From: a virus
Taxonomy: Duplodnaviria > Caudoviricetes
DNA: 27,449 nt
Direction: 5' to 3' (one strand)
Virus record (IMG/VR): IMGVR_UViG_3300020044_004996
Span: 1-27,449 of that record
Of the stretch, positions 1 through 27,449 are shown piece by piece (the stretch's first letter is position 1; the number at the start of each line of letters is the position of its first letter). A program made the translations under genes and the position numbers. Below the pieces are notes generated by a model. The model had not been told where the DNA came from and did no database searches. It saw only the letters and a program-made list of their open reading frames with translations.

Positions 1-2
1 TA

Positions 3-395
3 CTTTACAGGCGTGTTCGTGTTAATGAATGGGGGGATGAAACGTTAGAACCTTATAACTATCATTCGAATGATCGATTAGATTGGTTTTTAGATTTTAA
101 AATAACCGATGTTTTTGGATTACTTCCTGAATATATAAAATTTCGTGAAGGTATAATAGACCAATATAAAAACCTAATGACCGAAACATATGAAGATGAC
201 TTCGAAATCGATTCTAATATGGATGCCGAAGATTTGAAAGCAGCTGAAGAAGAAAAGAAACAACAAAAATGGGGATGGGAAACTTTAATATGGAATTTAT
301 GCAACGAAGACTTAACTAAGTTTCACGCTGTTTGCGACCTTCCGTTAATACTCGTGTTTAACTTTCTTGGAATGAAAAAAGAATTAAACGTTTAG
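3..395 (+). CDS. 5'-truncated phage protein, possibly a tail assembly chaperone; the only plus-strand gene judged real
   Basis: The frame of ORF 177..395 is open back to the window edge (LYRRVRVNEWGDETLEPY...). The C-terminus reads KWGWETLIWNLCNEDLTKF...FLGMKKEL. Its stop overlaps the convergent gene at 392-395. Function inferred from context only. Confidence 0.65.
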   Translation, partial: LYRRVRVNEWGDETLEPYNYHSNDRLDWFLDFKITDVFGLLPEYIKFREGIIDQYKNLMTETYEDDFEIDSNMDAEDLKAAEEEKKQQKWGWETLIWNLCNEDLTKFHAVCDLPLILVFNFLGMKKELNV

Positions 396-805
396 TATTC
401 CAATGCACCCCAAAATTCACCGAATAATGGGTTAAAGTCATAGATTACATTTTGCTTTTTACGAAGCATTCCCGCAACTTGAACAAGCGGATATTTACCC
501 GATAGCCATTCGATGTATTGTGCATACATTTCCGAGATTATCCCTTCGCTTTCTAAACGCTTGTTGAATTGTCTAACTAAATGATAAGGTTCGATTGTAA
601 TTGTTCCGTTATTTAAGAACCCGAAGTAATATGCAGCAAGTATTTCGATTCTTAAATTACCTTCCGTAGTGAATTTAGCATTAATACGGATTGATTCGTA
701 AAGCGTTCCCGTGTCGATTAGCGCATCTTCTTTGATTACACGCTTTAATGTTTGGGCGGCTTTGTTCCGTATCTTATACTTTAGTTTAAATTCTTTATCA
801 GGCAT
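392..805 (-). CDS. Putative neck/tail completion protein (HK97 gp10-like)
   Basis: DTGTLYESI motif resembles the DTGxLxxSI motif of HK97 gp10-like proteins; lies at the end of the tail operon. Confidence 0.55.
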   Translation of the reverse strand: MPDKEFKLKYKIRNKAAQTLKRVIKEDALIDTGTLYESIRINAKFTTEGNLRIEILAAYYFGFLNNGTITIEPYHLVRQFNKRLESEGIISEMYAQYIEWLSGKYPLVQVAGMLRKKQNVIYDFNPLFGEFWGALEY

Positions 806-820
806 ACAACTATATTATTT

Positions 821-1273
821 TTAATCTTCGTTTTGTTTAGGAACTTGGCAATCCGTGTAATTATTTATTGAACACGTTAATGTCATCATCCACCCCGCTG
901 CATAATCTAACAAGTCATTATTTAAAGGTGTCATAGTTGGAATTCCTACGATATCAAAATCGTAATCATTGGAATATAAAAACCAATTATAGAGATCGTT
1001 TAGAATTAAATGGCAGTCGCTTAAAATTACGTTGATGTTTGCTCGGTCTTTTTGTATAATATCAAAGCAATATATTTCTAAACTTATTTCGGTAGTAAAT
1101 CCCATTTCGCTCGGAATAGCATCTACAGGACAAATATAAACTAAAGGATATTTCTCGTCTTTTGTAGCGAAGTTTTCTAATTGCTCCCTAAAATCTGAAC
1201 CAACTTTTTTAACTTGTAAATGGCTATCGTAAAAGTCAATTATCTTATTTACTAAACTTATATAACTTATCAT
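821..1273 (-). CDS. Putative tail terminator/completion protein
   Basis: 150 aa with YPLVY, a central helix (ILSDCHLILNDL) and an AGW C-terminal strand; ATGA-coupled to the tape measure gene. Confidence 0.55.
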   Translation of the reverse strand: MISYISLVNKIIDFYDSHLQVKKVGSDFREQLENFATKDEKYPLVYICPVDAIPSEMGFTTEISLEIYCFDIIQKDRANINVILSDCHLILNDLYNWFLYSNDYDFDIVGIPTMTPLNNDLLDYAAGWMMTLTCSINNYTDCQVPKQNED

Positions 1274-3423
1274 AGTGTCGCGTTTTGATTTATTTTAGCT
1301 ATTTTATTTTGTGTCTTTGTTAGTTCAGTTTCACTAACTACGGCATTCACCGTTATTTCGGTTTGTTGACTTTGTGAACCACCTACATTATTCATATCGT
1401 TCCCTTGACCAAACAAATTAAATGAAGGTGTAGCCGTTCCCGTTGTCGAACTTGAAGATGCTTCAGGAATCGAAGGTTGGTTTCCACCACCACCACCGCC
1501 CGTAGACGTGAATTGTGTAGATGCTATTTTAGCGATGTTAGCCGCTGATGTTGCAGCCGTTGCTACAAGTGCAGCAATTCCACCTGGGCTTGGAACACCC
1601 AAGATTGTTAAAGGTGATGCAGCCAAAGAAGCCGTGATTGCTTTTCCTGCGTCAATAATTGCGCCCGATAACTGCATAGCTTTGTTAAACTTGAATTGTT
1701 TTTTAGCAAGTTCTTCTTCTTCTTTACTTCCCTTTTTAACCTTCGCCATTTTAGCACCGAAAGCAATATCACCTACTGCTTGAATTGCTTTTGTAGAATC
1801 TTCAGCAAGTTTCAACGCAGCGTTTGCCGTGTCTAAAGCGGCAGTTCGTTTTTTTACTTCAGCATCTAAAGCATCCTTCGCTTGTTTGTCTGCATATTTT
1901 TTAGCGATGTCCGCAAGTTCTTTTTCTTGTTGTTCTTTTAGAACTTTTGTATCTAATCCAAATTGTTCGGCTTTTGCTATTAACTGAAAATATTTAGAAT
2001 TAACCCCTTCAACTTCACGACTTTGTTCATTCATTACTAAAAGTCTATATTGCTCGTAGTAATCTTCTTCTGCTTGTTGTGCTGCTTCTTGGTTTGCTTT
2101 TACTAAATCATTTAACTTTTGTTGTTTAGCCTTTTCAGCGTCTATAACGGTTTGTTCTTGTTTCTTTAGGTCTACTTGTAATTGTTGGTTATAAAGTTCA
2201 GCTAAACGCGTTTTTTCCGCTGCCGTTAATGCTTCGTTTTTTTGTAAATCCTGCATTTGTCGAACGTACTTTTCATTTATCGTAGCTATCTCGCGTTCGT
2301 TGTCGTTTGCAATTAATGATATTTCTAAGTCTGCTATCGTTCGTTGTGCGTTTATCCTATCTTCAGCAAATTTCTTAGCCGCATCCGCTGCTTTTTTAGC
2401 TGCATCCGCATTCGCTTTAGCTATCTTTTCGTTATGTTGTTTTTGTTTGTCAAGTTCCTTTTGTTGTTCTTCGTCTTTTTTAACTGCATCTTCTGCGACA
2501 ATAGCGTTACGTTCCCTTCTTTGTGTTAAGATTGTATTTTTCTCTTCTTTGATTTGGTCTTTTAATTTCTTAATCGTCTTTTTGTCTGCGTCTTCACCAA
2601 GTTTTTGCTGGGCATCTAACGCTTTTTCAGCTGCACTTAATCTCGACTTTGCTTCCGAACCTATCGCTTTACTTTTTGCTAACTCTAAATCCAAAGTTTC
2701 TTGCCCGTATATTTTAGCCATTCGGATTTCATAATCGAAATTACCGACAATCGTTTCTTGACGTGCTTTAGAACTTTCCATTATTTGTTCATTCGCTGCT
2801 AACATCTTTTCGGCATTTTCTTCAGCGGCAAAACTTGTGATTCCTAACCAATCCGTTAAATCTTTAAAGCCTTGAATCAAATCGTAAATAGGTTTCATTA
2901 AAAAGTCAATAATCTTTTTTAGAATTCCCATTTTATTAAGTAACAAAAGAATCGCTACTACGATAGCCGTGATAACTGCAACTAATAAAAAGATAGGATT
3001 AGCAAGTAACGAAATACCAAAAGCGATAAACTGCTTCATAGCTACCCCAACCGCTGACCCTAATTGTAAAACAACTTGCCCGAATCCTTTGAATTGAGCG
3101 GCAAAATCAGCGGGGTTAATTCCTTTTAATGCCGTAGTTAATAGTTTAGCCTTTTCACCTGCTTCGGCAAAGTCTAATGACATTATAGAACTTTTAATAG
3201 AACCTAATCCATTACTGACTTGTTCGAACTTAGAACCCGAAGCAAAGATATTTACTTGCTCGTTTGCGTCTGCTAATTGGTCTTTTAATTCCCCTGCTCT
3301 TTGTGATAATCTTGCAATTGATTCGGAATCGGTGGCATTGGCTAATTCGCCTTTTAAATCACGCAATTCTTTTTTAATTGCACCTATGCCAGTTATATTT
3401 AATGGAACTTGTATTTCATTCAT
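1270..3423 (-). CDS. Tape measure protein
   Basis: 717 aa; long Ala/Lys/Glu/Gln coiled coils, hydrophobic ANPIFLLVAVITAIVVAI segment, Gly-rich C-terminal linker. Confidence 0.85.
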   Translation of the reverse strand: MNEIQVPLNITGIGAIKKELRDLKGELANATDSESIARLSQRAGELKDQLADANEQVNIFASGSKFEQVSNGLGSIKSSIMSLDFAEAGEKAKLLTTALKGINPADFAAQFKGFGQVVLQLGSAVGVAMKQFIAFGISLLANPIFLLVAVITAIVVAILLLLNKMGILKKIIDFLMKPIYDLIQGFKDLTDWLGITSFAAEENAEKMLAANEQIMESSKARQETIVGNFDYEIRMAKIYGQETLDLELAKSKAIGSEAKSRLSAAEKALDAQQKLGEDADKKTIKKLKDQIKEEKNTILTQRRERNAIVAEDAVKKDEEQQKELDKQKQHNEKIAKANADAAKKAADAAKKFAEDRINAQRTIADLEISLIANDNEREIATINEKYVRQMQDLQKNEALTAAEKTRLAELYNQQLQVDLKKQEQTVIDAEKAKQQKLNDLVKANQEAAQQAEEDYYEQYRLLVMNEQSREVEGVNSKYFQLIAKAEQFGLDTKVLKEQQEKELADIAKKYADKQAKDALDAEVKKRTAALDTANAALKLAEDSTKAIQAVGDIAFGAKMAKVKKGSKEEEELAKKQFKFNKAMQLSGAIIDAGKAITASLAASPLTILGVPSPGGIAALVATAATSAANIAKIASTQFTSTGGGGGGNQPSIPEASSSSTTGTATPSFNLFGQGNDMNNVGGSQSQQTEITVNAVVSETELTKTQNKIAKINQNATL

Positions 3424-3427
3424 ATCG

Positions 3428-6181
3428 TTATGGGTAAACTCTTATTTCTATTGTTGTGTAATCTAAAACATTATCTATAAATGTGTTCGTGTTATCTTTG
3501 GTAACTATGTTAATTGTATCGTCACTTGCTCTTAGCATAAAACTAATATGACTTCCCGTTCCGCTATAAAAATTTTGGAATACAATATACGTTTTTAATT
3601 GTGGGAATGCACCTATTAACGTTCCTAAATAATCACCCGCTGAAGTTCGTGTCCAAACAATATCCCCTATCGTGTTTTCTAAAATCTCTAATGTAGGGTC
3701 TGCCGTTCCTGTTTGACTTATTAATGCTACATACTTTTGATAGGTAGGTAACATTTCACTAACCGAACGCCCGTTAATTGTTTCAGTTACCCGTAAATTA
3801 TTTGTAGTTAATCCATCTTCGGTTACGCTATTGTTATCACCGATAACCATTCCACGTAAACCTGGTGCAACTACATTCCCATTACCAAAGATTTGAAAGT
3901 TACCGAAACTTAAATTGACATTTGATAAAACGTTGTTGAAGTTTATAACTCCACCTGTAGCTAATGACGTAGTAGGGTCACCAACATAAATCGGTGCAGC
4001 TATCGGAAAGTTTACTAAATTAATTTCAGTATCTACGCTTATTAATTCGACTTTTGTTAGAACTTCATCGTTAGCGTTATAATCAATCACCTTGTTTATA
4101 TTCCACCAACTATTATCTATTCTTATTTTGTCGTTTAATTTTAGCGTTTGTATATCTGCTTCGTTTAATAGGAATGAAGCGATTAACATTTTACCGACAT
4201 TAATTTGATTAACCGTTCTTCGCCAATATAAGTTGTAAAGATTGTTGTTTGTTAATACGCTCGTTTGATAAAAGTAATAATCACAAACACCGAAGTTAAT
4301 ATCGAACGTTGGAGTTAACGCATCGTTAAAGTGACCCGTTTGCGGATAACTTGTTAATCCCGTTGTTCCTGTAGTTCCTTGCGTATAAATGTTAAAAGCT
4401 TGACACGTTTGTAACCCTGCATCGTATAGTATTCTTACGTTCGTGTTTGCGGCTATTCCATTAATCATTGGTAAATACGCATCGAACAAAGTTTTTCCTA
4501 CAGGGGTAGGGGAAAATAAAAGCTCTTTTGTGTCCGTGTCTTTAACGTATTCGTTATCGAAAGTATATTCGATTTGTCCGTAAGTTTCCGCTGTAGCTTG
4601 TGTGTAAACTACGTTCGGTGAATCCGTATCGGGTTTATATGTTAGCTTTAATTTCTTCTTGCTTAAATCGGGTAAGAATATTAATTCTTGTTCGATGTTC
4701 TTCGCAAGTTTTGTCGACCAATCTTTTTCCGCTCCCGAATCGTACCATTCATCCCGATGAACTAATATAAGTTCGTTAGGTTGGTTCGTGTTTGGATATG
4801 CGTAAAGATTATACATTTGAAATATCGCCTTAACGAAATCCGATTGTTTAATCTTTTGTGGGATGAATTGATTAACGATTTGAACACCCGTTAATATCTG
4901 AATGTTATTTGTTGGAACAATATCTACACCTAACGAAGTTAAATCCGCTTGAACGTTAACTTGTGCATCTGCAAGAGTTACCGTGTTTTGCCAAAAAGAT
5001 GGAATTGTTACCCCTGCGATTACGTTTAAATTAACTACATTAATTCCTACATTAATCGTTATTATATCACCCGTGTTTATGTTTATTGGAATTGGGTAAG
5101 TCGTAGTTCCTGAAGCGCTTAATATTGTCGATGTTCCTACAGGGTAAACCGCTGCATTTGGAATAGTTACCGAATCAATACTACCTATCGAGTTTACTCC
5201 TACTCCATTTATAAATAATTTAAAAACTAAATTGTATTTATAACTTCCTATCGCTAAACTAACGGGGTTTACTTCTAAGTTATCTAATAAGATATTAAAA
5301 GCATAATTGAAACTAAAATTATACGTTTGACCTTGTGCCGTGTCCGTGTTAAATGGCGCAGTATATTCACCCGTTGCAGGATTAAAAATACTTTGTGCGT
5401 CAAGCGTTTCCGTCCAGGTAGCAACGTTCTGAGTAAAGGATTGATTTATACCTATATTCGGTTGTGTGTAAGTTGTGGTAAAAGTAGTGTCCGCTGTTAC
5501 CCTGTAATCCGTGTAATCAAAGTTATTTACATCGCCATTATAAGGAATCAATAATTTATCGAAGTGTGCAGCCGTTAAACTTGACCACGAATAAGTAAAT
5601 CCACTATTTGAAAATATCCTATCAAAATAAGACTTAGCGTAAATAGCAGGCTTGAACTGATTAATCGTATAATTCGGAGTGTCATTATACGGCATCACAT
5701 ATTTATAATGGTCTGCTTGTGTATGTGACCAACTATTCGTAATAGCCGAAATATCAAACGTGTGGTCTAAATCGCTAAAGTCTAAATCGGTTAATTCTAA
5801 ATTCGTTATAGCCGTGTAGAATTCCGCTTGTGAATCACGAATCAAAACTTCGTATTCTAATCCTTGTTCATATGCATCCGTTAATTGAACTTTCTTTACA
5901 TTAACTAACTGAAGTAACGCATCGGTTACGATAGGAATTCCATTCTGCAAAATAGAACATCTTGTTAACGTGTTTATGTTAAATGTTCCCTCGCTTATAT
6001 TGACATCGTAATAGTTGTTTAAAAGTAGGTTATTATTCTTCGTACCACTTAGTGTTATAGACTTCGAGAAAGTTCCCTTACGTTGCGTTAAATCACGAAT
6101 ATCGCCTACTTGAAAATTCAAAGGTAGGTTAGTTCCTTCTTTGACATCTAAATAACCCGTTTCAATTTGTATCCTAACCAT
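3428..6181 (-). CDS. Large tail/baseplate structural protein
   Basis: 917 aa; N-terminal FSKSITLSGTKNNN motif typical of Bacteroidota siphovirus tail proteins; beta-rich; adjacent to the tape measure gene. Confidence 0.7.
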   Translation of the reverse strand: MVRIQIETGYLDVKEGTNLPLNFQVGDIRDLTQRKGTFSKSITLSGTKNNNLLLNNYYDVNISEGTFNINTLTRCSILQNGIPIVTDALLQLVNVKKVQLTDAYEQGLEYEVLIRDSQAEFYTAITNLELTDLDFSDLDHTFDISAITNSWSHTQADHYKYVMPYNDTPNYTINQFKPAIYAKSYFDRIFSNSGFTYSWSSLTAAHFDKLLIPYNGDVNNFDYTDYRVTADTTFTTTYTQPNIGINQSFTQNVATWTETLDAQSIFNPATGEYTAPFNTDTAQGQTYNFSFNYAFNILLDNLEVNPVSLAIGSYKYNLVFKLFINGVGVNSIGSIDSVTIPNAAVYPVGTSTILSASGTTTYPIPININTGDIITINVGINVVNLNVIAGVTIPSFWQNTVTLADAQVNVQADLTSLGVDIVPTNNIQILTGVQIVNQFIPQKIKQSDFVKAIFQMYNLYAYPNTNQPNELILVHRDEWYDSGAEKDWSTKLAKNIEQELIFLPDLSKKKLKLTYKPDTDSPNVVYTQATAETYGQIEYTFDNEYVKDTDTKELLFSPTPVGKTLFDAYLPMINGIAANTNVRILYDAGLQTCQAFNIYTQGTTGTTGLTSYPQTGHFNDALTPTFDINFGVCDYYFYQTSVLTNNNLYNLYWRRTVNQINVGKMLIASFLLNEADIQTLKLNDKIRIDNSWWNINKVIDYNANDEVLTKVELISVDTEINLVNFPIAAPIYVGDPTTSLATGGVINFNNVLSNVNLSFGNFQIFGNGNVVAPGLRGMVIGDNNSVTEDGLTTNNLRVTETINGRSVSEMLPTYQKYVALISQTGTADPTLEILENTIGDIVWTRTSAGDYLGTLIGAFPQLKTYIVFQNFYSGTGSHISFMLRASDDTINIVTKDNTNTFIDNVLDYTTIEIRVYP

Positions 6182-7670
6182 TTACGTTATCTTGATTTGC
6201 TAAACGAACTACTATAGAATGCTTAATTAAGTTTTTGTTTCTTTGTTGGAAAACTTCGTAACCGGTGTTTGTGACGATTACGGGTTGATATTCGGTTGAT
6301 TCAGGAATCCTTAACGGGCATCCGCTTTCATCTTCGGGATATAACCAACTTTCCGTGTTCGTGTAAGATGCTAACTTTAAATAAACTTGTGGCGATGTTA
6401 TCAATTCTTCGAAGTATCGGTTCATTTCTTCAGTCATCCAATTCGTATTTAATTCAATCGTCTTTTTAACGTTTATATTGAAAGTCTTAAACCCATCTTC
6501 TAAAGTTGAATAACTCCATTGGTCGGGTGTTAAACTCGTATTTACGAACCCTGTAACATCTTTGTTATATTCATCCCGTGTAACTTCGCCTCGTTCGTAA
6601 TTCTTTAACTGAAAAGCGAATGAACTAAACGAACCTAACCTATCTAAAAACAAACAATGATATTCAGATATTTGAACCCGTGTATCTAATTGAATATTAT
6701 ATCTTGTGCTTAATGGAGCGAATGTTACTAAATCGTTTGAGTAATAAAAAGAATATGAAATAGTATCCGTTTTTATTAAAGGTAAAGTTGACGCACCTAT
6801 CGGAGTTAACACACCATAGTTATTTGGCCCGACAGGAATTTGATTTATCGTAACTGCTCCCGTGATTGATTTGTAAAATGCTTCCCCGTTGCTATTGGCA
6901 AAAATTAAATAATCGGGTGTTCCCGTAGGATTTAACGCATTCAAATATATATCTTGACCTAACGTACTATAAAACGTTGTAGGTTGGTTTGTAAGAAGTC
7001 TTTTCGTGTTTGCGGTTAAACTGAAATCCGTATAATCATAAACAGGAAAATCTAACCATCTGAACACCCCGTTAAAAACGATAGCTTGGTATAAAGAACC
7101 CGTGACATATGTTTTACGATTGTCTGCGTAAGTAATAGTTCCGTTTATCGTTGCATCCGTTACAAGTGACCACAAAGAATTTACTACAATATAAGAACCC
7201 GTTGCACTTAGCACCGTGAACAAACCTTCTAAGTATGGATTTGCTACCCCGTTATCATCTTGGATAATATTTATTTGGTCGCCTGCTACAAAGCTATTCG
7301 ATACGTTTATTCTTACGTTACCCGAACTATCTACTAACGTGCTTGTATAATTTACTTGTGTTGTGTATTCCTCTCCTGTTTCTAAACGATACGTGTAATA
7401 TGAATTCGTTGCCGGGTAAAAACTTGTTGAAGTAGTATCTAAATCAAACGTCACATAATTACTTAGCAACTTAGATAAATCTTGTTCACCATAACCCGTT
7501 CCGTATGTCGGCAAAAGTCTATATTCGGCAATTATGTTACTCGACCCATCTTTAACTTTGAAGACATATCTAAAGCCTTCATAGTTTTTTATGTTAGAAT
7601 CTATAATCCATTTAACGGGATTATAAGCGGGGGTAATATCTTGCGGACGTGCTATTAAAGTTAGTGCCAT
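6174..7670 (-). CDS. Tail structural protein (distal-tail-like)
   Basis: 498 aa, Thr/Ser/Tyr-rich, FLDRLGSFSSFAF and EELITSPQVY motifs; coupled to flanking tail genes. Confidence 0.65.
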   Translation of the reverse strand: MALTLIARPQDITPAYNPVKWIIDSNIKNYEGFRYVFKVKDGSSNIIAEYRLLPTYGTGYGEQDLSKLLSNYVTFDLDTTSTSFYPATNSYYTYRLETGEEYTTQVNYTSTLVDSSGNVRINVSNSFVAGDQINIIQDDNGVANPYLEGLFTVLSATGSYIVVNSLWSLVTDATINGTITYADNRKTYVTGSLYQAIVFNGVFRWLDFPVYDYTDFSLTANTKRLLTNQPTTFYSTLGQDIYLNALNPTGTPDYLIFANSNGEAFYKSITGAVTINQIPVGPNNYGVLTPIGASTLPLIKTDTISYSFYYSNDLVTFAPLSTRYNIQLDTRVQISEYHCLFLDRLGSFSSFAFQLKNYERGEVTRDEYNKDVTGFVNTSLTPDQWSYSTLEDGFKTFNINVKKTIELNTNWMTEEMNRYFEELITSPQVYLKLASYTNTESWLYPEDESGCPLRIPESTEYQPVIVTNTGYEVFQQRNKNLIKHSIVVRLANQDNVNG

Positions 7671-7906
7671 TATACTTCGAATTGTTCAATCCATTTATCT
7701 ACCATTGTCGGAATGTCATCATCATCCCAAGAATATTCATAAGGCATATCGTTTGCCGTTACTCCAAACGTTGCAGTATCCGTAGTCAATAAAATATCTA
7801 CACTTAAAAGCTTATCGATTGCTTTATCTTGAATCGTGTTTAAGTCGATTGTAATAGTCGGGTTAACTATTTCTACTTTGAATTGTTCGAATTTATATAT
7901 TGCCAT
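7670..7906 (-). CDS. Hypothetical protein, possible fibre-associated chaperone
   Basis: 78 aa acidic ORF within the tail operon, TAATG-coupled to the next gene. Confidence 0.6.
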   Translation of the reverse strand: MAIYKFEQFKVEIVNPTITIDLNTIQDKAIDKLLSVDILLTTDTATFGVTANDMPYEYSWDDDDIPTMVDKWIEQFEV

Positions 7907-7910
7907 AATT

Positions 7911-8525
7911 TTATGTTAAGGTTGTTCCTGTTACCGTGAATGTTCTAACGGGGAAATAAGTATAAGCTACTGATGTTGTTTTAGCTGCTACATTCATTAG
8001 CCCTATATTATTTAAAATATACGCTTGTGTTGTTGCTGCTAAATTTGTTGTTGAACTCCAATAAACCCTACCCGATGAAGATAAATTTAAAGGAGAATAG
8101 TTTAACAAATTGTTTTGATCATTAGCAAAATTAAGCAAGTTAAATAGCTCTTTCATATTTACTAACCTCCAACCACTTGTAAATGTTCCAACTGAAAAAG
8201 CAAGTGAATTATCAATAGCTTGATTCCAAGTATTACCCGTAGCAATTGCTGCTCGTGAAAGACCTAACACGTTTGTTCCGTTGTATGTCGACCAATCTAT
8301 TACGATATTGTTTGTGTAGGTTTGTGTTCCTAATTCTGAAGTAAAACGATTCGTGTTTCCGAATGGATTGTTTTCAGCTAACGTAGTAAAAGACGTTAAA
8401 CGACCTGCTTCGATATCGCCATCATCACCCGTTCGATAAGACGTTGTTTGACCCGATTTTAATAATTGAGCAGTTGACCGACTTACTGCCGTAGCTTTAG
8501 CTTTTATGTAAATATCGTTTATCAT
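7911..8525 (-). CDS. DUF1566/Lcl C-terminal (C-type lectin-like) domain protein, putative receptor-binding protein
   Basis: Motifs TWNQA, GWRLVNMKELFNLL, YWSSTT and PVR match the DUF1566 pattern. Confidence 0.75.
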   Translation of the reverse strand: MINDIYIKAKATAVSRSTAQLLKSGQTTSYRTGDDGDIEAGRLTSFTTLAENNPFGNTNRFTSELGTQTYTNNIVIDWSTYNGTNVLGLSRAAIATGNTWNQAIDNSLAFSVGTFTSGWRLVNMKELFNLLNFANDQNNLLNYSPLNLSSSGRVYWSSTTNLAATTQAYILNNIGLMNVAAKTTSVAYTYFPVRTFTVTGTTLT

Positions 8526-9679
8526 AATCTCGTTACATTCAAGGTTACTACCGATGCCGTATTAGCCGTTATTGTTACCCTACTTCCCGAAGCTATCGTA
8601 TTCCCAAGTGTATAAGCTACCCCGTCATCTTGAATCGTAATAGTCGGAGCGTTTAAAATATTCGTAACCGAATCAATAGACAAATTATAAGGTGCATAAA
8701 AGTCAGTCGTTAACGCATCGATTAATTCTATTGTGTATTTTACAGGAACGTTCAACGTATGAGTAGAACCAACCGAAGACCAATTTATAACACTACCCGA
8801 TTGACCTACAGCAAAGTTTTGAACTTGGTCAGTTAAACCATTCAATGCAGTTAAACCCGTTGTGAATGTCGTAATGACTTGGCAAAGGTGATTATCTTCA
8901 GTATGTAATGTTATTGTTCGTCCTGCCGTAGTTACGTAAACTCGAATAGCTAATCTATCCGTAGCTACTAAAATAGTTTCAGGAACACTTAAAGTTGTAA
9001 AATATGCATCGATTGAAGTTCCACCCGTTATGATTTCGGGATTACTTGAATTCGAAGCCAATAGCGTAAATGTAGTTCCATTGTATTTATAAAGTTCTGC
9101 ATAAAACGAAGGTGTACTTCCGCTACTTGAAGCCGAAAAATAAAATTCTAAATTCCAATTTCCGCCCGGTATCTTTAATAAATTTGGGTCATTCGCATCC
9201 GTTAAGAATGAAGCGATGTAACCATTACCTGCTCCATTGGTACGAATGAAATCAGTTCCCGCTCCTAATATCGGGGTCTTATTCATTTCGTAATAAGTAA
9301 CACCACCTATTGTTCCTTGATTTACCGAGCCATTAAGATAGTAACTTGTTGAAGCACCACCACCCGAAACGGAAGGGAAATTAGCTAATGAACCATCACC
9401 ACGAACATATTGACTTACCACCCCTGCGCCTGTAACTGCTAATGTTCCTGAAGTTGTTACAGGACTTCCACTAACTGAAAATGCTGAAGGCATAGTTAAA
9501 CCTACGCTTGTTACCGTTCCACCTGCACCGCTCGCAGCATCAATTATTTCTTGACCCGTTATTGATTTCGTTTGATACGTTCCGCTTACTAATTCACTAA
9601 TCTCTATTAAATCCGTAGAAGCTAAGTTAGCACCCTTCGGGGTCATTTGACTAATCTTTTGTCTTTCTCGATATGCCAT
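8522..9679 (-). CDS. Tail fibre-like structural protein
   Basis: 385 aa Gly/Ser/Thr-rich; GTVTSVGLTMPSAFSVSGSPVTTSGTLAVT and QYVRGDGSL segments typical of phage fibres. Confidence 0.65.
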   Translation of the reverse strand: MAYRERQKISQMTPKGANLASTDLIEISELVSGTYQTKSITGQEIIDAASGAGGTVTSVGLTMPSAFSVSGSPVTTSGTLAVTGAGVVSQYVRGDGSLANFPSVSGGGASTSYYLNGSVNQGTIGGVTYYEMNKTPILGAGTDFIRTNGAGNGYIASFLTDANDPNLLKIPGGNWNLEFYFSASSSGSTPSFYAELYKYNGTTFTLLASNSSNPEIITGGTSIDAYFTTLSVPETILVATDRLAIRVYVTTAGRTITLHTEDNHLCQVITTFTTGLTALNGLTDQVQNFAVGQSGSVINWSSVGSTHTLNVPVKYTIELIDALTTDFYAPYNLSIDSVTNILNAPTITIQDDGVAYTLGNTIASGSRVTITANTASVVTLNVTRL

Positions 9680-9708
9680 AACAATATTAAGTTTTTTCGT
9701 GTTTATGT

Positions 9709-10866
9709 TTAGAAGGCGAAATAAGAATCGTCCGTGTAATATTCCTGCCTAATATGAGTAACTGCATAACGAATAGCATCCATAGCATCGTCAAATAATT
9801 TGATAGGTTCATCCGTGATTATGTCACCTACCTTTTTCCATTTGTAGTTATCGTATTCCTTTTTGATTTCTTTTGAATCCTCACAATATACCCCGAACGT
9901 TTTAATGTTATCAATCCCCTTCTTCACCACCTTGTTTGCGTTTTGTACGTCAAACCCCGCATTATTCATTTCAGCTATTATTTCGGGTCGTGAGTAATCT
10001 GCCAAGATTGTAACGTGTTTTTCTACTCCTAACTGATTCATCTTATCGATTAGATTCGTAGTAGTTAAATAGCTTTCGTAGATTACTTTCTCGATGAAGA
10101 TGTCATTGTCTACCCAATAAACCCGAACCAAAGCAGTAGGGTGATTATACCCGAAGTCTAAGCCGTAAACATAATTAACGAATCTTGCCGGGCGATGGTT
10201 CAAGAAATTCCAATTCGAGTATATGTTAGATTTGCTTATCGCCTTTTCACCTAAAGCGTATATCTGATAAAGCGATTCATCCGTACGTTTTAAATCCTCG
10301 ATTTGTTTCTTAATGCTTTCAGGTAAAAACGGATTGTCACGATAGGTAGATTTAATTAAAGTTGATTCGTCTTTTGGTAGTTCATATAACCAACTTGAAC
10401 TTTCGGAAGGATTATAGTCGAATATCAATTTAAACTCGGTTCGCATATTTAATTGGGTGAAGTCATCGTAATACAATTCATTTGCTTCATTGCACCAAGC
10501 TACATCACGTTTACGCCCTCGTATCTTTTGTTCATCGTCAACCGAAAAGAATTCAACTATCGAACCATTATCAAACGTGTAGATATGTTCTGATTTGTTA
10601 TGGCGTTCCTGTGAATAGATGTTTAGTTCTTTTAAGATTTCGAAGAAGTCACGCATTACCGTGGCACGTAAAGCAGGAAAAGTTTTTCTAATTATCGAAA
10701 CTACCTTGTTCGGATTCTGCAAAGCGTAAACGATTAGAAGTTGACAAAGTGAATAAGTCTTCGATGAACGTGAACCACCCTCGTTAATGACAAAACGCAC
10801 CCCGTTATCCTGAAGTGCGTTAAAGTTCTTTTCGAATATAATTGTACTATTTAACTCCATTTGCAC
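9709..10866 (-). CDS. terL: Terminase large subunit (PBSX-like)
   Basis: Walker A-like GGSRSSKT, Walker B WCNEANE, nuclease GLDFGY and DDAMDAIRY. The start may be the second Met at 10860. Confidence 0.95.
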   Translation of the reverse strand: MQMELNSTIIFEKNFNALQDNGVRFVINEGGSRSSKTYSLCQLLIVYALQNPNKVVSIIRKTFPALRATVMRDFFEILKELNIYSQERHNKSEHIYTFDNGSIVEFFSVDDEQKIRGRKRDVAWCNEANELYYDDFTQLNMRTEFKLIFDYNPSESSSWLYELPKDESTLIKSTYRDNPFLPESIKKQIEDLKRTDESLYQIYALGEKAISKSNIYSNWNFLNHRPARFVNYVYGLDFGYNHPTALVRVYWVDNDIFIEKVIYESYLTTTNLIDKMNQLGVEKHVTILADYSRPEIIAEMNNAGFDVQNANKVVKKGIDNIKTFGVYCEDSKEIKKEYDNYKWKKVGDIITDEPIKLFDDAMDAIRYAVTHIRQEYYTDDSYFAF

Positions 10867-10907
10867 ACTATTTGCATATTTTGGTTATACTTACCCTATA
10901 GATGCAT

Positions 10908-11342
10908 TTACAATTCGTTCGTGTTTGTGTCACTTGGTTTTATAATATTGACCTTTATTTCGTTTATTCCTTTGCCGTCAGTTGTGATGTCAGTCTTTTC
11001 AGTTAGGTTATTTAAACGCTGCGTGATTGAAGGATTGTATTGACCAACCATTCCACCTTCGATTTGGTCGTTTCTAATTGCTTTCTTTATGCGTGAACAG
11101 ATAGTCCCATATTCCGAATATCTACCATCCGTATTATCAAAATAGTGATGACAATCGCTGTAATTTTCTAAGCAGTAAAGTTCAAAGCCTTCCATTGTTA
11201 AAGGTACTCTTAGACTTTCTTTTGCTATCTTACCGCTTTGTAATGCTTTTTCTATTGTTCTTGGGTTCGTGATTATGTATTCTTTGTATTCTTTGAACAT
11301 ATCCCAAAGCTTTTCAGGTGTTTCTATTAGTTTAGGTTTCAT
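10908..11342 (-). CDS. terS: Terminase small subunit (P22 gp3-like DNA packaging protein)
   Basis: ETPEKLWDMFKEY, PLTMEGF and GGMVGQYNPSITQRL motifs; directly upstream of terL. Confidence 0.85.
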   Translation of the reverse strand: MKPKLIETPEKLWDMFKEYKEYIITNPRTIEKALQSGKIAKESLRVPLTMEGFELYCLENYSDCHHYFDNTDGRYSEYGTICSRIKKAIRNDQIEGGMVGQYNPSITQRLNNLTEKTDITTDGKGINEIKVNIIKPSDTNTNEL

Positions 11343-11349
11343 TCGTGTT

Positions 11350-11586
11350 TTAGTTAGGGTTATATTGATAGGTTTTAAAATCTTCTTTTGAGACTGCGTG
11401 CATTTCTAATGAATAAATTTTGTAGTCTATAAAGATACAATAATTGATTTCAGCTACTTTCATAATTAAACGTAGTGCATTCCAATCGCTTTTATGTTTA
11501 GATGGGTTCATAAACACGATATAGTAATCACTTGTTAAATATAGGTTACTCACTTTTTTTTCTTCGTCTTTTAGGTTTTTCAACAT
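11350..11586 (-). CDS. Hypothetical protein
   Basis: Co-oriented ORF; true start probably near 11553, overlapping the upstream stop. Confidence 0.5.
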   Translation of the reverse strand: MLKNLKDEEKKVSNLYLTSDYYIVFMNPSKHKSDWNALRLIMKVAEINYCIFIDYKIYSLEMHAVSKEDFKTYQYNPN

Positions 11587-11791
11587 TTTCCATTTCGGAA
11601 ATAGTTTCTTCTTGTTCTATTCCTGTATAATTGATCGCTTCAGGTTCAAATAAGTAACCTAAACCAATAGATTGATAGTAAGTAAATCGCTTTGTATCTA
11701 TCTTATCTACTTCGATTCGTCTTTCCCCAAGAACTGAATCATATTTTACTATTACCTTACCTTTAAATTCGTCTTTAATTTTCATTTTCAA
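11546..11791 (-). CDS. Hypothetical protein with basic C-terminus
   Basis: 81 aa ORF ending KPKRRRKKSE, overlapping both neighbours. Confidence 0.6.
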   Translation of the reverse strand: MKMKIKDEFKGKVIVKYDSVLGERRIEVDKIDTKRFTYYQSIGLGYLFEPEAINYTGIEQEETISEMENVEKPKRRRKKSE

Positions 11792-12305
11792 GTTTTATTC
11801 GTTTTAAATCTTCTTTTATTTCTCTTATCCAATAGTGAGCGGTTACATACGGAAGGTTGAAGTATTTACCCATCGCCCGTGCTGTAGTATAACCCTTATC
11901 GTAGTAAGCTTCAAATATAATTAACTTAATCCTATCTTCAATCGTGTTTCTATAAATCTCAATACAGGATTTATGAAGTTGATATTTGCGTTCCTGCTCT
12001 ATCTTATATATTAAATCGCTATCGTCATTTGTTTCGTTATTCGTGTATTCCATAGCCGTGACTGATTCGTCTTTATTCGATTGTGAAGTGTTCCACAATA
12101 TTTGTTTTTTGATTGTGTTTAGTAGATAGCTTTTAACTTCGTTTTCCGTGTTTAACTCGGGATTTAGTTCTACTAAATAAAGATATGCGTTATTGATTAC
12201 GACATCGGCAGTTATAGTGCTATTCATTCGCACCAAAAAATAATTAGTGTATTTTCTAATCTCGGAGTAGTTCGTGTTTATGTATGTGTCAAGAATTGTT
12301 TTCAA
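11775..12305 (-). CDS. Sigma-70/ECF-like transcription factor, putative late regulator
   Basis: Region-2-like DVVINNAYLYL...YLLNTIK and a C-terminal HTH (TARAMGKYFNLPYVTAHYWIREIK). Start moved to the in-frame TTG at 12305, which overlaps the upstream gene's end. Confidence 0.6.
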   Translation of the reverse strand: MKTILDTYINTNYSEIRKYTNYFLVRMNSTITADVVINNAYLYLVELNPELNTENEVKSYLLNTIKKQILWNTSQSNKDESVTAMEYTNNETNDDSDLIYKIEQERKYQLHKSCIEIYRNTIEDRIKLIIFEAYYDKGYTTARAMGKYFNLPYVTAHYWIREIKEDLKRIKLENEN

Positions 12306-12492
12306 CCCATTGCATAAAATCCTTAAACCATACCCGCCTTCTAACGTTGGAGCAAAAACACTCTCCATCCTTTTTCCCCGTTTTTAGTTCTTTAATCTTC
12401 TTTAACTTATTCAGACTAACTTTTGAATATTTAATTACGTCCTGCGAAGCGTTTATTTCGTTTATTACTTCAAGTTCAATTTGTTCAAACAT
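12289..12492 (-). CDS. Hypothetical protein (CxC motif)
   Basis: 67 aa ORF containing ECFCSNVRRR; coupled to neighbours. Confidence 0.55.
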   Translation of the reverse strand: MFEQIELEVINEINASQDVIKYSKVSLNKLKKIKELKTGKKDGECFCSNVRRRVWFKDFMQWVENNS

Positions 12493-12719
12493 ATATCAAT
12501 AGTAAAAGCAATTAACGCACCTAAACAAGCTAATTCAAAGCTACCCGTGTAAACCAATGCCGACCAAAAACTCCAACACTTCCAACACCCTAAAGACGAA
12601 TGAATATAGTTAGATAAATGAGTTACAGGAATTTGAGTAAATATAAAATCAAAAAGCAGCTGCAGGGGTTCGAAGTTAACAAACCACCAAGCAACTGCTA
12701 CAATCAGTATTAAATTCAT
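12465..12719 (-). CDS. Small membrane protein with CxxC (DUF1360-like)
   Basis: Hydrophobic segments flanking GCWKCWSFW. Confidence 0.55.
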   Translation of the reverse strand: MNLILIVAVAWWFVNFEPLQLLFDFIFTQIPVTHLSNYIHSSLGCWKCWSFWSALVYTGSFELACLGALIAFTIDICLNKLNLK

Positions 12720-12722
12720 AGC

Positions 12723-13082
12723 CTAATTTTCGGCTAATTTATGCAATTTATTTTTATAGTTCAACAAACGTCCTAAAGCACGGGAACAAGTGTCTAATTT
12801 ATAAACGTATTTTTCGCTCAATTCGTGTAACAAACCTTTCTTACAAGTCATTATCATATCTGAATGTAATCGCATTCGTGTTTGCATCCCTTGTATCATA
12901 TCTTCTATTATTCCCATACGGTCTTCTATTTCGTCTTTATCTAACGCTAATCCTTTACCATCGCACGACATACAAGTAAAATCAACAGGGTTTTGTTCGT
13001 AAGGTATATGCGTATCGTTCAAATCGATTGTTACATAACCATCACCATCGCATTCAGGGCAATTCATAAATAAACTTCTCAT
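12723..13082 (-). CDS. Zinc-finger protein with DnaJ-type CxxCxGxG repeats
   Basis: CPECDGDG and CMSCDGKG. Confidence 0.7.
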   Translation of the reverse strand: MRSLFMNCPECDGDGYVTIDLNDTHIPYEQNPVDFTCMSCDGKGLALDKDEIEDRMGIIEDMIQGMQTRMRLHSDMIMTCKKGLLHELSEKYVYKLDTCSRALGRLLNYKNKLHKLAEN

Positions 13083-13112
13083 AATTTTAAATTTTTAATT
13101 GTTTAACGTGTA

Positions 13113-13120
13113 CAAATATA
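13113..13120 (-). promoter_or_regulatory. Bacteroidota sigma-A -7 box (TATATTTG)
   Basis: Matches TAnnTTTG, 30 nt upstream of the 13082 ATG and just downstream of a terminator. Confidence 0.65.
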
Positions 13121-13141
13121 TTAATTAATATAATACAAAAT

Positions 13142-13170
13142 AAAAAAAAGCGGAATTTTTTACGTTCCGC
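13142..13170 (-). terminator. Intrinsic terminator
   Basis: Minus strand GCGGAA-CGTAAAAAA-TTCCGC followed by T8, just after the HTH gene stop. Confidence 0.75.
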
Positions 13171-13178
13171 CTTAAAAT

Positions 13179-13382
13179 TTACTTGCTGAAGAACTCCCCA
13201 AGTCGTTCTATTGACTTACTCGATAGGTTACTTCCATTTAAAAACTTATGAAGATTAGGTTGTCTTATACCTACTTCTTTTGAAAAAGCGTTTAAGCTGA
13301 TTTCGTGTTTTTGTAGGTAAAAACGAACCATTGACCGAGTAACTTCATTCGCTTCGCTTAAAACCTTTGCTTGCTCTCTCAT
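13179..13382 (-). CDS. XRE/Cro-like HTH regulator
   Basis: SLNAFSKEVGIRQPNLHKFLNG helix-turn-helix. Confidence 0.8.
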   Translation of the reverse strand: MREQAKVLSEANEVTRSMVRFYLQKHEISLNAFSKEVGIRQPNLHKFLNGSNLSSKSIERLGEFFSK

Positions 13383-13624
13383 AAGTTACCTAAAAAATCG
13401 TCAAAACCTTTGTTGTTATAACTTGGTCTTCCTGTTGGCTTTGCTTGTTCCTGAACGGGTTTAAAACTTAAACTTTGAAACTTTCCGTTTTTACCTTCCT
13501 TAATCCAACTGCTAACGTAATAATCAACCCCGTTAATTGTAGCTTTCCCGTTGTAATGGGGATGCGTTTCTTTTTCTCTTTTGTCGTTAGTAAATAACGC
13601 TCCGCTGTTTTCTCTTTTTTCCAT
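13379..13624 (-). CDS. Small putative ssDNA-binding protein (DUF736-like)
   Basis: GALFTNDK...PHYNG...SWIKEGKNGKFQSLS with an acidic/aromatic tail (FDDFL); downstream of recombination genes. Confidence 0.55.
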   Translation of the reverse strand: MEKRENSGALFTNDKREKETHPHYNGKATINGVDYYVSSWIKEGKNGKFQSLSFKPVQEQAKPTGRPSYNNKGFDDFLGNL

Positions 13625-13625
13625 T

Positions 13626-13844
13626 TTAATTTAATTCTAATTTATAATACTCTAATGTTATATCTGCTATTCTTTCCGCATCTTTACGAACTCTCGCTTG
13701 TCTATCTTCGTCATCAAATGGGCTATGCCACCTTTCATCTGAAACAGCATCGTAATTTAAATACGTTATAATTGCTTCAACAACTCTTTCTCTTCTTTCA
13801 TCGTAGTTCATAGGAACTAACAAAACTTTAGCTAAATTTTCCAT
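13626..13844 (-). CDS. Hypothetical protein
   Basis: 72 aa co-oriented ORF, tightly packed. Confidence 0.55.
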   Translation of the reverse strand: MENLAKVLLVPMNYDERRERVVEAIITYLNYDAVSDERWHSPFDDEDRQARVRKDAERIADITLEYYKLELN

Positions 13845-13846
13845 TT

Positions 13847-14047
13847 TTACTTTGTTTTAATATATAACCTTTTAAATCTTTCAACCGAACAGCAGAACTC
13901 CGTTATAGGGTTTGTTTCGTGTTGTCTTATTGTTTCATACCAAACTTTATCTTTTTTAAAGTCTTTGATTTGTACTACTTGCTCTCGGGTCGTGTTTTTG
14001 TAGTAACCCATTACTTTTAAATCTTCATTTTTCATTACCATAACCAT
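13847..14047 (-). CDS. Hypothetical protein
   Basis: 66 aa co-oriented ORF; the start may be a downstream Met. Confidence 0.55.
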   Translation of the reverse strand: MVMVMKNEDLKVMGYYKNTTREQVVQIKDFKKDKVWYETIRQHETNPITEFCCSVERFKRLYIKTK

Positions 14048-14499
14048 TTTAAAAATTTACGAATAACTCCATACTCATTTTGTTGAATAGGTGTTTTTAA
14101 TTGTTTTGCATTATTTACTTTTTCTTTCATCTTATCCTTATAAGGTTTTGTTCGTGTTTTTGGTTTCGGTGGCAGTGGTGTTTGTGGCATATCAAATTTA
14201 ATTTCAGATTGATTATTATTTACTCTATATTTTTTATTTAATTCACTTTTATACGCTCTGTATTTTTGAACTAATTTAATGCTAACTACAATACTTTTGT
14301 TCCATTCAAAAAACCCATGTTGATTCTTATAAACAATATTATGTAATTTTAAAAACGTATTCCAATCATTTGACACATTGTGTTTTCTAAGTAAATCATG
14401 CAAAGATGTAACGCTATTTTTATCTATTCTATCTTTTACTTCATTTAGTAACTTATAATATCTATTAATACTATTTTGTCTTACATATGTTTTTCTCAT
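14035..14499 (-). CDS. Hypothetical basic protein
   Basis: 154 aa, ATGA-coupled to the exonuclease gene. Confidence 0.6.
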   Translation of the reverse strand: MRKTYVRQNSINRYYKLLNEVKDRIDKNSVTSLHDLLRKHNVSNDWNTFLKLHNIVYKNQHGFFEWNKSIVVSIKLVQKYRAYKSELNKKYRVNNNQSEIKFDMPQTPLPPKPKTRTKPYKDKMKEKVNNAKQLKTPIQQNEYGVIRKFLKWLW

Positions 14500-15167
14500 A
14501 ATTCATTTATTAAATTGTTATAATACTCTCTTGCTAATTCTATTCGTTCTTTAATTTGTTCTATTACGCTTTCGTCTTTTGCTATTTTAAAGACCTTCAC
14601 TCGCTTTTCTTTTGGTATATGGTCAAAGTTATGTTTCGACTGGACAAAATCTCTTACATCCAAATTTTCGTCTATTAAACCTTGTTTCCAATGTTCACGC
14701 CTAACTTCGTCTTCTACTATCTGAAAAGGTGTATTAACAAGGCAATAACATAATAATGCTTCGTCTTTACCTGTAAGCCACATATACCCTTGTAGTTGAT
14801 AGTAGTAATCTTTGTTTGGAATTTCATCTTCAAAGAAAGGGAAAGTTGTTGCGTCCCAACTTGTTTTTACATCGAGTAATATCTCATTCGTGTTTACATC
14901 GGGTGTTCCAGTTAAATAATCGTTGGTTAGGTTTTCTTCATTCTTGTAAATAAACCCTAAATTCAAAACATCGTTAACAAGTTCAATAGCTTCGTTTTCG
15001 CATTCGTTACCCTTGTCCGTGTATCTACTCCAAAATTCCTTACGGATTCCGTACGTGTTTTCAATTGCTAATTCCTGTAAGTAAGTTTTGCAAGTCTTTG
15101 ACAATGTTTCTCCTTTTGTCTTGGAGCTTGTCATAATTTTTCCTAATTGTGAAGCTCGGATTCTCAT
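14496..15167 (-). CDS. YqaJ/lambda-exonuclease-like PD-(D/E)xK nuclease
   Basis: IRASQLG, GNECENEA, GTPD, LLDVKTSW and YYYQLQGYMWLTG motifs. Confidence 0.85.
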   Translation of the reverse strand: MRIRASQLGKIMTSSKTKGETLSKTCKTYLQELAIENTYGIRKEFWSRYTDKGNECENEAIELVNDVLNLGFIYKNEENLTNDYLTGTPDVNTNEILLDVKTSWDATTFPFFEDEIPNKDYYYQLQGYMWLTGKDEALLCYCLVNTPFQIVEDEVRREHWKQGLIDENLDVRDFVQSKHNFDHIPKEKRVKVFKIAKDESVIEQIKERIELAREYYNNLINEL

Positions 15168-15727
15168 ACTAACAACAATGATTTCTTTTGTACTTCGTTT
15201 AAATCGAACTTCGCTTGTAGTTCTTCGGCAGTAAATTCTCCTGCTCTAATTGCTTCAATAGCTTTTAAAAAGCGTTCACCCTCAATTTTAGGTTTCTGTT
15301 TGCTTTTTTCTTCTTCTAATCTTTCAGTAAATTTCTTAGGTTCCGTCTTTGTGTTATCCTTTGAATCGGGGTCGCTTTCCGTTTCATCAATTAAGAACAA
15401 ACCATTTAAAGCGTATTTACGGGCGTAACTTGAAGCCGTGCCAGTACATTGTTCGCTTGACATTCCTTTGTGTTCTCCAAGTTCAGCAAAGCCATTTACT
15501 GATAAACAATCGTTATCTAAACTAATTGTTGCACTTGCTTTTAAAAATAGCTTGTTTCCTACTTGAACAATATCGTCGGTAAGCCTTAAAACTGCTCCGT
15601 ATTTTTGTAGCAATGGTTTAACTGATTCCAATATTTGTTCAGCACTTCGATACTTATAGTTTCCGAACTTGTTTAAACTTCCCTTTGGACATTTTAATTC
15701 TGCCTGAATTTTACTAAGTGTTTTCAT
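15164..15727 (-). CDS. ERF-family single-strand annealing protein
   Basis: NKFGNYKYRSAEQILESVKP and QCTGTASSYARKYALNGLFLIDE motifs. Confidence 0.9.
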   Translation of the reverse strand: MKTLSKIQAELKCPKGSLNKFGNYKYRSAEQILESVKPLLQKYGAVLRLTDDIVQVGNKLFLKASATISLDNDCLSVNGFAELGEHKGMSSEQCTGTASSYARKYALNGLFLIDETESDPDSKDNTKTEPKKFTERLEEEKSKQKPKIEGERFLKAIEAIRAGEFTAEELQAKFDLNEVQKKSLLLV

Positions 15728-15748
15728 AATTTGAATTTAATTGTTTGA

Positions 15749-15756
15749 CAAATATA
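15749..15756 (-). promoter_or_regulatory. Bacteroidota -7 box (TATATTTG) for the ERF operon
   Basis: TAnnTTTG followed by the leader TCAAACAATTAAATTCAAATTATG. Confidence 0.7.
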
Positions 15757-15806
15757 ACTATATTTTCTAATATAATACTAAAGAATAAAAAAATATGTAA
15801 ATTAAT

Positions 15807-15857
15807 TTATAACAGTTGCTAAAAGACATTGAAACGTCATTTAGCTTTATGTTAGCG
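15807..15857 (+). repeat. attC-like site 1 (51 bp)
   Basis: TTATAAC-AGTT-GCTAAAAGAC..GTCATTTAGC-TTTAT-GTTAGCG: TAAC/GTTA cores around an inverted repeat. Confidence 0.7.
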
Positions 15858-16073
15858 GTAATTGCCTAACCACTTTTCATAACGATTGTAAAATATCTGC
15901 ATAGCAATTTCAAAACCTATGTATTCTCTAAATGAAACATCTTGCTTGAATTTAGCCAACTCTTCCTTCATTTCTTTATATGTGTTTATTGCTCTCATCT
16001 GATGCAACGAACCGCTAACAACACCCTTAACGCTATTGGCTACTTTCTGCTTAGTTAATAATTTTGTTTTCAT
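15852..16073 (-). CDS. Cassette A hypothetical protein
   Basis: 73 aa; the ATG lies in the loop of attC-like site 2 and the stop is the TAA of the site 1 core. Confidence 0.6.
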   Translation of the reverse strand: MKTKLLTKQKVANSVKGVVSGSLHQMRAINTYKEMKEELAKFKQDVSFREYIGFEIAMQIFYNRYEKWLGNYR

Positions 16074-16139
16074 AATATAATTCTGTTTTAATTGATAATT
16101 TTAGTTTCTAAATCGCCAACAGCGTAAGGCTGCAAAACG
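15852..16139. mobile_element. Integron-like gene cassette A (288 bp)
   Basis: Begins at G|TTAGCGGT (15851-15859); its site 2 starts with the exact complement ACCGCTAAC (16011-16019). Confidence 0.7.
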
Positions 16140-16145
16140 TTATAG
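16013..16145 (+). repeat. attC-like site 2 (133 bp)
   Basis: CGCTAAC-AACAC-CCTTAACGCTATTGGC...GCCAACAGCGTAAGG-CTGCAAAAC-GTTATAG; one unpaired base in the left arm. Confidence 0.8.
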
Positions 16146-16343
16146 GGCATTTAAAGAATCCCATTCCTTGTCAGCTTGTTTCATTGCCTTTTTGAAGTCG
16201 GGCAAAGTTGCTGCCGTAAGTTGATTAGTCTTGTGCCATTCAACTGATTTTTCGCCACGATAAGCGGCTTTTGATAATGCTTTTGCCCTTTTAGCATCTT
16301 CACGTTCTCTTGCTTCGTAATACTTTCTGTCTGATTCTGTCAT
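16140..16343 (-). CDS. Cassette B hypothetical protein (MTESDRKYY..., 67 aa; in-frame upstream ATG at 16430)
   Basis: The stop is the TAA of the site 2 core; the alternative start lies in the loop of site 3. Confidence 0.6.
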   Translation of the reverse strand: MTESDRKYYEAREREDAKRAKALSKAAYRGEKSVEWHKTNQLTAATLPDFKKAMKQADKEWDSLNAL

Positions 16344-16487
16344 TATTTTAAGAATAAACGCCCTATAACATACGCTATACAAAAGCAGGGGCTTTACTGC
16401 TAATACAAGCGGTGTGCATCTATTTATCATTTGTGGTAGGCTGAAAGGGAGTGCATCTTAACCCCTGCCTTCGTATAGCGTCAGCCG
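16140..16487. mobile_element. Integron-like gene cassette B (348 bp)
   Basis: Begins at G|TTATAGGGC (16139-16148); its site 3 starts with the complement GCCCTATAAC (16360-16369). Confidence 0.7.
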
Positions 16488-16493
16488 TTATAA
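16363..16493 (+). repeat. attC-like site 3 (131 bp)
   Basis: CTATAAC-ATA-CGCTATACAAAAGCAGGGG...CCCCTGCCTTCGTATAGCG-TCAGCC-GTTATAA. Confidence 0.8.
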
Positions 16494-16850
16494 AAATTTT
16501 CTTAATCCAGCAGCACAACGTTCAATGCTGTTTGCTCGTTCTTGAAGGCTTTTTATTTGCTCTTTGATAGTTAGCTTACAATCACTTGTAAAATACCCGT
16601 TTGACGTGGCTATTAAAGGAATAATGCCGTTTGTACGTATGTAGTTAACCATTTTACGTAATCTCGGACCATTCATTTTAATTTTATAACCTTTCGTGTT
16701 TAGGTATTCGTTCATTCGGGTTACTATTAACTCCGACTTAATTGGGTTTTCCTTTTTGTAGCTTCGAAATCCGTGAACTACTACGGGTAAAATCTCCATT
16801 TCTTCGCTTGTAAGTTCGTGTGTGAACTCTTCAAAATTAGTTACGCTCAT
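16488..16850 (-). CDS. Hypothetical protein, possible winged-helix DNA-binding protein
   Basis: RLRKMVNYIRTNGIIPLIATSNGYF helix-wing-like segment; the stop coincides with the site 3 GTTA core. Confidence 0.6.
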   Translation of the reverse strand: MSVTNFEEFTHELTSEEMEILPVVVHGFRSYKKENPIKSELIVTRMNEYLNTKGYKIKMNGPRLRKMVNYIRTNGIIPLIATSNGYFTSDCKLTIKEQIKSLQERANSIERCAAGLRKFL

Positions 16851-16859
16851 AATTTAAGT

Positions 16860-17093
16860 TTAAAATCCGTAACGCATTACATCTTCATACTCGGATAAGG
16901 TCATTTGGTCGAAATGGTCTTGTGCTATATCTCCATTAAGTTTAAATCGTGTTTTTCTAATTTCACGTTCTTTAGCTTCAGCGTTTTCAATGTTACGCAT
17001 AATCATTTTTAGCGTGTTTCTTAAATGGTTTTCATCCATTAAATCAATGTCGATTTTTTGACCATTCTTCATAGTCCAGTAATACTTTTTCAT
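16860..17093 (-). CDS. Hypothetical protein
   Basis: 77 aa, WTMKNGQKIDIDLMDENHLRN; first gene after a promoter. Confidence 0.65.
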   Translation of the reverse strand: MKKYYWTMKNGQKIDIDLMDENHLRNTLKMIMRNIENAEAKEREIRKTRFKLNGDIAQDHFDQMTLSEYEDVMRYGF

Positions 17094-17115
17094 AATTTAA
17101 GTTTTAATTGTTTGA

Positions 17116-17123
17116 CAAATATA
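17116..17123 (-). promoter_or_regulatory. Bacteroidota -7 box (TATATTTG)
   Basis: Followed by the leader TCAAACAATTAAAACTTAAATTATG, nearly identical to the ERF leader. Confidence 0.7.
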
Positions 17124-17133
17124 GTTATTCTTT

Positions 17134-17655
17134 TTAATATAGCTCTAATTGTTTAATCTTTAATTTATAGATGTTAATTAATTCTTTGAGTTCGTCTTTT
17201 GTAAACTTCCGTGTTTTATGACCTTCCAGTTCCAAAAGTGTTAATTGTTCTTCTCCTATCTTGTTAATTAATCCTTTGCGATATTCGATTAGATTACCTG
17301 AAAGATAGGTGTTACAATGTTCGCATTGAAGATGTACATTTAATTCATTAAATCGAACGTTCCAATGGTTATTAGCATTGAAGTAATGTCCTGCGTTTTC
17401 TTTTAATGGTTTCTTTTGGCAGCTTATACAAATTTGTCCTTTATCTCGTAATCTGATATATTTATTAAAAATAATTTGAGTAGCTTTAATTAGTTCCTGA
17501 ACAGTCTCTAAATCGTTCTTCATTTTAGCTTTCGTCTTTTTCCAAGTCTTTGCCTTTTCGGATTCTACCCAAACACGGACGCATTCAGGTTCTAAACAAT
17601 ACTTTTGATTGAAGCGGATAGGCTCAAACTTCTCTTTGCAATTACGGCATCTCAT
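17134..17655 (-). CDS. ninG: NinG/Rap-like recombination endonuclease
   Basis: FNKYIRLRD, CISC, AGHY, RFNELNVHLQCEHCN and YRKGLINKIG motifs. Start moved to the ATG at 17655, which is ATGA-coupled to the HNH stop. Confidence 0.85.
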   Translation of the reverse strand: MRCRNCKEKFEPIRFNQKYCLEPECVRVWVESEKAKTWKKTKAKMKNDLETVQELIKATQIIFNKYIRLRDKGQICISCQKKPLKENAGHYFNANNHWNVRFNELNVHLQCEHCNTYLSGNLIEYRKGLINKIGEEQLTLLELEGHKTRKFTKDELKELINIYKLKIKQLELY

Positions 17656-18107
17656 ATTACGTGGTATATTTCTTTGGCTTGTAAATATGCGTTTCTTGCT
17701 TCTTGTTCGGTATTGTAACAACCTAAATTAATTCGCTTTGTATTAATATAAATTTGAGCTATATAATAAACTGAATTTTTATATAAATATTTATAATAAC
17801 CTTTTGCTGTTGTTCGATTCCATTGGTTTTGTTGACGCGTAACGCTTCTTAAATTACAAATTCTGTTATCATCTCGTATTCCATTGATATGGTCTATTTC
17901 TTCTACACATTCTTTATAAACACAATACCAAGCAAATTGATGAGCTCTTAATTCATATTTTTTTCTGTCTTTATATAAATATAATTTTAAATAACCATTA
18001 TGACTATATTTATAATCATTTTTACCATTATATAATATTTTTCCTGTTTCACTATCATAAGTAAATCCTCTTTCAATAGCTAATTTACATCTTTCTTCTC
18101 GTGTCAT
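17652..18107 (-). CDS. HNH homing endonuclease with AP2-like C-terminus
   Basis: IDHINGIRDDNRICNLRSVTRQQNQWN and INLGCYNTEQEARNAY. Confidence 0.9.
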   Translation of the reverse strand: MTREERCKLAIERGFTYDSETGKILYNGKNDYKYSHNGYLKLYLYKDRKKYELRAHQFAWYCVYKECVEEIDHINGIRDDNRICNLRSVTRQQNQWNRTTAKGYYKYLYKNSVYYIAQIYINTKRINLGCYNTEQEARNAYLQAKEIYHVI

Positions 18108-18397
18108 ATTTCATAATTTTTAGTTTTTAATTGTATTTCTAAATCCTTATTCTTAAACTTCTCCTCCATTAATAGCTTTTCAAGTCTAAAATTTTGTTGT
18201 AGTGCTGTTCTTAGTTCCTTTTCCATAGCATCGTAGCTTATTTTTACTTCTTGAAGGTCTGCTAAACTGCGTTCCATTGAGTTAATTAAATCGGTTCTGT
18301 GTTCGTGTTTTTGTTTGATTTCTTCAAGGCTTATTTTAATCTTTAAATATGTAGTGTCTAATAACACTTTGCCTTTTATAATAGTCAATTCGTCCAT
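18104..18397 (-). CDS. Hypothetical coiled-coil protein
   Basis: 97 aa, heptad-like Leu/Glu/Lys pattern. Confidence 0.6.
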   Translation of the reverse strand: MDELTIIKGKVLLDTTYLKIKISLEEIKQKHEHRTDLINSMERSLADLQEVKISYDAMEKELRTALQQNFRLEKLLMEEKFKNKDLEIQLKTKNYEI

Positions 18398-18425
18398 TTA
18401 TTCGTGTTTTTGCTTGTTATAATAA

Positions 18426-19382
18426 TCAAAATGGAACATCGCCTTTACTTTGTTTCATCTTTTCGCTAAACGAAAGTAATTCTTTTCCGTTAACTAAATC
18501 GGGTTCAATTAAAGGTAGTTGTTTAGGTTTTGTTGGTTCGTGTTTACGTAATGGGTCAACTGAATTAATCTTGAATCCTAAACCATTGTTAAATTCACAA
18601 AGTACAGGTTCATCTAATCTCGTATGCATTCCGCCCGTGTCCATATCCTTAATTTTTTCTACGTTTACCATAGTGTAATACTTCATTGTTTCGTGTTTTA
18701 TTAATCTATGAATTACAAACATATCGTCGCATCTATTTAAAAATGCCTTACCGCCTTCAACGTGGTCTTTTAATGGTGGCTTAAGGTGTCCTTTCCACAT
18801 ATGTCCATCTGAATATAAATTACCGCTTCTACCACTTTCGCTGTTTGGATGCGTGTTTATGTATATTGACATTCCTGATTCATTGACAAACTGCCGTGCC
18901 TGATTTAAAAATTGATAGTTTCCTTCGAATGTCATAGGTCGGTCAAGACCTGTAAAAGGGTCAATTAACCCGGCATCGCATTCGCTTTCTTTAAACAGCT
19001 TTAAAATATCCGAAGGTGTATAAAGTTTATCATTTGGTATAAAATCAAAATACTGCTCAAGAAAAGTTGCCGTGCTTAATATCTTTGAATCTTCTATTTC
19101 GGTGAACTTTTGACCTAAGTACATTTGTATCATATCCCTTAAGATTTGACCTTTCTGATTCTCACCGCTCCAAATACAAAAACGCAGTTCGTGTTTTACT
19201 GCTAATGTTAGAAAGTACCAATTTATCCAATAGGTCTTACCAACGTTATCGTGTCCAAGAATAATATTCAGTTGTTTACGTTTAAAACGAAGATGATTAT
19301 CCAAGTCGCAGTTAATGCCGTAACCCTTTTTTATTTTTCCGTGTTTATAGTCAAGTAGGTATTGTGCTGAATCGCCTATCAT
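18426..19382 (-). CDS. DnaB-like replicative helicase (P-loop)
   Basis: Walker A GHDNVGKT, WSGEN, Walker B LIDP and NTHP motifs; downstream of the initiator gene. Confidence 0.8.
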   Translation of the reverse strand: MIGDSAQYLLDYKHGKIKKGYGINCDLDNHLRFKRKQLNIILGHDNVGKTYWINWYFLTLAVKHELRFCIWSGENQKGQILRDMIQMYLGQKFTEIEDSKILSTATFLEQYFDFIPNDKLYTPSDILKLFKESECDAGLIDPFTGLDRPMTFEGNYQFLNQARQFVNESGMSIYINTHPNSESGRSGNLYSDGHMWKGHLKPPLKDHVEGGKAFLNRCDDMFVIHRLIKHETMKYYTMVNVEKIKDMDTGGMHTRLDEPVLCEFNNGLGFKINSVDPLRKHEPTKPKQLPLIEPDLVNGKELLSFSEKMKQSKGDVPF

Positions 19383-19954
19383 AATCCAAGTTGTTTGTTA
19401 ACATATTCTACTAAATGGTCGGTTTCTTCTTTTTGATATTGTTTAGGATTTCTACTAAACCAAGTTCTTAACCTTTGAGATATACCAAATGTTTTTTCTT
19501 TTTCAAATCTAAGTTTTTTATCATTTTCTCCGTGTTCCGTCCAATAGAAATAAAAGTCGTTTAGTAATTCCCTACCATACTCATCTAAAAAAGGTTTAAG
19601 CGCGTCAGCAAATTTCAATTTGCGCTCTTCTATATTCTTATTCTCATTTACATTAACATTAACATTGTTATTAGCTTCTACTTTGCTTTCATTTTGCTTA
19701 TGTTTTGCTTCCGTTTTGCTTTCACTTTGTTTTGTTTTTGGTTTTTTACCATTCTCAAAACGCTTAATATTTGCGTCAAGTTGCGGTTTAATCAAAGTAA
19801 ATAATGCTTTACTTATGTCGTTAGTAAATTCTATTTCCTGAAAGTTTAAACCATACTCAAAAATTGCATCGTAAAGTTCTGCTTTAATCATTGGAGACAA
19901 GCCCGTAACACTTTCATAAAAGCTGCGGTAAAAAATCATTGAATCACGTTTCAT
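19379..19954 (-). CDS. Putative replication initiator (DUF6291-like N-terminus)
   Basis: RDSMIFYRSFYE...LYDAIFEYGL...IKPQLD, low-complexity NVNVNVN linker, C-terminal FYFYWTE...RLRTW. Confidence 0.7.
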   Translation of the reverse strand: MKRDSMIFYRSFYESVTGLSPMIKAELYDAIFEYGLNFQEIEFTNDISKALFTLIKPQLDANIKRFENGKKPKTKQSESKTEAKHKQNESKVEANNNVNVNVNENKNIEERKLKFADALKPFLDEYGRELLNDFYFYWTEHGENDKKLRFEKEKTFGISQRLRTWFSRNPKQYQKEETDHLVEYVNKQLGL

Positions 19955-19972
19955 ATAAAAATTTTAAGTAAT

Positions 19973-20061
19973 AAAAAACCCCATTAAATCCGTAGGCTCT
20001 CACTTCTACTTCATTAACAGGGTTCATAATACTTTTAGTTCTATTTTGTGAGAGCGAACTA
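19973..20061 (-). ncRNA. Structured 5' leader RNA, copy 1 (kissing loop + terminator-like stem)
   Basis: Hairpin loop GCUCUCAC is complementary to distal loop GUGAGAGC; UGAA/GGAU internal loop; U-tract; -7 box at 20067-20074. Confidence 0.7.
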
Positions 20062-20066
20062 TTTTA

Positions 20067-20074
20067 CAAATATA
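20067..20074 (-). promoter_or_regulatory. Bacteroidota -7 box (TATATTTG)
   Basis: Immediately upstream of leader copy 1. Confidence 0.65.
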
Positions 20075-20080
20075 TAAAAA

Positions 20081-20731
20081 TTAATTTATAATATTTTCGT
20101 CATTTTCACGTTCAGGTTCCCAAGCCATTGAAAATTCCTTATCTGAAAACATTTCAATTAAACCGCTTATTTGTGTTAATCTTAAAACTTCATCCCTATC
20201 CATTCCAAGTTCTTTACAAATTTTTTCATCAGACCAATTTCTTCTTTTTAAATCAACTACAATATCAGACATTGATTCTACTTTATGTTTACCTCTTGCT
20301 CTATTGTGACGAATTGTTGAAGCGACTCTATCATTTTGTCCTTTTTGAGATTCTCTAATAGTAACTACAGGTAAATATCCAAAAACCCTGCTTTGAATAT
20401 CTTTACATTCTTTACCTACTCTATTTCTATGAAACCCGTCTATAACTTCCCTTGTCCCATCATTATTGTCCATAGAAACAATAGGCTGTGTATATCCATC
20501 ATTTGAAATTGAAAGCCTTAATAATTCCATTTCAGGTGGTGCAACTGAATTCGGGTTATAATCATTAGCGTAAACAGTTTCATTTTTAACCCATAAAACA
20601 CAATCTACTGGTTCAGATTTAAATGGTGATATTTCGTGTAAAGCTAATTTAATTTCATTTATAGCATATACTTTATTATCTAAATCCATATTAGATAACT
20701 CATTAATTAATTCATTGATTTTTGTTTTCAT
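20081..20731 (-). CDS. ibrB: IbrB-like ParB/Srx-domain protein
   Basis: EPVDCVLWV, ANDYNPNSVAPPEM, GYTQPIV, VIDGFHR and TIRHNRARGKH motifs. Confidence 0.85.
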   Translation of the reverse strand: MKTKINELINELSNMDLDNKVYAINEIKLALHEISPFKSEPVDCVLWVKNETVYANDYNPNSVAPPEMELLRLSISNDGYTQPIVSMDNNDGTREVIDGFHRNRVGKECKDIQSRVFGYLPVVTIRESQKGQNDRVASTIRHNRARGKHKVESMSDIVVDLKRRNWSDEKICKELGMDRDEVLRLTQISGLIEMFSDKEFSMAWEPERENDENIIN

Positions 20732-20736
20732 AATTA

Positions 20737-21951
20737 TTAATTTAAAAATTTATTTTCTATTCTTTGGCGTTTTTTTAATTCCAAATATTTTTGATATGCT
20801 TCTGTTTTATGTTGAGTAAAACCAAGACCTTTACACCAAAAATCATTTCTTAATAAAGATTTACAAACCCTTCTCCAACTTGGTGCTAATTTTTGCGACT
20901 CTAATAAATATGGCGCTTCATCAGGGATACCATTATCATAACCTCTTTCTTTCCACCATTTTATAAACGTAAATATTTTATTCATATAATGCTCTTTAGT
21001 CTTTTCAGGTATACTATTTAGAAATAACATAGCAAATGATTCCCAAGTATGGTTATTTGGTTTTGTTATTTTATTATAACCAGTTATAGAGCCACTTTCA
21101 TTTATATATAATGCTCCTGAATTTGCTCCATTAACTCTTGTAACAACTTTTGCCCACGTTTCAGGTTCTATTAAATGAAATAACCATAAGCCTCTTCTTT
21201 GGTCATCTCCATATGGTTGGCAAATTCTTTGTTGATGAATAGATAAACCAGCCTTAAACATTAATTCATATAACTGATTATATCTTTTATTTTGATTCTT
21301 AGCGTGATAAATCCAAATATCTTCTGTTGTCCAATCATAAATTGGATATAAATTATAAACATTATTAGTCACTTTTGTAGTATAGCATTTATTGTCAAAT
21401 GTTTCTTTTATATTTGATGAAATGGTTCTATATCTATTTAATGATTCATCTGAACGTATACCGACTAAACAAGCTGTAGTTTTACCTTGTGAATACCATT
21501 CTCCAAATTCAGGTACAAATTCTTCAAATTCCATCCCGTCTCTAAAGAAATTAAAATAATTCAAATCCGTTATTGATATTTTATTTGGGGTTCTAATCCA
21601 ATTTTCTTGTTGCTCGGAGTCCCAGCATTTCCAAAATGGTTCATAAACAGAAACTGCATTTCTTAAATGAATAGGTAAACAAACCCAATATACATCTACA
21701 AATTCCTTATATTCCTCTATGCATTTTTCAATATGTTCAATTGTTAATTTATATTGACCTTCTAAATCAACTATTAACAAGCCTATTTTAATCTTTCTTT
21801 TTTTACATTCATCCATTACTAAATGAAGCATAACGGTTGAATCTTTACCTGCACTAAATGATAAATATACTTTTTCAAAATTGTTAAATGTATATTCAAT
21901 TCTTTCTTTTGCGGCTTCAAAAACATTTATATTTAATCTAAATTTAGGCAT
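20737..21951 (-). CDS. ibrA: IbrA-like PAPS-reductase-family (DUF3440) protein
   Basis: PP-loop SFSAGKDS, VGIRSDESLNR, YPIYDWTTEDIW, QRICQPYG and SWRRVCKSLLRNDFWC motifs. Confidence 0.85.
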   Translation of the reverse strand: MPKFRLNINVFEAAKERIEYTFNNFEKVYLSFSAGKDSTVMLHLVMDECKKRKIKIGLLIVDLEGQYKLTIEHIEKCIEEYKEFVDVYWVCLPIHLRNAVSVYEPFWKCWDSEQQENWIRTPNKISITDLNYFNFFRDGMEFEEFVPEFGEWYSQGKTTACLVGIRSDESLNRYRTISSNIKETFDNKCYTTKVTNNVYNLYPIYDWTTEDIWIYHAKNQNKRYNQLYELMFKAGLSIHQQRICQPYGDDQRRGLWLFHLIEPETWAKVVTRVNGANSGALYINESGSITGYNKITKPNNHTWESFAMLFLNSIPEKTKEHYMNKIFTFIKWWKERGYDNGIPDEAPYLLESQKLAPSWRRVCKSLLRNDFWCKGLGFTQHKTEAYQKYLELKKRQRIENKFLN

Positions 21952-22322
21952 AATTGTATTCTTTTATTGTTAATAATCCAATGATTTAAAACTTTTTCAG
22001 CATTACTATTTGCTCTATCCTGAACATTTTTTTCTAACATATTCCAAATCTCCATTGTTACTATTGAAGGAATATTTGCGTAAAGACAACAAGCACCTTG
22101 ACCTAAATACGCTATTTTATTTAAAGAAGGATTTGTAAAATTATGTTCACAAGAATATTTCCACTCATTTATTGCTCTATACATATTTTCTAAAGTTAAT
22201 TTTTCTGAATTAAACATTTCAATTCCTTTAGTAATTAATATTTTTTTTTCTTCTCCACTGCAATTATTATAAAAACCAGCTTTAAAATCTTCCCACCTCC
22301 AATAAGGATGATAAATTCTCAT
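21933..22322 (-). CDS. Hypothetical protein heading the IbrAB module
   Basis: MRIYHPYWRWEDFKAGFY...SCEHNFTNPSLNKIAYLGQGACC. Start moved to the ATG at 22322, because the longer start lies inside the structured leader. Confidence 0.7.
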   Translation of the reverse strand: MRIYHPYWRWEDFKAGFYNNCSGEEKKILITKGIEMFNSEKLTLENMYRAINEWKYSCEHNFTNPSLNKIAYLGQGACCLYANIPSIVTMEIWNMLEKNVQDRANSNAEKVLNHWIINNKRIQLCLNLD

Positions 22323-22342
22323 AATATAAAATTTAAATAAAT

Positions 22343-22435
22343 AAAAAAAACCCCTTGAAATCCTGCGCATCCTACCTCACATTCATTCAAAGGGTCAATA
22401 ATACCTTTACGAGTTTATAATGTAGGATGAACTCG
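22343..22435 (-). ncRNA. Structured 5' leader RNA, copy 2
   Basis: Hairpin loop CAUCCUAC is complementary to distal loop GUAGGAUG; same UGAA/GGAU internal loop and loop sizes as copy 1; U8 tract. Confidence 0.7.
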
Positions 22436-22439
22436 AAGA

Positions 22440-22447
22440 CAAATATA
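22440..22447 (-). promoter_or_regulatory. Bacteroidota -7 box (TATATTTG)
   Basis: Immediately upstream of leader copy 2. Confidence 0.65.
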
Positions 22448-22458
22448 CTAATTATCTT

Positions 22459-22575
22459 TTAATCAAACTCAAAATTCTTATAAAAATTATTACTGATATT
22501 AACTTTTACATTCCATCGCCTTAACTTTCGATAGTCAATCTTTTGCTTTGCATTGTAAAGTATAAAAACATTCAT
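22459..22575 (-). CDS. Small hypothetical protein (38 aa, not in the ORF track)
   Basis: MNVFILYNAKQKIDYRKLRRWNVKVNISNNFYKNFEFD; TAATG-coupled to the upstream microORF. Confidence 0.45.
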   Translation of the reverse strand: MNVFILYNAKQKIDYRKLRRWNVKVNISNNFYKNFEFD

Positions 22576-22664
22576 TACCAAAACTTAATTATAAAGTGAA
22601 TAACGATGTACCAAAATAAACCACCTACAAAAAAATAAAATAAGCATCCTAAGTAATTTCTCAT
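22575..22664 (-). CDS. Small membrane peptide (29 aa, not in the ORF track)
   Basis: MRNYLGCLFYFFVGGLFWYIVIHFIIKFW; ATGA overlap with the upstream stop. Confidence 0.5.
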   Translation of the reverse strand: MRNYLGCLFYFFVGGLFWYIVIHFIIKFW

Positions 22665-22876
22665 AACTTTTCAATTTCGTGTTTTACTTCATTCCAATGA
22701 TTAATACCTACTTGATTATTTCCCCAACAAAGGTTTAAAACTTCATCAACTGCAATCAATGCGCATTGTTTAGCTATCACAGTACATAGTATCTCATTAC
22801 CGCATTCAGTATCTTCATTCATTAAAATGTTTCGATAGCTATCTACTAAGCTAATTGCTTTTTCTTTTGGTGTCAT
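22661..22876 (-). CDS. Hypothetical phage protein (MTPKEKA...AKQCALIAVDE type)
   Basis: 71 aa, ATGA-coupled at both ends. Confidence 0.7.
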   Translation of the reverse strand: MTPKEKAISLVDSYRNILMNEDTECGNEILCTVIAKQCALIAVDEVLNLCWGNNQVGINHWNEVKHEIEKL

Positions 22877-23088
22877 ACTTTAGATTTTACTATTACTTCA
22901 TTATGGTTAATTACTTTAAAACTTCGAGTCCGTTCGTATTTCTGCATAAACTGAAGATTCATTTTGTTATAAACATCTTCGTGATATTCCTTACCTTGTA
23001 AAAGTAATTCTTTTAAACGTTCTATTTGCTCTAACAAAACTGCTTCATTCGTCCATTCGAATACTGCTGTAACTTCTTTTGCTTTCAT
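22873..23088 (-). CDS. Hypothetical protein
   Basis: Start moved to the ATG at 23088 (MKAKEV...), just after the upstream stop. Confidence 0.6.
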   Translation of the reverse strand: MKAKEVTAVFEWTNEAVLLEQIERLKELLLQGKEYHEDVYNKMNLQFMQKYERTRSFKVINHNEVIVKSKV

Positions 23089-23089
23089 T

Positions 23090-23305
23090 CTATTCTGATT
23101 TAAAGGTTTCGTTGTAGTAATTTTGACCATTTCGATATATATCAAATTCATTATATCCACTATCGTAAGCCTTAATTACCTGCTCTTTTTCCATTTCTTT
23201 GGCTTGTTGTATTAGTGAATCTAATTGTTCCCATTCTATTTTACAAAATTGTGGGTCTCCATATGATTCTAATTCTTTTCCTAACCATTCTACTGCTGTT
23301 TTCAT
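23090..23305 (-). CDS. Hypothetical phage protein (MKTAVEWL...EMEKEQ...YYNETF type)
   Basis: 71 aa, coupled to neighbours. Confidence 0.7.
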   Translation of the reverse strand: MKTAVEWLGKELESYGDPQFCKIEWEQLDSLIQQAKEMEKEQVIKAYDSGYNEFDIYRNGQNYYNETFKSE

Positions 23306-23508
23306 AATTTTATTCTTTTATGTTTTCCTGTTCTTAATATATCTTCTTCTTTGATTCCGTGTTTTTGTGCGTACTTCAAAACGTATTCTTCGCAATACTC
23401 TAACACGGATGAACTATAAAGATATTTATCGTTAATACTTACAATGTAATTAACGTAAGTACTATCCTTGTACGTCTGAACTATTTTTCTAATCCACCTA
23501 TATTTCAT
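23302..23508 (-). CDS. Hypothetical protein
   Basis: Start moved to the ATG at 23508 (MKYRWIRK), ATGA overlap with the upstream stop. Confidence 0.6.
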   Translation of the reverse strand: MKYRWIRKIVQTYKDSTYVNYIVSINDKYLYSSSVLEYCEEYVLKYAQKHGIKEEDILRTGKHKRIKL

Positions 23509-23891
23509 ATTAAATACTTTGTAAGTTCGTAAATTTCTCGTGTTTCTTGTTCCGCCCAAGTTATCATTTCTTCTTCAAGTTCAATATCCTCATCATACCT
23601 ATTAAAAGAAACGTGCATTAATTCGTGAAACAAATTACATATCAAATCCAATTCGCTGTTACACCTATTCAAATTAATAAAGCAAAACATTCTATCCGTT
23701 AATTTATATTCACCTTCGTGCGGGATATGATTCGCCCATCCGCAAATATAACTACCTTCATTCGTGTTTGGGTGCTTTCTACAATCAGTTAAATTTAATC
23801 CGTGCATTTCTTCAACTCCATAATAGGTAAAAATGGAACACGCATCTACATTCATTAACAAATCGTAACCATCCCTATTTATCACCAACAT
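23505..23891 (-). CDS. Putative zincin-like metallopeptidase
   Basis: HExxH motif (LFHELMH) followed by EEE; probable start at 23891. Confidence 0.55.
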   Translation of the reverse strand: MLVINRDGYDLLMNVDACSIFTYYGVEEMHGLNLTDCRKHPNTNEGSYICGWANHIPHEGEYKLTDRMFCFINLNRCNSELDLICNLFHELMHVSFNRYDEDIELEEEMITWAEQETREIYELTKYLI

Positions 23892-24057
23892 AACTCCAAG
23901 TTTTATCGTTATCATTCCACCTTAATGTCCGTGCTTTTGCGTGACAAACCTTCATATAATGCTGAATATCCATTCGCCCGGTATTGTTTTTCTTTTGCTC
24001 CAACCAATAATCAATTATTTCAATCAAAGTCGGATTCGCTTTTTTAGGCTTTCTCAT
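23875..24057 (-). CDS. Hypothetical protein
   Basis: 60 aa, ATGA-coupled to the upstream microORF. Confidence 0.55.
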   Translation of the reverse strand: MRKPKKANPTLIEIIDYWLEQKKNNTGRMDIQHYMKVCHAKARTLRWNDNDKTWSYVGDK

Positions 24058-24200
24058 CGTATTAAAATAAAAAGTGATAGCAAAGCACCAAACGTGCCAA
24101 TAAATAGCGTTAAACCGAACGTAACGACCCTTAAAAACTCTTTATGTTCTTCGTTTGCAGGTGTAACTTGGTCTAACAAGTCGTAAAAGTAATTTTTCAT
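24054..24200 (-). CDS. Small membrane protein (48 aa, not in the ORF track)
   Basis: MKNYFYDLLDQVTPANEEHKEFLRVVTFGLTLFIGTFGALLSLFILIR; first ORF after the 24224 promoter, with the shared leader. Confidence 0.6.
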   Translation of the reverse strand: MKNYFYDLLDQVTPANEEHKEFLRVVTFGLTLFIGTFGALLSLFILIR

Positions 24201-24223
24201 AGTTAATTGTTTAATTGTTTTGA

Positions 24224-24231
24224 CAAATATA
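24224..24231 (-). promoter_or_regulatory. Bacteroidota -7 box (TATATTTG), early operon
   Basis: Followed by TCAAAACAATTAAACAATTAACTATG. Confidence 0.7.
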
Positions 24232-24282
24232 CTATACTTTTTAATATAGTTACAATTTTAACAAAATATTTTTTCTAAAACT

Positions 24283-24308
24283 AAAAAACCCCTACCGAAG
24301 TAAGGGTT
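24283..24308 (-). terminator. Intrinsic terminator with cUUCGg tetraloop
   Basis: AACCCUUAC-UUCG-GUAGGGGUU-UUUU, downstream of the lysis operon. Confidence 0.85.
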
Positions 24309-24347
24309 CTCGTTAACAATTAACCTATTCAATTATGAAGAATGGTA

Positions 24348-24355
24348 CAAATATA
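24348..24355 (-). promoter_or_regulatory. -7 box (TATATTTG) about 40 nt upstream of a terminator
   Basis: Exact TAnnTTTG match with no minus-strand gene between it and the terminator. Confidence 0.5.
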
Positions 24356-24580
24356 CTATTTTAATTTCTTAGTTATATATCTACCTAAAACTTTTCCAAC
24401 AAAATTCAATAACGGCTTCTCTGCATCAACTTTCACCTTGACTTGGTCATCCGTTTTTGTAACTTCGATATCTAAGTTCTTAGTATCTAATTTCACTTCG
24501 CTAATTGTTTCATCTCTTTTAATCTCTAACGATGCGTCATTCACCTGGATTTCTACATCTACCTTTTTTTTCTTTGCCAT
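24356..24580 (-). CDS. Hypothetical protein
   Basis: 74 aa with repeated beta-like V/I-D-V/I-E units; last gene of the lysis operon. Confidence 0.6.
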   Translation of the reverse strand: MAKKKKVDVEIQVNDASLEIKRDETISEVKLDTKNLDIEVTKTDDQVKVKVDAEKPLLNFVGKVLGRYITKKLK

Positions 24581-24581
24581 T

Positions 24582-25100
24582 TTATTGTTCGTTTGTTGTT
24601 ATTACTCCTTTGGGTGCTAATTTAATCTTTCTTACGCTTGTAGGTTGTGCAACTTTCCAAGCCGTCCTTCTTGCTTTGTGTAGTCTACTTTTAGCGATTC
24701 TTGAAACACTTACTGAATTACCTTGGTTACCGCCTAAAACGTGGTAGTGTGTTAAGTCTTCACCTACGTAAATACCTACGTGTCCGCCACCCGTTCTTTT
24801 AAATGTCAATATATCGCCTAACATTGGTTCGGTTGCCGGGTTTCCCCACGTTGCCCACGATAACGCCCACAATGGTTTGTCTACTACGTCTAATCCTGCC
24901 ATTTTACAGCAATAAGCTACGAATAGACCACACCACGGAATCTCATCTGAATTATAAACGCTTGCTAATTTTAACTCACGCGCCCAAGATAAGATAACAG
25001 GATTGTGTTCTTTGCCTACAATCTCAGTTACCCCAAGTTGTTTAACAGCTTGAACTAAAACACGGGGTGCTTTTTCTTCTTTTAACCAATCGTAGTTCAT
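24582..25100 (-). CDS. TIGR02594-family CHAP/NlpC-like peptidoglycan hydrolase (endolysin)
   Basis: DEIPWCGLFV, GGGHVG and VLGGNQGNSV motifs. Confidence 0.85.
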   Translation of the reverse strand: MNYDWLKEEKAPRVLVQAVKQLGVTEIVGKEHNPVILSWARELKLASVYNSDEIPWCGLFVAYCCKMAGLDVVDKPLWALSWATWGNPATEPMLGDILTFKRTGGGHVGIYVGEDLTHYHVLGGNQGNSVSVSRIAKSRLHKARRTAWKVAQPTSVRKIKLAPKGVITTNEQ

Positions 25101-25312
25101 TCAATTTCTATTAATTCGTCTTTCGGTACAATAGCAAAATTAGTAGTGTCATTAATTGGCTTTGTAGCCACGTTTTTACTTTTACCATAACAATCATATA
25201 AGCGGTGTTTTAAATCTTGAACGTCTGAATGCGTATACCATAACCACATCGCAAGAACTCCCGTAGCACCTTGCTTTTTTATAATTTCAAAAACTTTATT
25301 TAAATCAATCAT
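25097..25312 (-). CDS. Putative holin-like membrane protein
   Basis: Single hydrophobic segment (GATGVLAMWLWY); ATGA-coupled to the endolysin. Confidence 0.45.
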   Translation of the reverse strand: MIDLNKVFEIIKKQGATGVLAMWLWYTHSDVQDLKHRLYDCYGKSKNVATKPINDTTNFAIVPKDELIEIE

Positions 25313-25313
25313 T

Positions 25314-25577
25314 TTATTTTGGTTCTGTTAATTCTACAATTCGTGCTAACCAACTTTCGTTTAATGGTTTAATACCTTGATTGTTTGATAGTATAATCGC
25401 AATGGATTGATAAAGATTGCCGTTTGTATTTTGCGCACGTAATTTAATTGCGATGTCTAATAAAATATTATCGTTTGTTTGAATTACTCTATATCTTTCT
25501 GCTATTGCGTTAATCCAAGAACCATTTACAGGTTGTGTTGCTCCTACATTATTCGCCCAATCTTGTATTAAATTCAT
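25314..25577 (-). CDS. Hypothetical protein with short helical repeats
   Basis: Units PVNGSWINAIA / TNDNILLDIA / TNGNLYQSIA / PLNESWLARIV. Confidence 0.6.
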   Translation of the reverse strand: MNLIQDWANNVGATQPVNGSWINAIAERYRVIQTNDNILLDIAIKLRAQNTNGNLYQSIAIILSNNQGIKPLNESWLARIVELTEPK

Positions 25578-26128
25578 AAGATTAAAATTTGGTTATTATA
25601 TCCGTTTCCGTTTTCATAATGGCAAGTTCCGTGACAGCATCCCGAACATCCGTGGCAGTCTATCATTGGTCTTAAATCCGTATCCCTGTTTTCTTCAGAT
25701 ATAAATTCGGGAAAAAGATTTTTGTTTTTAATTAACCATCTAATTAATCGTTGTTCGAAGAATGAAGCCTTTTGTGCGTAGTGTTCCATCCCGAATGCTA
25801 CTTCACGCTGACTTACTGAACTTGAAAAATCCCCATTTTGTGTTTGAAGACCTTTGTTTTTAAGTTGGTATGTTAAACCGAATACAGCATCTTCAGCACT
25901 TCGCCAGGCTACAATCGGTTGAATGAATTTGATTAACGTTTCTTCGTCATTTGTAGCCGTTTGTTGGTTATAAACATCAAGCATATAATTAAAGAAGTAA
26001 GTCCCTAAAATTGGCATCACTCGTAATTGTGCTTGTGTCGCTATGTATGGAGTAACGTCCGTAACGTCCACATTTGCCGTTATAGGTGTGTTCGTCTTTA
26101 GGTAGTTTTCAGTTATAAAATAAAGCAT
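25574..26128 (-). CDS. Head-tail adaptor/connector (DUF6712-like)
   Basis: FITENYLK...NVD...AQLRVMPILGT and NKNLFPEF motifs; directly downstream of the portal gene. Confidence 0.65.
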   Translation of the reverse strand: MLYFITENYLKTNTPITANVDVTDVTPYIATQAQLRVMPILGTYFFNYMLDVYNQQTATNDEETLIKFIQPIVAWRSAEDAVFGLTYQLKNKGLQTQNGDFSSSVSQREVAFGMEHYAQKASFFEQRLIRWLIKNKNLFPEFISEENRDTDLRPMIDCHGCSGCCHGTCHYENGNGYNNQILIL

Positions 26129-27423
26129 TATACTACAGGAGTTTCGGGTTTAACAATAGGTTTTAAAGACGCTAAAGAACGAATTTCATCGGGTGTCATA
26201 TTTTCTAAAACCTTATTCAATAATTCGGGGTTTAATGAACTTAAACGCGTAGCTAATGCAGATGCTTCTTCGTCAACTTCGACAATCGTTTCGTTAATGA
26301 TTTGAAAGTTATTAATAACTAACTCACCTTTTACTTTAGCGATATGTAGTAATTCATTAAAGATATCCTGTACGATTTCACGTAATGGTTTTACTACGTT
26401 CTTTTCAAATATTACATAAGCTTGTTTGATATCCGCACCCCCACCAAGCGAACCCGTAGTGCGAACACCCATTAATATAGGATCAATCGTATGTGAAAAA
26501 CATATTTGTTCCGTGTTTAGTGCTGAAGCTTCTTGGAATAACTTATCGTTTGAGTTAGTAGGTAAACTTTCAATCTTTGGCATTTGTTCAGCTGAATTAG
26601 CAAAGAATGCAACTGCTTTTCCTGCGTTTTCCGCTCCTTTTAACTTGTCGATAGTTCGTCTTAATACATTCTTTTCTTCTTCGCTTTGTGGACGCTTAGG
26701 GAACATCATAGCAAATGAAGGGAAAACAGCGTTCTGAATGTTTGATTTTGCTAAGTACGACAACTCGCCACTCAAAAACGCAAAATTAAGTGCCGAGCTG
26801 TACTGCGGCAATGGGTAGTAATCTTGACCAATGCAAGGCAATTCATATATATAAAGCTGTTCATACTCATTACTAAGCGGGTGATATGGTGTGATTTCAA
26901 ATACATCTATTCTCGATGCCCAATCTTCGCATATAAAGTAGGTTTTCCCGTCTTTAGAACGTCTTAATTTCTCGGGTGATAGGTTTTCTACTTTTGTAAG
27001 TTTTCCACGTTCTGAAAAGCACAATTTAAAGTAAACTCTATTATGAATTACTAACTGCTTCGTAACGATGTGCGAATTCTTTTTTAGTTTTATCTTTTTC
27101 TCGAATGCGTAGAGCTCTAATTTTTCTTCGTTAGTTAGCTTTTCCGTTTGAATCGTAAATCCACCACCGATAACCGCATTCACTTTATAGTCAACTATCG
27201 CTCCGTGTAACGGGGACGAGTAGTACATTTGGTTTAATGTTTCGGGGTAAAGATTATCTTGACCAAATGGAATGTACCCCGCAACTTGATAGCGTCCATT
27301 TACATAAGGTAATGCGAGATTTGCACCACCAATCTTATAAAAAGGTGTGCTAAAACTTTGATAGCCTTCCACGACTTCAATATTTTGTTTTTCACTTTGT
27401 CTAAATATATCGTACCAAGCCAT
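26128..27423 (-). CDS. Portal protein
   Basis: 431 aa; FGQDNLYP, SSPLHGAIV, YYPLPQY, GAENAGK and ICFSHTIDPILMG motifs. Confidence 0.85.
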   Translation of the reverse strand: MAWYDIFRQSEKQNIEVVEGYQSFSTPFYKIGGANLALPYVNGRYQVAGYIPFGQDNLYPETLNQMYYSSPLHGAIVDYKVNAVIGGGFTIQTEKLTNEEKLELYAFEKKIKLKKNSHIVTKQLVIHNRVYFKLCFSERGKLTKVENLSPEKLRRSKDGKTYFICEDWASRIDVFEITPYHPLSNEYEQLYIYELPCIGQDYYPLPQYSSALNFAFLSGELSYLAKSNIQNAVFPSFAMMFPKRPQSEEEKNVLRRTIDKLKGAENAGKAVAFFANSAEQMPKIESLPTNSNDKLFQEASALNTEQICFSHTIDPILMGVRTTGSLGGGADIKQAYVIFEKNVVKPLREIVQDIFNELLHIAKVKGELVINNFQIINETIVEVDEEASALATRLSSLNPELLNKVLENMTPDEIRSLASLKPIVKPETPVV

Positions 27424-27449
27424 AATTTAATCGTATATTGAATTTACAA

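Follow-up and report, generated by a model that had tools for sequence, protein, structure and literature searches.

How could a small phage hold an integron-like row of gene cassettes when its record, rated 94% complete, gives no match to a tyrosine recombinase (PF00589)? The stretch of DNA analysed here (the window, 27,449 nt) is a 27.4-kb linear virus record whose minus strand carries nearly all of the genes, among them those for terminase, portal, tape measure, helicase, NinG, exonuclease and ERF. Three hairpins, each opening with TAAC and closing with GTTA, lie in the space that separates the ERF gene from a conserved 120-aa gene (16488-16850). A preliminary description, made from the letters alone, had read them as the sites of a two-cassette array. 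The parts of this locus are the following.

15164..15727, minus strand: ERF single-strand annealing protein gene, the downstream flank, with its own promoter copy at 15736-15781
15790..15809, minus strand: near-palindromic 20-nt tail that accompanies the resident site and is missing from alleles with no site
15810..15854, minus strand: site 1, a short resident att site of 45 nt from TAAC to GTTA (51 bp with cores when empty)
15852..16139, minus strand: cassette 1, 288 bp, consisting of the site 2 body and a payload, with crossovers at 15851|15852 and 16139|16140
15852..16073, minus strand: cassette 1 ORF, 73 aa, with its start codon inside the site 2 loop and the core TAA as its stop
16016..16142, minus strand: site 2, a 127-nt att site with 6/2-nt spacers and one bulged T on the 3' arm
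16140..16487, minus strand: cassette 2, 348 bp, consisting of the site 3 body and a payload in a GTTATAGGGCGTTT...AAATGCCCTATAAC frame, with a crossover at 16487|16488
16140..16343, minus strand: cassette 2 ORF, 67 aa, whose homologs begin at MTESD
16366..16490, minus strand: site 3, a 125-nt att site with 5/2-nt spacers and a bulge-free 20-bp stem that includes two minus-strand G-T pairs
16488..16850, minus strand: conserved 120-aa phage gene (phrog_2113), whose stop codon is the source of the outer core of the array
17103..17148, minus strand: predicted phage promoter, a 46-nt repeat (D1) with a Bacteroidota-type -7 element, TATATTTG, at 17116-17123

With three sites in 0.7 kb and no integrase, this architecture is that of a phage CALIN, whose definition asks for at least two att sites within 4 kb without an integrase. 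Neither the 73-aa nor the 67-aa ORF had a Pfam or PHROGs family at the cut-off or an Atlas match. The protein of cassette 1 has 31 homologs, whose N-termini vary as far as the core-encoded VSGS, and the A-rich loop of site 2 contains the start of its ORF. The search for cassette 1 in another DNA context returned protein homologs only and no viral locus. In cassette 2, a longer frame of 96 aa that starts at 16430 arises by reading through the arm of site 3.

The element TATATTTG, recognised by a Bacteroidota promoter consensus (PMC6847099, as far as its available text goes), occurs 11 times on the minus (coding) strand of the window and once on the plus strand. Promoter-like repeats of this type lie on the minus strand at 15736-15781 and 17103-17148, together with nine more TATATTTG elements. 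The promoter at 17103-17148 would transcribe the cassettes within an operon. Given these elements, a homolog of one cargo protein in a Bacteroidales genome bin and cassette frames shared with Flavobacterium, the phage host is probably a member of the Bacteroidota. A terminase search returned distant relatives only, near 33% identity, too weak for naming a host. Elsewhere in the window (20081-21951), a ParB-like gene adjoins a PAPS-reductase/DUF3440 gene; this pair may modify phage DNA.

The six core motifs lie where the preliminary description put them, with TAAC at 15810, 16016 and 16366 and GTTA at 15851, 16139 and 16487, and the cores are indeed mismatched within sites and matched across them. 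Strict pairs beyond the 4-bp core numbered 0, 2 and 2 within sites versus 5, 6 and 4 across sites, and the within-site pairing of site 2 (T2/G2) had 0 strict pairs. Among the 42,642 TAAC x GTTA pairs of the window, at least four such pairs occur in 231, at least five in 68 and at least six in 25, which gives the cross-site pairings a product of about 5e-9 (a post hoc figure that assumes independence). The two ends of cassette 2 pair over 15 nt at 93%. These coordinates directly give cassettes of 288 and 348 bp and an empty site that is self-complementary. The "permuted cores" themselves are no novelty, since cross-site complementarity is an ordinary property of integrated integron cassettes.

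On their own the hairpins are modest in DNA folding energy. The minus/plus values were -6.8/-6.5 kcal/mol for site 1, -14.2/-8.3 for site 2 and -20.0/-18.7 for site 3, with minus-strand z scores of -2.6, -1.3 and -3.2, so that only site 2 failed to beat its shuffles. The earlier claim that one strand folds better is thus clear for site 2, while the difference is slight for sites 1 and 3.

A covariance model trained on 45 phage sites together with sites 2 and 3 ranked site 1, which was outside the training set, third in the window (E 0.028), and found no further site there below E 0.2; in relatives it placed the sites of the hotspot described below at the junctions. With default filters this model loses real sites, and turning the filters off recovers them. 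A first stem detector was weak on the whole window (7 matches, site 1 missed), and the second misses both site 1 and the published site P12002L_attC1, so the site counts given below are lower bounds biased to strong stems. No Rfam family matches the array region. Against cultured phage and plasmid DNA, the array had no plasmid match and two short Staphylococcus phage matches, which were judged to be chance. Terminators and repeated extragenic palindromes were ruled out by the cross-site matching of cores and by the precise presence and absence of sites in relatives; terminator-like matches numbered one, against 0.9 expected.

Because the cores are symmetric, two readings of the array give perfect circles, and it is the relatives that decide between them. 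We therefore compared the best 80 of the 249 viral relatives of the flanking 120-aa gene. In 67 of these 80 no att site follows the stop codon, and 39 of them read TTATAA|T there; in the other 13, the stop has the form TTATAA|C, and there a hairpin arm sets in immediately. Four of the 13 end in the site 1 of the window and carry other cassettes in front of it: an MT-A70 methyltransferase (L001), a 71-aa ORF (L023), in L058 an 83-aa ORF inside a hairpin loop together with a blank payload of 29 nt, and in L079 an N6-N4 methyltransferase. The remaining nine end in a second short resident site, which is empty in five and holds one clean cassette in L007. In L039, L040 and L043 it is accompanied by a methyltransferase behind a truncated site; in this cassette (3361-4320 in these loci) the att site has been shortened, apparently by a deletion that ran from the left arm to the similar core.

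A metagenome scan for site 1 returned four contigs, two with the N6-N4 methyltransferase cassette of L079 (L111 and L112) and two with exactly the empty site that had been predicted (L113 and L114). In a contig from run X1, site 1 is followed by a different 565-nt insert, a mismatch-free cassette 2 and then other sequence at 16491; the whole of cassette 2 (16132-16491) is thus identical within another array. The empty 51-bp site and the alternative cassettes at the same base, both foreseen in the preliminary description, are therefore found in nature, and the same relatives bear out its resident landing site, its cassette boundaries and its plus-strand G|TT crossover. What it had missed is that the landing site is altogether missing from most relatives. 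Judged from these comparisons, the array is real, mobile and integron-like, and site 1, its constant end, is likely the landing site.

The same intergenic spot also takes up genes in other ways. Among the 80 loci, 18 with a measured gap of more than 200 nt have genes without any att site at the hotspot, and four more are cut off within such genes. Such att-free genes after the 120-aa gene were seen in L002, L012, L017, L027, L030, L038, L048, L065 and L076, and the one tested is a methyltransferase. The spot after the 120-aa gene is a general accessory hotspot.

With regard to polarity, the cassette could be read in the canonical way, in which each hairpin belongs to the gene ending at it (cassettes of 206 and 350 bp) and site 3 is the resident site. 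Symmetric cores permit this reading, self-complementary circles also result from it, and payloads do change bodies over time. However, the hairpin after the conserved gene differs from one filled allele to another while site 1 is constant, and the empty allele keeps site 1; copies of the site 3 body in other phages are 92-100% identical, and in most of them the match begins at TAA|C. The canonical reading is largely refuted by the empty allele, and we give it hardly any weight.

Further evidence on polarity came from 247 pairs of near-identical bodies, in which the upstream core was common to 4 pairs and the downstream core to 81. Together with the relatives, these pairs indicate that the att body travels with the gene that comes next on the coding strand, as is implied by lengths of 288 and 348 bp. 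Compared in this way, a cassette consists on the coding strand of C, the hairpin body, GTTA, the payload and TAA, with the joint at TAA|C, which corresponds to G|TTA on the plus strand of the window. The boundaries of cassette 1 rest on the cross-site core match and on this polarity as seen in relatives. The payload of cassette 2, with both cores, also sits at the end of another gene and under a different body in L085/L086, and a loose read end falls at 16491 in three runs. Bodies also swap partners, as the downstream cores differ in 166 of the 247 pairs, which means that the TAA|C rule is not the sole mode of exchange. The varied N-termini among homologs of the cassette 1 protein, up to the core, are a further sign of such swaps. 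The cassettes would be expected to travel as circles; in the reads of 8 runs, none of which covers the whole array, no circle or excision joint was found.

A different history of the locus has some weight, though clearly less than the main one: the cassette blocks could have been copied from recombinase-bearing phages by homologous recombination, with site-specific movement already ended in this lineage. The ERF and exonuclease genes next to the array, the att-free insertions at the same spot, the truncated site in L039/L040/L043 and the missing circle joints all agree with it. So does the scatter of the resident site over the tree of the flanking gene, where 500 of 500 shuffles were as low (68 of 84 loci parsed, 51 distinct), from which we conclude that homologous recombination also moves the resident site. 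Against this history, at least five different fillings run exactly from the TAA|C of the gene to site 1 and have only the 4-nt core in common with the flanks. Moreover, the gene ends of a filled allele (L111) and an empty one (L114) are near-identical, and site 1 does not occur in donor arrays, being confined to this hotspot in two collection scans (4/4 viral and 4/4 metagenome matches). Beside these alleles, L112 has the same cassette and site 1 as L111 but differs in the ERF-type gene that lies downstream; relatives carry one or the other of two ERF variants, at about 38-45% versus 70-81% identity.

To look for the enzyme behind such movement, we turned to other genomes that carry these sites. 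A PF00589 gene was present in one of five array-bearing phage records (G001), where 17 detected sites, one of them a copy of site 3, are lined up ahead of it (G001:132124-139149). Its product is a 270-aa recombinase with PF13495 and PF00589 domains, which scores 151 bits against the TIGR02249 integron integrase model (cut-off 265), is also below the XerA, XerC and XerD cut-offs, and aligns to IntI4 in two pieces, without the IntI (I2) insertion. In 156 of 160 relatives having both motifs, the spacing from G-LR to H-LRH is 85-92 residues, compared with 134 in IntI4 and 93 in archaeal XerA.

The recombinase and the sites keep company in a regular way. Across 80 viral loci of the recombinase, a site lies upstream in 65 and downstream in 1; counted by sites, 264 of 267 are upstream of the recombinase gene, 261 have the longer spacer on the coding-strand 5' arm, and all 121 called payload genes (with 14 more uncalled) are on the folded strand. 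Across 80 prokaryote loci, mostly from Bacteroidota, 31 of 33 sites are downstream of the recombinase, 29 of them with mirror geometry, and 9 of 9 payload genes are on the non-folded strand; many of these contigs end soon after the recombinase gene. The phage-trained covariance model finds the chromosomal sites at E values down to 5e-20. The TAAC-GTTA site family thus adjoins a recombinase both in phages and in Bacteroidota chromosomes, and the link between enzyme and sites is one of genomic neighbourhood in these other genomes.

Upstream of the phage recombinase gene, at a distance of 35-130 nt (L198-L277), a motif TAAC-TATTATATAT was found in 65 of the 66 distinct loci whose flank was long enough, against 8 of 378 control windows; in 37 of 52 cases the upstream letters of the motif agree with the last cassette's core. 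This motif is an attI-like platform. A looser form, on the other strand, follows the gene in 38 of 67 bacterial loci (controls 3 of 251). By inspection, the array of the window has no such motif. In large phages the integron-like platform is complete, and their arrays reach 17 sites. As for the earlier proposal of an IntI-like enzyme acting in trans, the supply in trans is borne out by the relatives, but the linked recombinase is not a classical IntI and lacks the IntI insertion.

Stem covariation within sites that were themselves selected for their stems is a circular argument, and we therefore used intervals picked by payload cores alone, with no selection on the stem. The arms paired in 70 of 86 such intervals versus 12 of 426 mismatched arm pairs, and on the coding strand G-T pairs outnumbered A-C pairs by 125 to 7. 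Among 76 sites, 61 had no bulge, 12 had one on the 5' arm and 3 on the 3' arm. In mobile phage sites the spacer of the 5' arm is 2-4 nt longer in 264 of 267. Neighbouring phage sites match in at least 5 of 6 letters in 135 of 198 pairs, versus 12 of 267 within sites. Sites 2 and 3 have the features of the family, which are spacers of 5-7 versus 1-3 nt and lengths of about 45, 85 or 125 nt. Site 1 is of the short class but has nearly symmetric spacers (5 and 4 nt), and the spacer excess is only 1 in both resident sites of the hotspot. The resident sites lie at the same array end as the attI-like motif does in enzyme-bearing phages, and may be regarded as tamed sites that accept cassettes.

The array could also be a plain phage CALIN, in which a classical host IntI recombines ordinary attC sites. 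The AAC/GTT core, the G|TT crossover and the G-T bias are attC traits (PMC5027507, in its available part), and the accessible text of PMC9892861 (Qi et al. 2023) describes 17 CALINs in phages and the recombination of five phage sites by IntI1. This explanation appears improbable, because the sites have the 2-4-nt asymmetric spacer described above and are mostly bulge-free, and the neighbouring enzyme stays far below the integron integrase cut-off and has no insertion. In the same report, P12002L_attC1, which has the geometry and loop of the present family, is the only one of six sites not recombined by IntI1. In addition, complete integrons are rare in Bacteroidetes, the available text of PMC9024848 giving one. 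The system of the array departs from classical integrons in three defining features, namely extrahelical bases, gene orientation and IntI.

Gene orientation is a point missing from the preliminary description: the cassette genes are on the folded strand, opposite to bacterial cassettes. Of 153 cassettes in the phage loci L085-L110 and L198-L277, 63 have the first ATG of their longest ORF inside the att body, and 42 use the core TAA as the stop. Where the first ATG lies inside the att body, the att arm encodes the N-terminus and can mislead protein searches. A second place where genes are held is the hairpin loop of an att site, which can contain an entire ORF (L058:1794-2132; G001:136442-136754).

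The frame of cassette 2 surrounds 20 payloads in 19 unrelated groups, and 18 of the payloads (17 unrelated) are from phages, the window included; these loci were baited with site 3 or the recombinase and are not a random sample. Run X6 gave one more such frame. The framed genes run forward in the 18 phage records and are reversed in two from the chromosome of Flavobacterium cheonanense, where an array after a recombinase (L177:9862-12280) has two cassettes in this frame. That one frame holds both phage payloads and reversed Flavobacterium genes is a hint as to the making of cassettes. Four payloads are blank, 29 nt long and built as core-CGTTTTAATG-core, and CGTTTTAATG is also the loop in 5 of 8 short sites. 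It is common to the 29-nt blanks and the shortest sites (L058, L099, L198, L226 and L231; short sites in L101, L108, G001 and P12002L). Two 8-nt blank payloads also occur. The filled frames split the CGTTTTAATG loop, which suggests that genes are loaded at that loop.

The tail behind site 1 gives a clue to the origin of the resident site. Its pattern had 15 viral matches, 12 of which are hotspot loci, with the hairpin in front of the tail in 12 of 12; a search for an allele that has the tail without the hairpin gave none. After site 1, the tail ends one base off a perfect insertion scar, and it is possibly the worn payload of a gene-less cassette.

Taking all of this together, we consider that the locus is a two-cassette array at a resident dock, likely built by a borrowed short integron-like tyrosine recombinase that the phage itself does not encode, with a probability of about 0.75. 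The lender would probably be the Bacteroidota host or a larger co-infecting phage. The coding strand would fold when single-stranded and be the strand exchanged, as in integrons. Site 1 would be a domesticated site that acts like attI and has lost its 2-4-nt spacer asymmetry, and it may have arisen when a gene-less cassette landed on the TAA stop codon of gene 16488-16850. The reversed gene orientation would allow the cassettes to be read from the upstream promoter of the phage, and the stop codon of the host gene would be left undisturbed.

More tentatively, and with somewhat less than even confidence, we propose that these loci belong to a second integron-type system of Bacteroidota and their phages. 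In it, an I2-less recombinase would act on folded single strands, phages would have their own pool of reversed cassettes with an attI platform, small enzyme-less phages would turn a blank cassette that sits at a stop codon into a tame dock, and new cassettes would be genes loaded either way into the TTTA loop of blank frames. If true, a widespread cassette system with an I2-less enzyme would provide a natural test of integron evolution, and such a system would escape the usual detectors; the available text of PMC8352920 has no Bacteroidota attC model. For phage biology, it would offer a site-specific route to mosaic genomes and a quick gain of anti-restriction methyltransferases. What the locus itself contributes is a graded set of alleles in the population (no site, empty site, one cassette, several cassettes) and a minimal dock of 51 bp that lends itself to assays. 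The frames, blank and filled, are relevant to the genesis of cassettes, for which no reliable model exists according to the accessible text of Escudero et al. 2016 (PMC4792948); if genes are indeed loaded into the TTTA loop, that genesis becomes directly testable.

In the literature searched, which lay largely outside subscription papers (further sources are PMC4889954 and PMC11023631), no description or name of the TAAC-GTTA cassette system was found, and one member, in P12002L, is published. Like integron cassettes and attC sites (PMC5027507 and PMC4792948, in their available parts), the present array has an AAC/GTT core, a G|TT crossover and mutually complementary cassette ends. It also has imperfect hairpins whose G-T pairs favour one strand, and relatives with a simple attI-like site by a PF13495 and PF00589 tyrosine recombinase. 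Unlike classical attC sites, its sites have a spacer asymmetry of 2-4 nt and are mostly without extrahelical bases, and unlike in classical cassettes, the gene in phages occupies the folded strand, with a start that is often within the site itself. The associated recombinase differs from IntI in having no I2 insertion. That insertion is held to let integron integrases use folded single-stranded sites (PMC4792948), and the part of PMC8138268 available describes it as not fully conserved in an integron-like subgroup.

Also close are the phage CALINs of Qi et al. (PMC9892861), above all that of Polaribacter phage P12002L, where integrase-less att clusters likewise occur in a phage with DNA methyltransferase cargo. 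Its site P12002L_attC1, on the coding strand between two methyltransferase genes, has the same geometry, loop motif and reversed orientation as this family and puts one member in print. The available text of that study treats the sites as ordinary attC and is without the cognate enzyme, the attI-like platform, the orientation rule and the series of empty and filled alleles.

The resident site can also be compared with insertion outside the usual targets. Loot et al. in 2024 reportedly described off-target insertion at attG sites. An origin of CALINs by an IntI located elsewhere is given in the available text of PMC8618304. As in these cases, the resident site could have begun with a first cassette that landed on a bare target of chromosomal type; unlike attG insertion, the target here would be a stop codon, and once in place the site appears to act as a lasting dock. 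Finally, the CTX phage with the XerCD of its host (PMC4792948, in its accessible part) is also an enzyme-less phage that relies on a folded single strand and an I2-lacking recombinase. In CTX, however, the whole genome integrates at dif, whereas here small cassettes enter the phage genome, and the enzyme, unlike XerCD, appears to be a dedicated one with its own attI-like site.

Follow-up and report, generated by a model that had tools for sequence, protein, structure and literature searches.

A widespread kissing-loop terminator leader of Bacteroidota phages, likely a valve on DNA-replication genes

A virus record (IMGVR_UViG_3300020044_004996) that encodes terminase, portal, ERF, NinG and primase/helicase proteins carries two kissing-loop leader RNAs of about 90 bases, both on the minus strand, at 19973..22447. 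What does such a leader do ahead of a replication operon and, a second time, ahead of an ibr cassette? The whole stretch of DNA analysed, 27,449 nucleotides (27.4 kb), is called the window here. In each copy, a word in the loop of a 5' hairpin (P1) is complementary to the loop of a terminator-like hairpin (P2), and this loop-loop helix is called the kiss. The initial annotation offered a pseudoknotted cis attenuator, a riboswitch-like element or a stand-alone sRNA. Our analysis indicates that this is a real, widespread and uncatalogued kissing-loop terminator leader of Bacteroidota phages that likely acts as a valve on DNA-replication genes. The features of the locus are collected in Table 1.

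Table 1. Features of the leader region, with positions counted from the first base of the window
Feature	Position	Strand	Description
Copy 2 promoter box TATATTTG	22440..22447	-	Bacteroidota -7 box; predicted start site 22435, the first base of P1
Copy 2 hairpin P1	22410..22435	-	6 bp, 14-nt loop; loop word CAUCCUAC at 22429-22422
Copy 2 linker	22397..22409	-	Single-stranded, AU-rich, 13 nt
Copy 2 P2 and U-run	22343..22396	-	Terminator-like (predicted termination); hairpin 22396-22349, U-run to 22343
129-aa ORF	21933..22322	-	First gene of the ibr cassette
IbrA-like protein	20737..21951	-	PAPS_reduct + DUF3440
IbrB-like ParB-family protein	20081..20731	-	phrog_2159, E 3e-70
Copy 1 promoter box TATATTTG	20067..20074	-	Bacteroidota -7 box; predicted start site 20062
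Copy 1 hairpin P1	20036..20061	-	6 bp, 14-nt loop; loop word GCUCUCAC at 20055-20048
Copy 1 linker	20025..20035	-	AU-rich
Copy 1 P2 and U-run	19973..20024	-	Terminator-like (predicted termination); hairpin 20024-19977, U-run to 19973
DUF6291 protein	19379..19954	-	Likely replication initiator; first gene behind copy 1
11-bp tandem repeats	19671-19747		Inside the DUF6291 gene; five to seven repeats
Primase/helicase-type P-loop protein	18426..19382	-	phrog_18375, phrog_239, phrog_19; second gene behind copy 1

Both copies lie where the initial annotation had placed them, with every element identical base for base, including the 14- and 10-nt loops and the 8-bp complementarity. P2 of copy 2 is built from 11 bp, a 4x4 UGAA/GGAU internal loop, 4 bp and a 10-nt loop, with GUAGGAUG at 22375-22368. 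In copy 1, the complement of the loop word, GUGAGAGC, lies in the P2 loop at 20003-19996. ViennaRNA recovers P1, P2 and the symmetric 4x4 internal loop in both. The folding energy of copy 1 has a z of -3.0, and none of 200 shuffles is as good; copy 2 reaches just -1.3 (20 of 200 shuffles as good) and so is not carried by folding energy alone. The chance that a random 14-mer and a random 10-mer from the window form eight Watson-Crick pairs is 0.00065. The two copies are orthogonal, since pairing of one copy with the other amounts to -1.0 and -0.6 kcal/mol, compared with -12.6 and -10.4 kcal/mol for each with itself.

The promoter box TATATTTG occurs 12 times in the window against 3.3 expected, 11 of them on the minus strand. 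Bacteroidota promoters carry this box at -12 to -5, according to the available text of PMC6847099 and PMC9723704, so that transcription is predicted to start at or one base before P1 in the two leaders. A promoter box is found directly upstream in 147 of 161 members of the leader family. None of the other minus-strand boxes in the window is followed by a kissing leader. Three of these (17116-17123, 15749-15756 and 13113-13120) are followed by short leaders without structure that run into small ORFs and the ERF block; these genes are therefore not gated by a kissing leader. Another site, at 24284-24355 on the minus strand, has a promoter box and, about 45 nt on, a strong G+C hairpin with a UUCG loop and a U-run, after which a second promoter lies at 24231; no kissing match is present there.

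The leader belongs to a large family. The first family pattern demanded no complementarity and returned 81 viral loci, 76 of which have the loop-loop match and both P2 stems; the remainder are four chance matches and one truncated locus. Loci with relatives of the gene behind copy 1 also have the leader, with different loop words. A wider pattern recovered 120 of about 330 estimated loci, and model R1, in which the kiss is not modelled, scores above 79 bits at 79 of 80 loci from this wider pattern. The parsed family comprises 136 distinct bodies with 35 loop words. Before counting, false or truncated parses were dropped (L141 and L236, and L247 as well in the 161-member context count), together with three duplicate or spurious broad hits, and six members of non-canonical length were removed to give a set of 102 canonical members.

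All four helices covary in a 34-sequence alignment (A1), in line with the compensatory changes first noticed between the two copies. The kiss in A1 is 97.8% paired, with two-sided changes at six of eight pairs and no G-U; this percentage leans upward because A1, like the 102-member set, was filtered for a kiss of at least 6 nt. Its score is 0.69, compared with at most 0.13 for slid partners, and is reached in none of 500 shuffles, a test that is inflated by the relatedness of the sequences. For both reasons, the 76 of 81 loci found without any filter are the fairer figure. Among the 102 canonical members, with the same upward lean, 807 of 816 kissing pairs are Watson-Crick, one is G-U and eight are mismatched, whereas the terminator stem has 193 G-U among 1122 pairs. 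The reading as a covarying, pseudoknotted cis attenuator is thus well supported by sequence comparison. A second alignment (A2) was left out because short-word subtypes were misaligned.

The 102 members contain 25 loop words. Six of the eight kissing positions are variable, and the last two pairs (A-U and C-G) are invariant in all 102. The P1 loop is 14 nt long in 89 members, the spacer is 13-14 nt in 85, and 98 have four or five G/C in the word. The internal loop is UGAA/GGAU in 89 and UGAA/GGAG in 12 of the 102. It is replaced in 19 of 139 bodies by UGAGUA/GAAA, which we take to be a loop-E-like motif, and is flipped (GGAU on the 5' side, UGAA on the 3' side) in all five kissing matches from a scan of 30 loci for the flipped form. 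A kink-turn consists of a 3-nt bulge beside tandem G-A pairs; this assignment was rejected, as the internal loop of the leader is a symmetric 4x4 loop with pairs on both sides. An extra pairing between the 3' side of the P1 loop and the linker is also unsupported, with one two-sided change in three pairs. A model-free scan found looser relatives with shorter or unrelated words. Upstream of the initiator gene, L014-L016 and L021-L022 represent a different subtype, missed by R1, in which the word is repeated across the start codon. Furthermore, a recurring spacer of about 30 nt separates the U-run from the start codon in L358, L381, L385, L386, L474 and L558:3140-3175, often with the same small gene next.

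Which genes follow the leader? The covariance-model search with R1 found matches in 47 of 50 viral records, a second strong match being present in just one, and the leader occurs in 40 of 42 whole or near-whole records. A relative of the initiator or the helicase lies within 2.5 kb downstream on the same strand in 32 of these 40; five others have different genes of the replication block and three have none that matched (G184 and G197 were dropped from this count as spurious). In agreement with the short distance to the ATG described at the outset, an ORF follows in 160 of 161 members, with a median gap of 19 nt from the U-run. Just 4 of 160 have a TAnnTTTG box in the gap from U-run to ATG. The downstream gene is therefore normally reached by read-through of the terminator, and a stand-alone sRNA, one of the readings first offered, is unlikely, because the gene behind the leader usually has no promoter of its own.

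Of the two partner modules in the initial annotation, the replication operon holds for the family and IbrAB does not. The ibrAB genes occur in 1 of the 42 records, the window alone, and at least 9 of 80 ibrA loci have the leader directly ahead of the cassette. The closest ibr relatives (L279 and L313) share the first leader and have a different second leader. Taken with the replication context, these comparisons identify copy 1 as the usual replication leader, and copy 2 likely arrived with the accessory cassette: the ibr genes were likely inserted ahead of copy 1 with copy 2 at their head. The IbrAB link is incidental to the leader family.

We assume the initiator and origin roles of the DUF6291 gene from its position and the layout of lambda O; the tandem repeats inside it are likely origin iterons. 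The name IbrA for the PAPS_reduct + DUF3440 protein is likewise our assumption, adopted from the initial annotation and general knowledge. The 129-aa ORF, whose start was set by comparison with L045, L058 and L261, matches no Pfam, PHROG or NCBIfam family and accompanies ibrA in six of six loci where either one matched. An AUG at 22370 in the loop of copy 2 is in frame with this ORF in the window. It was rejected as a conserved leader start, since just 6 of the 24 members sharing that word have it in frame. A 197-aa ORF of no family (11775-12368, minus strand) lies immediately before the terminase region, has relatives in 18 of 42 records and is a candidate late-gene regulator.

Several carriers are cultured: Tenacibaculum phage Gundel_1, Cellulophaga phages phi18:3 and phi19:3, and Flavobacterium phage 11b. 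Gundel_1 has two copies, one ahead of a primosomal protein gene and one ahead of an Ant antirepressor gene. phi18:3 and phi19:3 have two copies each, and the phi19:3 stretch has 98-99% matches in phi46:3 and phi13:2. The U-run is broken in one Gundel_1 copy and in the phi18:3 copy. Another observation in Gundel_1 (L557:16785-16890) is a leader of reversed polarity, with a purine-rich word in P1 that is nearly the complement of the word of window copy 2. Host genomes rarely carry the leader. There was one convincing match in 151 genomes of a Flavobacterium family sample, where two of the three model matches were plain terminator-like or not clearly this leader, and none in 151 genomes of a Prevotellaceae-centred order sample. 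A pattern scan of genome contigs yielded 120 loci, none of which passed the structural descriptor. A looser pattern hit 3 of 401 Flavobacterium-family genomes; the reversed control hit more, and no match was complementary. The Riemerella GRNRAP2 and LoVEphage regions showed no leader.

How might the kiss act on transcription? Comparing sequences demonstrates P1, the two parts of P2, the 8-bp kiss and a location between promoter box and start codon; the order of folding and the outcome for transcription are what we infer from them. We put at about even the chance that the leader attenuates transcription in cis, with the kiss as the likely read-through state. Since the RNA would start at P1, the loop word would be displayed first. 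As the complement emerges, the 8-bp helix would form while the 3' strand of the terminator is still to be transcribed. P1, kiss and P2 would then stack to about 32 bp (~90 Å), while the 13-nt linker between their bases would reach about 83 Å, so that the kissed form may hold the terminator open at its base and the polymerase would read on. If the kiss comes late or the P1 loop is occupied, the terminator would close and release an RNA of about 90 nt. The race between kiss and terminator would set how much initiator and helicase is made and how much transcription crosses the likely origin within the initiator gene. At the head of the accessory cassette, copy 2 would be the same valve.

Nested folding of growing transcripts places the helix of word and complement at 73-85 nt, before the terminator, in both copies. 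An ordinary antiterminator helix is weak, with a median of -5.4 kcal/mol against -13.5 kcal/mol for the stem. The modal geometry is 5/8/19 bp with a 13-nt linker. With constants of our own choosing (2.8 Å per bp and 5.9 Å per nt), the ratio of stack to linker has a median of 1.08 and exceeds 1 in 69% of 116 members, which is borderline, and a bend in the stack would let the kiss and the full terminator coexist. The correlation between linker and stack is uninformative because folding artefacts shorten the linker. The early helix, a stack slightly beyond the reach of the linker and the steric model for guanidine-IV led us to choose the kiss as the read-through state. This direction, borrowed from guanidine-IV and a rough geometry with a thin margin, could be right or wrong in equal measure.

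A possible though improbable extension is RNA-only feedback of the P4 CI / P1 c4 kind. Leader RNA that accumulates would pair in trans with nascent P1 loops of the same word, block the cis kiss and force termination; in some members, it would also cover the start codon. A cut in the AU-rich linker might free the P2 loop. The outcome would be an early burst of replication genes followed by shut-off, with word-specific exclusion of co-infecting phages. This extends the cis attenuator rather than excluding it.

In 8 of 160 members, at least 6 nt of the loop word recur after the U-run and before the start codon, compared with a null mean of 0.29 and a maximum of 3 in 1000. These repeats span four different words, although the cases are not independent, as three share one word and three another; further repeats were seen by eye in L389 and L014-L016. 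In the window, however, neither copy has a third copy of the word, the longest match being 2 nt. The failure of the window copies to pair with each other fits separate words for separate leaders. Likewise, all 14 co-resident pairs (12 record groups) differ in word, but this is expected by chance (P 0.28-0.49). The Gundel_1 copy ahead of the Ant gene also fits feedback, as does the RN-WUU word, presumably the RNase E consensus, in 74 of 102 linkers, a raw count.

On the other side, words do not change faster than their surroundings. Change per site in close pairs is 0.14 for the word, against 0.18 for P1 and 0.14 for the inner stem; in the closest pairs it is 0.056 against 0.032 and 0.031, which we count as no faster. 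Within its own genome, a word turns up elsewhere about as often as expected (ratios 0.84-0.96, n = 37), with neither enrichment nor depletion. The tests for a fast-evolving word, for targets across the genome and for avoidance of the same word in co-resident copies gave no support. In a search confined to tyrosine integrases (PF00589), as distinct from serine integrases, repressors and plasmid-like lysogeny, none of 20 complete relatives had a match, and a self-kissed RNA has no free loop. An address switch, in which the cis kiss admits the first transcripts and accumulated leader RNA shuts off leaders of the same address in trans, is improbable. If true, it would be a protein-free, programmable timer and exclusion switch with an 8-nt address per leader. 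Co-resident copies would then work as orthogonal channels, and a lytic phage would be able to control co-infecting relatives according to their address.

In a further, unlikely reading, the kiss would coexist with the full terminator and compact a stable RNA of about 90 nt, termination would be the default, and a phage or host protein would toggle read-through by binding the folded leader or modifying the polymerase, as Q of lambda modifies the polymerase at pR'/6S/tR'. The geometry allows a kissed and fully closed state. The fixed lengths of loop and linker together with the invariant A-U and C-G pairs could form a protein site, and the GA-rich internal loop is conserved in the canonical members. 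However, since that loop is flipped or replaced in relatives, a structural spacer fits better than an oriented binding site. Moreover, no antiterminator family, the Q family included, was matched by family profiles among the 15, 18 and 8 proteins scanned, a set that covers part of the window proteins.

A small-molecule riboswitch of guanidine-IV architecture, with a nucleotide-pool or stress metabolite licensing replication, is very improbable, because the two-hairpin, kiss-to-terminator layout, the invariant AC/GU end of the kiss and the two purine-rich loop bases beside it stand against six variable kissing positions (compared with loop bases conserved at 97% in guanidine-IV), shorter and unrelated words, a Gundel_1 copy with the purine-rich strand on the other hairpin, and near-absence from the two host samples. 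The variable positions and the flipped or replaced internal loop likewise speak against the riboswitch-like element of the initial annotation, if this is meant in the small-molecule sense.

The initial annotation assigned no named family, and this holds for Rfam 15. The window has no match at the gathering score and three weak, unrelated matches at E ≤ 10, all outside the leaders, and a further 20 + 5 leader loci have none at E ≤ 1. A literature search that covered few subscription papers found no description of the leader, including in the accessible parts of PMC2864571 and bioRxiv 10.64898/2026.09.22.753630. The tables of PMC10690425 (10,006 viral candidates), as distinct from its alignments, hold no match to the leader motifs; an earlier unnamed computational prediction may exist.

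The Bacteroidota phages concerned are abundant and several have been cultured; in them, the leader would be an RNA-level control point for replication genes. With naturally orthogonal words and carriers in culture, the mechanism can be tested directly, and the leaders are possible attenuator parts for Bacteroidota genetics.

In lambda, the pR'/6S/tR' region controlled by Q places a promoter, a short leader and a terminator before an essential operon. The phage leader has the same arrangement, but it heads replication instead of late genes and contains a covarying tertiary helix. The c4 antisense RNA of P1 and P7, for which we use the Rfam/Weinberg listing and general knowledge, and the P4 CI RNA are promoter-proximal RNAs, each containing a stretch that can pair with a complementary site further upstream in its own transcript, and both precede replication or antirepressor genes. 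P4 CI has a seqA/CI/seqC layout, as outlined in the accessible text of PMC4825925, and the downstream word copy at the start codon in the 8 of 160 relatives is seqC-like. Unlike these RNAs, the phage leader has one word instead of two and a built-in intrinsic terminator; the window leaders have no downstream copy and no C4 model match, and the 20 complete carriers have no tyrosine integrase. In the IsrK system of Gifsy-1, a single promoter yields both a short leader that ends at a terminator and a longer mRNA made by read-through, according to the same text (PMC4825925). The phage leader would share this design, and one carrier has it ahead of an antirepressor. However, IsrK pairs with long downstream ORF sequence and activates translation, whereas the phage leader makes an 8-bp internal loop-loop contact.

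The closest layout is that of guanidine-IV (GGAM-1), in which, in the available text of PMC7736828, the loop of a 5' hairpin base-pairs with that of an intrinsic terminator hairpin, steric antitermination is proposed and the ligand pocket depends on loop bases conserved at 97%. As far as the accessible part of PMC11611296 goes, single-molecule work supports the steric model. The phage leader shares the pairing of 5' hairpin loop and terminator loop and likewise has no overlap-type antiterminator. In contrast, it has no conserved loop pocket, a variable word and no Rfam match, and it heads the initiator/helicase block (32 of 40 records), whereas guanidine-IV genes are of the sugE/mepA type. In layout the leader resembles guanidine-IV, in context it resembles P4 CI/c4, and it belongs to neither. 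To our knowledge, kissing-loop antitermination is otherwise known only from the guanidine-IV riboswitch, and the phage leader would extend it to a ligand-free, sequence-programmable form.
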